Positions 1 to 56,006 of a stretch of 56,006 bases of DNA are shown in pieces. The notes beneath the pieces are model-generated. The model was not told where the DNA came from. It worked only from the letters and a program-made list of their open reading frames with translations, and did no database searches. The DNA comes from a virus (lineage: Duplodnaviria; Caudoviricetes). The DNA lies in the IMG/VR virus record IMGVR_UViG_3300038856_000078, positions 1 to 56,006 of that record. The stretch is one strand, 5' to 3'. The position numbers and the translations under genes were made by a program. How positions within the stretch are numbered: the stretch's first letter is position 1; every line of letters starts with the position of its first letter.

Positions 1-369
1 CCGCTGTCGCTGCAACCCTAATCGGCCAGGCCCTCGGCTGGATTTCCGAGCAGCGCGCCCAGAAGCCCGCGACCCGCGTCTTCACGGCCGAGGACCAGAA
101 GGACCCGTTCGAGAGGACGACGTGATGGAAGACTTTACTGTCTTTAAATGGTTTAAACTATCTGACCCCAATACTGTAATGGGTGAAGACCTTGACAAGA
201 TTCGAGAAGATCATCTCTTGTGGTGTACTATTAAGTTAGCTAATAGACAACAGGGCCGCTATGACAGAAAATGGAATGAACAAGTCTCTAACGCTGTCGA
301 CCGACTCACGGGCACCTGCCGTTGTGGTGGACCCGATGGACACGTCAAGCATGGGATACATTGTAGACT

Positions 370-654
370 ATGAAACGCACAATCTCTAAAACAACTCACG
401 AACCCAGTTCTGAGGAGTACGAGCTCTGCACCCATTGTAGAGGAGAAGGTACGAACTTGAAGCGTGGATACCAGCAAAGCATGGATGAAGCGATTGCGGT
501 TACGTGTCAGACATGCGGAGGCACTGGTGAGCAACCGGCGGGAACCAAGGCCAAGGAAGAAGCAGAGCGTAAACAGACTCAAATCAGGTGGCACCTTAAG
601 CAGCGTGATGAAGCTCAGGCTAAGCTTGACAAACTTGGATTTTATGATCTATGA
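370..654 (+). CDS. Small protein with DnaJ-type Zn-finger motifs
   Basis: CTHCRGEG and CQTCGGTG (CxxCxGxG twice); start overlaps the upstream stop. Confidence 0.6.
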   Translation: MKRTISKTTHEPSSEEYELCTHCRGEGTNLKRGYQQSMDEAIAVTCQTCGGTGEQPAGTKAKEEAERKQTQIRWHLKQRDEAQAKLDKLGFYDL

Positions 655-814
655 AAATAGCACAATTTCTCGGAAACTTAGCGGTTATTGGAGTTTTGGT
701 AGGAATAGTTTTTTGCCTTTTTTCAGAATTTAGTGTTGGTGTTCCTACCATTGTCATTTCCTTGTTCTTAGGATTCTGTATTGGGTTATTTTTGAGAGCG
801 GAGACTGATCCATT

Positions 815-1042
815 TTGAACCCCGAAGACATCGACTTCCTACCCACAGAAGACCTGCTCGCGAGTCTCTTCCGACGCTTCGACGCGGCTCTCTTCATTGG
901 GCACATGGCACGCAGTGATGAGGCTGGGGAAATTGTCTTCGAGACCTATGGCGACTTCCCCACATGTTACGGCCTCGCACAAATCTCGCTCGACGCCCTG
1001 TGTAGAAACAGCTTCCCTGATGACAGTACTCCAAGCGTTTGA
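815..1042 (+). CDS. Hypothetical phage protein
   Basis: 75 aa ORF in a tightly packed + strand operon. Confidence 0.5.
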   Translation: MNPEDIDFLPTEDLLASLFRRFDAALFIGHMARSDEAGEIVFETYGDFPTCYGLAQISLDALCRNSFPDDSTPSV

Positions 1043-1370
1043 CGCCGAGTTCTCGCAATACGACTGGTACCACAGTGCTAAAGGCGAGCTCGGCAACTTA
1101 GTCCTCTTCACGAAACGTCCCCTCACCGACCTCGAGCGCTTATTTGTGCCCTTGCGGTGGTTCGGGGTGAAGGTGTGTATTCATGAATGATGTAGCCCCT
1201 ATCATTGCGATGATTCTCTTAGGTTTTTTTGGGTGGGCGTCTTTTTGTAATTGTCTATTCGGATGGGTTTGGTATCTTTGGCCTGAAGACCGTTGGGAGT
1301 GGCTTCCCTGTTCCTTCCTTTACATCGGCATTTTCGGAGTAATCTGTGCCCTCCTCAGAGCATTTGTTTA

Positions 1371-1739
1371 ATGAATGAAGTAACAATAGACCAGTACCCA
1401 AAGGTAGGATTAGCTCGTATAGGGGTATGGTACCCTCGATGTGAAGGTAACATTCATACATTCGAAGTTGACATGTATGACGTTCGCGCGTCTGATGGCT
1501 TTAGGTTCACCTACGATTTCGAACGTGACGGCTGGTCTATCACACAATCTGACGAAGAAGGGGAGTGGGAAGAGACTCACTTCGTTCAGTCGTGGGCCAA
1601 GAACCGAACAGCTTGGGCTGAAGGTTGTTTCGCAAATGACCTCCGTGCCATGACGGCCACCCCCACTGACACCATTACGCGCTGTATCGCGACTGGCCGC
1701 GACGAATACACCCTTACGCCTCCGGTGATACCATCGTGA
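1371..1739 (+). CDS. Hypothetical phage protein
   Basis: Likely start MNEVTIDQ overlapping the upstream stop; stop overlaps the helicase start. Confidence 0.55.
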   Translation: MNEVTIDQYPKVGLARIGVWYPRCEGNIHTFEVDMYDVRASDGFRFTYDFERDGWSITQSDEEGEWEETHFVQSWAKNRTAWAEGCFANDLRAMTATPTDTITRCIATGRDEYTLTPPVIPS

Positions 1740-3202
1740 TGTTTAAAACCCCTCCCCGCCCACACCAAGCCGAGGACTTCGAGCGAGCGAAGGATGAGGC
1801 TGCATGGGGACACTTCTGGGGCGTCGGAGCCGGGAAGTCATGGATGGGGGTCAATCAGGCGGCCCTCCTCTATCGCAAAGGCGAGATTGATGCGATGCTC
1901 GTGGTCGCGCCCTCCTCGGTCCATGAGATGTGGATTTCGGAGCAGATAGCTGAGCACATGCCCGACGACATTCCGTGGACTGGCCATATCTACTTCTCCT
2001 CGCGAGCTCGAACCAAGAAGTTCCAGAGGGAACTCAAGGCGATGTTCAAAGAAAAGTTCCCCATCTTGGTCATCACATACCCAGCATGCCGCACCTCCCG
2101 CGGCAAGAACGACAAGCGGGGGACGGTGGTGGGCAAAGACCTCGTCATGAAGTTCCTCAAGGAGCGGAAGGTGTTCTTCTGTGCAGATGAGTCGCAGTTC
2201 ATGAAGACCCCAGGTGCCAAGATTACAAAGATGTTAACCGCCGCATCGCGGTACGCGAAGCACAAGAGGATATTCTCAGGCACAAGCATCACGAACAGCC
2301 CATTCGACATCTACTCGCAGCTTCGGTTTCTGGACGGGTCGTTCTGGCCTCGGAAGGGCTTTGGGTCATATCAATCATTCAAGACCACGTTCGGCGAGTT
2401 CGAAGAGATGCGGCTCGCGGACCGCAGGTTCCAGCGCCTCAAGGGCTACAAGAACCTCGACTACCTACGCGAGATTATCAAGGACATTTCAGACCATCAT
2501 ACCACAGAGGAGGTCCTCGACCTACCAGAAAGGACATTCACCAAGCGTTTCTTCGACCCGTCCCCAGAGCAGCGCCGCATGTATAAGGACCTGCAGCGAG
2601 ACTTCTACACCTTCCTCGACGAGCAAGATGACCTCATCACTACCCAGCTCGTAATCACCCGCCTCGTGCGTTTCCAGCAGCTCTTGTCTGGGTTCATTGA
2701 GACTGACGAGGGAGGCTTCCAGCGCTTGTCCTCCAACCCACGCCTTGCGCTCCTCGAAGACATTCTTGAGAATGAGATACCCGGCAAGAAGGCGATTATA
2801 TGGGCCAAGTTTAAGGAAGACATTTCGCAGATATGTGGTAAAATGGGTGACGCAGCCGTAAGGTTTGATGGCTCAGTCAAAGAGACTGACCGGCTTGAGG
2901 CCCGCATGCGCTTCAAGAAAGACCCTAAGTGCCTCTACTTCGTGGCGAACCCCGCCGCTGGTGGAACGGGCCTTACCCTCAACGAGGCGAACGTGACTAT
3001 CTATTACAACAACTCCTTCAACCTCGCCCAGCGCCTTCAGTCCGAGGGGAGGAACCATCGCATGGGCCAGACAGGTACGGTTCTGGTGATTGACCTCTTG
3101 GCTCGAGGCTTGGGAATTGATTGGCATATTCTTCAGCGACTCCGTGAAAAGCGTGAAATGATTGACACTGTGTTTGGACACGAGGTGCGAGAATGGATAT
3201 AG
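1736..3202 (+). CDS. SNF2-like (SF2) phage helicase
   Basis: PRPHQ Q-motif, GAGKS Walker A, DESQ Walker B, SGT motif III, GGTGLTL and QSEGRNHRMGQ (motifs V and VI). Confidence 0.92.
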   Translation: MMFKTPPRPHQAEDFERAKDEAAWGHFWGVGAGKSWMGVNQAALLYRKGEIDAMLVVAPSSVHEMWISEQIAEHMPDDIPWTGHIYFSSRARTKKFQRELKAMFKEKFPILVITYPACRTSRGKNDKRGTVVGKDLVMKFLKERKVFFCADESQFMKTPGAKITKMLTAASRYAKHKRIFSGTSITNSPFDIYSQLRFLDGSFWPRKGFGSYQSFKTTFGEFEEMRLADRRFQRLKGYKNLDYLREIIKDISDHHTTEEVLDLPERTFTKRFFDPSPEQRRMYKDLQRDFYTFLDEQDDLITTQLVITRLVRFQQLLSGFIETDEGGFQRLSSNPRLALLEDILENEIPGKKAIIWAKFKEDISQICGKMGDAAVRFDGSVKETDRLEARMRFKKDPKCLYFVANPAAGGTGLTLNEANVTIYYNNSFNLAQRLQSEGRNHRMGQTGTVLVIDLLARGLGIDWHILQRLREKREMIDTVFGHEVREWI

Positions 3203-3289
3203 CAGCTATTGTATGTCTTTCTGTAATTACCTTTGGATTTATGTTTTTTCTGGTTGTGGCCGCTATCGGCGTTATTAGAAGTTGGTGAC

Positions 3290-3799
3290 ATGGATAAACT
3301 ACAACGACTCGAAGAGTTGACCAAGCAGATGGACGCCTCGTTCGAAGAGGTGGCGGGGCTCGAGGCCAAGCTGAAGGAGGCCAAGGAGAACAAACGCATG
3401 CTTCAGGAGGATATCATTCCCGAAGCCATGCACGAGGTGGGTCAGGACCTCCTCAAGCTTCCTTCTGGCCGCTACCTGTCTTTGGAACACGAACTCAAAG
3501 TTCGTGTTCCAAAGAACGCAGAGGACGAGGCGTACTCGTACCTCGAAGACCTCGGGGAAGGCGGCATGATTAAGCGGTCCGTGGTCGTAGAGTTCAGACA
3601 GGACCAGGAAGAGGACGCTGTCGCGGCACTCGAAGCCCTGCGCCACGCCGGCTTCCACCAAGCATTCGTAAAGAAGAGTCACCACTGGAACACCCTTCAA
3701 GCATGGGTCAAAGCACAAATGGAGGATGGCAAGGAAGTACCCCGAGAGTTGTTTGGCATTTACGAACGAGACGTAGCACAGGTTAAGAAGAAGGTATGA
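3290..3799 (+). CDS. Conserved phage replication-module protein (coiled-coil N-terminus)
   Basis: IPEAMHEVG and HWNTLQAWVK motifs, typical of the gene between helicase and SSB in PolA/SNF2 phages. Confidence 0.7.
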   Translation: MDKLQRLEELTKQMDASFEEVAGLEAKLKEAKENKRMLQEDIIPEAMHEVGQDLLKLPSGRYLSLEHELKVRVPKNAEDEAYSYLEDLGEGGMIKRSVVVEFRQDQEEDAVAALEALRHAGFHQAFVKKSHHWNTLQAWVKAQMEDGKEVPRELFGIYERDVAQVKKKV

Positions 3800-3990
3800 A
3801 TTGGACTTCCCTAATACGTGCCTCGGGCCTCAAGGAGTGGGTCTGTGAGCATGGAGTAGGTCACCCTGACCCAAGTTCCGCTTCGGAGCTTGACGAGGAG
3901 TGTGGTTGGAAGGATTGTTGGGGAATTCACGGATGTTGTGGATGTTGTGCAAGAAAAGATTTTCCAGGACGAAAGGAAACCAATGGCTAA
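3796..3990 (+). CDS. Small Cys/His-rich metal-binding protein
   Basis: CEHGVGHPDP...HGCCGCC; translationally coupled to neighbours. Confidence 0.6.
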   Translation: MNWTSLIRASGLKEWVCEHGVGHPDPSSASELDEECGWKDCWGIHGCCGCCARKDFPGRKETNG

Positions 3991-4804
3991 GAAGACAGAA
4001 CTTGCGATTAAGCGTGACGAAGAGACGGGCCTCGTCGTAATGGACATTCCCTCGGAGCTCGCTGGGCGTGGGACCGAGCAGCTTACCTCGGAGGACCGGT
4101 CGATTGCGTGGCTCAAGCTCCTCCAGGGAGGCAGTCCTGAGATTAAGTCCTCGCGGACCCGCGTTGAGGGTGCGTCCCCGGGGATGTTTTACAACTCGGC
4201 GACCGGTGACCTGTTCAACGATGTGGAGATTACGATCTGCACCACCGAGCGCCAGTTCACGGAGTGGACGCCCGAGGACAAGGGCGGCGGTTTTGTGGGT
4301 AAGCATGACGCGGCCAGCCCCATTGTACGTGAGGCCATCGCTTATTCCAAGCAGGAGGACATCTGGCCGATTCGACGGCCCAACGGCAACGAGCTGATTG
4401 ACACGCGCTACCTCTACGTGTTGGCGGGAGAGGCCACAGAGGCTGCGGTCTTCGCTATCTCCTCGAAGAAGCTCAAGACCTACAAGAATCTCATGGCGCG
4501 CATTCATAACTTCCGGGTCCTTAACTCTGCGGGTGAGAGAGTCCAGCCTCCTCTGTGCGCGATTCGTATCCTGTGCTCGTCGTTCGACGATTCGGCCAAG
4601 GGTCACGACTTCTCGAACCTGACCCTGGAGCCTGCGGTGGACAATGACCTCGCCAAGAGCCTCTTGCCCATGGACGATCCGCGTGTTAAAATTGGGCTTC
4701 AGGTCGCCGACGACTTCGACAACTCGCGTCTCAAGGTCGATTACGCCGGCGAGCGGGACTCGTCGGACAATAATGAGGTTATTGATGTAAAGGTGTTTGA
4801 ATGA
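3983..4804 (+). CDS. Putative single-stranded DNA-binding/annealing protein
   Basis: SD AAGGA before ATG 3983; LKLLQGGSPE, EWTP..GGGFVG motifs; acidic C-tail; position in the replication module. Confidence 0.6.
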   Translation: MAKKTELAIKRDEETGLVVMDIPSELAGRGTEQLTSEDRSIAWLKLLQGGSPEIKSSRTRVEGASPGMFYNSATGDLFNDVEITICTTERQFTEWTPEDKGGGFVGKHDAASPIVREAIAYSKQEDIWPIRRPNGNELIDTRYLYVLAGEATEAAVFAISSKKLKTYKNLMARIHNFRVLNSAGERVQPPLCAIRILCSSFDDSAKGHDFSNLTLEPAVDNDLAKSLLPMDDPRVKIGLQVADDFDNSRLKVDYAGERDSSDNNEVIDVKVFE

Positions 4805-5055
4805 TGAAGTACGTTTTTCTTTGCGGAGTTCTGTGCCTCTGCGGCTGTACAGATTCAAAATGGAAGTCATACACGTCTCTTGGTAGTTCAATGCGTGTCA
4901 CGTTGTATTCTGGTGGGGAAGCAGTAAAGACATGGGTTTCTACTGGAAAGGTGACATCCGGAGAACACGGAACACGTTTCGCGTTTGTCGACTCAAAGAC
5001 TAAGGCCTATGTTCGAGTAACTGGCGATGTTTGTGTTGAGGAGATTACTAAATGA
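4801..5055 (+). CDS. Small phage lipoprotein
   Basis: Signal peptide with lipobox LCGC; LYSGG..W.STGKV motif. Confidence 0.65.
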   Translation: MMKYVFLCGVLCLCGCTDSKWKSYTSLGSSMRVTLYSGGEAVKTWVSTGKVTSGEHGTRFAFVDSKTKAYVRVTGDVCVEEITK

Positions 5056-5309
5056 AGACTTACTTTTTGATCTGCATCCTGATGTGCCTCGTAGGCTGCG
5101 GTACTCTCGGTAGTATTCAGGACGCGGCCAACAAGGTCGGGGACATTGCGAACAAGACTGGCGACGTTGTCAGTGAAGTCAAGGAGTCCGCGGCCGAGCA
5201 TGATTGGGCCAGCATCATTGAGAAGATTGCCTACGGCGTTGGTGCCGTGGCCGGTGTCGCAGGTGGCGGAATGTATTTGAACAAGAGAAGGAAGGCAGGT
5301 AAAGTATGA
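5052..5309 (+). CDS. Lipoprotein with C-terminal Gly-rich TM segment and basic tail
   Basis: Lipobox LVGC; IAYGVGAVAGVAGGGMYL followed by NKRRKAGKV. Confidence 0.65.
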   Translation: MKTYFLICILMCLVGCGTLGSIQDAANKVGDIANKTGDVVSEVKESAAEHDWASIIEKIAYGVGAVAGVAGGGMYLNKRRKAGKV

Positions 5310-5482
5310 TTCTTTGCAAGAATGACGACGGCTTGTATGTTGTTCCTCTTGGTTCGGTTGAGGAAAACTTTTTTGAACTCCTTGGACTGAGCCTTCGAGA
5401 AGGAAACACTGTAAAGTTAGGTATTAAGGACGTAGCTGAAAGTTCAGAGCATGTTGCGGACCTTAAGATTCGGATTGACTAA

Positions 5483-6682
5483 ATGAACCTCTCAGCCCAA
5501 CAGACCTCAGCATTGGACGCGATTCACTCGTGGATTCGGGACAAGGACGCTCCCTGCTTTTACCTCGCGGGAGCCGCCGGTACCGGGAAGACGACCCTCG
5601 CGCAGTATGTGGCCGAGGGCCAGAACACCGCATTCCTGAGTTTTACCGGCAAGGCGGCATCGGTGCTGAGGTCCAAGGGCTGCGAGGGCGCGACAACGGT
5701 ACACTCCCAGATATACACGGTCAAAGAGAGGGACAAGACGGAACTCCAGAGGCTCGAGGCGGAGTATGAGAAGACAGGTGACGAGAGGCTCTTGCTCAAA
5801 CTCAAGAAGGCCCGAAAGGAAGCCCAGAGCCCAAGCTTCACACTCAACCCCAATTCCGCTATCCGAGACTGCGACCTCATAATCCTTGACGAGTGCAGCA
5901 TGATCGACGAATTCATGGGCAACGACCTCCTCAGCTTCGGAGTTCCGATTCTTGTTTTGGGTGACCGCCACCAGCTTCCCCCAGTGAAGGGCACAGGGTT
6001 CTTCACCAATCAGACTCCGGACTTCGAGCTCACGGAGATTCACCGCCAGGCGCTCGACTCTGGAATCATTCAGTTCGCAACCGACATCCGGAAGGGCCGA
6101 CCCGTATACGTGGACGGCTACTACGGCCCAGACGTGAAAATCGTGACACAGGAGGAGTTCGTTGAACAGATACGGCCGTACATTGTTCCGCCTACGCAAG
6201 TACTTGTTGGGCTCAACAAAACTCGAAACAAGGCGAACCGCCTCCTGCGCGACCAGATGGGGTTCTACAACAAGTACCCAATGGAGAGAGACCGCGTCAT
6301 TTGCCTCCGCAACAATCACGACAAGGGCCTGTTGAATGGGGCACAGTTCGAGGTTCTCGAAGGCGCGGAGGCCTCGGCCTATGACGACTACATGCGGATG
6401 ACAATCCGCAGCGACGAGGGCGAAGAGTTCCGCGTCAAGTTCCATAGGGAGGTCTTCCATATCGACGAGAAGGGCCGGAACGAGGAGCCTGATTGGCGTT
6501 TCGCTAAAGAAGCCGAGTTTTTTGATTTCGCCTGCGCCATTACGGTACATAAGAGCCAGGGCTCGGAGTACGATGACGTCGTGGTCATTGACGAGAGCCG
6601 CAGGTTCTACGAAAAGGGCCGCAAGCACCGCTACACCGCCGCGACTCGGGCGGCTAAGCATTTGACATGGGTGGTAGGATGA
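5483..6682 (+). CDS. Dda/RecD-like SF1B DNA helicase
   Basis: GAAGTGKTT, DECSM, GDRHQLPPV, LTEIHRQ, AITVHKSQGSEY, YTAATRA. Confidence 0.93.
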   Translation: MNLSAQQTSALDAIHSWIRDKDAPCFYLAGAAGTGKTTLAQYVAEGQNTAFLSFTGKAASVLRSKGCEGATTVHSQIYTVKERDKTELQRLEAEYEKTGDERLLLKLKKARKEAQSPSFTLNPNSAIRDCDLIILDECSMIDEFMGNDLLSFGVPILVLGDRHQLPPVKGTGFFTNQTPDFELTEIHRQALDSGIIQFATDIRKGRPVYVDGYYGPDVKIVTQEEFVEQIRPYIVPPTQVLVGLNKTRNKANRLLRDQMGFYNKYPMERDRVICLRNNHDKGLLNGAQFEVLEGAEASAYDDYMRMTIRSDEGEEFRVKFHREVFHIDEKGRNEEPDWRFAKEAEFFDFACAITVHKSQGSEYDDVVVIDESRRFYEKGRKHRYTAATRAAKHLTWVVG

Positions 6683-6841
6683 AGTTCCCCTGTGCGTGCC
6701 CCGACGTCAAGGACTGTCCGAACGAACTCAGTGTGTCGGAGTCCGAGTTCTTCGACGATATGTTGGCGTTCCGCGTCAAGGGTAAAGGCGCGCTGCTGGG
6801 CAAGGAAGAGATTATGAAGTTGATTGAGTATTTGGAGAAGC

Positions 6842-7387
6842 ATGCCTGACCTAACAACTAAAGTCCTCCGAGCACGCGAGGCGGGAGCCGTGAAGCGGCT
6901 TCACACACTGCCCGTCGTAGGGCATTATGATATTGCCCAGCATTGTTACGGGATGTTGACGTTGCTGGACCTCTTCGCACGTCGAAACAGCCTCATTTTG
7001 AATGACAAGGACTACCGAGACCTGCAGCAGCACATCCTCTACCACGACACCCACGAGCGCTTTACAGGGGACGTGCCCAATGGGCTGCGGCACCTTGACA
7101 AAGTCTCGTCGTCTGCTGGGCATTTTCGAGAACTCCAAGAGGCGGTTGACAATAAGCTGGGTTATATCCAGGGGGACCTATCCCCTCATCAGTACAACTG
7201 GTTCAAGTCCCTCGACCGGCTTGAGTTCCTGCTGACGTGCTACGACCAGAGGGCGCTTGGGAACAAGAACATTGAGCCCTGCATCGCGTATGAAGAGAAG
7301 TGGTTCGCGACCTCGGAGATTGTGCCTTCGGAAGTGCGGAAGTTCGTGGCTGATTTTGAATGGAGGCGAACCTCAAATGAACTATAA
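6842..7387 (+). CDS. HD-domain nucleotide phosphohydrolase (YfbR/DatZ-like)
   Basis: VKRLH, IAQHCY, LYHDTHERFTGDVP, KSLDRLE motifs. Confidence 0.85.
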   Translation: MPDLTTKVLRAREAGAVKRLHTLPVVGHYDIAQHCYGMLTLLDLFARRNSLILNDKDYRDLQQHILYHDTHERFTGDVPNGLRHLDKVSSSAGHFRELQEAVDNKLGYIQGDLSPHQYNWFKSLDRLEFLLTCYDQRALGNKNIEPCIAYEEKWFATSEIVPSEVRKFVADFEWRRTSNEL

Positions 7388-7630
7388 GACATCCTATGAC
7401 CGTGCTCTCTTGTTGAGCTACGGCGAGCGCCATGTTGGGCGGAAGCCTACTTGGCGAGAATGGATTGCGGAGAAAATCCTCCGAGTACGTGTCGAGAGAC
7501 TACCGGACTACTTCAACCATGCCCAAGAGACTGCGGCGCACATGGTCGAGTCGGGGGACAAGGTACGTAAGGACACGTTCTACACAGTAGGTGGCAAAAT
7601 GGAAATTGAGTTTAGGTTCGTGGAGGATAA

Positions 7631-9250
7631 ATGACTGACGAGTTTTCGAGGTTCGCAGAGCTGACGTATAACAACAAGTACCGGAAGGCCGGGGAGACGT
7701 GGGTCAAGACCGCATGGCGCGTGGCCACTGAGGTCTACTCCGCAGTCGACGCGCCCAACAGCCTGGTCCAAGCCACGGCACAAACTTTCGCGGACCGCAA
7801 GGCCCTCGCTGGTGGCCGCTATTTTTATGCTGCTGGTCTCCCGATTCACCAGTGCCAGAACTGTTCGCTGTACATGGCGGAAGACTCGCGGGAAGGCTGG
7901 TCGTCGCTGTTCCGTAAGGCATCCCTGGCCCTCATGACAGGAGCAGGAATCGGGGTTGTGTATTCGAACATTCGGGAAGAGGGCGCTGACATTAAGGGAA
8001 CGGGAGGCATTGCGACAGGTCCCATTGCCCTCATGCAAATCCTGAACGAGATGGGTCGCGGCATCATGCAGGGAGGGAGCCGCCGCTCCGCAATCTGGGC
8101 CGGGCTTCACTGGAACCATCCTGACATCGAGAAGTTCATTCACCTCAAGAACTGGAAGGAAGAGGTGAGGGACCTCAAGGCGCGGGACTTCAACTTCCCG
8201 GCCACGATGGACATGACCAACATTTCTGTAATCCTTGACGACGAGTTCTTCGCCGCGTACCATGACAACGGACACCCACAACATGTCCTTGCCTCGACCG
8301 TGTATTGGGAAACGATTGAGCGCATGCTTCGAACCTCCGAGCCGGGATTCTCGGTCGACGTGGGAGAGAACGCTGGTGAACACCTCAGGAATGCCTGCAC
8401 CGAAATTACGAGCCGCGACGACTCGGACATCTGCAACCTCATCTCTGGCAACATGGCGCGGATCGAGTCTCACTCCGACATGGAACGCGTCATGAACCAT
8501 TCCACGGCCTTCGCCATCGCGGGTTCGGTCTACTCGGATTTGCCCCATGAAGAGATACGAGCGGTCCGCGAGAAGAACAGGCGAATCGGAGTCGGGCTCA
8601 TGGGTCTGCACGAGTGGCTCTTGGTGCGTGGGAAGAAGTATGGGCCTGACGCCGAGCTCGAGGAGTACCTCAAGATTTACCGTGACTGTACAGACGTCGC
8701 GGCTCGGGACTGGGCTCGCGAGTGGAGGCTCTCGGAGCCAATCAAGAAGCGCGCCATTGCCCCGACCGGGACCATCTCCATCGTCGCAGGTCCCACGACT
8801 TCGGGCATTGAGCCGCTCTTCTGTGCGTCGTACATGCGGCGCTACCTGAAGGGGAAGACGTGGTGTGAGGAGTACGTCATTGACCCAGTTGTCAAGCGCC
8901 TCGTGGCCGAGGGGCACGACCCTGCAGACATCGAGGACGCGTACACGATTGACACGGAGCGTCGTCTCGAGTTCCAGGCGTGGGTTCAGCAGTACGTGGA
9001 CCATGCGATTTCCTCGACTATCAATCTCCCTGCTTGGGGCACGGAGCGAAACAACAAACAAACTTTGCAGTGCTATGGGAACCTATTCATGAAGTACCTA
9101 CCCCGCCTTCGTGGGCTGACATGCTACGCCGACGGGTCTCGTTCCGGCCAGCCCCTGACGCCTGTCCCATACAACGAAGCCTTGGCCCACACCGAGTCAT
9201 ACGGCGACGTCTGCGACGTGTCGGGGAAAGGGGGGAGTTGTGGAGCGTAG
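7631..9250 (+). CDS. nrdJ: Ribonucleotide reductase, probably class II (B12-dependent), compact 539 aa
   Basis: QNCSL, GGSRRSAIW, NACTEI (thiyl Cys/Glu), CNL, IAPTGTIS, C-terminal Cys pair; no beta-subunit gene in the window. Confidence 0.85.
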   Translation: MTDEFSRFAELTYNNKYRKAGETWVKTAWRVATEVYSAVDAPNSLVQATAQTFADRKALAGGRYFYAAGLPIHQCQNCSLYMAEDSREGWSSLFRKASLALMTGAGIGVVYSNIREEGADIKGTGGIATGPIALMQILNEMGRGIMQGGSRRSAIWAGLHWNHPDIEKFIHLKNWKEEVRDLKARDFNFPATMDMTNISVILDDEFFAAYHDNGHPQHVLASTVYWETIERMLRTSEPGFSVDVGENAGEHLRNACTEITSRDDSDICNLISGNMARIESHSDMERVMNHSTAFAIAGSVYSDLPHEEIRAVREKNRRIGVGLMGLHEWLLVRGKKYGPDAELEEYLKIYRDCTDVAARDWAREWRLSEPIKKRAIAPTGTISIVAGPTTSGIEPLFCASYMRRYLKGKTWCEEYVIDPVVKRLVAEGHDPADIEDAYTIDTERRLEFQAWVQQYVDHAISSTINLPAWGTERNNKQTLQCYGNLFMKYLPRLRGLTCYADGSRSGQPLTPVPYNEALAHTESYGDVCDVSGKGGSCGA

Positions 9251-9575
9251 AACACTAAGAAAAGAACTCGGCACCTTTGAATTCGAGTATAAAGAATATA
9301 GGGGAGAAGGTTGGCCACAAGATAAATGGCAGACTCCTATTAGTGCTCTAATAAACTGGCTGCAAGACGCTGTTCGCGCAAATAAAGACAAAGAATTGTT
9401 TGTTGAACTGGACGTTCCTTACGAAAACGAACCCAGTGACTTGCTCCTCATCGAGGAATGTGAAGAACCGGAAGAGGCATACCGGGAACGTGAGCAGTTC
9501 ATGTTGGAAAAGCAAATGAAGGAGAAAGAGGAGCGCCGCAAGAAGTACGAGGAACTCAAGAAGGAATTCGAATGA
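9240..9575 (+). CDS. Hypothetical phage protein
   Basis: 111 aa ORF with a charged C-terminal helix (ERRKKYEELKKEFE). Confidence 0.55.
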   Translation: MERRTLRKELGTFEFEYKEYRGEGWPQDKWQTPISALINWLQDAVRANKDKELFVELDVPYENEPSDLLLIEECEEPEEAYREREQFMLEKQMKEKEERRKKYEELKKEFE

Positions 9576-9695
9576 CAGCCGACGAAGCTCTCATTAAAAT
9601 CTATTGGCTCGTGAATGGACACAAGCATAAGTATGACACCGAAATCCGTGAGATTATCGACAAGGTCCAGTACTACGCATGGGAAGGAATGAAAG

Positions 9696-10208
9696 ATGAA
9701 TGAAACACTAAAGCTTGCATTGGAATACTGGGTCATGAACCTTGCCGATGATCCTACAATTTTTTGCCTAACAGAAGAAGAGGGAAAGAGGCACCTCGCG
9801 GAGGCAGAGGCTCTCTTAACGAAACTTCCTGAAGAGACCACCGCGTCAATCGGCAAGTGGGGCATCGAGACGTTCGGCAAGGTCCGCGACCCTGCGGCCT
9901 TCATTGGCCGGGCGCTCGAGGAGATGGTGGAGTTGATTGATGGGTGCGTAGTGCTTAATGACTTCCAGCATCACAATCTCGACGTCCTGACTTTAGTGGC
10001 TAACTTCCTTAAGGATGAGGCTAAAATCCTTCGTAAAGCCTACTCGGCTGAGGAGGCTGCCGACATCCGAATCTTCCTCGAGCACTTCAACTACGCCCTC
10101 GGGGTTGACGGCCAAGAGGAGGTCGACAAGAAGATAGCAATCAATCGTGAACGTACTTGGAACATCGACCCAAAGAGTGGAACGGCGCAACATAAGGAGA
10201 CGACGTAA
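9696..10208 (+). CDS. MazG-like / DUF550-type dNTP pyrophosphohydrolase
   Basis: WGIETFG, ALEEMVEL, EEAADIRI, KKIAINRERTW...QH motifs. Confidence 0.75.
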   Translation: MNETLKLALEYWVMNLADDPTIFCLTEEEGKRHLAEAEALLTKLPEETTASIGKWGIETFGKVRDPAAFIGRALEEMVELIDGCVVLNDFQHHNLDVLTLVANFLKDEAKILRKAYSAEEAADIRIFLEHFNYALGVDGQEEVDKKIAINRERTWNIDPKSGTAQHKETT

Positions 10209-10456
10209 TGAATCTCAAAGAACAGCAAAGTTTACTTGTTATCGGCATGCTTCTCTGCCTATGGCTCTCGCTCGTCTCAGTAATGACCGTATGGACCGAC
10301 GCTGAAGTTGATTGGGTCGCGGCTAAGATGAAGGAGGAGCCCGTCGACATTCACTGGGGCTGGTCCGCTGCTATTGTGGTCCTGCCCGTTACTGCTCCCT
10401 TCGCCTTGCCTTTCAACATTGGCTGTGAAATCTACGCAGCATTTGAGGGAGAATGA
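10208..10456 (+). CDS. Small membrane protein
   Basis: Two hydrophobic segments; coupled to neighbours. Confidence 0.5.
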   Translation: MNLKEQQSLLVIGMLLCLWLSLVSVMTVWTDAEVDWVAAKMKEEPVDIHWGWSAAIVVLPVTAPFALPFNIGCEIYAAFEGE

Positions 10457-12414
10457 CCTTTATCCAGCAACCTTACTTTCCTCCCACCTCCACATGGCGA
10501 CCCCCAATCCTCAAAGACCTTCCGAGATGGGAATCGCAACGCCGCGTAGGCCTCGACATCGAGACGTGCGACCCTCTCCTCACGAAGCTGGGGCCTGGGC
10601 CCAGACGAGATGGCCGTATAATCGGCATCTCGTTCTGCTTCGACTCGACTCGGGAGCCATATTACCTGCCCATTGACCACGCCTCGGGCGGTAACCTCCC
10701 GGCCCAGCATGTGTGGTCCTACCTGAAGGACCAGGCGGCGGAGTTCCGTGGCGAAATTGTGGGGGCGAACCTCCAGTATGACCTTGACTTCCTTGAGGAG
10801 GCTGGCCTGACGTGGCGTCCCGAGGTCCGCTTCCGAGACGTGCAGCTCGCGGACCCACTTATCTACGAGCTTCATATGTCGTACTCCCTGGAGAACATCG
10901 CCAAGCGGTGGGAGATTCCGGCCAAGGACGAGGGACGCCTTCGGGACGCGGCTGCCAGGTACGGGCTCGGCAACCACAAAAAAGAGATGTGGAAACTCCC
11001 GGCTCAATTTGTGGGAGAATACGCCGAGCATGACGCGTTGCTGCCGCTCCAACTCCTCGAGCTCCAAGAGAAGGAACTCGCATCGCAGGGCCTCGAGAGG
11101 GTGTGGGACCTCGAGACGGACTGCCTCCCCATTGCTCTCTCGATGCGGCGGCTCGGGGTGCGTATTGATTGGGACAAACTCAAAGAGATTGACGACTGGG
11201 CGTCGGGAATCGAGCGGTCCGAGATGGATAAGGTCCGGGCGTTGACTGGGGTAGAGGTTGGGTTCGGGGACACGTCGAAGTCCGTGCTGCTCGCCAAGTG
11301 TCTCGAGTCGATAGGGGTAGAGGTTCCGATAACGCCATCCACACAGAAGCCTTCGGTCAAGGCTGACTTCCTGCGTGCCAACCCCCATGATGTTACCAAC
11401 GCAATCCTCCGCGCCAAACAATTCGCTAAACTGCGAACTACGTTCTGCAAACAGGTCTGGGCGCAAAGAGTGGGGGACAGGGTTCATTGTACTTTCAACC
11501 AGTTGCGGACCCAGAAGCCGGGACAGGAAGAGTCCATGGGCGCGGCGTTCGGGCGGTGGTCCTCATCGGACTTCAACATCCAGAACCAGCCCATTCGCAA
11601 TCCTGAGTACGGCCAACTGTGGCGCTCAATCTTCATACCGGACGAGGGGAAGGAATGGTGTTGCTGCGATTTCTCAGCACAGGAGCCTCGTCTAACAGTC
11701 CACTTCGCCGCGCTCAACGGGCTGCCCGGAGCGCAGGCCATGGCGGACCGGTACTGCTCTGACCCGACCATTGACCCACACGCAGCCACTGCGGCCATGA
11801 TGTTCGAGGAGTGGGGGTCACTGGAGGAGGGTTCCACAGAGTACAAGGCTAAGCGCGAGCAGGGCAAGACACTGTTCCTCTCGTGGGTCTATGGTAAAGG
11901 CGCGGGGAAGATAGCCCGTGAACTGGGCTATGCTACGGAGTGGAAAGAATTTACTTCACGTAGGACGGGTGATGTGGTAAGATATGAGGCACCCGGCCCA
12001 GAAGGCCAGAAGTTTATAGACAAGTTTAACGCTCGAGTGCCCTTCGTGTCAATACTTTCTAAGGCGCTCAAGGAAATGGCCAAGACTCGTGGCTACGTCC
12101 AGACCATGTCGGGCCGGCGTTGCAGGTTTAGGATGTTTGGAGGAGAGAGGATAGAGACACACAAAGCCCTGAACCGCGTGGTGCAGGGGTCCGCGGGAGA
12201 TCAAATCAAGATGTCGCTGGTGGCGCTGTGGAAGGCAGGGATACATCCCCAGTTGACGGTACATGACGATCAAAGCTTATCCTTAAGTACGGAAGACGAG
12301 ATGCGAGAAGTAGGGCAAATAATGATTGATGCAGTTAAGCTCCGTGTGCCCTCGAAGCTTGATATTGAATACGGGCCTAACTGGGGCGAGTTGAAGAATC
12401 GAGTAGAACTATGA
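10453..12414 (+). CDS. polA: DNA polymerase family A with 3'-5' exonuclease domain
   Basis: Exo I LDIET, Exo II NLQYD, Exo III YAEHD; motif A DFSAQEPR, motif B REQGKTLFLSWVYG, motif C VHDD. Confidence 0.96.
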   Translation: MTFIQQPYFPPTSTWRPPILKDLPRWESQRRVGLDIETCDPLLTKLGPGPRRDGRIIGISFCFDSTREPYYLPIDHASGGNLPAQHVWSYLKDQAAEFRGEIVGANLQYDLDFLEEAGLTWRPEVRFRDVQLADPLIYELHMSYSLENIAKRWEIPAKDEGRLRDAAARYGLGNHKKEMWKLPAQFVGEYAEHDALLPLQLLELQEKELASQGLERVWDLETDCLPIALSMRRLGVRIDWDKLKEIDDWASGIERSEMDKVRALTGVEVGFGDTSKSVLLAKCLESIGVEVPITPSTQKPSVKADFLRANPHDVTNAILRAKQFAKLRTTFCKQVWAQRVGDRVHCTFNQLRTQKPGQEESMGAAFGRWSSSDFNIQNQPIRNPEYGQLWRSIFIPDEGKEWCCCDFSAQEPRLTVHFAALNGLPGAQAMADRYCSDPTIDPHAATAAMMFEEWGSLEEGSTEYKAKREQGKTLFLSWVYGKGAGKIARELGYATEWKEFTSRRTGDVVRYEAPGPEGQKFIDKFNARVPFVSILSKALKEMAKTRGYVQTMSGRRCRFRMFGGERIETHKALNRVVQGSAGDQIKMSLVALWKAGIHPQLTVHDDQSLSLSTEDEMREVGQIMIDAVKLRVPSKLDIEYGPNWGELKNRVEL

Positions 12415-12528
12415 GTAAATGTCCCGTATGCCGCCAGCCTCTTCACACGAGGATTGGAATGCTGTGTTCGTTGTGTTACTTCCGCGCCCTCCAGCGGCGG
12501 ACTCACCAAAGGACTATGAGGAGGAAGC

Positions 12529-12720
12529 GTGGAAGTTGAGCATTACAACCCAGGCCCCTACGAAGCCATCAAGGTGATTCGGGCGTGGGACCTGAACTTT
12601 ACGCTGGGGAACGTCGTGAAGTATGTGTGCAGAGCCGGGAAGAAGGGTGACGCATTGGACGATTTGAAGAAAGCACTGGACTACTTGGAGGAAGAAATTG
12701 AGCATCGAACTAACGTATAA
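12529..12720 (+). CDS. DUF3310 (SaV/T7 gp1.7-like) protein
   Basis: HY...EAIKVI...FTLGNVVKYVCRAGKKG...DDLKKALDYL. Confidence 0.88.
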   Translation: MEVEHYNPGPYEAIKVIRAWDLNFTLGNVVKYVCRAGKKGDALDDLKKALDYLEEEIEHRTNV

Positions 12721-13759
12721 GGGATTCTTCCATCTTCCCGATAGACGAGGCCATCCGAGGGAGGAGAGGTTCGGGCACGGCGGAGACGCTATGTGCTTTT
12801 CGCAGGATGGCACGTTGTTCGTCTCCGGGCACCGACACGCCTTGGTCCCAAACCAAGACTCCATGCCCAGCCACATCAAGCAGCGCGGGGCGCTCGTCGC
12901 GGAGATTACAATTGACGGCGAAGAGGTAGTCCAGGAGTTCTTCGACGTTACACCTGGGAACCTCAGGGAGCAGCGAGGGCAGTACGACCTTGATAGGCTC
13001 GGGGATATTACCCAACTGCCTAACGGCTCCTTGGCCTCGGTCTCGTACCGCTACTATGGCGTCCAGCCTTCTGCAGAGATTGACGACCCGACGTATGGTG
13101 TTATGGGGGAAACCGGCTTGAGTCACATCGGTACTAAGTACTGGCGGCCTTTTAATCAGAAGTTCACGAGCCGATACCTGTTCGAGCACGAGGGTGAGAT
13201 TTTCTGCGGCCGGGGGTGCGGGGCCGGTAATGCGAGTTCCCCAAAAGGTCCTGCCTTGTTCAAGTTCCCGATTGGTTTCCCGCTCGACGCTGAGAAGGTT
13301 ATTGTTCCAGAGTCCACGCCTGAATGGTGGTCGCCCTGCGACGAGTGGACTGGGGCGTGTATGATTCATGGAGAGCCGTGGTTCGTGGCGCGTAAGGACA
13401 TGTTGGCCTCCGAGCCGTGGTATGGGTATCGGGACGCGGACGATGGACGAATTGACCCATGGCACAGAGACAAGGGGTACCACTGCGAAGAGCGTGCCGT
13501 TCAGCTATTCAACTATGACCATGGCTGGGCTACCCTTGACCAGTTCCACCCCGCGTCCTTGGTTCGAGGCATGACAACCGACGGCTCGACTCTCTACATC
13601 TGGGAGCACGGACCGGTGGGCAACGAAGGCGGCTTCTATTCCGGCGAGAACCCCAAGATTCATATGTATGATGTGGGGGAGCCCCCGGTGCTGGAGCCTG
13701 AGCGGAAAGATTTGCCTGAAGAGCTTACAATTAATGGGGAGCTGTACCGAAAAGTATGA
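12698..13759 (+). CDS. Hypothetical 353 aa protein, possibly beta-propeller
   Basis: TTG start after GGAGG; repeats like AMCFSQDGTLFVS and GMTTDGSTLYIW. Confidence 0.6.
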   Translation: MSIELTYKGFFHLPDRRGHPREERFGHGGDAMCFSQDGTLFVSGHRHALVPNQDSMPSHIKQRGALVAEITIDGEEVVQEFFDVTPGNLREQRGQYDLDRLGDITQLPNGSLASVSYRYYGVQPSAEIDDPTYGVMGETGLSHIGTKYWRPFNQKFTSRYLFEHEGEIFCGRGCGAGNASSPKGPALFKFPIGFPLDAEKVIVPESTPEWWSPCDEWTGACMIHGEPWFVARKDMLASEPWYGYRDADDGRIDPWHRDKGYHCEERAVQLFNYDHGWATLDQFHPASLVRGMTTDGSTLYIWEHGPVGNEGGFYSGENPKIHMYDVGEPPVLEPERKDLPEELTINGELYRKV

Positions 13760-14217
13760 GCTCTGAGAAGCAACAACGGCAGCGGATAGTGAAGGCCCTG
13801 AAACCCCTCCATGCATGTAGTGTCGAGAACTCGTGCATGGCGGGGTTTCCTGATGTGGTGTTCATCGGCGGCATGATTGAGGCCAAGTGTCTGGACGCCT
13901 GGCCCAAGCGAAAAGGGGTCGTGCGCCTCAAGCACCACTTCACGCCTCAACAGCGCCTCTTTGCAAGGACGTGGACCAGGAAGGGCGGCTTCCATGCCGT
14001 GTGCCTCCAGGTCGACCAGGACTGGTTCCTGCTGCACGGAGTGGCTGCTGCCGACCACCTTGAGGTTGACTGGACGGAGGAGGACATACGGCGCGAGTGT
14101 TTGTGGTCGTCGTGTCCACTGGACGAGGCGGGGATGCTTGCGTTTTTGAAAATCCACAAAGGCCTTGAACAAGCAAAGAGAGGTGAGTTCAGTGAAAATC
14201 CTCCTCACATTCCCTGA
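13756..14217 (+). CDS. PD-(D/E)xK nuclease (VRR-NUC/Holliday junction resolvase-like)
   Basis: SE...VENSCMAGFPD...IEAK...FTPQQRLF...RKGG. Confidence 0.8.
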   Translation: MSSEKQQRQRIVKALKPLHACSVENSCMAGFPDVVFIGGMIEAKCLDAWPKRKGVVRLKHHFTPQQRLFARTWTRKGGFHAVCLQVDQDWFLLHGVAAADHLEVDWTEEDIRRECLWSSCPLDEAGMLAFLKIHKGLEQAKRGEFSENPPHIP

Positions 14218-14434
14218 CGGCACAGAGACGGAAGCCGAGACCCTCAAGGCTGGCCGCGTTGCGGTGCATGCGGCATTGGGCGGTGAAGGCTACGTCTTAA
14301 CTGACGTGTCCAGCCTCAAGGTCTACTGCTGGATGAAGAAAAAAGGCGAAGCCGTGAAGCTTCGCCGTAGGTTGGAAGACGCGATTGACGCGGGGGAAGA
14401 CTTAGAGGCGCTTCTTTTTACTCCATCTCCTTAA
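14192..14434 (+). CDS. Hypothetical protein, last gene of the replication operon
   Basis: GTG start after GAGGTGA; converges on the - strand operon. Confidence 0.5.
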   Translation: MKILLTFPDGTETEAETLKAGRVAVHAALGGEGYVLTDVSSLKVYCWMKKKGEAVKLRRRLEDAIDAGEDLEALLFTPSP

Positions 14435-14807
14435 TCCATTGTACGATGTGCGTAGCTAACGTCATGTAGTCCTTGGTCTGTTGTTCGGTGGGGGGATTGT
14501 CTTCATAACTTCGAATACTTTCAAGGGTATCACAGCCGCTGCATGACCCATAGTCGACCTTTACGTACCAGTAGGTCGACGGCTGGTAGCCACCAGCGGC
14601 GATGACAAATAGTAGTGTGCCCTGATAGTCGCCGTCATCGATTACGTGGATTCGTTCTGGGTCAATAGAGCAATAGTCATCCTCATCCCTGATTACTGAG
14701 ACGACGTCCTTGACAATGGCTCTGTAGTCGTTGGGGTGCTCCTTGGAATACTTGTCGCGGAGGGTTTCCTTGTTGGCTTCCCACCTTTCGACGAACTCTT
14801 GGATCAT
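14418..14807 (-). CDS. Conserved hypothetical phage protein
   Basis: DDGDYQGTLLF and YGSCSGCD motifs. Confidence 0.7.
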   Translation of the reverse strand: MIQEFVERWEANKETLRDKYSKEHPNDYRAIVKDVVSVIRDEDDYCSIDPERIHVIDDGDYQGTLLFVIAAGGYQPSTYWYVKVDYGSCSGCDTLESIRSYEDNPPTEQQTKDYMTLATHIVQWIKEME

Positions 14808-15334
14808 GAGCGCCTCCTTCGAAGACCAAGAGCCCCCAGGCCCAGGCCCAGTAGAGCGAGGCTGCCGGGCTCGGGGGTGGGGATAGTGTCACCATTAGGG
14901 CGTACAATCAGGAACTCGTCAGTGCTTGCCCACGAGTCGCGACCACCCTTCGCGAAGAAGGTGCCAAGGACGGGTGACCTGTCGGTAAGGAAGCATACAG
15001 AGCTCTCGCAATCTTCGAATTCGAATTTGACGCCGAAGATATCGCCGCCACGAGTCTGAAACCACCTCGGACCCTCGAAGCTTTCTTGGCTTCGAATCGG
15101 AATGTCGCAGTCCTGTGTCACTTCGATAATCAAATGCGACAGCGCAGGGCGCTCCGCGCTTATCGAGTAACAGTACCGCCACAGCTCTCCCTCCTGCTGG
15201 ACGTTCCACGATATGGAAAAATTGTCCCATTCGTTGGTCGTAAGCTGGTTCGCTGAAAGGGAACCCGACAGGTCGATGAATGCTGCGTTCAGATTTACGG
15301 TGACGAAAAGGAGGGGAATTAGACATCGGGACAT
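14804..15334 (-). CDS. PEP-CTERM sorting domain protein (exosortase substrate)
   Basis: N-terminal signal peptide MSRCLIPLLFVTVNLNA; C-terminus TPEPGSLALLGLGLGALGLRRRRS (PEP, TM helix, Arg cluster). Confidence 0.92.
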   Translation of the reverse strand: MSRCLIPLLFVTVNLNAAFIDLSGSLSANQLTTNEWDNFSISWNVQQEGELWRYCYSISAERPALSHLIIEVTQDCDIPIRSQESFEGPRWFQTRGGDIFGVKFEFEDCESSVCFLTDRSPVLGTFFAKGGRDSWASTDEFLIVRPNGDTIPTPEPGSLALLGLGLGALGLRRRRS

Positions 15335-15666
15335 GTTAAACCTTCTTCTTCTGCAAGGGTTTCGAGTTCGGATTTCCATTTAGCAGGGGTGCTGGTGTGG
15401 TCGTCGTGAATATCTTGTAGTGTAGAGAGGAATACTTCGTTTCCCAACTTCTTCTTGATGTCTGGGTATTTCCAAAAAAGCATCTCTACCCCTCCTCGGA
15501 ACTTCTGTCCGGGGTGCCCGTCGGGAATCAAGCAGCCCACGGCACACTTTCGGCCTTCCGAATCGAGGTAACTACAGGCTCCGTATTTCTCGTCGTATGC
15601 TCTCTCCTTCTGAGTCAAGAGGTGCTTGTAGACGCGGTTAAAGATACGCTGTTTCGACATTCCCAT
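15319..15666 (-). CDS. Hypothetical protein, paralog of 27969..28325
   Basis: IF....HLL.Q, C.Y, CAVGCLI and LQDIHD motifs shared with the paralog. Confidence 0.75.
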   Translation of the reverse strand: MGMSKQRIFNRVYKHLLTQKERAYDEKYGACSYLDSEGRKCAVGCLIPDGHPGQKFRGGVEMLFWKYPDIKKKLGNEVFLSTLQDIHDDHTSTPAKWKSELETLAEEEGLTCPDV

Positions 15667-17411
15667 TACGGCATCTCCCAGTTGCCCGGCTCGACCGTCG
15701 TGGTGCCGTCGGCGAAGCGATATCCTCGGTGAAATCCGTCTCCACTACGTCCGTCCCACTTGGCAGCCTGGCGGATAACCTGAGCCTTCCGCTGCTCGAA
15801 ATCCTCGCCGCCGCACTTGGGGCAAATGGCGGGAGGAATATTGGCTCCTGCTCCTCCGACATCGACCTTAGGGACGACGGCCGAGCAGTCCTTGCAGCTC
15901 GTCACGCGGGTCCAGTCGCCGAGCTCGAGCTGAGTGGGCGCGGTGTACCAGTCCTTGGCACCCTGCCAAATGTCGGTGGGGTTCGAGAGGGCGGAGAACA
16001 GGACGAACAGCGCGGCATACTTACCGAAAACCTTGGACTTAGACATAAAAGCTCCTTTCGTTACGTACGGGGCGTCACCAATACTTGTAATATAAGAAGG
16101 GTCGTCTTGTTTATGGCATTTTCCATTGCCGTCGTTGACCCACCAAACTCCTTTGTACTCCTTTGCTTCTGGATGTCTGAATACTGCTCCTACCGGCAAA
16201 TCTTTTGGTGACATTGGGGTCTCCTTCTGGGGGGTGTTAGAAAGTATTTCAATATCCATTCCGGGTTTAATACTACATTCAGCAGCGTTTACTCCATCTT
16301 CTCTTTCACCTTCTGTCCCACAGGCTTTTACTCTCCATACAATATCCGAACCACGATCTCTATCACCCCAGTATTCGGGCATTGTCAAGAAGCGAAACCG
16401 GTCGCCCGGTTTGAGTTTGGGCATGGGGGGCTCCTTTTGAGTTGGGGTTTCAGAATCAAGAATTTCGTAGGTGCAGCCCTCGACGGGCCAGAGAAAACCC
16501 GCCTGGCTTTCGTACCGGGCTTTCCCTTCTTCTCCCATAACAAATGGGATATCAAGACATGTGGGTCTAACACCGTAATCCTCGGGAAAAGTCAAAAAGC
16601 GAAACCGGTCGCCCGGTTTGAGTTTGGGCATGGAGTATTTCCGCCCCGGCTCGTAGTCCTGGCCGGTGGCAGCGCGGAAAGCTTGGCGTACATCCTGTGC
16701 AGTCTGCCAATGATCCATACGAGACTTGATAAGCTCCTGAATGCGCTTTTCTGCGGCTTCTCCTGATTTCTCCGCCTCTTGTCGTGCCTCAACCTCCTTC
16801 TTCCACTGCTTGCAGTTATAATTCAAGTCATGAAGCCTATCTGTGGCAACTGTCTGGAGACGCACAACGTCCTGCTCGGCCTTCTCGCGGGCGGCGCGTT
16901 CGGTGGCGAGCTGCTCTTTCCAAGCAAGCGCTGTCTTAATCGTAACGTCGCAAGTGTCCTGTCCCGCCCCTCCTGTGGCGTGTCTCTGGGCAAAGTCCTG
17001 AAGCTTATCCGCCCACTCTGAGTTGATCTTGAGGAGCCATTTTTGGGTTTCAGATAACCCTTCCTCGGGAGGACGCTCGACAATATACTTCTCGAGACTA
17101 TCGGTGTGGTCGTTGAACCAGTCAGGACTGGAATACGACCACCCTCGAATACCACAGGTTCCCCAGTACAAATAGTGCTTCTCTGGGTCATAGTACTTGG
17201 GCAGCTTGTACCTGTAGTCCCACTCCGTCGCGTCGAGTTCTGAGGGCGGGAGGCGTCCTATGATTGGGAAGCGCCTAAGCCTCGCAGGACCAATTTTGTC
17301 TCCTGGGTTTCGGAATTCCCTCCAGTGTTTTTCGTCTACTACAACAAAAGGGTCAAAATCCTTCACGTTCTGATGTCTGTTGCGAATGGTCCCCGGTGCG
17401 AGTTCTTTCAT
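15666..17411 (-). CDS. Modular hypothetical protein (repeated modules, coiled coil, TM plus CxxC-CxxC C-terminal module)
   Basis: 581 aa; MPKLKPGDRFRFLT occurs twice; shares N- and C-terminal modules with 20010..21350. Confidence 0.75.
   Translation of the reverse strand: MKELAPGTIRNRHQNVKDFDPFVVVDEKHWREFRNPGDKIGPARLRRFPIIGRLPPSELDATEWDYRYKLPKYYDPEKHYLYWGTCGIRGWSYSSPDWFNDHTDSLEKYIVERPPEEGLSETQKWLLKINSEWADKLQDFAQRHATGGAGQDTCDVTIKTALAWKEQLATERAAREKAEQDVVRLQTVATDRLHDLNYNCKQWKKEVEARQEAEKSGEAAEKRIQELIKSRMDHWQTAQDVRQAFRAATGQDYEPGRKYSMPKLKPGDRFRFLTFPEDYGVRPTCLDIPFVMGEEGKARYESQAGFLWPVEGCTYEILDSETPTQKEPPMPKLKPGDRFRFLTMPEYWGDRDRGSDIVWRVKACGTEGEREDGVNAAECSIKPGMDIEILSNTPQKETPMSPKDLPVGAVFRHPEAKEYKGVWWVNDGNGKCHKQDDPSYITSIGDAPYVTKGAFMSKSKVFGKYAALFVLFSALSNPTDIWQGAKDWYTAPTQLELGDWTRVTSCKDCSAVVPKVDVGGAGANIPPAICPKCGGEDFEQRKAQVIRQAAKWDGRSGDGFHRGYRFADGTTTVEPGNWEMP
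16384..16633. repeat. 43 bp direct repeat (16384-16426 and 16591-16633, 1 mismatch)
   Basis: gtcaa(g/a)aagcgaaaccggtcgcccggtttgagtttgggcatgg seen twice. Confidence 0.9.
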
Positions 17412-18205
17412 TTCTCAATAAATCCTTTCTTGGAGTACCCCAGGCGCTCGGCCCAGGCTTTGAGGGGTGGAATCATTGCATCCCATGTTAGCACGTCAGG
17501 TCCCTTGTGTTTAGTCTTATTCCTGTGTGCTTTGCGGGCCGAGGAAAGGCCAGCAGGGCTAATCCCCCGCTTCCCGAAGTAGTCCAGCACCTTCATCTGG
17601 TCCGCGAGGCTCTCGATTCGCCACACTATCTCAGGTTTCATGACCGTCATGTTGAGCTCAAACTGCGTCAAGACGTCGCGCTGCAGGCCCAGTATTTCGT
17701 CAGGTCGGCGGTCCGGGGCTTTGGCGAAATAGTACCGAGAATTTACAAGGTCGACCGGGTGCCGCACAACTGTCAGGTAGCGAACCGGTGTTCCCTTTAT
17801 CGAGGAGAGCCACGGCGGCAAGCCTCCAGATACCTCAACGTCGTACTGAGTCCCAATCATGGAGCCGAAGTAGAAAATCCCGTCATAGGAGAAAACCTGC
17901 TCATGCCCAGCTCGAACGCCGCACTTCTTAAGGAAGTTAGTTGCATATGACGTGCCACCTTTATACAGACCAGAAACAAGCGTCACATACTCCGAGAGAT
18001 AGGATAGGACATTACTCCAAGTCTGGATTCGACGGTTGTCTGATATAGCTCGAAGCTTCAAGACGAGCTCTTTCGCAACCTCGAACTTCTCATCTGAGAT
18101 AGGTGGAGGGTTAGGGTTCTGCTCCGATTCAATCGTGAACGAATACCTTACGAAGTCCACGATTTCGGGGTCAGAACCCATGTCAACGCGGAAGACGTGA
18201 CTCAT
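17408..18205 (-). CDS. Sulfotransferase-fold (P-loop) protein
   Basis: VSGLYKGGTSY (5'-PSB-like), GHEQVF, VVRHPVDLVNS (3'-PB-like), WRIE. Confidence 0.7.
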   Translation of the reverse strand: MSHVFRVDMGSDPEIVDFVRYSFTIESEQNPNPPPISDEKFEVAKELVLKLRAISDNRRIQTWSNVLSYLSEYVTLVSGLYKGGTSYATNFLKKCGVRAGHEQVFSYDGIFYFGSMIGTQYDVEVSGGLPPWLSSIKGTPVRYLTVVRHPVDLVNSRYYFAKAPDRRPDEILGLQRDVLTQFELNMTVMKPEIVWRIESLADQMKVLDYFGKRGISPAGLSSARKAHRNKTKHKGPDVLTWDAMIPPLKAWAERLGYSKKGFIEK

Positions 18206-18206
18206 T

Positions 18207-18713
18207 TCATACCTCGTTTCCATGCGCGTCCCACCCCTCCACGCGCTCTCTGGCGAAAAGTTCAATCTTCGAGGCTTTGGGGAACCAGATCTCAATCATT
18301 AGCCTAACAATATCGGGTTTCTTTGAGTGCATACCACGCGCCTCAGATAGAACAGAACTTGTACGCTTATCTGTAGGAGGAGGGCTAAACTTCCCATTCA
18401 CCCCGACCAGAAGCAGTTCGTGCTGACCGCGAAACCAATAACCCATCCCCATTATCTGTTTGTCCCACACCGCGTTGGTCTTGTAGGTGAAGCCCCAGGC
18501 TTTCATGACCTCCAGCGCCTCAGGGAGCTTCGGGGCTGTGGCCCAGAGGTAGAGGACAGCGTTGTCCTTGGCGGGTATCTCCATGTCGCAGATTTCCCGC
18601 AAGGACATGGTGGGGTACTGGTTCTCAATCTTGCGCGACTTCGACTTGGAGAAGGAGTATCTCCAGGGCGGATCTGCCAGAATAACATCATAAAGCTTGT
18701 CGGATATCTTCAT
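18207..18713 (-). CDS. MT-A70 family N6-adenine DNA methyltransferase
   Basis: ADPPW, YPTM, LYLWAT, WGF.YKT..VWDK, GMGYWFRGQHELLL, HSKKP, IELFAR. Confidence 0.93.
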   Translation of the reverse strand: MKISDKLYDVILADPPWRYSFSKSKSRKIENQYPTMSLREICDMEIPAKDNAVLYLWATAPKLPEALEVMKAWGFTYKTNAVWDKQIMGMGYWFRGQHELLLVGVNGKFSPPPTDKRTSSVLSEARGMHSKKPDIVRLMIEIWFPKASKIELFARERVEGWDAHGNEV

Positions 18714-18886
18714 AGTCCTCAATCTCGTGCTGCCTAACCTTTAAAAGGGAAGATCATTGAGCCAAGCCACCCAATAACGAGTGCAACAAACGCCCATGGT
18801 AATGTGATAAGAATTGGTATAACAACAAGAGCGAGAACGACCGCTGACGACCCAGCATAGAATTTTGTGATAGACTTTATCATATA

Positions 18887-19582
18887 CTAACTCCTTTCAA
18901 GTATTTCTGGCCTTTGTCTGTACTCTTCCGCCACCTGCGTCATGAACACAGGCATAAACTCAATGATATGCTCTCGCTTTGTCCCGGCTTTGAGCGCGAT
19001 GTCTACAAGCTGCCCGGCTCGTAGCCAGATCTCGTCTTTATCCGGGAGCTCGTGTTTCTTGAGGCCAGCGGAGATTTGTGACCTTACATCACTTAGGAAT
19101 GCTTGATACTGTGCTTCAGATTGTGCTCGCTCTGTATAGCTCTCCTGTGTTGTTTGGGGTCCAATCACCTTTGCGGGCGTAGCTTCAGATAATCGCTCTG
19201 CAACTCTGTGAGCCCAAGGCGACGAAAGCAGGAAAGCAAGTAACAAAATTATCAATAAAATCCCAAGCACAAAACCCCAACCGTCATCATCATGTTTCTT
19301 GTTGTAAACATTCCACTTTTTTTGGTCTTGCGCCATGCTGGTGCTGTGTGCTTCCATTCTACACACATTCGTTTTAGCGCTACGAAGGGCGGACCGTGCG
19401 TTACAAAGCGCATGGAATCTTTGATTCACCCTTTCCTCAAGGAGCTGCTCAGCAGAGGTCCCTTCTCCAGTCAATAGCCACCCCTTGCTGCCATTAGGCA
19501 TTGGCGCGTATACTTGGACGTTCCATCCTCTTTCCGTGAGGTCCACTATCTCCTGTTTCTTGTTTGTCCAATACGTATTCAT
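18887..19582 (-). CDS. Hypothetical membrane protein
   Basis: SD AGGAG before ATG; one central TM helix. Confidence 0.6.
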   Translation of the reverse strand: MNTYWTNKKQEIVDLTERGWNVQVYAPMPNGSKGWLLTGEGTSAEQLLEERVNQRFHALCNARSALRSAKTNVCRMEAHSTSMAQDQKKWNVYNKKHDDDGWGFVLGILLIILLLAFLLSSPWAHRVAERLSEATPAKVIGPQTTQESYTERAQSEAQYQAFLSDVRSQISAGLKKHELPDKDEIWLRAGQLVDIALKAGTKREHIIEFMPVFMTQVAEEYRQRPEILERS

Positions 19583-19618
19583 AAATACTCCTGGGGTTAT
19601 GAGTTAAGAACTTTTTTA

Positions 19619-19888
19619 TCAACAAGATTCGTCATCTTCAATCCCATAGTATTCGTCTAACATGCCCCAGCTTTCACAAGCCTCGAGCAGGGCCGCATCC
19701 GCGCCCCCTTCTGAGATATGCATCTCGAAGAGGGCGCGGGCCTGGTCATAATCCTCGGGTTTAGTGCTGTCTACGACGCTCACCAGCTCGACATCGTATA
19801 TGTCTACGCGGCCATGGACGACATTAAACTCAAGGTCGAAGTACGCCGATTTCTCTCCGAAGTCGAACGGGTAAGCTGAGTAAATCAT
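19619..19888 (-). CDS. Small acidic hypothetical protein
   Basis: SD GAGGA; D/E-rich 89 aa ORF. Confidence 0.55.
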   Translation of the reverse strand: MIYSAYPFDFGEKSAYFDLEFNVVHGRVDIYDVELVSVVDSTKPEDYDQARALFEMHISEGGADAALLEACESWGMLDEYYGIEDDESC

Positions 19889-20009
19889 TCTTCCTCGTTA
19901 GTGTGTTCGGCCATTTCCCCGCAGTTTACACACGGGGACCAGTGGTCACGGCTTTCGTACGCCTCTGGCGCACCACAACAAGTACTGAGGTATTCGTAAT
20001 CAACTACCA

Positions 20010-21350
20010 TTAGTCCTCCTCCAGCACGAGTCGAGTACTGCCGTCCTCGTTGCGGAACTGGGTGCCGACCACGATGTCTGACAGCGGCCAGCCGCGGTTG
20101 CGGTAGAGAGGTGCCGCGACTCGCTTCTCAATATTCTCGGAGCCGCACTTGGGGCAAATGACCGAGTTCTCGTGCTCCATGAGTGTCTCACACTCGCCGC
20201 AGACCTTGGTCTTCTGGTAGTCGCCGTGGACCACTTCCCGCGAGCCCTTGAAGTAATCGACCGACGAGACGTACATGTCATTCAGCGGCAGGTGGCTAAA
20301 CAACGCTCCAGCAGCAACGAGGATAATCGTCTTCTTCATAAAACCAATTCCTTTCTTTTGAGGCTCCATGTTATACCAATCGACACCATAACACTTTTTT
20401 ACGTCTTCACAAACGTTGTCAAATAAATTCTTCCATTCGTTTCGCGTGTCTCGTGTCTTGTCTCTCTCCTTCTTAACCTCGGCCAATTCGTCCTGGTACC
20501 TGAGAATCTCCTCGTGAGGAGGCTGTAACCTGTTAATCAAGCTAAGTATGTCGTTACTATTATCCTCCATTCCATTCTTGCGGGCTGACCACCTGTAGTC
20601 CCCACTCTTCTGGACTATATCCCAACCGTTTACCTTGCAAATATGCCGGGCGTCTGCCTCTGCCTTGAAACTCACAGTTTTGTTCTCCATATCAACTTCC
20701 GAAACATAGGCCCATGGCTCCTCCGTGTAAATCTTGTCTCCTCGTGTAACCTCTACGCAAGCATTAATAGGCTCGTACTCCGTCGCCGTGTAGAGCTGGT
20801 CCAGAGGCACGCGGCCGAGGACTTCGATGTCGTCAGTTTCCTCTACCCACACCGCGGAAAGGTACGTTTCTCGACACTCGCAGAGAGCTTTGATGTAACG
20901 CTTCTTTTCACCCACAACACAGACAACAAGAGGTACACCAACGTCTACCTCCCAATACGGTCTCCGAATGTCGGCATGACGCGCTGGCCACGAACGAAAC
21001 GCCACGACCATTCCGGGGGTGAGGGGAGTACGAGAAGGCTTGTGACGAGGGTCTTCCCCATACATTGTTCTTGAAGCAAAAACCCATTTTGTTCCTTCCC
21101 ACCTGACGTCGAAAAATGCAGGGTCGTCGAGATACGCCTGAGGCAACTTATAGCACTCCTTCCACTCCTTCGCGTCGAGTTGGTCAGGGGGCAGGCGACC
21201 GATAACTTTCTTAGGCTTACACCCATCCCATTGCTTAGGTGGGATTCCTCCATATGTTCCGTTTGAATTCAGACTTATCGCGTTACCATTGGGTAGTATT
21301 ACCCACTTTGTGTCACCTGTTCCAGTGTAAATAGTCCCCGGCTCAAGCAT
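20010..21350 (-). CDS. Modular hypothetical protein, paralog of 15666..17411
   Basis: SD AAGGAG before ATG 21350; IGRLPP..LDA.EW...YKLP motif; C-terminal hydrophobic segment plus CGEC/CPKC module. Confidence 0.75.
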   Translation of the reverse strand: MLEPGTIYTGTGDTKWVILPNGNAISLNSNGTYGGIPPKQWDGCKPKKVIGRLPPDQLDAKEWKECYKLPQAYLDDPAFFDVRWEGTKWVFASRTMYGEDPRHKPSRTPLTPGMVVAFRSWPARHADIRRPYWEVDVGVPLVVCVVGEKKRYIKALCECRETYLSAVWVEETDDIEVLGRVPLDQLYTATEYEPINACVEVTRGDKIYTEEPWAYVSEVDMENKTVSFKAEADARHICKVNGWDIVQKSGDYRWSARKNGMEDNSNDILSLINRLQPPHEEILRYQDELAEVKKERDKTRDTRNEWKNLFDNVCEDVKKCYGVDWYNMEPQKKGIGFMKKTIILVAAGALFSHLPLNDMYVSSVDYFKGSREVVHGDYQKTKVCGECETLMEHENSVICPKCGSENIEKRVAAPLYRNRGWPLSDIVVGTQFRNEDGSTRLVLEED

Positions 21351-21384
21351 AATCTTTCTCCTTTCAAAATTAGAGGTTTCAGAC

Positions 21385-21412
21385 ATTGTAGCACTCACGC
21401 CCAGCAAGTCAA
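21385..21412 (-). promoter_or_regulatory. Sigma70-type promoter for the leftward accessory operon
   Basis: TTGACT-16nt-TACAAT with extended TG. Confidence 0.65.
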
Positions 21413-21415
21413 GCA

Positions 21416-21444
21416 TTGATTTTAGGGGGAAGGAGTGGTATAAT
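21416..21444 (+). promoter_or_regulatory. Sigma70-type promoter for primase
   Basis: TTGATT-17nt-TATAAT with extended TG; SD AGGAGG downstream. Confidence 0.75.
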
Positions 21445-21466
21445 GGCCCGATTAACAGGAGGTCCT

Positions 21467-23572
21467 ATGTTCCTAACGAAATTCCGTCCGGATGGTCCGG
21501 TCATTCTGTGTTGTATCCCCGCTAATGGCGGCACCTTGGTTGCTGAGAGGTTTGATTCGTATGAGGAGGTGGAGGCGTGGGTCACGGAACACAATCCAGG
21601 TTGCGGAATCTACTACCAAGTCGCTATTCCCAAAGAGGGACTAAGCAAGAAGTTAACTAAGGAAGAGGTGCTGGGCGTCAAGCATCTCTGGGTCGACATC
21701 GATGACGGGGAGGACATCCTCAAGCGGCTCATGGCTCCAGCCGAGGGTGTGCCAGGACGACCCACCGCTGTTGTGAGCTCTGGAGGGGGCTTCCAAGGCC
21801 TCTGGGAGCTGTCCGAGGTATGCCACGACATAGAGACTATAGAACGCGCTACGAGGCACCTGGCGGCGGTTTACGGGGGCGACAGGCAGGCTTGGAACGC
21901 TGACCGATTGCTGCGGCTCCCTGATACTATCAACTATCCCAACGAAGCCAAGCGAAAAAAGGGCCGAACCGCAAAAAAGGCGACCTACAAGTGGCTCGGC
22001 GGGACGTACGACATCAAGGAATTTACACTGGCCCCGCCTCCGAAGCCAAAAGGTGAGGCCGGCGACATCACCATTAATGGCAGAAAAAAGGAGTATAACG
22101 AAGAAAATCTGCCAGAAATGGACGAAAAGTGGAAAGACCTCATAATCCACTGCGAGAACTCGTGGCACTACGAGGACTGCGGCTATCCGTCTCGGAGCGA
22201 GGTTGTCATGGGTGCAGCCCTGTACCTCGTGGAGCGAGACGTGGACCCACAGGTAATCTTCGACATTCTCCTCTCTCGTGACCTCAAGATTTCGGACCAT
22301 ATCTATGACCAAGAGTTCGTGGAGCGATACGCGAAGCGGCAAATCACTCAGGCCATGAAGATGAAGAACGCACCAGAGCCGAGTCTCGCGACGGACGACA
22401 AAGGGAAGCCAATCAAGACTCTCGAGAACGTGGTGCAGGCTGCCAAACTCCTCGGCAACGACTACAAGTACAATGAGCTGTCTGATATCATGCTGGTAGA
22501 CGACAAGCCTTATGAGGACCACATAGCGACCCGCATCAGGCTCGAGGCGGAAAAGAAATGGCAGTTTGGCATTGCTCAAGCCGCAATGACTGACGTCGTC
22601 AAGATGCTCTGCAGGGAGAACCCATTCCACCCGGTTCGGGAGTACCTGTCGCGACTCCCCAAGTGGGACGGGGAGTCTCGGGTTGACGAGTGGCTCGTCA
22701 AGTATTGCGGAGCAGAGGATACGGAGTTCAATCGTGCCGTGGGACGGATTATTCTGGTTGCCGCGGTTCGAAGGATTATGAAGCCCGGATGCAAGTTCGA
22801 TGAGATGCTGATTCTCGAGGGCAGGCAGGGTGACGGGAAAAGTGAGCTGCTGGGTAAGGGCCTTGTTCCCAATTCTGAGTGGTTCAACGACCACCTGACG
22901 CTGGACAGGAGCCCGAAGGATTTTGTTGAAGACACTTTGGGGCACTGGATCATTGAATGCTCGGAGCTCGTCACGATGCGGCGGGCGCAGGTTGAGGGCC
23001 TCAAGGCCATGCTCTCGCGGCAAGTGGACAAGGCCAGGCTGGCCTACGCCAGGTCGCGGTCGGACAGGCCCAGGCAGTTCATTATCATTGGTTCGACGAA
23101 TCAAGAGTGTTACCTCGTGGACGATACCGGGAACAGGCGGTTCTGGCCTGTCAAGACCTCGGGGAAGCTGCACAAAAGAGTGGATGAACTGGCGCGGAAC
23201 AGGGATCAGTTGTGGGCGGAAGCCGTAGCACTCGAGAAGGCGGGCGAGCCCATTAGGCTGGACCCTAAGTTGTATGAGGTTGCGGCCGACCTTCAACGTG
23301 CTCGGCTGGTCGAGAACACTTATACGGAGTCCGTGGGACGTGCGGTGGGGAATTGCGATGGCTGGCTTCGAATGTCGGACCTCTTGAAGCACCTCGCGAT
23401 CCCACTGGGGGACTCCAAGATTTCAAAACTGGTGTCCTCCGCGCTACGTGAGCACGGATTCTTGCCCCGCCAGATGAAGATGGACGGGAGGTCGGCGAGG
23501 GTGTGGGCTCGGGGAGAGGGGAAATTGGAAGCTATTACGTTTTTGTATGAGGATGAAGTGTCTGTTCAATGA
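21467..23572 (+). CDS. Primase-helicase (RepB-like primase plus VirE/VapE ATPase)
   Basis: WVDID, SSGGGFQGLW, RLLRLPDTINYP; PGCKFD, GRQGDGKS, YL.DDTGNRRFWPV. Confidence 0.92.
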   Translation: MFLTKFRPDGPVILCCIPANGGTLVAERFDSYEEVEAWVTEHNPGCGIYYQVAIPKEGLSKKLTKEEVLGVKHLWVDIDDGEDILKRLMAPAEGVPGRPTAVVSSGGGFQGLWELSEVCHDIETIERATRHLAAVYGGDRQAWNADRLLRLPDTINYPNEAKRKKGRTAKKATYKWLGGTYDIKEFTLAPPPKPKGEAGDITINGRKKEYNEENLPEMDEKWKDLIIHCENSWHYEDCGYPSRSEVVMGAALYLVERDVDPQVIFDILLSRDLKISDHIYDQEFVERYAKRQITQAMKMKNAPEPSLATDDKGKPIKTLENVVQAAKLLGNDYKYNELSDIMLVDDKPYEDHIATRIRLEAEKKWQFGIAQAAMTDVVKMLCRENPFHPVREYLSRLPKWDGESRVDEWLVKYCGAEDTEFNRAVGRIILVAAVRRIMKPGCKFDEMLILEGRQGDGKSELLGKGLVPNSEWFNDHLTLDRSPKDFVEDTLGHWIIECSELVTMRRAQVEGLKAMLSRQVDKARLAYARSRSDRPRQFIIIGSTNQECYLVDDTGNRRFWPVKTSGKLHKRVDELARNRDQLWAEAVALEKAGEPIRLDPKLYEVAADLQRARLVENTYTESVGRAVGNCDGWLRMSDLLKHLAIPLGDSKISKLVSSALREHGFLPRQMKMDGRSARVWARGEGKLEAITFLYEDEVSVQ

Positions 23573-23855
23573 TTCCTACAACCTCCTCCTTTACCTCAGA
23601 GAGAATGTTGTCAAACACAGACCTAAAATCATCATCCCTCAATAATCTTTCCACATGTACAGATTCTCGCCCAATGAACCTAATGGAAGTCCGCAATTTC
23701 CACCACCTTTCATCCGGTGTTCTATTAACAACTACTGCTACCTCTCGTAATTCCATTTTCAATCCTTTCTGTTCACGACCTCGGCCGCTTGCGACCGGGT
23801 CTATTGACACCCATGAGGACACTTTACATTGGCCGAGTATCGTATGACGTGTCAC
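23535..23855 (-). CDS. Hypothetical protein
   Basis: Converges on the primase; start coupled to the upstream - strand gene. Confidence 0.45.
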   Translation of the reverse strand: MTRHTILGQCKVSSWVSIDPVASGRGREQKGLKMELREVAVVVNRTPDERWWKLRTSIRFIGRESVHVERLLRDDDFRSVFDNILSEVKEEVVGIIEQTLHPHTKT

Positions 23856-24056
23856 TGGCCCGGTTGCTTTTTTATCTTTTTGATTGCTTCTCCAAGCATT
23901 TCCAAATGAAATTCCATATTGTTTTCAGACAGGTAGGACTTAAGCGCTGAAAGCCGTACAAGGGCTTGCGGCGCAAAGTCAGGACTCTCTTCAACAAACC
24001 TCGGGTACACACAAATCATAGTATGAACGGCCCATTTAAGGGCGTCAGGAGTAGTC

Positions 24057-24401
24057 ATGAGTAACCTTCCACCAAAACCTAAGCCTACTGACCCTGCGTG
24101 GGTACGCAAGGAAAAATGGCGCAAGAGGCGCGAGGCGCGAGAAGCCACGCGGATTTCCTCCGACCATGAGTTGAGCGGCGTGCGTCACAGACAGCCGCAC
24201 CGCGACAAGGGAATGAATGTGAGCTGGTCGGAGGGGCCGGACGGCGCGTTGCATGTCCGGCCCACGAGTATACCGGTTGCGACGGTGCGGGGATACGCGG
24301 TGTCGCAGGAGGATTGGGACGCAATTTTTACTCCCAAGTCCAAAGCTGACCCTCCTTCAGATGAACCTCAAGAAGATCCCGTTGATTGCGAGGAGCGTTA
24401 G
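24057..24401 (+). CDS. Hypothetical protein
   Basis: SD AGGAG; basic N-terminus and WDAIF motif. Confidence 0.5.
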   Translation: MSNLPPKPKPTDPAWVRKEKWRKRREAREATRISSDHELSGVRHRQPHRDKGMNVSWSEGPDGALHVRPTSIPVATVRGYAVSQEDWDAIFTPKSKADPPSDEPQEDPVDCEER

Positions 24402-24558
24402 GGAAGAGGCGACGAATCTCGCGGGTGCACATCCTACCTGAATTATCACTTCTCCACATCTTACCGTTCCATGTATATGTACCTTTTTTGAAAGCCGGCT
24501 TTTTAACATGCACGTCATATTCATTATTTTCTCGATCCCAACTAATCCAGATCTTCAT
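24328..24558 (-). CDS. Hypothetical protein
   Basis: SD AGGAG 7 nt upstream of ATG. Confidence 0.55.
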   Translation of the reverse strand: MKIWISWDRENNEYDVHVKKPAFKKGTYTWNGKMWRSDNSGRMCTREIRRLFPNAPRNQRDLLEVHLKEGQLWTWE

Positions 24559-24560
24559 TA

Positions 24561-25022
24561 ATGGCTCCTAAGAAAATAGTTTACGCGGGTGAAATTAACA
24601 GCGCGCTGGTCGAGCGCGTGTGGAAAGGCAATTGGTCCGAGCTGATTCTGTGCTCGGACGGGGGGTGTACTTACTGCATGAGGGCTATTTGTGACTACCT
24701 CCTGGACAAGGAGAAGAAGGTTGTAGGGGTCGGGCAAATCATGTCGTCTGCGACGGCTATCCTTGCGTGCGGTACGCCTGCTCTGTGCTCGCCCAACTGT
24801 CGGTTCCTTGTTCATGCTTCTGACCTTTCGGAGGCGAGCGGCGGGATTCAAGAGATGCGGAACAATGCCGAGGAGTTGAAGGTTGAGGAGGCCTGGTACT
24901 TAGACGTCATGATGGCTCGGACGAAGTTGTCGCGTGAAGCGTGGGTTGACTTGATTCGTGAGGAGACTGTGTTTGGGGCGGCTATGGCGAAGTCGATTGG
25001 GTTGGTTGATTCAATTCTGTAG
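24561..25022 (+). CDS. ClpP-like serine protease (S14)
   Basis: GEI, CSDGG, G.IMSSATAILACG (Ser), FLVH (His), A.SIGLVDSI. Confidence 0.85.
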   Translation: MAPKKIVYAGEINSALVERVWKGNWSELILCSDGGCTYCMRAICDYLLDKEKKVVGVGQIMSSATAILACGTPALCSPNCRFLVHASDLSEASGGIQEMRNNAEELKVEEAWYLDVMMARTKLSREAWVDLIREETVFGAAMAKSIGLVDSIL

Positions 25023-25114
25023 GCTTAGCGTCCTGGTGTTCTTCACACACTGTGTACCCAAACCTCGGTTCTATCTGATTGTTTTTATACTGACCGCATA
25101 CACAACACGGTTTT

Positions 25115-25351
25115 TCACTTGGATGACCTATCATGCTTTCTCCAATTCCAAATCGTCAAAACGTTCAACACCCCGAGCACACACGACAGGCCCAGCAAGC
25201 TCCAATTCTCGAGGGCCACGGACTGATAGAGATAGGCGGCATTGCCCAAGAAGTTGGCCACGGCGTAGTGGATTGGTTTGCGGCGGGCCATGGACGCCGC
25301 GCCGTATATGAAGCAGAAATTTCCACACCATCCTACGGACTGGGCTATCAC
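25115..25351 (-). CDS. Small 3-TM membrane protein (PnuC/SemiSWEET-like topology)
   Basis: GW.GN..FI.G, ANFLGNAAYLY, third TM ending WNWRK. Confidence 0.55.
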   Translation of the reverse strand: MIAQSVGWCGNFCFIYGAASMARRKPIHYAVANFLGNAAYLYQSVALENWSLLGLSCVLGVLNVLTIWNWRKHDRSSK

Positions 25352-25792
25352 TCCGGAGCCTCGAGCTGTGAGAGTTTCTCTTTGATTTCCGCAATCTCTC
25401 TTGTTAAATTACCTCTTACTATTGGGTAAACTTTTCCGGAAAGTTGAGTCATCCTTTCTTCCTCCGCAAGCTCAGCCTCAAGCCCAGCAAGCTTTACCTT
25501 CAACCTATTAATACGCCGTTGAGTGAACATGAAATACCTTTCAGGATTACCGTTTACAGTTTCAGTCGCGCCGCAAGGGGCCCATCCCAAGCGTGCTGAT
25601 TGGGACGAGATTTTCAACACTCGCAGTGCTGAACAAGTTCCCCACAAAGACGACACAGACCCTGCGACACGTACTCGTAGCCCTCGCGGTAAGCGTCGTC
25701 GTGAATGCAGTCAGGAGGAAGGAACGGACGCCAATCCTCCGCGTCCTTAGCGCCCATGCGGAAATACTCCTGGCGGATTATGTAGCGGTCTC

Positions 25793-26083
25793 TCATTGAC
25801 ACTCCTCGTGGTAGTAGTACTCGTCTCGGAGCACTGGGTTCGGGCCCAGACGTTCGTGGCAAGCAGCGCAGGTCTTGTGCCGGTTGTCGGAGTGTGGTCG
25901 GACGAATTGAAGCTCCACGCTGCAATCCGGAGGCTCCCCCTTGTATAAATCCACGCACCCCGCCTTGAACATGCGAGCGCACAATCTCGCCCAGGCCTCG
26001 TCGCGTGTCTCGGCCTGGATTACATAGGGCTCGGCGTGCTCGTCGTCTGTCCAGCTTACACAAAAACAGTAGTCAGAAATCAT
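25793..26083 (-). CDS. Hypothetical Cys-rich protein
   Basis: CAAC...YHEEC; SD AGGAG. Confidence 0.5.
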   Translation of the reverse strand: MISDYCFCVSWTDDEHAEPYVIQAETRDEAWARLCARMFKAGCVDLYKGEPPDCSVELQFVRPHSDNRHKTCAACHERLGPNPVLRDEYYYHEECQ

Positions 26084-26609
26084 AACTAACTCCTACAAAT
26101 ATTGCGCCGTTTTCGTGGCCCGTATTTTTGGTTGCCTTCGGAAGGCCGAAGAATTGGCGGGTTGAGTCACCGAAGAAGGTCATGCCGTTAGAGTGGTGAA
26201 AATAGCGGTAATCAAGGGAGATGGCGAGTCGAGGGGTTGCGCGCAGAGAGACACCTGCTCCGAGCTCTGTCGTGAAGGTATACCGCACGTCCGAGCCACG
26301 CCAACCTTGGGCAGTGCCCACTCCAAAGACGCCTATCATGTAGGGTGAAATCTTGCTCGGGTATCGGATTTTTACTGCGGTCTCCACGCCGTAGATTTCT
26401 CCATTGCCGCGAATCGTGGTCGGGCCGGCTTCGAGCTGGACTGCTGGGTGCAGGTTGGCGCCGAGTCGGGTCGAAGTCTTGAGTGCATTTATCGTGTTGA
26501 GATGCGGGCGGAGCGTGCTTTGTAGTCCCAGTTTTGGGTGCAGAACGCCGACTTCGGTGACAGAGTAGCAGGAGGATAGCAGCAATGGCAAGAGTAGTAA
26601 GGATTTCAT
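26073..26609 (-). CDS. PagL-like outer-membrane beta-barrel (lipid A 3-O-deacylase family), predicted lipoprotein
   Basis: Lipobox LSSC; amphipathic strands; F..ELGAG, DYRYFHHSNG...NTGHE; terminal Phe. Confidence 0.75.
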   Translation of the reverse strand: MKSLLLLPLLLSSCYSVTEVGVLHPKLGLQSTLRPHLNTINALKTSTRLGANLHPAVQLEAGPTTIRGNGEIYGVETAVKIRYPSKISPYMIGVFGVGTAQGWRGSDVRYTFTTELGAGVSLRATPRLAISLDYRYFHHSNGMTFFGDSTRQFFGLPKATKNTGHENGAIFVGVSYDF

Positions 26610-27624
26610 TCAAGCAAAGACTCCAGGTTGTTAGAGGTTTGGATTTTGTGACTGGGGACGCCGAGTGACTGTGCCCACTCTCTTGTGTGCCGTATGGTGT
26701 TGGGGAGCGCGAGGGAGAGGTTGGCGGCGTAGAGGGTTGGTGGGATGAAGAGGGCTACGAGGTCTCCATTGGAGAACAAGGCACGGGTTTGGTTGGAGAA
26801 CTCGAGCTCATGTTTGTTGATGCCCAAGGGTGTGAGCTTCATCCCGTGTAGCCTCGGTCCTTCAGGTCTTGTCCCAGCTGATCCAAGCGTCCAGCGAGGT
26901 AGTGTTTCCCAGCATCGTCCATCATGTCAGCAAACAAGGATATCGCCTTCATATATCCTTGGTCCTTAATGTAGTTGAGAATATCTCGGCGCAGTGTTGA
27001 ATGGTCCATTAGTTCAGCTCCTTTGCGCAAGAGACCATGATTCGGGAGATTTGGAGGCGTTCCGAGGCGCGACGTTCGGCCTTCATGCGTGAGAGGGCCG
27101 TACGGGCGCTGTAGTGGGTGTAGAAGGCCCGCGCGAGGCGGGTGAGGGTGATAGTGCCCAGGAGGGCGAACGTGGCGTAGAGGCCAAGTATGAGGGTTGT
27201 GGAGATTTCTACCATGGTTTGTCGCTCCCAAGGTCGCGGACTCGGCGGATCGTATCGAGGTACTCTTCGAGTTCTGTGATGAGTGTTGACAATTCGGAAC
27301 CAGTGATTGAGGAAGGAGCCATGTCACACACATGCTGAGAGAGGAGCATGAGGTTGTCAAGGATTTTGTCGGTCATTTTTAGTCCTTTGGTTGAGGGTTG
27401 AAAAAGTGTACAGATTGTGGTATGATAGCGACGGTGCGGAATTTTCCGCCCACTTGGAGGCGAATATCTACAGAATCTACCTCGAGAATTTCGGGGATTT
27501 TTAGTTGACTGGTATATTTTATCGCGTCCGGCAGATTTGTAAAGTCTGGATTGCTTAGGGAAGCGTGCCCAGTTTTGCCGAATAGCCAGGACTGATAGTA
27601 GAGCCTATAAACCATGGAGGAATC

Positions 27625-27924
27625 ATGCCGAAAGAAGTGAACTTGAGGAAGAGGAAAGAGGCTCGGGATAAAAGGCTGAAGGCTGGCCGGGAGAAGCTGC
27701 ATGAGGGGAGGCGCAAGAAGCGTAGGACGTCTGAGAAGTACATGCAGGCTGTCGTTGAGGAGATTGGTACTGACGCCGTTCGGGCGGTCGTCCAGAAGAT
27801 TCTGGAAGAGGCGCTTGACGGGAATCGTGACGCGTGGAATTTTCTGGGGCGCTTCATTTTGGGAAATGGAAAGATTAGTCTTTCAGACCTTGCGAGCCCT
27901 GGTATCCTCAAGCGTAAGGGGTAA
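27625..27924 (+). CDS. Putative terminase small subunit-like protein
   Basis: SD GGAGG; basic N-terminus; VVQKILEEALDGNRDAWNFL helical motif seen in TerS-like proteins. Confidence 0.45.
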   Translation: MPKEVNLRKRKEARDKRLKAGREKLHEGRRKKRRTSEKYMQAVVEEIGTDAVRAVVQKILEEALDGNRDAWNFLGRFILGNGKISLSDLASPGILKRKG

Positions 27925-27968
27925 GTGCTTCCAGTTTTTCCCGTGATAATCTCGCGTTGGGATTCCTC

Positions 27969-28325
27969 TCATTTGTCCTCCAATCCGTACTCCGCGGCGA
28001 GCTTGGTGAATTGTGCGGGCCATTCTTCGGGCTCGTGGAGGTCGTGGACGGCCTGGAGAGTCTTGAGAAGGGAGCGGTTGTCTTCTCCCAAACGAGTTGC
28101 GATGTCGGGGAAGACTTCGAAGAGATTGGGGACGCCGGTGTCGTTGGATGCGTTCTTTTCCCAAGGGGAGACTTTTTCGAGCTCTTGGGGTGTCAGAAGT
28201 ACGCCGACAGCGCAGTTTGTGTTGTTGGGTCCGGCGTAGAGGCATGAGCCGTGGCAACTCATGGACCTTTTGCCCTGGGCGAGGAGTTTGCGCTTTGAGG
28301 TGCTGAAGATTTCTTGAGGATTCAT
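27969..28325 (-). CDS. Hypothetical protein, paralog of 15319..15666
   Basis: QEIF...LLAQG, CLY, CAVGVLL, LQAVHD. Confidence 0.75.
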   Translation of the reverse strand: MNPQEIFSTSKRKLLAQGKRSMSCHGSCLYAGPNNTNCAVGVLLTPQELEKVSPWEKNASNDTGVPNLFEVFPDIATRLGEDNRSLLKTLQAVHDLHEPEEWPAQFTKLAAEYGLEDK

Positions 28326-28750
28326 TGCTTTCTCACGATTCCGAGGGGGGTTTCTTCGTTTTCATGACGGAAAATGACGTCTCCGGGTTGAGGTTTGTAC
28401 GGAATTGCTCCTTTTTTGAGAAGTTCGAGTCTTCGCTCTTTTGGGTTGTTGTGCTGAAACGTGGTGATGATCTTGTCGCCCAGCTTCCAGACGGGGGCCT
28501 TGAGCTCCGGGCACGGGAGCCCGACGATAGTCAGCACTTTTCGTAGATCGTTCGGGATCTTGTTGCCCCTGCCTTTCTTGCTCGCCGTCTCAGGTTGTGA
28601 CCTCCTTCTGGACGTTAGCGCCCAGAATCCGTTCCCTCCGTCCGATATCTCTCGGTACGTCTCGAAGTAGTCGAGGAGGAACTTTTGTTCGTCTCTTGTT
28701 ACCTCGTAAATGGCGTCTTCACCGTGGTTGCTGAGCACTACGTAGAACAT
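28322..28750 (-). CDS. Hypothetical protein
   Basis: SD AGGAG upstream; coupled to the downstream gene. Confidence 0.65.
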   Translation of the reverse strand: MFYVVLSNHGEDAIYEVTRDEQKFLLDYFETYREISDGGNGFWALTSRRRSQPETASKKGRGNKIPNDLRKVLTIVGLPCPELKAPVWKLGDKIITTFQHNNPKERRLELLKKGAIPYKPQPGDVIFRHENEETPLGIVRKQ

Positions 28751-28797
28751 TTTTGGTCTCCTAATGGGGGAAAATAAGTGGAATACCCCATTCTACC

Positions 28798-28813
28798 TGC
28801 AAATAATTTGCCG
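28798..28813 (-). promoter_or_regulatory. Sigma54-like -24/-12 element
   Basis: CGGCAAATTATTTGCA (GG-N10-GC) about 48 nt upstream of ATG 28750. Confidence 0.45.
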
Positions 28814-28814
28814 T

Positions 28815-29335
28815 CCCGTCTGCGATTTTAGGCGGGACCGGGTTAAGTGTTTAGGGGTACGGGGTTTACCCCAAATGGTCCCACTTGGGAGGTTTCGCCT
28901 ATATACGGCTATTCCCTTTAATGTATTATAACTTATAAGTTATTCTTTAGGGGTTTTAAATAAACTAATAGAGAAAGAGAATTAGGCGGGTCAGGCGGGA
29001 CCGGTCTTGTGGTGTCTTCTTGGGACATGCTTCAAAGGCTCAGGAAGGGGCCTGGCTTGGGTTGTGTGGCTCTTGGGGGAGATTTGTGGGCTCTGGGTCA
29101 TATGAGGTGTTGAGGCGCTTAGAATCGAATTGTGGGGTTATTTGAAAAGTGTCCAGAAGTTGGGCAGTTTTTGTGTTGTTGTAGCTTGTGGGGAATATTT
29201 CGCAGTGTGAGTTGTTGGCGTCGGGCCCGCTGGCCTGGGTGTGGCAAATTGTCGCAGGCTATACATGCCGTGCGCGTGACCATGAAATTTCGTGGTTGGG
29301 TAAAGTGTCAGATTTTCTGACAGTTATGGAGTTGG
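28815..29335. other. Noncoding origin/terminus-like region
   Basis: AT-rich core, 16 bp palindrome at 28928-28943, repeated AGGCGGGACCGG. Confidence 0.45.
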
Positions 29336-29337
29336 TG

Positions 29338-29370
29338 AAAAATGCCCGGCCAGAGTTATCCGACCGGGCG
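29338..29370 (-). terminator. Rho-independent terminator
   Basis: Minus strand GCCCGGTCGG-ataact-CTGGCCGGGC followed by ATTTTT, after the last small gene of the leftward cluster. Confidence 0.7.
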
Positions 29371-29380
29371 AGCCACCACT

Positions 29381-31677
29381 CAGTCGTTCAGTTCGAAGCC
29401 TGTGTATCCTACGTCCGGGTGAACGAACGCCACGTTCCCCGACCCGTCGTCTCGGAGCTCAAGTCCCGACGACTTAAGCACGTCGAGAATTTTCATTTTC
29501 GCCTCGATACACGTGTCGTTGATCTTGTCGAATTCGGCCTTAGTCATGCGTTTCTCCGATTCGTCTCATGTAACAGTCCACAAGCCGCCCGACCAGAAAC
29601 ACTGGCCTGGCGACTACGAATGCGATAGCGAGTGATTCAGCAATCATGTTCGACGTTACTCGGTTCTACACGAAGTCCGTAATAGGTTGCGTCGTGACGC
29701 TCAAACGACCCTTCTGGATAGATTGTTGGGTCTACGAATATAGCGTAAGTACCGTCTTGGTCCGCCTGACAAGCCTTGTGACAAGGGGATCCTGCTGGAA
29801 CAATGTATCCTCGGCTTTTGAATTCTTTGATTGTTCTCATATGTTCATTTCCCTATAGCCAGCAGTACGAGCCCCAGAGGCAGCTTCATAAGCTCCGCGA
29901 ATCCCTGCAGCTCACGATATAGCCCTCTGAAGCCCCTTAACTTCGCTTCTACGGGCCTCGAGTCCCATGACGTGAGGTACGTGTCCCGACACCTCCAAAG
30001 AGCGCCACGAAGCAAGATAACGTGTCCAGGGTCTATCACTGTTCTTTCCATTTTCTCGCCTTCTGTTTCTTGCGGTTTAGTCTCTTAATTCGCTTCCTAC
30101 GCTTCCGCTTCTTCTCCTCTTTCCTGTCGGCCTCTTTGTCATGGGGGAGTAACCACGGCGGTTTCATTCGTCTTCTCCTCACTCCTACATTAGCGGGGAA
30201 ATGGCGAACAAACGATTCAAGGGTCTGTCAAACTCAGCCAGCACTTCGGCCAGAGTCTCTCCGGGCTTCGCCCACGTGCGGCCAAGTTCGAGCAAGGTGT
30301 CGTCGTCCCATGCGTGGTCGTCAGTGTAGACAATCAAAGCTTCCCATATGTCGAAAACCTTGTCGCTTTTCAGGATAGGCTTACCTTTGATCTTGCGTCG
30401 TTTCATTTCGTCTTCTCCTTCTCAATCCAGGGCAACACAAACCAGAACACCACACCCACGGGCCCAGTCAACACGGCAACCAGCAGGAAGTATGTCAGGG
30501 TTTTGTTCACGAGTAGTATTCCTCCAAAATCCGCCTCGCTTCCCTCTCGCATGCCGCCGCGATTTTCCCGGCCGTATCCGTGTTCAGTCCCTGCTGATCA
30601 AACCAGTCGAAGTTCATATGCCAGAATCCGCCGACCTTGTCCGGGTGCCCGTCGTCGAGCATATGTTCGATTGCGCGCTTGTCTTGTGGGTACATGGGCT
30701 ATCTCTCTCCTCTCGCGACCTTCGGATAAAGGTCCACACGTTGCCAGTCTTGCTCTCGGTTGATTTCCATGCTGGTCACAACCCACTCCGACGGCCAGCG
30801 GCCGACAACGTCACCGATATCGAGTTCAGGACCTTCCGACCTCTGGCCTGTGCCGACGTTTGGGTGATAGGTATAGATTCGTGTCATACTCCCTCCCTCG
30901 CGTCCTTAATCGCCTCGTCCTCAGTCTCAAACGGCCCTACAGGCTCACCGTCGGGCAAACAGCCAGGGAAGCATGGCCACCAATACCAGCCCTCGTCAAG
31001 TCTGTCCCCGTCGCATTCGGCGTATGCATTGTGGTCCACGCTATGAAAAACCTCAGCGTCCGGCAGCGCGTGCTCGTCCGTCTCACGGCTCGGGTCGGTG
31101 TAGAATTGGGACATGTTAGTCCTCCTCTGGTCTCAGGCCAAGGTCTTTCAATCCGGACAACACGGTCGCGACGCAGTGGTTCATTTCCGCATGCTCAAGA
31201 CGCCCGTCATTCTGGGACTTGTCCCACGAAAGGCAATCCTCGCAGTAGAAACGATCTCCGGACTGCTCGCCACAAAGTCTGCACTCGTTCATTCTTCCTC
31301 CATCGCGCCCAGTCCCACAAGGACTGCGGCGATCATGGCTTCGTCGTACAGCCCGCTGAACTGTTCGTCCAGCCGGTCCCAGTATTCGTGAATCAGGGTG
31401 TCGTCAGTCATTCCGGGTTCTCCGAGCTTGCGAGGAGAGGCCGGAGGGCCGCTCCATGCTGGTTAATGGTTAGGCGACCTGAGACCAGCGCCCGCGAGCA
31501 CGACGGAACCGCAGGGGATTCTCCGCCTCGTTCAGCGGGTGGACGCGGTACTCGTCCTGGTCCCAGCTCGAGTAGAAAAGCTCGCGCCAGATCGCTTTGA
31601 CGTCGGCGAGTGAGTGCGCGAAGAAGAACGAGGTGATACGGCCGGTTGCGGTGTGGACTGCGACGATCTCGATCATG
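29381..31677 (-). other. Cluster of about 12 small early-type ORFs (e.g. 29637-29840, 29845-30051, 30185-30406, 30507-30695, 30699-30887, 30884-31114)
   Basis: Short ORFs with SD sequences, many with overlapping stop/start, between a promoter and a terminator. Confidence 0.65.
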
Positions 31678-31715
31678 GTGAGGCTCCTGTGGGTTGCGTC
31701 GTTCGAGGACACTGA

Positions 31716-31744
31716 ACCATACAACGAGGCCAGCGGTCTGTCAA
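31716..31744 (-). promoter_or_regulatory. Sigma70-type early promoter
   Basis: TTGACA-17nt-TATGGT with extended TG. Confidence 0.7.
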
Positions 31745-31777
31745 GGCGAATCTGGGGATTTGGTGGTGTGCCCTGGG

Positions 31778-31827
31778 GCAAGAGTCGTGCCGTGCGGAGC
31801 TCGAGGCTTGTAGCAAGAGTCGTGCCG
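31778..31827 (-). promoter_or_regulatory. Two identical 15 bp sigma54-like elements
   Basis: CGGCACGACTCTTGC at 31778-31792 and 31813-31827; fits GGCACG-N4-TTGC. Confidence 0.6.
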
Positions 31828-31941
31828 AACACCCCCTGGTCGAAACGCGATGGGGACAAAGCGTTTTGTGAGGAGCGCGGGTCGCCGCACGCGCATTTCA
31901 AAATATTTTTCCAAAAAATGATACACAACGCACACCTTTTG

Positions 31942-31950
31942 TGCTATAAT
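31942..31950 (+). promoter_or_regulatory. Extended -10 promoter for the rightward operon
   Basis: TGCTATAAT upstream of SD AAGGAG and ATG 31993. Confidence 0.55.
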
Positions 31951-31992
31951 ACCAAAATTGTACACCGTAAACCTCTAACCCAAGGAGCCTCA

Positions 31993-32256
31993 ATGAACAT
32001 TCCCGACGAACTCTTCGAGACAAACGAAAATGTTGATATTCACTACACCGGCACCCCAGTAAGAGGAGAAAGCGCTTGGGTAGTCAAAACGTCCTGTATA
32101 TCAGGGGTGGGCCACTCATTTGAGAAAGCGTATGAAAGGAATAAAGAAAATGTGAGGAGGGAAGAATTGAAAAACAAGTTTAATGAGTTTTTAATGAATT
32201 ATCCTTCTAAAGACAATCTTGAAGCCCTCAACACCTTCCTTGAGACAAATCAGTAA
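31993..32256 (+). CDS. Hypothetical protein
   Basis: MNIPDELF start after AAGGAG. Confidence 0.6.
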   Translation: MNIPDELFETNENVDIHYTGTPVRGESAWVVKTSCISGVGHSFEKAYERNKENVRREELKNKFNEFLMNYPSKDNLEALNTFLETNQ

Positions 32257-32474
32257 TGGCTTCTAAAAATTACCGAATAATCCCCAAGTCAGTCAACCCG
32301 AAAGAGGCACGAAAACAGGAGCTCGAAGAGTTCTTCTCCGACGCCTTCTTCAACGATGATGACTACCTCGCCAACCCCGAACAGTACGAACCCCTCCGCC
32401 AAGAACTCGCAGAACTCAACAACGAACTCGACCCCGACCCCTTCAACTTCACCGATGAGGAATTAGAGGATTAA
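32256..32474 (+). CDS. Small, highly acidic protein
   Basis: D/E-rich C-terminal two thirds; coupled TAATG junctions on both sides. Confidence 0.6.
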   Translation: MASKNYRIIPKSVNPKEARKQELEEFFSDAFFNDDDYLANPEQYEPLRQELAELNNELDPDPFNFTDEELED

Positions 32475-33013
32475 TGCCGCATAAAACGAAGGAGGCGAGG
32501 AACAAGCGCCACAAAGAGCGTATTGCGGAGATGACTCCTGAAGAAAAAATTGAGTGGAATAAGAAAATTGCCGCAAACGCAAGAGCCTACCGAAAAAAGA
32601 TGACAGAGGAATCAAGACAAAAGAGAAGAGACCTACTAAAGAAATATTATTGGGAAGACCCAAAAAGGGGCAGAGAAAGAAGTCGCGAGAATTACAGAAA
32701 GTATGTGAAAGATAGAATCCCGACTCCTAAAAGACAAGTTGCTAATATTAAACATAAAATAAAGAAGTTTGGATTAACACTTCTGGATTATTACGCAGCT
32801 CAATCGTTGGGGTGTGAGATTTGTAGAGATCAATTTGTCCGTGGGAAAACAAACGCAAAATCTATGTGTGTAGACCACTGCCACACCGCTGAAGTTTTCA
32901 GAGGTTTTATTTGTAATTCGTGCAATATTGCGTTAGGCAAGTTTCAAGATAGTCCGGATACACTAAATCGGGCCATAAAGTATCTTCTTGACAAAAGGAT
33001 AAAAACCACATGA
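32474..33013 (+). CDS. Recombination endonuclease VII-family (His-Me) nuclease
   Basis: CEIC...VDHCH...RGFICNSCN.ALG.FQD.....RAIKYL; AT-rich DNA. Confidence 0.9.
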   Translation: MPHKTKEARNKRHKERIAEMTPEEKIEWNKKIAANARAYRKKMTEESRQKRRDLLKKYYWEDPKRGRERSRENYRKYVKDRIPTPKRQVANIKHKIKKFGLTLLDYYAAQSLGCEICRDQFVRGKTNAKSMCVDHCHTAEVFRGFICNSCNIALGKFQDSPDTLNRAIKYLLDKRIKTT

Positions 33014-33567
33014 AACACATCCGCTCTCAAAATTTAGCGTACGCAGGCGTCACGCGTGTAGTCGCCCCAACCCCGCGCCCTGACCTTCCTTTCGTGGGGA
33101 TAGCCGCCCAGCTTGACGGCAATTCCTCGAGCATCAAGCCTAAGATTGTTTGGGTAGAAGATTCGCAGTTCCCCCAGCGCAAGGAGTACCACATTCTCCT
33201 GCTCCGCGGCGATAGGGAAGTCGAACACGCAGACTTCAAGAACCCAACCTTCCTCTTTACGACCTACGACCAGAATCGACGTACAGGTGGGGTAGCAACC
33301 GCATGGCTCGTGGATCCCATTCCGCAGCCCGAGAAGCCTGTTTTCAAGGAGCCCAAGCGTCCCAAGGTCGATTACACGAGCCCCGAGGCCCGCGAAGCGT
33401 TGGCAGCACATGAAAAGAAGCTACGCCTCAAGGCCCAGCAGGACGCTGCGCTGCTCAATACGGAGGAGACGTCAATCGAGGAGGATCCTGATCTAAATAC
33501 CGCGGAGAAGCCCATCGAGGAAGACGCCGAAGCCCTCCTTGAGGAATTCTTTGGGGAGGATAAATGA
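33010..33567 (+). CDS. Hypothetical protein
   Basis: 185 aa coupled ORF with acidic tail. Confidence 0.6.
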   Translation: MKHIRSQNLAYAGVTRVVAPTPRPDLPFVGIAAQLDGNSSSIKPKIVWVEDSQFPQRKEYHILLLRGDREVEHADFKNPTFLFTTYDQNRRTGGVATAWLVDPIPQPEKPVFKEPKRPKVDYTSPEAREALAAHEKKLRLKAQQDAALLNTEETSIEEDPDLNTAEKPIEEDAEALLEEFFGEDK

Positions 33568-33851
33568 ACGTAAAATCCCAGAAGAAAATCCCCTTCCCCA
33601 TCTATCAAGGCTCTCCCGACGAGACCCGCGACATGGTAATCTCGCGCATGGTGGACCAGTTGGGAGATGTTGTATTGCCGCCTGAGTTCTACACAACTCT
33701 CGCTAACCTCATCAACCAGAAGTTTCTCGAGTCCCCGGTCGAGGCTATGCGGAAGGACCTTGAAGACCTCAATGCCAAGATTCGAGCACTTGAGGCAACT
33801 ATGAACATTCAGCAGAGGACACCGAAGCGTTATGCCGCCAACGGGAGATAG
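33564..33851 (+). CDS. Hypothetical protein
   Basis: SD GGAGG; coiled-coil C-terminus. Confidence 0.55.
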   Translation: MNVKSQKKIPFPIYQGSPDETRDMVISRMVDQLGDVVLPPEFYTTLANLINQKFLESPVEAMRKDLEDLNAKIRALEATMNIQQRTPKRYAANGR

Positions 33852-34110
33852 CCCCAAGCAACTGGCCAATCACCTTGTGATGAGGATTCTGAAGAACATT
33901 CGCCGCAAGGTGGCGTCCTACGAGCGGGCGGAGGAGAAGCATGACGTTGAGACCATGATTCTCAATCAGCTCAGCGAGGAGGAGCAGGCGTTTATCAAGG
34001 CGCAGGCCGCACTGGATGAGGACGCGCCGCAGGAAGACCACAACGAGACTGTACTACAGGATATTCCAATTGACAAACTCCTCGAAATGTACCGAGATTT
34101 CCGAAACTGA
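33832..34110 (+). CDS. Hypothetical helical protein (alternative TerS candidate)
   Basis: Position upstream of TerL; no diagnostic motif. Confidence 0.45.
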   Translation: MPPTGDSPKQLANHLVMRILKNIRRKVASYERAEEKHDVETMILNQLSEEEQAFIKAQAALDEDAPQEDHNETVLQDIPIDKLLEMYRDFRN

Positions 34111-34777
34111 GCAATTCGCGAAGGACTTGACCTCGAGTTTTACGCGGGCAAAGCCGGAGCGGCACACCCCGGAATTCCTCACTGAGGCGCAGGGCCATAT
34201 AACAAAGCAAAATCAAGATTGGAAGCAGAAGAATCTCAAACAGAAACTGGAGTTCATAAATAATAACCTTGACTTCGTAGTTATGGGCCTTCCTGGTGGG
34301 GGAACGACCTTTGTCGCGAACCTCCTGTCCGCGTGTAAGACCAAAACGGGCCACGAGGCCGTGTTTCACCAGTCGAATACCTTAAAGTACGACCAGATTT
34401 GGGCTGCGGGTATAAAAGGCGACTGTTCTGGGTTCTTATATCCTTGGCGAAAACTCTTAACCACTCCAACTGTCTATACAATTGTCCGGGACCCGCTTGA
34501 TACAATCAATTCTCTCGTCCAGAGGCATAACAAGACGTTTGAAGAGGCTTGTGAGCTCGTGACTCAGGTCTATCAGCACAGACCGAACACGTTCCGCCTG
34601 CAAAGCATTATAGACCTCGTTCAAATCATCACGAAATGGCCTCGGCCTTCCATTATGCGGCAAATTGACCTTTTGGGGAAGGGAGGACGCAACTACCACG
34701 GGACCTCACGTAAAATAACACACGACGACCTGCCCAAAGCAGTACAGGACCTACGAGAATATTGGGACTATGAATAA
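34016..34777 (+). CDS. Sulfotransferase-fold protein (second copy), start uncertain
   Basis: FVVMGLPGGGTTF, GHEAVF, IVRDPLDTINS; collinear with 17408..18205. Confidence 0.68.
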   Translation: MRTRRRKTTTRLYYRIFQLTNSSKCTEISETEQFAKDLTSSFTRAKPERHTPEFLTEAQGHITKQNQDWKQKNLKQKLEFINNNLDFVVMGLPGGGTTFVANLLSACKTKTGHEAVFHQSNTLKYDQIWAAGIKGDCSGFLYPWRKLLTTPTVYTIVRDPLDTINSLVQRHNKTFEEACELVTQVYQHRPNTFRLQSIIDLVQIITKWPRPSIMRQIDLLGKGGRNYHGTSRKITHDDLPKAVQDLREYWDYE

Positions 34778-34805
34778 TATTCGCAATTCGCGAACCACGA
34801 ATTAA

Positions 34806-36344
34806 ATGACTGATATTCTAAACGACGCATACGACGGATTCAAGCCCAAAAACCAATCAAAGGAGGTTCAGCAGGCGCTAAAGGCGCAGATGGTGCGAGA
34901 GTTCTGGAAACGCGGCTGCCTGAGGTACAAATGCCGCCCCGGAGGGCAGGCCGAGCTCTATGACAAGATTCACGCGCAGCCCAAGACGAAAGAGGGGCTG
35001 AAACCGGTTGTAGCACTCTGTCACCGTAGGTTTGGGAAGAGCTACCTTAGCTCTACACTGGGAATTGAGCGCTGCATCGCGCAGCCTGGGGCTGAGGTCT
35101 ATTTTTGTACGGATACGAAGCGTCACTCGAGGAAAATTCTGGAGGAGAGCCTCTATAGCATATTTGGAGACATGCCTGACTTCATCTCGTACCGAACGCG
35201 GGAGAAGTTCTACTTTTTTCGTATGAAGCACTGGCCCAAAGGGCAGGAATCCATGTTGGTCTTGGAAGGGCTAAATCACAACATGGGTGCGGACATGCGG
35301 GGTGGAAAGGCGGATCTTGTAATTATTGACGAAGCACGGGATGTTAAGAACCTGGAGTACGTGGTGACGAGTGTTATTGGGCCTATGTTTAAAGGCCGGC
35401 CAAATCCGACCCTCGTAATGTGCTCGACGCCGCCTGAGTCTCTGGACCATGATTTTGTGACTGTCTACTACGAAAATGCGAGAAATACTGATTCCTTGGT
35501 TGTGATTCCAGCGTCGAAGAATCCGGATTGGACGGAGATTGACACGAAGTTGATGTTGGATCAGTTCAAGACCAAGGAGTCAATGGGCTGGAGGCGCGAA
35601 ATCGAATGCGAAATGATTCCAGACACGACACGGGTCATTATCCCAGAGTGGGAAAAGGCAAGGAAGACCTGTGTTATCGAGCCTGTGGCAAAGCGTCCCG
35701 CGTTCTACCCAGCATATGTCTCAATTGACGCTGGCTGGAAGGACCATACCGGAGCGCTGTTCGCGTATTATGACTTCAACCAAGACAAGATTATAATCGT
35801 GGACGAAATTTTTGTCAACTATATTCCTACAGAAGACTTTGCCGAGATTCTTGTTGACAAACTCAAAAAGCACTTTCCCGCTAATGACCACCTGAGAATC
35901 ATATCCGAGAGTAATGCCCTAAACCTCGCGGACCTGAATCGGGCAATTCAGAAGTTGGGAGATTATCACGTATCTGAGGCTGATAAGTTCGATAGGGACG
36001 CCTCAATTAATAACCTGCGGTCCGGGATACAGGCAGGAAAGGTTCTCGTTCAGAAAAACTGTGAAGAGACGATTAATCAGTTCATGAATGGGACGTGGAA
36101 CATTAAGAAGACAGGATTTGACAGGTCGCCACGAATGGGTCATTGCGATTTGATTTCCGCGGCGTACTACCTCTATAAAAAAGTCGTGTGGGGCGAAAAC
36201 CTTAGCTCAGCCCCCAGCAGAACATGGCAAGAAGGAATCCAGCACAATCCTTTTGCCCCAGCACATGTCGAGGAGAAAAAAGCAGTGGTTACTAAAATAT
36301 TCGGCGGGGGGAGATTTCAACAGAGGCGGAGGAAGTTCAGATGA
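34806..36344 (+). CDS. terL: Terminase large subunit
   Basis: Walker A HRRFGKS, Walker B VIIDEA, STP coupling motif, nuclease IDAG...HCD. Confidence 0.93.
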   Translation: MTDILNDAYDGFKPKNQSKEVQQALKAQMVREFWKRGCLRYKCRPGGQAELYDKIHAQPKTKEGLKPVVALCHRRFGKSYLSSTLGIERCIAQPGAEVYFCTDTKRHSRKILEESLYSIFGDMPDFISYRTREKFYFFRMKHWPKGQESMLVLEGLNHNMGADMRGGKADLVIIDEARDVKNLEYVVTSVIGPMFKGRPNPTLVMCSTPPESLDHDFVTVYYENARNTDSLVVIPASKNPDWTEIDTKLMLDQFKTKESMGWRREIECEMIPDTTRVIIPEWEKARKTCVIEPVAKRPAFYPAYVSIDAGWKDHTGALFAYYDFNQDKIIIVDEIFVNYIPTEDFAEILVDKLKKHFPANDHLRIISESNALNLADLNRAIQKLGDYHVSEADKFDRDASINNLRSGIQAGKVLVQKNCEETINQFMNGTWNIKKTGFDRSPRMGHCDLISAAYYLYKKVVWGENLSSAPSRTWQEGIQHNPFAPAHVEEKKAVVTKIFGGGRFQQRRRKFR

Positions 36345-38362
36345 TGGAAGACGAAGAAGATGATATGACGGAAGAGGAGAAGGACCCTACAGAATCCTAT
36401 TGGTGGAGGGAGGAGGACGAACAGCAACTCGCCTCGGAGTTTCAGAGCATGGTGGACGACCATCAGAACTTCACGCGGACCTCGACCTACTTCAACTGGT
36501 GCCGGCGCGTATGGCTCTTTTACTACAAGATGGCGTTTGGGGATAATGCGAGCGATTACTACGACCTTGGCGTCTCCTTCATGGGAGACGAAGGGGAGCT
36601 GGTTGCGGCGCAGATTAACCACTTTCGGAACCTTCTAAAGCACCGCGTAAACCTTGTCACGAAGGACCGGCCGTCGCTAATTTGTAGGGCTCGAAACACA
36701 GACCTCGAGAGTCAGACCCAGACTGACTTTGGGAACAATATTATTGACTACTACATGAAGGAGAAGGACGTCGAGGCTCGTCTGGTACGTTGTGCAGAGC
36801 ACGCGGCGCTCTTCGGCGAAGGTTTCCTTGTCATGACGTGGGACCCCAATTTGGGAGACGATGACGACGCAGACGAGGAAACAGGAGAGATTTCCCATAA
36901 GGGCGACCTGCGATTCGAAAACGTAACGACGTGGAACGTGATTCGAGACTGGCGGGTACGCGACAATAATCATAATTGGCTCGGAACTCGCCGCCCCGTC
37001 AATAAGTGGGACCTCGCGGCGGAATATCCGGAACACGCGAAGAAGATTCTTGCAGCGGATGAATGGATTGATATTCCACTTGAAGAGGGCCAGAGGCCGC
37101 TCGACGAAGAGCGATACTGGATGGATTCGGACCAGATTGAGGTCATGGAATTCTGGCACAAGCGCTCCTCGGCGCTGCCTCAGGGTCGATACATCCTGAT
37201 TTGCAACGGCGAGGTTCTTCAGGACCTCGCTTGGGACTACGACGAGGTGCCTATCAAGCGGCTTGTCGCCGGGGAAATGGCGCTTTCTCCGTATCCCTAC
37301 ACCGAGGCCTTCGACCTTGTCACGATTCAGGAACTTCTCAATAACTGTATCTCAACGATTGCCACGAACCAGAATGCATGGGGCGTGCAGTCAATTTGGA
37401 TGAAGTCAGGGTCCATGCTTCGAATCTCGGAGATTCTGGGTGGCATGAATCTAATTGAGTCGGACGAGGAGCCTACGGCGGTTCAGCTAACGGCGACACC
37501 CAACGAAGTGTATACGTTTGCGGATAGCCTCGTTAAACACGGAGAGCAAATTGCGGGAATTGACGAGGTGACCCGCGGCTACGCGAGCCCCAACGTGCGA
37601 GCCGGGAACTTCGCGGCTCTGCTTCAGACCCAGTCGCTGCAGTTCTCCTCGGAGCTCGTGCGGGGCTACCACAAGCTTCTTGAGGGCATTGGCACAGGCA
37701 TCATTCGCCTGATTCGCCAGTTCGCAACCACCGAGCGCGTGCTCACCATTGTGGGTAAGCACAACAAGCCTTACACGAAGTCCTATTTGGGCTCGGACCT
37801 CGAGTTGATTGACCGCGTAAACGTTGAGACGGTTGACCCAATGTTTAACTCGTACGCCGGAAAAATGGACTGGGCACAGTTGATTGCGGGCACGGGCCTG
37901 ATTCATACCCCAGAAGAGATGCTCAACGTGTTCCGGACTGGAAACCCCGATTCGCTTCTCGAGGCAGATAAGGCGCAGCTCAATATCATGCGCGAGGAGA
38001 ACGAGCTGTTGCTTGAGGGGCAAGAGGTTCCGGATGCTATTCCCGAGGATAACCAGATTCTACACCTCAGGGAACATGCTGCTTCTCTGGGGTCGATTGA
38101 AGTACGTAACAATCCGGAGATTCGTGGTGCGGTTCAGGCCCATATGATGAGCCATATCAACTTGCTTTTGGGCGATAACAATACTCAGATGATGCAGACA
38201 ATGTTGGGCTATGAGAGCCCCATTCCGCCTGGAGCGGCGCAGGACGGCACAGGGATGCCTGTCGCGGCTCCCATGGGGAATCAGCCCCAGCCAGGCGGCC
38301 CTCCGCAGCCCACAGCACAGAAACCCCCGTCAGATCAACCCCCGCAACCCAACCAGATTTAA
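36341..38362 (+). CDS. Portal protein (P22-like size)
   Basis: 673 aa directly after TerL; helical; Pro/Gln-rich tail. Confidence 0.85.
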   Translation: MMEDEEDDMTEEEKDPTESYWWREEDEQQLASEFQSMVDDHQNFTRTSTYFNWCRRVWLFYYKMAFGDNASDYYDLGVSFMGDEGELVAAQINHFRNLLKHRVNLVTKDRPSLICRARNTDLESQTQTDFGNNIIDYYMKEKDVEARLVRCAEHAALFGEGFLVMTWDPNLGDDDDADEETGEISHKGDLRFENVTTWNVIRDWRVRDNNHNWLGTRRPVNKWDLAAEYPEHAKKILAADEWIDIPLEEGQRPLDEERYWMDSDQIEVMEFWHKRSSALPQGRYILICNGEVLQDLAWDYDEVPIKRLVAGEMALSPYPYTEAFDLVTIQELLNNCISTIATNQNAWGVQSIWMKSGSMLRISEILGGMNLIESDEEPTAVQLTATPNEVYTFADSLVKHGEQIAGIDEVTRGYASPNVRAGNFAALLQTQSLQFSSELVRGYHKLLEGIGTGIIRLIRQFATTERVLTIVGKHNKPYTKSYLGSDLELIDRVNVETVDPMFNSYAGKMDWAQLIAGTGLIHTPEEMLNVFRTGNPDSLLEADKAQLNIMREENELLLEGQEVPDAIPEDNQILHLREHAASLGSIEVRNNPEIRGAVQAHMMSHINLLLGDNNTQMMQTMLGYESPIPPGAAQDGTGMPVAAPMGNQPQPGGPPQPTAQKPPSDQPPQPNQI

Positions 38363-38371
38363 GGAGGCCAT

Positions 38372-39535
38372 ATGCCTGACCAGATGACGACCGACCAGGC
38401 GTTCGAAGACATTTTTGACAATCTCGGGGAAGAGGATGCCCCGGAGCCCGAGGAGGAGGAGCAGGAGGCCGAACCTGAGGTTAAAGAGGAAGAGCCTGAG
38501 GAAAAGGAGGAGAAATCCGAAGATGAGGAGGAAGACGACGCGGAGGAGGATACAGAAGAGGACACTGACGAGGACGAAGATTCTGACGAAGAAGAGGCTC
38601 TGGAAGAGGAATCTGAAGAAAAAAGTGAAAAAGATGTTGACATTAATGTCGAAGAGTTGTACAATGAGTGGCAGGATTCCCCACAGAAGATTACGATTGA
38701 CGGCGAAGAATTAGAGGTTACCCCGAAGCAGGCGCTGGAGGATTACCAACGTAAAGAGGCTTCGGACAAGAGGTTTAGAGAGGGCGCGGAGGCCAAGAAG
38801 AGTGCCCAGACGTTCTGGGAGCGCATCTTGGAGGACCCGGGCGAGGCTCTCGTCGACCGAATTGTAGATGATTATTGCGAGGGCGACAGGGTCAAGGCCC
38901 GCGCCGCGGTGGTTCAGACTCTCCTTGAGTGGATGGAGCCTGAGCGAGAGGCCGCGGCAATCGACGATGAGAAAGAAAAAGAGCTCTACTACCGCGAACA
39001 CGCACTTAAAGTCAAGCAGCAGGAGAGCGAGCGACAGGAAAATCTGCGTCTTACCAAGGCAGAGCGCGAGGCAGACGCAGAATTTGCTACAAATCTGAAT
39101 AAGGAGCTTCTTAAGGCTTTCGAGAATAACTCCCTACCCACCGAAGGAAAGGAATCGCGACCTCTCTGGAATCGGGCGGGCATACTTCTTCAAGCGTTTA
39201 AAGACGAGCTTCCTTCGTACGTGCAGGGCGATGTTGGGGCGGCAAGGCGAGAAATCGTCAAGAATGCCCAGGACATTGTCAAGCAAATCGCTGCGGAACG
39301 AGACCAGGTACTCAAGGAATACATTTCGACTCTATCTCCGGACGAGCTCGAAAAGCGATTCCCTGAGAAAGCCAAGGAACTCAAGAAGGAGCGAGTAGAG
39401 AAGGCTAAGGCTAAGCGTTCCACTAAGAAAAAGGGGAACGTCAAGAAGAAACAGAAGACGAAGCCTCGGAAAAAGGAGAAATCAACCTCCACCGAGGATT
39501 TCTTCGGAAGTCTTCTGGATAACATTGAAGACTAA
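38372..39535 (+). CDS. Scaffolding protein
   Basis: Very acidic N-terminus, KITIDGEELEVT..QALEDYQR motif, located between portal and MCP. Confidence 0.8.
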   Translation: MPDQMTTDQAFEDIFDNLGEEDAPEPEEEEQEAEPEVKEEEPEEKEEKSEDEEEDDAEEDTEEDTDEDEDSDEEEALEEESEEKSEKDVDINVEELYNEWQDSPQKITIDGEELEVTPKQALEDYQRKEASDKRFREGAEAKKSAQTFWERILEDPGEALVDRIVDDYCEGDRVKARAAVVQTLLEWMEPEREAAAIDDEKEKELYYREHALKVKQQESERQENLRLTKAEREADAEFATNLNKELLKAFENNSLPTEGKESRPLWNRAGILLQAFKDELPSYVQGDVGAARREIVKNAQDIVKQIAAERDQVLKEYISTLSPDELEKRFPEKAKELKKERVEKAKAKRSTKKKGNVKKKQKTKPRKKEKSTSTEDFFGSLLDNIED

Positions 39536-39547
39536 ATAGGGAGAATC

Positions 39548-40816
39548 ATGGCGACTACGAATACCACTGTTGAAATGGGTGGCATCTTTAAGCAGGTCTA
39601 TGGAGATGCTGTTCAGAGAGCTTATCCCAATGGTGTCCGACTGATTAAGGACATTAAGTTCGATAAGGCCAACCAGATTGGTGCGGCCTACAACATTCCT
39701 GTCGTTCTCACGCATGAGAATGGCTTTACCTTGAAAGCCTCGGGCAGCACCGATGCCTTTGATATTCTTGACCCCGCGGTCGGCGTCTCGAAGAATGCGA
39801 CTGTCGATGCGGCTCAGATTGTGCTCTCCAGCGAGCTCAACTACGAGGCTGCGGCGAAGGCGGCTTCGGCTGGCAAGCGAGCCTTTGTCAAGGCCACGTC
39901 CCATGTCGTGCGGAACATGACTGATTCCCACAAGAAGATGCTCGAGGTCCAGGCCCTCTACGGCCAGCAGGACATCGGCGTCGTGGGCACGGATAGTGGC
40001 TCCGGAGTCTATAAGATTTCGGCGGCTACGTGGGCTCCTGGTATTTGGGCCGGACTTGAGAATGGACGCCTTGACGCCCTGAAGTCTGACCTTACCACGC
40101 CAGAGGCTACGAATGGTCCGTTTCCTAATGCTGCGGTTACCAGCGTTGACATGACTGCTCGTACTGTGACATTTGCTTCGGATTCTACTGACGTGGTTGC
40201 AGGGTATCGCTTCTTCTTCGAGAATGCTTGCGCTCCTTCGGCTACCCCGACATTCAACGAGAACCTTGGTATCCACAAGGCGCTGACGACCTCGGGTTCG
40301 GTCTTCGGGATTTCGAACTCGACGTACAACCTCTGGAAGCCTGCTTCGACGAATGCGGGCGGCCAGCTTCAGTTCGACCACATTCAGGAGACGGCGGCTC
40401 GGATTGCGGAAAAGGGCGGCATCAACGGAAAGTTGAAGTGCTACGTGTCGAACCTGACGTGGATTGACCTTCTGGGCGACCAGGCTGCGCTTCGTCGGTA
40501 CGATGGCGGAGAGGGCAAGTCTGGGGCTTATGTGTCCGGTGCTGAGGAAATCGTCTTCCACACCGCTACGGGTCCTGTGAGTATTGTTCCCAGTATCTAT
40601 GTGAAGCGAGGCTTTGCGTATATGCTCGACACCGGTTGCTGGAGTCGAATTGGCTCTTGGGACTTTGGTTTCGGCGACCCGATCTCTGGTGAGATTTTCC
40701 ACCGTCTCGAGTCGAAGGCTGGCGTTGACCTGCGGTCGTATTCCGCGGTGTCAGTGTTCTGCAGGTCTTTGGGTCGGAATGGAATTATTACCGGCATCGT
40801 CAACAGCGCGTCGTAA
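39548..40816 (+). CDS. Major capsid protein
   Basis: 422 aa after the scaffold; strong SD; biased codon usage; followed by a terminator. Confidence 0.85.
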   Translation: MATTNTTVEMGGIFKQVYGDAVQRAYPNGVRLIKDIKFDKANQIGAAYNIPVVLTHENGFTLKASGSTDAFDILDPAVGVSKNATVDAAQIVLSSELNYEAAAKAASAGKRAFVKATSHVVRNMTDSHKKMLEVQALYGQQDIGVVGTDSGSGVYKISAATWAPGIWAGLENGRLDALKSDLTTPEATNGPFPNAAVTSVDMTARTVTFASDSTDVVAGYRFFFENACAPSATPTFNENLGIHKALTTSGSVFGISNSTYNLWKPASTNAGGQLQFDHIQETAARIAEKGGINGKLKCYVSNLTWIDLLGDQAALRRYDGGEGKSGAYVSGAEEIVFHTATGPVSIVPSIYVKRGFAYMLDTGCWSRIGSWDFGFGDPISGEIFHRLESKAGVDLRSYSAVSVFCRSLGRNGIITGIVNSAS

Positions 40817-40827
40817 AGCTAAGATCT

Positions 40828-40871
40828 TTGGTGGAGAGGCGTGTGAACAACGTCTCTCCACCAACTCTTTT
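40828..40871 (+). terminator. Rho-independent terminator after MCP
   Basis: TTGGTGGAGAG...CTCTCCACCAA stem followed by CTCTTTT. Confidence 0.8.
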
Positions 40872-40882
40872 AAGGAGACAAT

Positions 40883-41323
40883 ATGGGAACATACGTTATT
40901 CCTCCTGCTGATCTTGGCATTGACGACGTAAGTCTTAAGGTCACGACCAGCAACACGTCGAACATCTTTGACGTGAGCAGGGCTTATACTTTCACTGCAA
41001 TTGTTGACATCACAGAAACCGGAACTCCGGCAGCAGGAGCAGCGTCTCTTGTTGCAAACGTCATGGACGGGATTGGCTCGAGTGCCTCAATCATCTACTC
41101 CGTAGACCTTCTCACTGGAATCGACATTCAGACTAACGGAGACCAGAACGTCGTTACGTTTGGGGCAGGAGTTAACGGCGCGAAGACTGGAAGCGGCACA
41201 ATTGGCACAGCAATCGACGTGCTAAAGGCGGTTGAGTTCTTGCAGCTCGACCTAATTGCCACCACTGCAAGCGATGGTACTACGTGTACGGGAGACGTCA
41301 CTCTAATCGTTGAGCAACTCTAA
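40883..41323 (+). CDS. Virion protein (decoration-like)
   Basis: Thr/Gly-rich beta protein immediately after MCP. Confidence 0.6.
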   Translation: MGTYVIPPADLGIDDVSLKVTTSNTSNIFDVSRAYTFTAIVDITETGTPAAGAASLVANVMDGIGSSASIIYSVDLLTGIDIQTNGDQNVVTFGAGVNGAKTGSGTIGTAIDVLKAVEFLQLDLIATTASDGTTCTGDVTLIVEQL

Positions 41324-42600
41324 TGGGCACAGACCGAAAACTCTTCGACCAAGGTACTGTCCAGTTCTTCGAAGCTACGGCTAACGGGGTCAATAAGGCG
41401 ACAGTCCAGGCCCCAGCTACGCTTGCTGCGGACTACACGCTTACTCTGCCGGTTGACGACGGCGGCGCTAACGAGTTTCTCAAGACAGATGGCTCTGGTG
41501 TGCTCTCTTGGGGCACGAGTACCGCAACCCTTGATTCGGCATATGATAATGGTAGCACAATCACTGCGGATGCTGGTCAAGTAGAGATAAACGGTAATGG
41601 CAACGTTGGGCTGTTCCTAAATCAGGATTCAGACCATGCTGCGTTATCTGTTGACTCTGAAGCTACCGGCTCTCCACTATTATTGCTGGCCGCAATCAAT
41701 GGCAATTCTCGAGGAGATATCGCACTTGGCACTGCTCGTACCGGAGACCCGTCATCTCCCAGTGAGGGTGACATTTGGTACAACTCGACTGATAAGAACC
41801 TCTATGTTCGTACCGACGCAGCGAGTATAGACCTTACTCAGCAAAATACAGATACTCAGAATGATCTGGATGGCGCGTATACGGATGGACAGTCTATCAC
41901 GGTAGATTCCGGAGCCATTGCCATCTCTGGTAGTGCGACTTCTTTGATGGACCTCACGCAATCAGGCGACTTTGCAGGCGCAACGATTACAAAAACAGGT
42001 GTAGGAGCCGGTCGTGTTTTATCTATTGAAGATGACGGTACAGGTGGAGCAGCATTCCTGAACCAAGATGGGAACGCTATCGCCTTGGAGATTGACTCCG
42101 AGGCTACAGGGCAACCTTTACTCAGCCTATCTGCAGCAGCGGCAAACTCACGCGGCGATATTACTTTCGGAACTGCTCGACTTAATCCGGCTTCTTCTCC
42201 TGTTGAGTCTGACATTTGGTATGACGGAAGTGAGCACCGTTGGGAAGGGTATACCGGATCAGGCAACTACACATTGGGTGGTGCTTTTAATATGACACCT
42301 GGCCCGGGTACTGCTATTCAATTATCTTCTGGAGTCTTAACACTTACGCAATCTTATTGTTTTGTAACCTCTGAATCTGGTGCTACGGATGACTTAGATA
42401 CAATCACTGCAGCAGACTCTAACACAGGAGATATTATTGTGTTGCGTCCCACAAGTGGGGATACGATTACAGTTAAGCATGGCACGGGCAATATTACACT
42501 TTCTGGAGGTGCAGATCGAGTTTTAACGCCTGCCAACGGTAGTAGTATCATGCTTCAGAATACGGGTGGTAATTGGAATGAGGTTTCGTATACAGCATGA
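41323..42600 (+). CDS. Fiber-like virion protein with internal duplication
   Basis: YTLTLP.DDG....LKTDGSGVLSW fiber motif; duplicated LD.AY...NQD...DSEATG...NSRGDI..GTAR...DIWY block. Confidence 0.7.
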   Translation: MGTDRKLFDQGTVQFFEATANGVNKATVQAPATLAADYTLTLPVDDGGANEFLKTDGSGVLSWGTSTATLDSAYDNGSTITADAGQVEINGNGNVGLFLNQDSDHAALSVDSEATGSPLLLLAAINGNSRGDIALGTARTGDPSSPSEGDIWYNSTDKNLYVRTDAASIDLTQQNTDTQNDLDGAYTDGQSITVDSGAIAISGSATSLMDLTQSGDFAGATITKTGVGAGRVLSIEDDGTGGAAFLNQDGNAIALEIDSEATGQPLLSLSAAAANSRGDITFGTARLNPASSPVESDIWYDGSEHRWEGYTGSGNYTLGGAFNMTPGPGTAIQLSSGVLTLTQSYCFVTSESGATDDLDTITAADSNTGDIIVLRPTSGDTITVKHGTGNITLSGGADRVLTPANGSSIMLQNTGGNWNEVSYTA

Positions 42601-43052
42601 GCACTTCAAAAACACTCCACGCTGACACAGTACTGGTTCCTGAGACGGACGAGGTTGATTGGGGAGCGGAGGTTTCTGCGTTCCTTGCTACGCTGATTGA
42701 AGACGCGGACGCCTCGACTTTTCAGGATGCAGACGGAAACGTCTTCAACCGAATCCAGTGGACCACGGCGACGATTGCAGACGGCGGGGAGCTTACCCCA
42801 GCAACTACGGGCTACCGTCTCGCAGGAGACGGAGGCGCGGCGACTCTTGATGGGACGACCGCGATTACGGACGGGGAGAAGGACGGCCAGATTCTCATCA
42901 TCAAGGGGACCAGCGACACCAACACCGTGACTATAGACACCGGAGCGAACACCGACCTAAATGGGCAGATTGTCCTTGACGACGGTGGAATGATTCACCT
43001 CGTGTGGGATTCAACGAGCTCTGCGTGGGTTGAAATTAACAGGAATTCATAA
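42597..43052 (+). CDS. Virion structural protein
   Basis: Acidic, Thr/Gly-rich; C-terminal domain resembles that of the preceding gene. Confidence 0.6.
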   Translation: MSTSKTLHADTVLVPETDEVDWGAEVSAFLATLIEDADASTFQDADGNVFNRIQWTTATIADGGELTPATTGYRLAGDGGAATLDGTTAITDGEKDGQILIIKGTSDTNTVTIDTGANTDLNGQIVLDDGGMIHLVWDSTSSAWVEINRNS

Positions 43053-43063
43053 AGGAGACAGAT

Positions 43064-43126
43064 ATGCCCTGTGGAAACAAGCACGGAATGAAGCCCAAGA
43101 AAAAGGGTAAGAAGAAAAAGAAGTAG
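43064..43126 (+). CDS. 20 aa lysine-rich peptide
   Basis: AAAGGAG SD; MPCGNKHGMKPKKKGKKKKK. Confidence 0.55.
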   Translation: MPCGNKHGMKPKKKGKKKKK

Positions 43127-43128
43127 TT

Positions 43129-43698
43129 ATGGCTGACCCAAAAGAGAAGCACAGAACATACTTCAAGCAGCCCACGCTCCGCGAAAAGGCCGCGATGCGA
43201 AAGTTGGAGAGACGACAAGAGCGGGAGGCAAAGGAGCGGGAGGCACGCCGTAAGGCACGAGAAGAAAAGAAGAGAAAGGAGGAAGAGGAAAAGAAGAGGC
43301 AGGAGGAGGAGTATCAACGGGACAAGGCTGCGTACGAGGCGCGTAAGAAGAAAGAGGAGTCTCCGGCTCAGCAGAAGGCTGTACAAGGTGTTGTAGAATC
43401 AACGCGGCCACTAAAGCCGGAAACAAAGCCTAAGCCAAAACCAAAACCTTTGGTAAAGACAGAAGAAAAACCAAAGGTAACGCCAAAGCCAGAAAGTAGT
43501 AATCTTCTTCTACAACTACTTAAAGGTAAAGAGGAGAAGAAAGAACCTACCCCAATGGAAGTAATTGTCGATAAGAAACCGAAGTCAACCGCAAGGCAAG
43601 GGTCTGGGCGAAGTAGTTCAGACAGCGGCAGGACTTCAAAAACCAACAAACGAAGGAGACGACCGGATGCGAATCGAACCAGAGAAACGACATATTAA
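43129..43698 (+). CDS. Low-complexity basic/charged protein
   Basis: K/E/R-rich coiled coil plus KP repeats. Confidence 0.55.
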   Translation: MADPKEKHRTYFKQPTLREKAAMRKLERRQEREAKEREARRKAREEKKRKEEEEKKRQEEEYQRDKAAYEARKKKEESPAQQKAVQGVVESTRPLKPETKPKPKPKPLVKTEEKPKVTPKPESSNLLLQLLKGKEEKKEPTPMEVIVDKKPKSTARQGSGRSSSDSGRTSKTNKRRRRPDANRTRETTY

Positions 43699-44200
43699 GT
43701 ACGACAAGGACCCCGACGTCCTTAAGATTTCTAAGGCGACTACTATTGAATCAGGGGACCTCACGCTTACGACGGGAGACCTTGTCCTGTCAGCAGGAGA
43801 CATCACCCAGACTGGTGACCTCGCGGTGACAGGGGACATTGCAATTACTGGAGGGCCCCTGACCCAGACGGTACAATATGCAACTGTTGCAGACCCGGGG
43901 GACGGAATGACTATTACTCCTCCAGCAGATACCCCCAGATTCTATTGTCCTATTACGACGGCCGGCTCTGAAACTCGAGTTCTTGGAGCACCAGACCATC
44001 TTGGACAGGTTGCTATTCTTCGTATTGTATCAGACGGAGGCTCGCTTGCCATGACCAATGCGTCTGGTTGGAAGGGTGGAACTACTTCTGATGATGTTGC
44101 TACTTTTGCGGAAGCGGAAGACGTGATGATTTGTGTTGCTGCAGGCTTGGACGCCGTTGATTGGCGCTGGATTGCTGACGTCGGCGTCACCTTCGCGTAA
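43667..44200 (+). CDS. Virion structural protein
   Basis: SD AAGGAG; GDL.LT repeats (beta-helix/fiber-like). Confidence 0.6.
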   Translation: MRIEPEKRHIKYDKDPDVLKISKATTIESGDLTLTTGDLVLSAGDITQTGDLAVTGDIAITGGPLTQTVQYATVADPGDGMTITPPADTPRFYCPITTAGSETRVLGAPDHLGQVAILRIVSDGGSLAMTNASGWKGGTTSDDVATFAEAEDVMICVAAGLDAVDWRWIADVGVTFA

Positions 44201-44363
44201 TGGCTAACTACACGCTAAGAGTTGAAGAAGTGCTTGGGCTCACGGAGCTTCAAACACTTCTTCAAACCATCTCGACTGGCGAGGGACTTGCTCTTCGAGA
44301 CATAAAAATCAATTCTACGCCCCGAGAGGGGCGGTATGTAGTATCCTGGGAGGAGAAAGTTTA

Positions 44364-44660
44364 ATGCCTACTGTCACTTTTGATTCTGTCTTTTCGTGGA
44401 ACGCGGTGTCCGGAGCCGCGGGCTATCAGGTTCGAGCTCTGGATGCAGTCAACAATGTTCTTACCCCAGCGCCTGGTGTTGTGGACGTCGGTCTCAGCAC
44501 CTCGGTTAGCGTCAACACGCTGCTCGCTGGGCAGTCCCCTGGGACGTATAAGCTCCAGGTTCGAGCCGTAGAGGCCGGGGGTGCGAACCCAACTGGATTC
44601 TCGTCTCTCGACGTGGACCTCGTTGGTTTGGCTGCTCCTACAGGACTTACCGTCGCGTAA
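44364..44660 (+). CDS. Fibronectin type III-like virion protein
   Basis: SWNAVSGAAGYQV...GTYKLQVRAV...APTGLTV. Confidence 0.75.
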   Translation: MPTVTFDSVFSWNAVSGAAGYQVRALDAVNNVLTPAPGVVDVGLSTSVSVNTLLAGQSPGTYKLQVRAVEAGGANPTGFSSLDVDLVGLAAPTGLTVA

Positions 44661-44662
44661 CC

Positions 44663-44926
44663 ATGACACCGACTAAGCGTATTAATAAATGTCTACTCAT
44701 AATCGTTGGGCTCGTGCTTGGGGAGGGGGTGGTCCTATACGCGGCAGGCATCGGGCAAGAAGGCTTAATCGACCAGTTGCGGGCTGATATCGACCTGATT
44801 CTTGGAGTTTCAGGAGCAATGATTGCTGGGCTCGTAACTACAATCGGCATTCTGTGGCAATCACTTAGAGCGAGCCAGAATGAGTTCATTGAAACCCTTA
44901 AAGACCTAAAGGACAAAGATGACTGA
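44663..44926 (+). CDS. Holin-like 2-TM protein
   Basis: Two TM helices and a charged C-tail, in the late operon. Confidence 0.4.
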   Translation: MTPTKRINKCLLIIVGLVLGEGVVLYAAGIGQEGLIDQLRADIDLILGVSGAMIAGLVTTIGILWQSLRASQNEFIETLKDLKDKDD

Positions 44927-45084
44927 CCCCCTTCTAACTATTCCCAAGAGCACGGCTCAGGCTGTTCTCGACGCAATTTTTGAGACAAAAGCTGGAAAGG
45001 CTGGCTACCTATTGGGTACTACCTTGCAGGAGAAGCCTCGTACAGAGAACGAGATTCTACAGGAACACCAGGTTGAGAAGTTGA

Positions 45085-46029
45085 ATGGCTAAGCTATGGA
45101 CCACTGAGCAAGAAATCGCTGAAGTCCGGCGAATCGGGGCATTTAATGACGTCGAGTCGGAGGGTAAAGCCGATGCGGACATCATTAATGCCCTCGACCT
45201 CGTTATGATGGATGAGTTGGTTCCCAGCCTGAACCTCTTGCAGGAAGAGTACCTTGTTCGAAACCACGTAGTAACGACCACCGCAAATCAAGAATTTGTG
45301 GACGTTCCGAGCCGTGCTGTTGCCGGTATGCTTCGCGATATCTGGATTTCAGGTACCGATGGAGAGGGCCGGCGACTCCTTCCCATGATTGGGCGAGAGA
45401 ACAGGCCGTTCTACGATAACGACGCGGCGAGCTATCCTGCGGGATTCTATATGCAGGGCGACCATATTGTTCTCGTGCCTAAGATTTCTGGAGCCAAGAC
45501 TCTTCAGCTTTCATACATGTTCCGACCGGGGCAGCTCGTGAAGAGTAGTGCTTATCGCACAGTTTCGTCTGTGGACTCCACGACGAGCATTACGGTTGAT
45601 TCGACTGTTCCCACTGCATGGACCACGGCCAACACATTCGACGTCCACAGCCCGAAGTCTGGGGCCGAGAACCGAGTGTTTGATTATGGGGCAGGCACCG
45701 TGTCGGGCACGACCATCACCTTCTCGGCAGCGATTGACGGCTCCGCAACCAATACCTTTGCGGTGGAGGTTGGGGACTATGTGTGCCTCGCGGAGACCGC
45801 GGCTGTTCCCTCGTTGCCCAGAGAGCTCCACCCTGTATTGGCGCAGGCTGCGGCATGCAGGCTCCTTGAATCGGATGGGGACGCCGTAGCGCTCCAGATT
45901 GCGAGGCAGACCCTTGCGCGTCAGATTCAGGCGTTCACGCGTATGGCGGATTCTCGAGTCGAGGGCAAGCCCCACAAGACGCCAAATCGAAACTCGTTCC
46001 TTAGCAGACAGTACGGAGGCAGGTGGTAA
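45085..46029 (+). CDS. Head-tail adaptor / tail tubular protein A-like
   Basis: Position; helical N-terminus, P..FY....IVLVP, LP.ELH.VL..AA motifs. Confidence 0.65.
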   Translation: MAKLWTTEQEIAEVRRIGAFNDVESEGKADADIINALDLVMMDELVPSLNLLQEEYLVRNHVVTTTANQEFVDVPSRAVAGMLRDIWISGTDGEGRRLLPMIGRENRPFYDNDAASYPAGFYMQGDHIVLVPKISGAKTLQLSYMFRPGQLVKSSAYRTVSSVDSTTSITVDSTVPTAWTTANTFDVHSPKSGAENRVFDYGAGTVSGTTITFSAAIDGSATNTFAVEVGDYVCLAETAAVPSLPRELHPVLAQAAACRLLESDGDAVALQIARQTLARQIQAFTRMADSRVEGKPHKTPNRNSFLSRQYGGRW

Positions 46030-46868
46030 TGGGTCTTTCAAACTATCTTTCAAATCTAAGACACTTTTACTATGGGGCAGGGACCGCGGGCCTTATTGAT
46101 GTAGTTGGAAGTGCAGACTGGACCGAGCAGGGAACCGTGGGCCTTAACTCATCGGACGGCCCACCTCCCGCCGCGGGCGGAACTTCTCGCGGTCCGTGTG
46201 ACTCGACCACCACGGGATTCTCAAGGTCGCCCACGGGGGACTATTTAGACCTTCGGTCTACGACCGATATCACTATGTTCGCGTGGGCAAGGCTCGATTC
46301 CCGCTCGACGTCTCAGGAGCTTTTCGGGTGGTGGACCGGAACGGCGAACGAGCAGGCCCTGCTTTACAGGTATGACCACTCCTTTGAGACGCCAATCCTC
46401 CTGGCGCAAGGAAATACGAACAACATTTCGACCGGCCCTGGTGCTATCAACCTCTGGCAAGACACGGGGGCGAACGCTTGGCACTTTTGCGGATGGTCGT
46501 ATAACACTTCGACGGACAAAATCACACATTGCTTTGACGACAACATTCTGACTGCCGCCGATGACTTCGGGAACTTCTCTCACTCCGTTCTCACGCCGGC
46601 CCGGATTGGCGTTACGGTGTCGGGCGTTTCAGGCGCGGGCCTCAAAGGAGATGTGGCATACGTCAACGTCTTTGACTACGCATTTGATGAGAGTGATTGG
46701 TCCTATTTCTATAATGGTGGGAACGGGAGACCTTACCCAGACCAGTACGTAAGGCCTGTTACCGGGCTATTTCCTGTGGTCGCGAAGTCTTTTTTAATAA
46801 GAAAAGACGCGGCTGTGAAAAATGAACACAATAGAGTCTTTTTAGATGCCGCCAAAAGAAGAACTTGA
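46029..46868 (+). CDS. LamG/concanavalin A-like lectin domain virion protein
   Basis: DITMFAW, WHFCGWSY, LKGDVAYVNVFDYAF...YNGG.G. Confidence 0.75.
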   Translation: MGLSNYLSNLRHFYYGAGTAGLIDVVGSADWTEQGTVGLNSSDGPPPAAGGTSRGPCDSTTTGFSRSPTGDYLDLRSTTDITMFAWARLDSRSTSQELFGWWTGTANEQALLYRYDHSFETPILLAQGNTNNISTGPGAINLWQDTGANAWHFCGWSYNTSTDKITHCFDDNILTAADDFGNFSHSVLTPARIGVTVSGVSGAGLKGDVAYVNVFDYAFDESDWSYFYNGGNGRPYPDQYVRPVTGLFPVVAKSFLIRKDAAVKNEHNRVFLDAAKRRT

Positions 46869-49620
46869 AACTCAAGTTTTAGAACGTGAGTGCAAGGGGT
46901 TGATGCTGAATCCCAACCCCTATGCTCTGCCTGAGGGTGCCCTCACTGAGGCGGATAATGTGGTTATTGACAGGCCAAACGTTATCTCCAAGGCGAGAGG
47001 TTTCAACCGCTATGGGGACGCGCTTTCGAACGCTCCCAGCGCCATGTCGGAGTTCAACGACAAGGTATTGGTGCTGGACGGCACGACCCTGAAATACGAT
47101 TCAGACGGGGCAGGGACGTGGAGTAGCCTATCTGGCACCTTCTCGCCGCCCGACGCGAACAACAGGATGAGGTTCGCAGAGAGCCTTTTTGCACTCTTCT
47201 TCACCACAAGCGGAGGCTTGTATAGACTTGACACACTTTCAGGGACGCCCGCTCGATCTGGTCTTCCGCAGGGCCTCGATATGGAGGCGACTTTTGCGGG
47301 TACTGGCCTCGGCTTTTTTAACACTGCGGCGCAAATCGCATACAAAGTCGTGTACGTTCGGAAAGACGGCAACGACCAAGAGATTATCGGAGCACCCGCC
47401 TTTCGACTCGTGGTCAAGAATCCCGTAACGGCTACTACGTGGTCCCGCTCCAGTACTACGCTGACCGTGACCCATACCGCTCATGGGTACTCGACTAATG
47501 ACACGGTTATCGTGACTGGCAGCACGGATTCCAACACGGAGAGCGTGTTATCTATAATCACGGTCTCGGATGCGGATACATACACCTACGACGTCGCAGA
47601 CACGGGGGACACCAGCGGAACGCAGGACGTGCGGCGGGACGAGAATGTGACGCTGGTGACTACGATTCCGGACGAGATTGCCGCGGGCGACTTCCTTGAG
47701 GTCTATAGGACCGAGATGTCAGCGGACATCAGCACGGACCCCGGTGGCAGGTTTCTCAAGGTGACTCGTATCGAACTTGCGTCTGGAGACATTACAACCG
47801 GGACCTATTCATTCTCGGACGACTTTCCCGAGGCGTTTCTGGGTGCGGAACTCTACGACAATCAGACCGCGGAAGGGTCCGACCAGTCGAACTACCGCGC
47901 ACCGTACATGACGGACGCTGTGTACTGGAATGGTCACATGTGGGGCTGCAACACCCGCAACCCACACCGCCTCCGGCTCGACATGAAGACCACGGAGGAC
48001 ATGACGGTAACGACGGACAGTATCACTATTGGAGGCAGGACATATATCCCTGAGACCGCGGAGGATATTGGCTCGCAAGAGTTCCTACTCGACCAAGGGC
48101 AAACCACCGAGGCTCAGAACGTGGAGAACACGTCCCGGAGCCTCGTCCGCGTTGCGAATCAAGACTCCGGGAACACTACTTTTTATCTTCACTACGTGTC
48201 GGGTCCGAATGACCCTCCGGGTCAAATTCTAATTGAACGTAGGGACTTAACAGATACTGCGCTGTCTGTAACCGCTTCTGCCGCAGACATAGGTGGAGAC
48301 TTTGAGCCAGTTCTTCCAACTTCAGGGTCGACTGTGGCGACTGAAGCTGTTCAGCAGACAAATCGAGTATTTCATTCCAAATTTGAACAGCCAGACGCTT
48401 GGCCTCTTCTGAATTTTGACGATATCGGGCCTTCCAGGTCGAAAGTGCTTCGTTTGATTCCATTGCGGGATTCTCTCCTTGTGTTTACAGAACGGGGGGT
48501 TTACAGGATTCATGGGCCTACTGAAATCGATTTTACAATTGACCAGATTGAGACGGACATTCAGCTTCTTGCTCCTGAGAGCCCTGCGGTTCTTTCGGAC
48601 TCAGTCTGGTGCTTCACGAACCAAGGGGTCGTGAGCCTTAACGAGAACGGGGCTCGGGTCCGGTCGTTCTACGGCATTGACCGCGAGCTCCAGAAGCTTC
48701 AGACCTTTTCCAACTTCAAGACCCTTACATGGGGGATTGCGTATGACGAGGACCATAAATACATCCTTTGGGCACAGGACGAGAGTGGTGATTCGACGGC
48801 CACCGTGGGGTGGGTCTGGAACGAATTCACCGAAACCTGGACCAGGCGACTCAAAAAGGTGTCGTGTGGGGTAGTGCCGCAGGAGGCTCAGGTCATGTAC
48901 TTGGGGCACGCGGTCGATACCGTGGTTCTCAAGGAGCGTAAGAGTTTTACCGCGAATTCGGTTGACTTTGTCGACGAGAGCATTCCCATTACCATTACGT
49001 CGGTATCTACTGGGTCGCATCCCACGTCTGGTGCTACGGTCTCGGAGCTGACATTTACCTACACTTACACCGGTACGACGATGGCCACGGAGTTTGGCAT
49101 CTCGCAGGGAACGGATTTCGGTAGGGTGTTGGCGCTGGTGGATAATGGGTCGGACTCCTATACGGCTACGCTGGACACGCTGGGCGCGAATTGGTCTGCT
49201 GCGTCGGCCACTGCTGACCTTCCTATTGCGTCTCGGGTGCGGTGGGCTCCCGAAGTAAATGGAGACCCCAGCAAGAAGAAGCAATATACGTACGCAGTTC
49301 TGAGCCTCGAGGCAGATACCGCAAGGTCCTTGACGCTGAAGTTCTGGAGTGATACCCAGAACATTGAAGTTGCGGTCAACGCGGTTGTGCTTGCGGTAGC
49401 CATTGGGTGGGGTTCAGTTGCTTGGGGCTCGAGCCCGTGGGGCTCTGGGTCCAAGAACCGTCGGTCCACGCCCATTCGCGTCCCGGTTCCAAGGCGCTGC
49501 CAGAAAGCTCGGGCCTTGTCGACAATCGTTGAGCACTCTCGGGCGCGTTCGTATTTCGACATTGTGAATTTGGGCCTTAGTGTTCGGAACATTAGCTCTC
49601 GGACGGACTTTGCTCCTTAG
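46846..49620 (+). CDS. Tail nozzle / stabilization protein (tubular protein B-like)
   Basis: 924 aa; GL..NP...LPEGAL.EADNV start; propeller-like repeats; inserted TVTHTAHGYSTND module. Confidence 0.7.
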   Translation: MPPKEELETQVLERECKGLMLNPNPYALPEGALTEADNVVIDRPNVISKARGFNRYGDALSNAPSAMSEFNDKVLVLDGTTLKYDSDGAGTWSSLSGTFSPPDANNRMRFAESLFALFFTTSGGLYRLDTLSGTPARSGLPQGLDMEATFAGTGLGFFNTAAQIAYKVVYVRKDGNDQEIIGAPAFRLVVKNPVTATTWSRSSTTLTVTHTAHGYSTNDTVIVTGSTDSNTESVLSIITVSDADTYTYDVADTGDTSGTQDVRRDENVTLVTTIPDEIAAGDFLEVYRTEMSADISTDPGGRFLKVTRIELASGDITTGTYSFSDDFPEAFLGAELYDNQTAEGSDQSNYRAPYMTDAVYWNGHMWGCNTRNPHRLRLDMKTTEDMTVTTDSITIGGRTYIPETAEDIGSQEFLLDQGQTTEAQNVENTSRSLVRVANQDSGNTTFYLHYVSGPNDPPGQILIERRDLTDTALSVTASAADIGGDFEPVLPTSGSTVATEAVQQTNRVFHSKFEQPDAWPLLNFDDIGPSRSKVLRLIPLRDSLLVFTERGVYRIHGPTEIDFTIDQIETDIQLLAPESPAVLSDSVWCFTNQGVVSLNENGARVRSFYGIDRELQKLQTFSNFKTLTWGIAYDEDHKYILWAQDESGDSTATVGWVWNEFTETWTRRLKKVSCGVVPQEAQVMYLGHAVDTVVLKERKSFTANSVDFVDESIPITITSVSTGSHPTSGATVSELTFTYTYTGTTMATEFGISQGTDFGRVLALVDNGSDSYTATLDTLGANWSAASATADLPIASRVRWAPEVNGDPSKKKQYTYAVLSLEADTARSLTLKFWSDTQNIEVAVNAVVLAVAIGWGSVAWGSSPWGSGSKNRRSTPIRVPVPRRCQKARALSTIVEHSRARSYFDIVNLGLSVRNISSRTDFAP

Positions 49621-49867
49621 ATTTCTTTTTGATTGTGAACCGTATAGTTTTTGGATCATACCCACGGGCTTCAAATTCTTCTACAAGAGTATTTTTCTGT
49701 TGACCCAGATGAAAGGCTTCTGACCAACAGTTACGACAAACACACGGATTACAAAAAATACTTATTGCAAAGCCACCGTCCGTTTTATCAGGGTACCAGA
49801 CTCTATAATCTTGTTCCTTTTCACACCATCTAACAAGTAAAGTATCAGGACTAACTCGTCTACCCAT
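49592..49867 (-). CDS. Hypothetical phage protein, antisense within the tail operon
   Basis: SD AAGGAG; AT-rich; EEFEARGYDPKTIRFTI motif. Confidence 0.65.
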   Translation of the reverse strand: MGRRVSPDTLLVRWCEKEQDYRVWYPDKTDGGFAISIFCNPCVCRNCWSEAFHLGQQKNTLVEEFEARGYDPKTIRFTIKKKSKEQSPSES

Positions 49868-50246
49868 GAAAGTCGGCTCCTTTAGACGTTACAGCAAGGA
49901 AGATTATAAAGAGCTACCCCCGTGGGGCGAGCAGTTCTTTACTCAACTTAACAAGGTTCTGGAGACGCATAACAACGCCCTCTCGAACGGGCTTAATTTT
50001 GCGGACAACTTCAGGTCAGAGGTTCGGACACTTCAGATTCCCCATGATACCGCATTTCAGATTCAATTGCAAGAACTTTCCCGCGCCCCAATAGGGGCAT
50101 TTGTGCTCTTCTCAGACTTCTTCGAATACTCGAAATTCACTTGGCGGCAGACTCCAGACACTGCCCTTTCAGTAGAGGTTAAGATAAAATGGGACTCAAC
50201 CCCAACAAAAGACCCAACTGTTACACTTGTATTCATAGGTAGATAA
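49866..50246 (+). CDS. Virion-associated hypothetical protein
   Basis: Fills the slot between nozzle and internal proteins; L..GLNFADNF motif. Confidence 0.6.
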   Translation: MKVGSFRRYSKEDYKELPPWGEQFFTQLNKVLETHNNALSNGLNFADNFRSEVRTLQIPHDTAFQIQLQELSRAPIGAFVLFSDFFEYSKFTWRQTPDTALSVEVKIKWDSTPTKDPTVTLVFIGR

Positions 50247-51988
50247 TGGCATACCTCGACGAATCACCCTCCAATTTCCAGCAGAACAAAGAGTACCTCA
50301 TGACTGGGGATACTCGTCCTGCTCCCGGTATGGACCAGCAGCAGAGGCAGCGGGACGCGTCCAACGCTCCGAGGCTGCAGGACTTTGGTGGGGGAGTCTC
50401 TACTGGCGCTGGAGGTGCAACTGGTACGATCCAGTCTGCCCCAGAGATGGACATGCGGACCACGAGCGCCCCTCAGTCGACAACCACAACCGAGGAGAAG
50501 AAACCAGATGGCACGATTAAGACCACGACACAAGAGCAGAAGCCGGTATTCAAAACTACAGGCTCACTCATGCAAAGGCTCACTAATCCGGTTTCAGAAG
50601 GGGCGCAGCAGGGCCAAGAGCAGCTCCAGCAGGCATCCCAGGCGTTTAAGGAACTCGCCGGACCGTCCCGCACCTTCGAATCGGTAGGAGGTGCCGGGAC
50701 CTTAAATCAGGCCGTAGAGTCTGGGACCGGCATGGAGGACGCGAGGGCTCTGGCCAATGCTCAGTACGGTGGTCCTCAGGGGCTGGCTAATACTGACGTG
50801 GCAAATCTTCAGAATCTCTACACGGATATCTCGAATCGTGCCTCAGCGTTGGGTACGGGCGGCGGTCTTGCGACTATGATTCAGCAGAGCGTACCGGGTT
50901 TGACGCGGGGACAGGCGGAGTACGAGGCCAAGAGGCGGCTGGCAGATTCCAAGGTTGCAGGCCGGGACCTCAGGTTTGAGCAGGTCAACCCATTGAGGGC
51001 AGCGATTGAAAGTGAAACGGAGGGGGCCGAGGAGTTCGCGGGACAGAGGACAGCCGAAGAAGACGCCATTCGTGAGGCTTCCCGCGGACTCCTCACCGGT
51101 CGTCAGGATGTGATTTCCGAAGACATCCAGTCCGCGATTGACAAGGCCCTGAAGCAGCAGGAAGGGGCGCAGACTGCGTACGCGAATATTTCAGACCAAG
51201 GAACCCTTGACGCGATTCGGGCAGCATCCCCGTACCTTCAGTCCGGGACCACAGAAGCCCCAGGAGAGATGATTGGGAAGGATGTGGCCGAGGCACTATA
51301 TAGCCCCCAAGCGCGGCAGACAGCCGAAGGAGAGGCTTTGAAGCAGGCCATTCTAAATGACCCGAGATATGCGTCGGTTGCCCAATACGACCCTCTTGAA
51401 CTTGGGATAACTAAGCGGGGAACAGAACTGTACGACATAGGCGGGGAAGACTACAGGAAGGTCGTCCCAGACAAGACAACCAGAAGCCTTCTCTACGAGA
51501 GGCAGAAGGAATTGGAAAAGGCGTTTAGCCCGAAGACCAAGGCTCTTGGTGAATATGGCACCACGAATCCGCTTTACTATGGGGATAACTACGAATCCCT
51601 TGACACAAGAAATTACATGGGCTTTGACCCCGGCACATCGCCCAGTAGAGAGAACGTATCCAGTGATGTCCAAAAAACTCAGTACAACAGGATATCTGAC
51701 CTAATGGGGTCTTTGGACAGCATCGGTGAGGCAGAACCATTCCGGGCCGCAAAGATTTACGCTGAGGTGGGTAAATACCTCGATGACGAGGAGAAGAACC
51801 TTGAAGCCAAGGGCGAGAAGTTGTCTGAACAGGACAAGGAATGGCGGCAAATGGTCAAGGGCGCAAGGAAGAAGTATAAGAAGGCGAAGTCTAAGCCGTA
51901 CGCTCAGATAGGTGGAATTATTGCCACAGTCCTCGTGCCCGGCGGCAAGGGAGAAGGCGAGCAAATAGGCGCAGCAGCCTACCAATAA
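50246..51988 (+). CDS. Internal virion (ejection) protein candidate
   Basis: Gln/Ala/Gly-rich helical protein after the tail genes. Confidence 0.6.
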   Translation: MAYLDESPSNFQQNKEYLMTGDTRPAPGMDQQQRQRDASNAPRLQDFGGGVSTGAGGATGTIQSAPEMDMRTTSAPQSTTTTEEKKPDGTIKTTTQEQKPVFKTTGSLMQRLTNPVSEGAQQGQEQLQQASQAFKELAGPSRTFESVGGAGTLNQAVESGTGMEDARALANAQYGGPQGLANTDVANLQNLYTDISNRASALGTGGGLATMIQQSVPGLTRGQAEYEAKRRLADSKVAGRDLRFEQVNPLRAAIESETEGAEEFAGQRTAEEDAIREASRGLLTGRQDVISEDIQSAIDKALKQQEGAQTAYANISDQGTLDAIRAASPYLQSGTTEAPGEMIGKDVAEALYSPQARQTAEGEALKQAILNDPRYASVAQYDPLELGITKRGTELYDIGGEDYRKVVPDKTTRSLLYERQKELEKAFSPKTKALGEYGTTNPLYYGDNYESLDTRNYMGFDPGTSPSRENVSSDVQKTQYNRISDLMGSLDSIGEAEPFRAAKIYAEVGKYLDDEEKNLEAKGEKLSEQDKEWRQMVKGARKKYKKAKSKPYAQIGGIIATVLVPGGKGEGEQIGAAAYQ

Positions 51989-52018
51989 GGAACAAATAAC
52001 TAAAAAAGGAGTAAGCGA

Positions 52019-52960
52019 ATGGCACTGGGAGGCATTGTAGCTGCAATTGTGAACGCTGCGGACAAGGGCAGCGACGGGAAGAAGTACCTAAAAAAGGGCA
52101 TGGAGGAGTGGGAGAACCTCGAACTTCCCGAGTACGCTAAGCTAATCGCGCCGTACCTTCAGAGCACGGGGCAGATGACCCCGGAGATTTATGACGCGAT
52201 TACGAGTGGGGAGTTTCGTGGCATTGAGGAGGACCCACAGGCAGAGCAGAAGCAGCTCGAGAACCTCGGGCGGCTGGAGCAGATTGCCAAGGAGGGCATT
52301 CCTCTTGAGGACCGCTTGGCGGCTGACGAGGCACAGAGGTCGGTGGCGCAGGAAGGGTCTCGGGCTCGGGAGCAGATTATTGCGAACCTCGCCCGTCGGG
52401 GCCGTGGAGGCTCGGGTGCGGAGCTCGCGGCTAAACTCGCGTCAACCGGACAGCAGGAGGAGATGGCTCGAGGCATGGGGACGGACCTCGCGAGGCAGCT
52501 CTTGGACCGCAGGATGCAGGCCATTGGCCAAATGGGCGGGCAGCTCGGGCAGTTCCGAGGCCAGAACATTGGGAAGGAAGCGCAGATTTCCCAGATGCAG
52601 AACCGGTACAACGAGTTCCTTTCGAATCTCAACACCCAGGCGGCGGCCGATGCGGCTCGTCAGCGACAGATGTCCCAGCAGTACAACTTGGGCAACCGGC
52701 AGCGGATTGCGGACCAAAATGTGCAGAATCAGTACAATACGCAACTCGACAGGAACCAGCAGCTTCAGCAGGGCTTTCAGGACCGCTTGGCTAAAACCTC
52801 GGGTCTTACGAATCAGTTCGCTGGACTCGCAGCCCAGCAGAACGCACGCCAGGCCCAGAAGCAGGCTCGGGTTCAGGCTGCGGGGGCTGGGGTTGATAGC
52901 CTTATCAACACAGTGACAAAGAGCCTGTTACCAGCGCAGTCGCCGGCAGGAGGTGGATAA
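52019..52960 (+). CDS. Internal virion (ejection) protein candidate
   Basis: MALGGIVAA start; Q/A-rich; ARRG.GGSG.ELAA motif. Confidence 0.65.
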   Translation: MALGGIVAAIVNAADKGSDGKKYLKKGMEEWENLELPEYAKLIAPYLQSTGQMTPEIYDAITSGEFRGIEEDPQAEQKQLENLGRLEQIAKEGIPLEDRLAADEAQRSVAQEGSRAREQIIANLARRGRGGSGAELAAKLASTGQQEEMARGMGTDLARQLLDRRMQAIGQMGGQLGQFRGQNIGKEAQISQMQNRYNEFLSNLNTQAAADAARQRQMSQQYNLGNRQRIADQNVQNQYNTQLDRNQQLQQGFQDRLAKTSGLTNQFAGLAAQQNARQAQKQARVQAAGAGVDSLINTVTKSLLPAQSPAGGG

Positions 52961-54693
52961 TGGCCACAACTCAATATGAATCGTTTTTACGCGATACAAA
53001 TCTAATGGATACTCTCAAGGAGATAGAGGAGAAACTAAAGGCCGGAGCACCTACGGTTGGGCCGCAGATCCCTGCTGGAGGGTTTCCTTCAGAACCACAG
53101 TTGCCAGAGGAGCCCTATGGCCCACAACTTCCAGAGGGGTGGACTCCTTCCCTAAAGGAACAAGCAACTCCTCCCCGAAAAGGAGTTTCAGTAGAAGATC
53201 TTATTGCTTCTGCAGACGCTCAGAGGTCGCTTAGGTCAGGTCCTCAGATGCGACCCGGTGCGGATACTCGGACCATGGATCAACTCAGGGGTGCAGAACA
53301 GCCTTCACTTCTGAAGACAGCAATCGACATGTATCATGCCGTGAAAAGTGGTAAAGACCAAACATACGAAGCACCCTCCGGGCAGCCGGACCCGGAGTTT
53401 CTTGCCATGCGGGCTAAAAACGAGAAGATGGCAAACTTCCAGTCTCCAGAATACGACATGATGGGTCGCAGGACAGCTCCCAGTGGTATTCCGGGAATGG
53501 AACCGCCTCCTCCGCCGCCTGACCAGTTCAAGTCTCCAGAATACGACATGATGGGACGTAGGACTTCGCCGAGTGGGATTGAGGGCATGGGGCAAAAGCC
53601 TCTTGACATAGCGTCTCTGGGGGAGCCAAAAGGGGTTCAGGGCCCGCCCCAGACAGACCAATGGGACCGTATTGCGGAGCTCGCGCCTGACGACTCGGGT
53701 GCAAGGAATCGTATGATCCTGAGCATCATGGAGGGGTTGACTCGTGCCGGGGCCGAGGCTTCTAACGTGCCGCTGATTACGGAGCTGTTGGCGGGCAAGG
53801 GTCGCGGACCCACGGATCAGACGAATGCAGACATGCTCCGCCAGTTTATCGACAAGGGGGCACAGTCGGACGAGCAGAAGAAGGCGTGGGCCACGAGCTC
53901 AGCACGTAAGGCCGCGGAGGATATGTATGGGAGGAAGTTCGATTCTCCTGATGACCTGAAGACGTTTCAGCAGACCCAGAAGGGCGAGGCGGACATCAAG
54001 GCCCAAGAGGGGCTTACCGAGAGCCGGAAGTTCGCTTCTCAACTCAAGAAGGACGAGGCGGAGTACACGCAGAAGGTTGCGGAGCAAAGGAAGCAGTTGC
54101 TTGCGTCGGGGGACCTATCGGGCCTCGACAAGGATTCCCAGAAGAAGCTTGACGAGCTTCGCACGAATCTCAATAAGGAAGAGGCTAAACTCATCGATTC
54201 GGTCCGTATTGCTGATAAGGGCCTGAAGTCTGTGGACGAACTTAGTGACAATGACATGGCGTACATGGCTGCAGGAGTCATGGTAGCCCGTGCCTCTGGT
54301 GAGGTTGGAAACCTGTCGAAGACTGAGGTGCAGGTTTACAACAAGCACCCCCATGCAGAAGGACAGCTCGAGGCGTTCGCTGATTGGGCGCGAGGTGAGA
54401 TTTCTCAGGGCCGCAGGGACACCGTCATGGAGATTCTAAAGCACCATCGGGACGAAGGAATCAAGCGGCTCAGGCAGCGCGTCACGGACGAAACTGACGC
54501 CTTCCGCACCTTCAACAAGGACGCAAACCCAGACGCCGTCATGAAGTTCATGGGCCTGGGTATGCCAGAAGAGGTTCAGGGGAAGGCTAAAGCTGAGATG
54601 GTTGAAATGTATAATCCAAAAGAAGATAGGATTGTACCTGTAAAGCCTGAACATGTAGAAGGACTTAAATTGAAAGGCTGGAGCGTTCAGTAA
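52960..54693 (+). CDS. Internal virion (ejection) protein candidate
   Basis: Pro-rich N-terminal half, helical C-terminal half; internal repeat. Confidence 0.6.
   Translation: MATTQYESFLRDTNLMDTLKEIEEKLKAGAPTVGPQIPAGGFPSEPQLPEEPYGPQLPEGWTPSLKEQATPPRKGVSVEDLIASADAQRSLRSGPQMRPGADTRTMDQLRGAEQPSLLKTAIDMYHAVKSGKDQTYEAPSGQPDPEFLAMRAKNEKMANFQSPEYDMMGRRTAPSGIPGMEPPPPPPDQFKSPEYDMMGRRTSPSGIEGMGQKPLDIASLGEPKGVQGPPQTDQWDRIAELAPDDSGARNRMILSIMEGLTRAGAEASNVPLITELLAGKGRGPTDQTNADMLRQFIDKGAQSDEQKKAWATSSARKAAEDMYGRKFDSPDDLKTFQQTQKGEADIKAQEGLTESRKFASQLKKDEAEYTQKVAEQRKQLLASGDLSGLDKDSQKKLDELRTNLNKEEAKLIDSVRIADKGLKSVDELSDNDMAYMAAGVMVARASGEVGNLSKTEVQVYNKHPHAEGQLEAFADWARGEISQGRRDTVMEILKHHRDEGIKRLRQRVTDETDAFRTFNKDANPDAVMKFMGLGMPEEVQGKAKAEMVEMYNPKEDRIVPVKPEHVEGLKLKGWSVQ
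53436..53590 (+). repeat. Imperfect 90 bp-period intragenic repeat
   Basis: F(Q/K)SPEYDMMGRRT(A/S)PSGI(P/E)GM encoded twice. Confidence 0.85.
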
Positions 54694-56006
54694 TGCCCAC
54701 ACCTGACGAATTAGAAGCAATGTACTCCAATCCTTCGCCCGAAGGTGAGGATCTTGAATCCCTATACTCAAAAGAAAAGGGACGAAAGCCCAAGCCCGGT
54801 GAGACGTGGAAGAACCCTCTCGACGAGCAGCATCCCGAGGTGTCGCGCTTCTTCATCAAGAACTTTGCGTCGGCTACCCCTGAGACTATGGGCCGTGCGC
54901 TGGCGGAGAACTTCGAGGTCAAGCACCGAGGCGGCTATGACTATTCAATCCGAAAGCCTGGTGAGAAGAAGTGGCGGGTTGTAGACCGTAAGTCGTGGAC
55001 TGACTGGATTCCTTTCTATGGTGGAGACTGGTCCGACATGGTAGGGGACATTGTCACTGGGATTGGGTCCGTGATTGGGGCGGGCGCTACGTCTCCAGGT
55101 ATTGTGACTTCTGCTGCAGGTGCGGCGGCGGGGGCTGGAGCCGCTCAAGCTGCTTGGCAGGGACTCGGGTCCTTGCTCGGCTCAGGCGTTACCCCAGGTG
55201 AAGCAGCCAAGAGCGTGGCGTTCGAGGCGGGCGCTGGGGCAGTTGGAGACGTCGCAGGACGTGCCCTTATTGACCCACTCGTCAAGGGCGGGTCTCGGGT
55301 CGTGAAGCGTGGACTGCTCGGTAATGTCGACGAGGTCGCTGGGCGAAATGCTAAGAACCTCATGGATTATGAGAAGGCTTTGGCCACGTTGGCTCCTGAG
55401 GAGGCGGCTAAGGTGGCGCGTCCTGAACTCGAGAAGGCGTCTCATGGGCTTCTTGGTGGGCTGGCGCGTAAGGGCGAAAAGGCTGCGGATGAATTGGCTG
55501 CGGCGGAGACTCGAGGAATGCAGGAGTTGCTCGACCTTGAGGACGACATCTTGCGGGACCAGGCTGCAGAGATTGGGGTTGAGACTACCCGGAAGGCTAC
55601 CGCCAAGGAGGTCAAGGAGGCCATTGTAGCACAGCATGAGGCTTCTGTCAAGGAAGGAATCAAGGCTGCCCAGAAGGAACTTGACCGCGCCCAAGCTGTC
55701 ATGAAGCGTAAGACGGGGGTCGAGGGCGGTCTTGCCAAAACCGCGAAGGAAACTGCGGAACGAAAGTTGTCGGCGCTCAAGGACGTGGCGAAGAGGGGCC
55801 CGGCTAAAACGGCTGCGGAACTCCTCGATAAGGCTGAAAAGCTTGCACAAGAAATGAACACCGGCACGGACGTTGGGAAGATGGAAGCACAAAGATTGGG
55901 CATTGACCTCGACCTTCCTCACGAGGCGGTTGCACAAAAAGTGTTCAAGGCACAGGACCCAACGAAGATTGAGGCAGTCCGTGGCCAGGTAGACCGAGTC
56001 ATGGAG
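54693..56006 (+). CDS. Large internal virion protein, 3' partial
   Basis: ATG 54693 coupled to the upstream TAA (MPTPDELEAMY...); appears open to the window end; Ala/Gly-rich. Confidence 0.7.
   Translation, partial: MPTPDELEAMYSNPSPEGEDLESLYSKEKGRKPKPGETWKNPLDEQHPEVSRFFIKNFASATPETMGRALAENFEVKHRGGYDYSIRKPGEKKWRVVDRKSWTDWIPFYGGDWSDMVGDIVTGIGSVIGAGATSPGIVTSAAGAAAGAGAAQAAWQGLGSLLGSGVTPGEAAKSVAFEAGAGAVGDVAGRALIDPLVKGGSRVVKRGLLGNVDEVAGRNAKNLMDYEKALATLAPEEAAKVARPELEKASHGLLGGLARKGEKAADELAAAETRGMQELLDLEDDILRDQAAEIGVETTRKATAKEVKEAIVAQHEASVKEGIKAAQKELDRAQAVMKRKTGVEGGLAKTAKETAERKLSALKDVAKRGPAKTAAELLDKAEKLAQEMNTGTDVGKMEAQRLGIDLDLPHEAVAQKVFKAQDPTKIEAVRGQVDRVME

Follow-up and report, generated by a model that had tools for sequence, protein, structure and literature searches.

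Both bacteria and phages are known to make nested in-frame products, which have usually been found singly, by experiment. The lambda C/Nu3 and P22 sieB/esc pairs are nested C-coterminal phage products; sieB is described as an exclusion gene of P22, and Esc counteracts the longer membrane protein SieB. In E. coli, Meydan et al. report that ArcB-C arises from a 3'-proximal, in-frame internal start at a domain boundary with a conserved Shine-Dalgarno sequence (SD), and that RpnE-C, also an internal-start product, has a stand-alone homolog, ypaA (10.1101/520783). The endolysin gene of mycobacteriophage Ms6 is described as producing Lysin384 together with the C-coterminal Lysin241 from an internal start, both being needed (cited in PMC3314691), while the dual-start holins lambda S107/S105 and SPP1 gp24.1/gp24.1* and gp26/gp26* are reported to have an RBS of their own for each start (PMC6316719). 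Gene callers give only one of two such forms, and such nested cases are therefore invisible in annotation.

The ORF considered here is one real gene, from a rare phage family, and its most likely output is two or more C-coterminal products. It lies in a window of 56,006 nucleotides, the whole stretch of DNA analysed, which holds a 56 kb, podovirus-like viral record estimated to be 92% complete. Positions 15666..17411 (minus strand) form a single uninterrupted frame of 581 aa, the protein P0001, which confirms the statement of the preliminary description that no stops intervene. Its ATG shares nucleotides with the stop codon of the gene upstream (ATGA), and its own stop runs into the ATG of the next gene (TAATG). 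The sole SD-like sequence ahead of the annotated start (17411) is AGGA, 11 nt upstream. The frame contains ten in-frame ATG codons, and a search for an internal promoter for a short form found no promoter-like site inside the ORF.

The protein is a succession of modules, all encoded on the minus strand. An N-terminal beta-rich domain (residues 1-95; 17127..17411) bearing the family motif GRLPPxxLDATEW..YKLP is followed by a long helical/coiled-coil region (residues 121-249; 16665..17051), whose length varies in relatives, and by the conserved motif AFRAATGQDYEPGRKYS (residues 244-260; 16632..16682), which ends directly at module 1. This small beta module (residues 261-329; 16425..16631) ends in the linker TPTQKEPP, and its duplicate, module 2 (residues 330-399; 16215..16424), has AAGGAG at 16431-16436. 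Module 3 (residues 400-455; 16047..16214) begins at ATG 16214, with AAGGAG at 16221-16226. The C-terminal module (residues 456-581; 15669..16046) is the core that the family conserves, and it corresponds to the short isoform of 126 aa proposed here. As the preliminary description had claimed, it combines a hydrophobic segment with four cysteines: a signal-peptide-like or membrane segment (residues 461-479; 15975..16031), with a Lys-rich n-region, 15 uncharged residues and a net-negative flank, precedes the CxxC...CxxC zinc-ribbon knuckles C506, C509, C530 and C533 (15813..15896). Modules 1 and 2 share 48.6% identity over 72 aa (E 2.8e-11, in a small database), and an identical 35-nt stretch covers the first 12 codons of each (16597..16631 and 16390..16424). 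This stretch contains the hairpin AAACCGG-GCGA-CCGGTTT, flagged as terminator-like; the region holds 10 such sites where shuffles give 7.5 ± 2.6, which is no excess. The weaker start proposed at ATG 16631 does begin the duplicated module, at residue 261, but has no SD-like core.

The three strong in-frame SD+ATG starts that had been claimed at module boundaries were indeed found: the ATGs at 16424 (residue 330), 16214 (residue 400) and 16046 (residue 456) each follow AAGGAG, with spacers of 6, 6 and 5 nt. The candidate initiation signal at the last of these (16044..16057, minus strand) consists of AAGGAG at 16052-16057, encoded within K452-G453-A454, a 5-nt spacer and the ATG of Met456 at 16044-16046. 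When the codons of the ORF were shuffled 50,000 times, a set of three in-frame AAGGAG-N4-9-ATG sites appeared once and at least one such site 2,608 times. If loose 4-nt SD cores are allowed, 5,635 of 50,000 shuffles attain the observed three, and the significance therefore rests on the full hexamer. Furthermore, sites 16424 and 16214 lie in the homologous linkers QKEPP-M and QKETP-M, so that the three sites are not all independent events. On both strands of the whole window AAGGAG-N4-9-ATG occurs 19 times; its ATG is the first codon of an ORF in at least seven of these (38372, 40883, 52019, 49867, 14807, 10208 and 18883), and only two other in-frame sites lie deep within another ORF (31993 and 27009). 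In this phage, AAGGAG-ATG mostly marks real gene starts. The predicted RNA fold near 16214 and 16046 is no better than in shuffles (z +1.29 and +1.00).

The P0001 family is rare, unnamed and metagenomic, with 21 representatives, and the C-module is the sole part common to nearly all of them, the upstream parts varying widely. It is at the border of this module that the signature of site 16046 recurs: of the 15 family proteins that extend upstream of the hydrophobic segment, 14 have K[G/E]x2-3M immediately in front of it, and the fifteenth, which lacks the pattern, has AAGGA in its DNA. Across the 7,065 residues of 22 proteins the pattern occurs 17 times, 14 of them at this position. K452 and G453 are invariant in a five-protein alignment, and a KG dipeptide necessarily encodes AAGG. 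Part of the lysine signal is not specific, since Lys-rich flanks are expected before a membrane segment under the positive-inside rule. The comparison at the DNA level covers three genes of the family, of which this window supplies two (the remaining conservation being read from residues), and an SD-like core is present in all three: AAGGAG in the P0001 gene, AAAGGA in a paralog and GAAGGA in the relative L001. The Gly codon at the site is GGA in each of these, a codon that accounts for 269 of the 1,251 Gly codons (21.5%) in the window.

The paralog, P0022 (20010..21416, minus strand; probable true start ATG 21350, with an AAGGAG SD), has the same N-motif, then KKGIGF-M, the hydrophobic segment and CxxC...CxxC as in P0001, and its internal ATG (20337-20339) has AAAGGA in front. 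Three stand-alone relatives (P0012, P0016 and P0017) start at the equivalent Met, and a fourth, P0015, has its own longer N-terminus. The stand-alone forms sit on short contigs, of 599-1,159 nt, and may not be separate genes, a gene caller having perhaps picked the internal start on a fragment. At sites 16424 and 16214, K[G/E]x2-3M is kept in none of three distant homologous modules: P0003 lacks the Met, P0008 has it but no SD-type dipeptide, and in P0002 KE stands four residues upstream. The C-coterminal isoforms put forward in the preliminary description thus find comparative support at 16046, whereas a conserved three-site ladder does not.

Counted from the equivalent Met, all 19 proteins compared share a signal-like layout: an n-region whose net charge lies between +1 and +6, then 15-22 uncharged residues, and a further 15 residues that are net zero or negative. 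This layout reads as a tripartite signal or anchor, oriented N-in/C-out, and the putative short form has the sequence features of a Sec-type signal peptide or signal anchor. The AF2 model, of low confidence for modules 2 and 3, places a helix over residues 459-476. The CxxC...CxxC motif that follows is nearly invariant in the family. Neither Pfam nor PHROGs assigns P0001 to a family, and a Pfam scan of all 21 members gave sub-threshold zinc-ribbon models only, including HypA in 15 of the 21 (13.8 bits for P0001 against a cutoff of 28.9) and zf-ChsH2 in four.

Fold searches of PDB and BFVD gave no match at E <= 0.001. Foldseek placed the C-domain against zinc-ribbon plus OB-fold proteins at E 0.045-0.4, with the DUF35/ChsH2-like chains 6ok1_B and 7pxp_B at E 0.3-0.4. 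Atlas TM scores were 0.33-0.38 for the DUF35, RPA and PriA rows (0.36-0.38 for DUF35/ChsH2-like), and ESM Atlas feature scores, all <= 0.86, serve as leads only. VIA-align of the C-module reached a best Z of 4.2, to unrelated chains, with no DUF35/ChsH2-like chain among the matches listed, and the full model gave generic helical matches only (Z <= 7.5). The likeness of the C-domain to zinc-ribbon plus OB-fold proteins (DUF35/ChsH2, the MCM N-terminal domain, RPA) is therefore weak and below significance, albeit repeated, and these proteins differ from P0001 in being cytoplasmic and without a membrane segment. Indeed, zinc ribbons are typical of cytoplasmic proteins, so that a periplasmic location sits uneasily with this domain.

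Since the site before the membrane segment is kept in relatives, a full-length protein accompanied by a short exported one is probable, and we read 16046 as a conserved internal initiation site for a 126-aa isoform. The long form (581 aa) would start at 17411, a start with a weak SD at which translation is probably coupled to that of the gene upstream. This protein would be bitopic, with some 455 aa in the cytoplasm (the beta domain, the coiled coil and three small beta modules), one short hydrophobic segment and then a zinc-ribbon/beta domain of about 100 aa beyond the inner membrane. Ribosomes would also start at the AAGGAG-N5-ATG of 16046 (Met456). In the resulting 126-aa form the hydrophobic segment, now N-terminal, would act as a Sec-type signal or signal anchor and deliver the zinc-ribbon domain without the cytoplasmic part. 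Initiation at internal sites, the topology and the export or cleavage of the short form are all inferred, as is any interplay of the two forms, in which the short form might, for example, bind the tethered long form as a free partner or compete with it. If true, the internal start would change the destination of a domain, tethered to a large cytoplasmic part in one form and exported alone in the other; comparative sequence alone would here point to an internal start kept across an uncharacterised phage family.

Set beside the described systems, P0001 would represent nested in-frame products of a known kind, with a short form that is putative. A counterpart in arrangement is ArcB/ArcB-C, whose in-frame start, with an SD-like sequence, likewise marks a domain boundary towards the 3' end of a gene for a membrane protein. 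As in that case, the in-frame start inside the ORF has an SD at functional spacing, and at 16046 start and SD appear conserved among homologs; the reported conservation of the ArcB-C start among orthologs, and its C-terminal domain as a separate protein, resemble the proposed 126-aa form. In contrast to ArcB-C, which is reported to be released to the cytosol, the short form of P0001 would keep its hydrophobic segment as an export signal or anchor; ArcB and P0001 are not homologous, and the P0001 case is known from sequence alone. RpnE-C/YpaA offers a parallel in its independent-gene homolog, as P0012, P0016 and P0017 may be, although RpnE-C is unrelated to P0001 and the stand-alone relatives here are on short contigs. 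The Ms6 pair is likewise described as a phage gene with a full-length and a much shorter C-coterminal form, but LysA of Ms6 is a soluble lysis enzyme, whereas P0001 is a membrane/zinc-ribbon protein in an early-type operon. Dual-start holins resemble the proposed pair of P0001 forms in being phage membrane proteins with two in-frame starts, the first membrane segment behaving differently in the two forms; their reported starts, however, lie 2-9 codons apart at the N-terminus of small lysis-cassette proteins, against 455 codons in P0001. With this distance, and with no lysis enzyme among its neighbours by Pfam, assignment of P0001 to the holin/antiholin class was rejected. For lambda C/Nu3 and P22 sieB/esc, which show no homology to P0001, the likeness lies in the nested C-coterminal products.

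The chief alternative, which we hold to be rather unlikely, is a single product, just the 581-aa bitopic membrane protein, in which K[G/E]xxM is kept because the protein itself requires it (as positive-inside flank, helix cap or contact) and the AAGGAG hexamers of the linkers are by-products of Lys-Glu-rich linkers written with preferred codons. Since AAG makes up 67% of Lys and GAG 62% of Glu codons in the window, KE often reads AAGGAG; in addition, two of the three sites lie in homologous linkers made by duplication, distant homologs do not keep the internal module starts, and the loose SD definition yields no excess. Yet Met and Gly/Glu, which are not positive-inside residues, keep a fixed spacing of 2-3 codons where the linker around them is unalignable, and strong internal SDs are otherwise rare in the ORFs of this phage, as the two other in-frame cases in the window indicate. 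A single product would also leave unexplained both the GGA in all three known DNAs and the start of the stand-alone relatives at the equivalent Met. At the other extreme, 16424, 16214 and 16046 might all be used, giving 252, 182 and 126 aa beside the 581-aa protein, each module having brought its own RBS. This seems improbable to us, even with AAGGAG at 5-6 nt in all three, a stronger signal than that of the gene's own start. A contig of run X2 joins 16437 to 16633 (a 195-nt skip), apparently dropping module 1 while keeping AAGGAG and ATG before module 2, and in the X2 relative the nine loose letters just ahead of the module-1-like ATG match, once reverse-complemented, a linker that contains AGGAG; the joints seen in relatives, however, have short sides (32-34 nt) and low depth. 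Also in favour of the ladder are P0018 (200 aa), a natural protein of one module plus the C-module, and the weak likeness of module 3 to the N-termini of P0010 (E 0.005) and P0007 (E 0.066), again in a small database. Against such a ladder stand the distant homologous modules, none of three keeping the pattern, and the SD of 16424, which is base-paired in the predicted minimum-energy fold. On our reading, sites 16424 and 16214 arrived when modules were duplicated or recombined; both may also serve as starts, although the comparative data are unsupportive. We likewise give little credence to the fullest version, in which an internal RBS turns an anchor into an export signal, yielding a tethered and a free zinc ribbon, and accreted SD+ATG cassettes each add a rung to the ladder.

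Separate small genes joined by an assembly error or by very recent stop loss are a highly improbable explanation, and one that we consider largely refuted. Adjacent small genes would show an SD and ATG at each module boundary, and Logan unitigs do break at the 35-nt repeat. However, contigs built by an independent assembler (Logan) from X1, the probable source sample, show 0 differences and no indels over 15300-17800, a statement that covers five long Logan pieces. Moreover, the same N-domain and C-module are fused in proteins from other sources at 25-50% identity and in the same-phage paralog, and the recent fusion by stop loss that had been suggested is therefore not supported. The module-accretion mechanism suggested alongside it fared better: homologs differ by whole modules, and close relatives by indels or duplications, mostly in frame, at boundaries. 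In these close relatives, from other samples, the changes fall at module and coiled-coil boundaries, with net length differences of 195, 189, 195, 105, +15 and +447 nt, each divisible by 3; the exception is a single joint, with a skip of 191 nt. In runs X2-X4 no contig lies over 15888-16391, and the close-relative comparison applies outside this stretch, which contains site 16046. The long frame thus appears to be under selection, the length changes of relatives being mostly frame-preserving, and the P0001 family is a plain example of domain accretion.

Relatives of this gene are scarce. Scans of IMG/VR turned up no relative, whether the query was the protein, alignment A1, alignment A3 or the 35-nt repeat, nor did the neighbouring primase find one there, and tblastn against INPHARED (50,697 phage records) gave no match. 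A word-index protein search with the C-module alone returned three proteins, the query included, under 'longer' and none under 'near'. In metagenome and genome scans L001 was the sole true relative; L002 and L003 were rejected as a valyl-tRNA-synthetase-like ORF and L006 as a small Zn-ribbon protein, while L004 and L005 match over 23 residues only. A Pfam scan of seven operon neighbours gave no family match, to endolysins or otherwise. The neighbours include an MT-A70 methylase, a PEP-CTERM protein and unknowns, and since further membrane or exported proteins are encoded in the operon, we would guess at an envelope-directed early function for P0001.

The ORF at 15666-17411 on the minus strand is a single open frame of 581 codons with ten in-frame ATG codons. 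Three of these, at 16424, 16214 and 16046, follow a full AAGGAG hexamer with spacers of 6, 6 and 5 nt, respectively, and a check of the minus strand bore out the coordinates and sequences assigned to these internal SD+ATG sites in the preliminary description. The ATG at 16631 is without an AAGGAG-type core, and the annotated start at 17411, whose ATG forms an ATGA overlap with the preceding gene's stop codon, has AGGA only, 11 nt upstream of the ATG; the stop of the ORF likewise overlaps the ATG of the next gene. An assembly join, an error for which a check had been suggested, is ruled out as the origin of the ORF by the Logan contigs of sequencing run X1, which agree with the window throughout this region, tiling it with no differences (X1 being possibly the source sample, this is the agreement of a second assembler only).

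The internal SD+ATG set is real and non-random. Three in-frame AAGGAG-N4-9-ATG sites arose in one of 50,000 codon shuffles of the ORF, and at least one in 2,608. With loose 4-nt SD cores, the three observed sites were matched in 5,635 of 50,000 shuffles; the signal therefore resides in the full hexamers. Sites 16424 and 16214 are not independent, being located in homologous linkers (TPTQKEPP-M and TPQKETP-M) that end two duplicated small beta modules, modules 1 and 2 (residues 261-329 and 330-399; 48.6% identity over 72 aa). The whole window holds 19 occurrences of AAGGAG-N4-9-ATG on both strands. In at least seven the ATG opens an ORF, and a further three lie no more than 55 codons from a crude first-start call; one of the three, at 21350, is probably where a paralog really begins. 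Only two sites are found deep and in frame in other ORFs. The motif thus marks real starts well in this phage.

The 581-residue product, P0001, matched no family in Pfam or PHROGs. HMMER, run exhaustively over 1.84 billion representatives, returned 21 proteins at E <= 0.001, and a word-index protein search five, the query included in both cases; none has been named for a function (what labels there are read 'hypothetical protein'), and relatives were absent from the IMG/VR scans and from 50,697 deposited phage genomes. Nearly all members share the final ~125 residues, in which a Lys-rich stretch and a short hydrophobic segment are accompanied by the motif WWxAPTxLELGDW, two CxxC knuckles and RGYxFxDGT..PGxW. 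The region upstream varies protein by protein: most members have an N-terminal beta domain with GRLPPxxLDATEW (in tandem repeats in P0019 and P0020), and the region can also hold helical segments of widely differing length, one or two copies of AFRAATGxxYxPGxDYS, and up to four small beta modules. P0019 and P0020 consist of nothing but two or three tandem copies of the N-terminal domain and a short hydrophobic ..FFKKYW tail, without the zinc-ribbon module.

The paralog, P0022 (20010-21416, minus strand, same operon), has the same plan as P0001, with modules resembling those of the family member P0002. Its start is probably the ATG at 21350 and not the listed first ATG at 21416; the former has an AAGGAG SD and opens a reading that begins MLEPGTIY, as in family N-termini. 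A recent fusion of small genes by stop loss, one of two origins initially proposed, is rejected, as the same fused plan is common to relatives at 25-50% identity across samples and to the paralog. Module accretion in the gene's history, the mechanism suggested alongside it, is supported, the upstream parts of homologs differing by modules.

Site 16046 (Met456) has good comparative support, at the level of sequence, as a putative conserved internal start. In a five-protein alignment, K452 and G453 are invariant within an otherwise unalignable linker, with a Met two or three residues on. Lys-Gly codons always contain AAGG, and Lys-Glu codons often AAGGAG. Across the 7,065 residues of all 22 proteins there are 17 matches to the pattern K[G/E]x2-3M, and 14 of these directly precede the hydrophobic segment, accounting for 14 of the 15 proteins with any sequence upstream of it; two of the others are the module boundaries of the window gene itself, and one lies elsewhere. 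In the sole exception, P0009 (EGTKKM), the encoding DNA reads GAAGGA 9 nt before the ATG, and the paralog has AAAGGA 9 nt before its equivalent ATG. The Gly codon at the site is GGA in all three known DNAs, a small sample, as against 21.5% of Gly codons in the window, which hints at constraint on the nucleotides themselves. Furthermore, P0012, P0016 and P0017 begin at the Met equivalent to Met456, and P0015 is likewise a stand-alone form, these four lying on contigs of 599-1,159 nt where separate genes and gene-caller choices on fragments are indistinguishable. Of the proposed nested C-coterminal starts, 16046 is the one with this conserved signal, which 16424 and 16214 do not keep in distant modules.

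Among the equivalent modules of distant relatives, that of P0003 has no Met, that of P0008 a Met without Lys-Gly/Glu, and that of P0002 Lys-Glu four residues upstream. In a close relative from run X2 of another study, an AGGAG-containing linker is again directly 5' of a module-1-like ATG, and one X2 contig joins 16437 to 16633, which by our reading of the window removes module 1 in frame and retains AAGGAG-ATG before module 2. The starts of modules 1 and 2 share 35 identical nt (16597-16631 and 16390-16424, minus strand), the remainder having diverged to the protein identity of 48.6%; this is suggestive of recent gene conversion or recombination where the modules join, and an RNA element could also account for it. 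Within the stretch, seven perfect base pairs close a GCGA loop; this hairpin is flagged as terminator-like, and in the first copy a T-rich tail follows it. From these distant modules, the X2 linker and joint and the 35-nt identity, our reading is that 16424 and 16214 travel with a linker-module cassette, as apparent lineage-specific companions of the module duplication. They may well initiate, their strength equalling that of real starts; the comparative evidence does not demand their use.

Read from the equivalent Met, all 19 proteins compared have a positively charged n-region (net +1 to +6), then an uncharged stretch of 15-22 residues (hydrophobic core ~11-13, polar end often Ser/Asn/Pro), and then a stretch of zero or negative net charge. 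From Met456, the layout is as expected for a Sec signal peptide or signal anchor, which would place the C-terminal domain outside. In the AlphaFold2 model of the C-module (residues 456-581; mean pLDDT 77), residues 459-476 are helical, and another helix and a beta sheet bearing the zinc ribbon come after them. Structural searches with P0001 models gave no significant matches; in Foldseek and the ESM Atlas, the C-domain was weakly and repeatedly similar, below every threshold, to zinc-ribbon + OB-fold proteins (MCM N-terminal domain, RPA, DUF35/ChsH2).

We infer a model of two products. Translation from 17411 would yield a long form of ~455 cytoplasmic residues, one membrane segment and a zinc-ribbon domain on the far side, and ribosomes loading additionally at the much stronger site 16046 would yield a 126-aa form, in which the same hydrophobic segment, now N-terminal, would act as export signal or anchor. 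The cell would thus contain tethered and untethered versions of one domain, the short form perhaps serving as free partner, competitor, or bulk subunit of an assembly linked to the cytoplasm by a few long forms. Length differences in related populations mostly keep the frame: three skips (195, 189 and 195 nt), a 110-nt skip with 5 letters between (net 105), an exchange of 126 nt for 141 (net +15) and a 425-nt repeat whose copies are 22 letters apart (447) do so, and one skip of 191 nt does not. These differences, which rest on single low-depth contigs with short sides and call for caution, lend indirect support to translation of the long frame.

Phage cases for comparison are lambda C/Nu3 and P22 sieB/esc. 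In-frame internal starts placed between domains, towards the 3' end of genes, have been described in E. coli (10.1101/520783), with a conserved SD for ArcB-C and stand-alone homologs for RpnE-C/ypaA. The starts described there that affect signal sequences (speA, bamA, ivy, yghG) take them away, whereas the proposed start at 16046 would create an N-terminal signal. Among phages, Ms6 LysA is described as having products of 384 and 241 residues (PMC3314691), and holins as having dual starts a few codons apart (PMC6316719). A dual-start holin is rejected here, the starts being 455 codons apart and the seven operon neighbours scanned giving no match to any Pfam family, endolysin included. A full-text literature search of incomplete coverage found no pertinent case of a phage membrane protein whose signal peptide is exposed by an internal start, which is weak evidence for novelty.

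The 56,006-base record, rated 92% complete, encodes a family A DNA polymerase, ribonucleotide reductase, VapE-type primase and SNF2 helicase, together with a P22-like portal and SU10-type adaptor. The gene lies in a leftward operon, which seems to extend from divergent promoter-like sites near 21400 (21385-21444, between the paralog and the primase gene; 10/12 matches each, both with a TG extension) to a hairpin at 14366-14345 that resembles a strong terminator and carries a T6 tail. This operon also includes the paralog, an MT-A70 methylase, two small membrane proteins (18734-18883 and 18887-19582, minus strand) and a protein with a PEP-CTERM sorting motif (14804-15379, minus strand; Pfam E 3.8e-06); the sorting motif suggests that the host has an exosortase system. 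From the neighbouring genes only, we would guess at an envelope-directed early function. The 49-aa membrane protein has an AAGGAG start of its own and contains two hydrophobic segments; the 231-aa one has a single central hydrophobic segment. On the plus strand, a 153-aa ORF (24561-25019), perhaps a shortened or split protease gene, corresponds to the C-terminal two thirds of the profile for Clp protease and runs into the following ORF at 24958-25308. Finally, the adjacent plus-strand genes 41323-42597 (425 aa) and 42597-43049 (151 aa) both end in PF25692, the C-terminal beta-sandwich domain of phage depolymerases.

Follow-up and report, generated by a model that had tools for sequence, protein, structure and literature searches.

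The lipid A 3-O-deacylase PagL of Pseudomonas aeruginosa (PDB 2ERV; Pfam PF09411) and the PagL of Salmonella are the described enzymes against which we compare a phage gene in this work. To our knowledge, the characterised PagLs are not lipoproteins and carry an ordinary signal peptide. Phages also encode outer-membrane barrels of the lambda Lom and Ail-OmpX type, which are non-catalytic. We know of no HxSN...NxGxE motif in Lom or Ail. Likewise, the phage alterations of LPS known to us concern the O-antigen.

According to a review (PMC4402001), PagL is an eight-stranded barrel; its triad is Ser-His-Glu, and a conserved Asn belongs to its oxyanion hole. His163 and Ser165 are reported as essential in Salmonella PagL, whose activity is reported to drive vesiculation (PMC4958258). 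The same paper describes laboratory E. coli K-12 as lacking pagL and gives m/z 1,570 for the 3-O-deacylated form of Salmonella lipid A. In P. aeruginosa, the acylation state of lipid A is described as affecting the entry of an RNA phage (PMC10783630). LpxR, a lipid A 3'-O-deacylase (PDB 3FID), resembles the role proposed here, as an outer-membrane enzyme that removes lipid A acyl chains. However, it is described as 12-stranded, and its Ca2+-dependent site as built from Asn, Asp, Thr/Ser, Gln, His and Glu (PMC6863877), unlike the protein of this phage. Its sequence is unrelated to our query, and it gave no match in our searches. A literature search, as far as the retrieved portions of the papers go, found none on a phage-encoded PagL or other lipid A deacylase.

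The barrel gene and its phage genome

The window is the whole IMG/VR virus record IMGVR_UViG_3300038856_000078, of 56,006 nucleotides, with an estimated completeness of 92%. The phage origin given by the first-pass annotation agrees with its gene content. PHROG matches were two helicases, ribonucleotide reductase, DNA polymerase, methyltransferase, primase-helicase, endonuclease VII, large terminase and portal. Pfam added an SU10-type adaptor, depolymerase-type domains, a ClpP-like protein and a PEP-CTERM protein. The window has no tRNA genes. The barrel gene runs in the direction opposite to that of the replication and structural genes, and its neighbours are small accessory ORFs. The features used below are the following.

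26073..26609, minus strand: PagL-like outer-membrane barrel precursor, 178 aa (ORF list; stop codon 26073-26075)
26568..26609, minus strand: signal peptide and lipobox L-S-S-C, residues 1-14, with Cys14 at 26568-26570 (sequence)
26184..26198, minus strand: H138-H139-S140-N141-G142, putative catalytic His/Ser and Asn, at the extracellular end of strand 7 (alignment with PagL)
26127..26183, minus strand: extracellular loop 4, enlarged (residues 143-161), containing Arg151 and a short helix predicted at 148-153 (model and alignment)
26112..26126, minus strand: N162-T163-G164-H165-E166, Asn/Gly/acid motif at the start of strand 8 (alignment with PagL)
26076..26102, minus strand: last strand, with the OMP-type C-terminal signature I-F-V-G-V-S-Y-D-F ending in Phe178 (sequence; strand 165-177 in the model)
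26606..26842, minus strand: upstream ORF, 78 aa, phage family with function unassigned (phrog_5643, E 5.6e-6)
25793..26083, minus strand: downstream Cys-rich ORF, 96 aa (ORF list; coding-type GC3 0.70)

The protein begins with MKSLLLLPLLLSSC, in which a short charged n-region (MK) is followed by the Leu-rich h-region SLLLLPLLL and by Cys14 in LSSC (L11-S12-S13-C14). It ends in ...VGVSYDF, with Phe178 as the terminal residue. The lipobox, the C-terminal Phe and the motifs HHSNG (138-142) and NTGHE (162-166), all named by the first-pass annotation, are thus read directly in the sequence.

The ATG of the barrel gene overlaps the stop of the upstream ORF (ATGA), and the two genes are translationally coupled. 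The 3' end shares 11 nt with the downstream ORF, which had no Pfam or PHROG match. Because it overlaps both neighbours, the barrel gene belongs to a dense run of small minus-strand ORFs, which spans, as judged by codon-position GC, from about 31292 down to 25115.

Promoter-like sites numbered nine against 5.6 ± 2.4 expected, so the scan is not above background and the sites are too few for calling timing. In this same scan, a possible transcription unit is bounded by a sigma-70-like site (28853-28825) and by a strong hairpin (29369-29344), at a level not above background. PADLOC gave no match for the barrel gene and its nine neighbours.

A near-identical phage fragment (L002) was found on a contig of another metagenome. 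It carries the 78-aa ORF of phrog_5643 5' of its barrel gene, and one additional small gene is inserted upstream. The two copies of the barrel gene are 96% identical (30 of 537 bases differ), with 19 synonymous and 8 non-synonymous codons. The pN/pS value is about 0.11. It means that the barrel ORF is a real gene under purifying selection.

Relation to PagL and predicted fold

The first-pass annotation called the protein a PagL-like lipid A deacylase and named the PF09411 HMM as a check. The query scores 20.0 bits with this model (E 7.6e-4), under the gathering cut-off of 23 bits. The match covers residues 108-142 alone, because the loop insertion breaks it. A six-frame search of the window with PF09411 gave 19.7 bits. 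The score with PF13505 (OMP_b-brl), 20 bits, is equal to that of PagL and is also below its gathering cut-off (28.7 bits). For the query, PHROGs returned nothing better than E 0.13, and NCBIfam nothing specific.

An exhaustive search of 1.84 billion representative proteins returned only 28 at E<=0.001, so the family is small; word-index searches added few proteins. Eight of the 28 pass the PagL cut-off of 23 bits (24.5 to 39.7 bits; best E 6.5e-10), and two pass that of OMP_b-brl (P0007 with 39.8 bits and P0024 with 30.7). Among the 29 aligned members, 16 match PagL at E<=0.01. With hhalign, the clade of the query (A4, 11 sequences) aligned with the clade of Pfam-passing members (A5, five sequences) over 179 columns, with a probability of 99.6% and an E value of 4.6e-24.

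A profile of eight short-loop relatives was compared with the PDB sequences. Its best match was P. aeruginosa PagL (2erv_A, E 0.009), in an alignment that matches HxSN and PNxGx(E/N). The profile of the whole 29-sequence family did not reach 2ERV in the PDB sequences. In the numbering of that alignment and of the review PMC4402001, as far as the latter gives it, the PagL site reads H126-Y-S128-N129-A-G-L-K-Q-P-N136-D-G138-I-E140. Through the profiles of the relatives, H138, S140, N141, N162, G164 and E166 of the query fall on H126, S128, N129, N136, G138 and E140. His138, Ser140 and Glu166 would then match the PagL triad His126-Ser128-Glu140, and Asn141 and Asn162 would occupy the places of Asn129 and Asn136.

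By these alignments, the protein is a remote homologue of PagL, with its His, Ser, Asn and Glu placed on the active site of that enzyme. In this comparison, the query is like PagL in being an eight-stranded outer-membrane barrel, with HxSN where strand 7 ends and NxGxE where strand 8 begins, residue for residue. The P-aromatic and YR motifs are also common to both. On the other hand, it differs from 2ERV in the 14 extra residues of loop 4 with an invariant Arg, in the lipobox, in being phage-encoded and in its score below the Pfam cut-off. So the PagL-like identity holds as remote homology with an aligned site, but the query itself stays under the Pfam threshold with an equal OMP_b-brl score. 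Membership is remote yet coherent, and the case rests on sequence, not on fold.

Five short-loop bacterial relatives from metagenomes (P0023, P0030, P0031, P0032 and P0033) are uncharacterised members of PF09411. They are full-length homologues of the query and share its lipobox Cys, the HxSNG motif and PNxGY. In contrast, their loop has 11 residues instead of 21, their acid position is Asn instead of Glu, and their identity to the query is about 27-35%. As judged from P0030 and P0031, which lie on long contigs, predicted lipidated barrels of the PagL family exist in bacteria.

The AlphaFold2 model, made with the 29-sequence alignment, has a mean pLDDT of 93.5 and a pTM of 0.86. It shows eight strands (14-24, 42-54, 57-67, 71-82, 87-101, 110-123, 128-140 and 165-177), in line with the barrel pattern noticed at first reading. 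Strand 1 starts at the lipobox Cys. A short helix (148-153) lies within the long last loop, in a region with pLDDT of 87-92.

The comparison of this model with known structures gave different orders. In Foldseek, OmpA and NspA rank at the top and PagL 2erv is 26th. VIA-align over the Foldseek list puts PagL 2erv_B first (Z 15.4, rmsd 2.0 A over 132 residues), with porin III (14.9), NspA (14.8) and OprF (14.7) behind. A wide VIA-align run, independent of Foldseek, places 2erv_B eighth (Z 12.6, rmsd 2.8 A, 124 residues); ahead of it are 9nh2 (14.9), NspA (14.8) and OprF (14.7). We used as a control a model of P0023 (pLDDT 77.8), a relative that passes the Pfam PagL cut-off. It gave Z 16.3 with 2erv, 16.6 with porin III and 16.5 with NspA. 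As this Pfam-passing protein ties likewise, the fold ranking is uninformative for PagL versus OmpA/NspA, either way. The Foldseek check proposed at first reading, with OmpA best and 2erv on top in one of two VIA-align runs, neither refutes nor confirms PagL. With rankings in conflict between runs and the control tied, fold ranking was dropped as a family discriminator. The ESM Atlas returned generic barrel clusters alone. The predicted structure shows a small outer-membrane barrel, nothing more specific.

These results bear on whether the protein is an enzyme. It could be a non-catalytic phage 'moron' barrel of the Lom, Ail or Opa type, acting by its presence, for example as a receptor mask, as an adhesin or as the outer-membrane anchor of another phage protein, with the His/Ser motif as a relic. 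Lom, the Ail-OmpX type and the phage barrels of BFVD are like the query in size, eight-stranded fold and phage carriage. BFVD gave 18 matches at E<=0.001, all phage-encoded eight-stranded barrels and none named PagL. By these matches, small outer-membrane barrels are common in uncultured phages. One relative, P0010, is named 'opacity protein-like surface antigen' by one JGI source. The Foldseek order and the equal OMP_b-brl and PagL scores can also be read in this way. However, the tie of the P0023 control with NspA and porin III takes the weight from an OmpA-like ranking, and the conservation of the site, given below, leaves this explanation doubtful.

The model also allows the orientation of the site to be considered. 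From the sequence and the strand limits, the even-numbered residues form the hydrophobic, lipid-facing set of strand 7 (L128, I130, L132, Y134, Y136, H138, S140) and of strand 8 (E166, G168, I170, V172, V174, Y176, F178). We infer that H138, S140 and E166 would be on the same outer face, at the same extracellular rim and on adjoining strands, which is the PagL arrangement.

Conservation of the active site, loop 4 and the lipid anchor

The alignment of 29 sequences has a mean column identity of 23%, and G119 is its sole invariant position. Besides this residue, only P89, Y90, H138, S140, G142 and N162 are conserved in at least 90% of the sequences. The counts at the putative site, over the 28 sequences that cover it, are the following.

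His138: 28/28
Ser140: 27/28 (one Thr)
Asn141: 21/28 (six Trp, one Ile)
Asn162: 27/28
Gly164: 26/28
Position 166: Glu 13, Gln 8, Asn 6, Asp 1

The selected core of these sequences is the His-Ser pair plus Asn. The acid is optional across the family and present in the query. An apparently complete His-Ser-Glu triad had been noted for this protein. By alignment, all three residues are there in the query, but the acid position is Glu in just 13 of 28 relatives, so a complete triad is no family rule.

The acid gives the non-catalytic explanation one more argument, since 14 of the 28 sequences have Q or N at this position. Nevertheless, His138, Ser140 and Asn162 belong to the best-conserved part of the protein, which would not be the case for a relic motif. 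Moreover, the codons of S140, N162 and E166 differ solely by synonymous changes between the barrel gene and its close variant. We consider, with somewhat better than even chances, that the gene encodes an outer-membrane serine esterase of the PagL lineage, divergent and carried by a phage. The protein is probably an active PagL-type lipid A deacylase.

Loop 4 differs from that of the known enzyme. The spacing from Ser140 to Asn162 is 21 residues in the query against seven from Ser128 to Asn136 in 2ERV. This makes 14 extra residues, close to the 15 or so estimated at first. Twenty members have a spacing of 21 (up to 23) residues, and eight have 11-12. Every one of the 20 long-loop members has Arg151. 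Asp148 occurs in 15 of the 20 and is replaced by Asn in the 96% variant. In a maximum-likelihood tree, made without the fragments P0025 and P0026, a branch of modest support (69/77) separates the long-loop members from the others. This enlarged loop, with its invariant Arg151, may add contacts to the lipid A head group or gate the site.

The same loop opens a different reading of the enzyme. The protein could be an active serine esterase of the PagL lineage whose substrate is not the 3-O-acyl chain of lipid A, with loop 4 setting the specificity. Another ester position of lipid A, an outer-leaflet phospholipid, a lipoprotein or a host-specific glycolipid could take this place. A loop three times the PagL length beside the active site, with its own invariant Arg151, is consistent with this. 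Six of the 28 relatives have Trp replacing the Asn after Ser (HxSWG), which suggests an altered pocket within the family, and the query itself misses the Pfam PagL cut-off. In addition, the envelope lipids and the lipid A chemistry of the host may differ. However, the catalytic strand positions are unchanged, and lipid A 3-O-deacylation is the sole characterised activity in the homology group, as far as PMC4402001 and PMC4958258 describe it. We regard a different substrate as rather unlikely.

Lipoboxes follow the consensus [LVI][ASTVI][GAS]C and are preceded by an n-region with positive charge and by a hydrophobic h-region. The query fits this pattern, with MK, the hydrophobic h-region and Cys14, and is a predicted substrate of signal peptidase II. 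Of the 25 relatives with a covered N-terminus, 24 keep the Cys column, and position -1 is G, A or S in every case. These include the short-loop relatives on long contigs, P0031 (859 kb) and P0030 (100 kb). So the predicted anchor is a trait of the branch and not of the phage copy alone. The anchor and the loop had been called atypical for PagL. The lipobox and the enlarged loop are real, and both are conserved in the relatives. At the other end, the terminal residue of the 27 relatives that reach the C-terminus is F in 23, L in three and W in one.

Possible role in infection and carriers of relatives

The route of the protein can be proposed from these signals. It would be exported by Sec, lipidated at Cys14 and cleaved by signal peptidase II. 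Lol would then carry it to the outer membrane, where BAM would insert it through the C-terminal Y-x-F strand. The N-terminal acyl anchor would sit in the inner leaflet, directly before strand 1 of the eight-stranded barrel. On the other side, His138 and Ser140, among the last residues of strand 7, and Glu166, among the first of strand 8, would face the lipid at the extracellular rim.

The lipobox and the barrel, together with the PEP-CTERM protein encoded in another part of the genome, point to a diderm host. The nearest cultured phages are distant. The DNA polymerase is 45% identical to those of Pseudomonas phages (e.g. Ab18, PaMx11) and the portal 27%, so they are too distant to name a host.

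Lipid A acylation affects phage entry and PagL drives vesiculation, as cited above; a phage PagL is therefore plausible for superinfection exclusion, decoy control or outer-membrane weakening. For this phage, the benefit might be a surface change that excludes later phages, progeny kept off debris and vesicles, or an outer membrane that is loosened or vesiculated. We propose, tentatively and short of an even chance, that phages of an uncultured Gram-negative host carry a lipid-anchored PagL-type enzyme with a phage-lineage loop insertion, and that, in the course of infection, this enzyme takes an acyl chain off the lipid A of the host.

The weakening of the outer membrane could also be a lysis step, in which a lipid-anchored deacylase acts late and replaces a spanin or a disruptin. 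No integrase, endolysin, holin or spanin was recognised in the window by PHROG and Pfam scans of 44, 46 and 36 ORFs, and the last three of these absences suit such a step. The minus-strand cluster of the gene also includes two small ORFs that encode hydrophobic segments (27009-27215, 68 aa, and 25115-25351, 78 aa), and PagL expression is reported to raise vesiculation in Salmonella (PMC4958258). However, no endolysin adjoins the barrel gene, its small-ORF neighbours are typical of early or accessory clusters, and its strand is opposite to that of the structural genes. The record is 92% complete, and a lysis cassette may sit in the missing part. A lysis function is thus very improbable, and a deacylase that edits the envelope is the reading kept here.

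What is new is the form, a predicted lipid-anchored, long-loop and phage-borne version of a known kind of enzyme. If the proposal is true, the phage would have an effector that edits the membrane anchor of LPS, lipid A itself, and not the O-antigen. For lipid A engineering, this lipid-anchored form with its long loop would also offer a new and compact scaffold.

Relatives of the gene were found on few carriers. A tblastn search with the query and P0023 gave no match in 50,697 deposited phage genomes, and pattern scans of IMG/VR and of the species-genome collection gave no relative. Vibrio phage nt-1 has no PF09411 match. The other long-loop members are mostly on contigs of 0.8-12 kb, with P0013 on 63 kb and P0006 on 152 kb. 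Finally, the metagenome scan returned two loci, the close variant (L002) and L003. The latter encodes a 41% relative with a lipobox, flanked by an ORF of phrog_9961 and by a methyltransferase; this methyltransferase and that of the window both match phrog_359.

Sequence variants and gene context of the PagL-like protein

The HxSNG motif, with its putative catalytic His and Ser, is not uniform among the 28 protein relatives of the PagL-like gene product. In six of them (P0013, P0014, P0016, P0018, P0021 and one further) it reads HxSWG, with tryptophan instead of asparagine following the serine. P0017 has Thr-Ile where most members have Ser-Asn. These seven proteins may be sub-lineages with an altered pocket or without activity.

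The neighborhood of the gene varies too. L002 is a metagenome contig from a phage carrying a 96%-identical variant. It has an insertion that separates the PagL-like gene from the ORF upstream of it:

L002 195-533, plus strand: extra gene of 112 aa, matching phrog_18067 (E 2.8e-20)

The accessory cluster is therefore mosaic. Among the ORFs that share the minus-strand cluster with the PagL-like gene are two small ones:

27009-27215, minus strand: ORF of 68 aa, hydrophobic membrane-like segments in its sequence
25115-25351, minus strand: ORF of 78 aa, likewise with hydrophobic membrane-like segments

Pfam, PHROG and PADLOC searches gave no family match for either. Their products might be holin-like, or membrane effectors of another kind.

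Probable coding strand and candidate transcription signals

Both strands present ORFs further along the window.

30348-32256, plus strand: three long ORFs (232, 246 and 219 aa), weak coding-type GC3
29845-31292, minus strand: chain of eight short ORFs, coding signature present

The three long ORFs had no matches in the Pfam search. The real genes of this region are probably the minus-strand ORFs rather than those of the plus strand. Two candidate signals lie in the minus-strand string of small ORFs:

29344-29369, minus strand: strong hairpin resembling a terminator, with 11 pairs (8 G-C) and a T-run after it
28853-28825, minus strand: promoter-like site, a short way upstream of the ORF 28322-28750

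It is possible that the hairpin divides this string into two transcription units.

A candidate surface protein, a candidate lipoprotein and a ClpP-like domain

Three features lie elsewhere in the window.

14804-15379, minus strand: PEP-CTERM ORF of 191 aa, C-terminal sorting motif PF07589
5052-5309, plus strand: second candidate lipoprotein, 85 aa (MKTYFLICILMCLVGC...), within the replication module
24561-25022, plus strand: ClpP-like protease domain (Pfam PF00574, E 3.1e-12)

The sorting motif scored 27.2 bits in the Pfam search (cut-off 20.7), and it hints at a host with an exosortase system. It is unusual for a phage to encode a surface protein that depends on an exosortase. The candidate lipoprotein had no match in the PHROG search. 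The ClpP-like domain adjoins the primase-helicase and is distant from the head genes.
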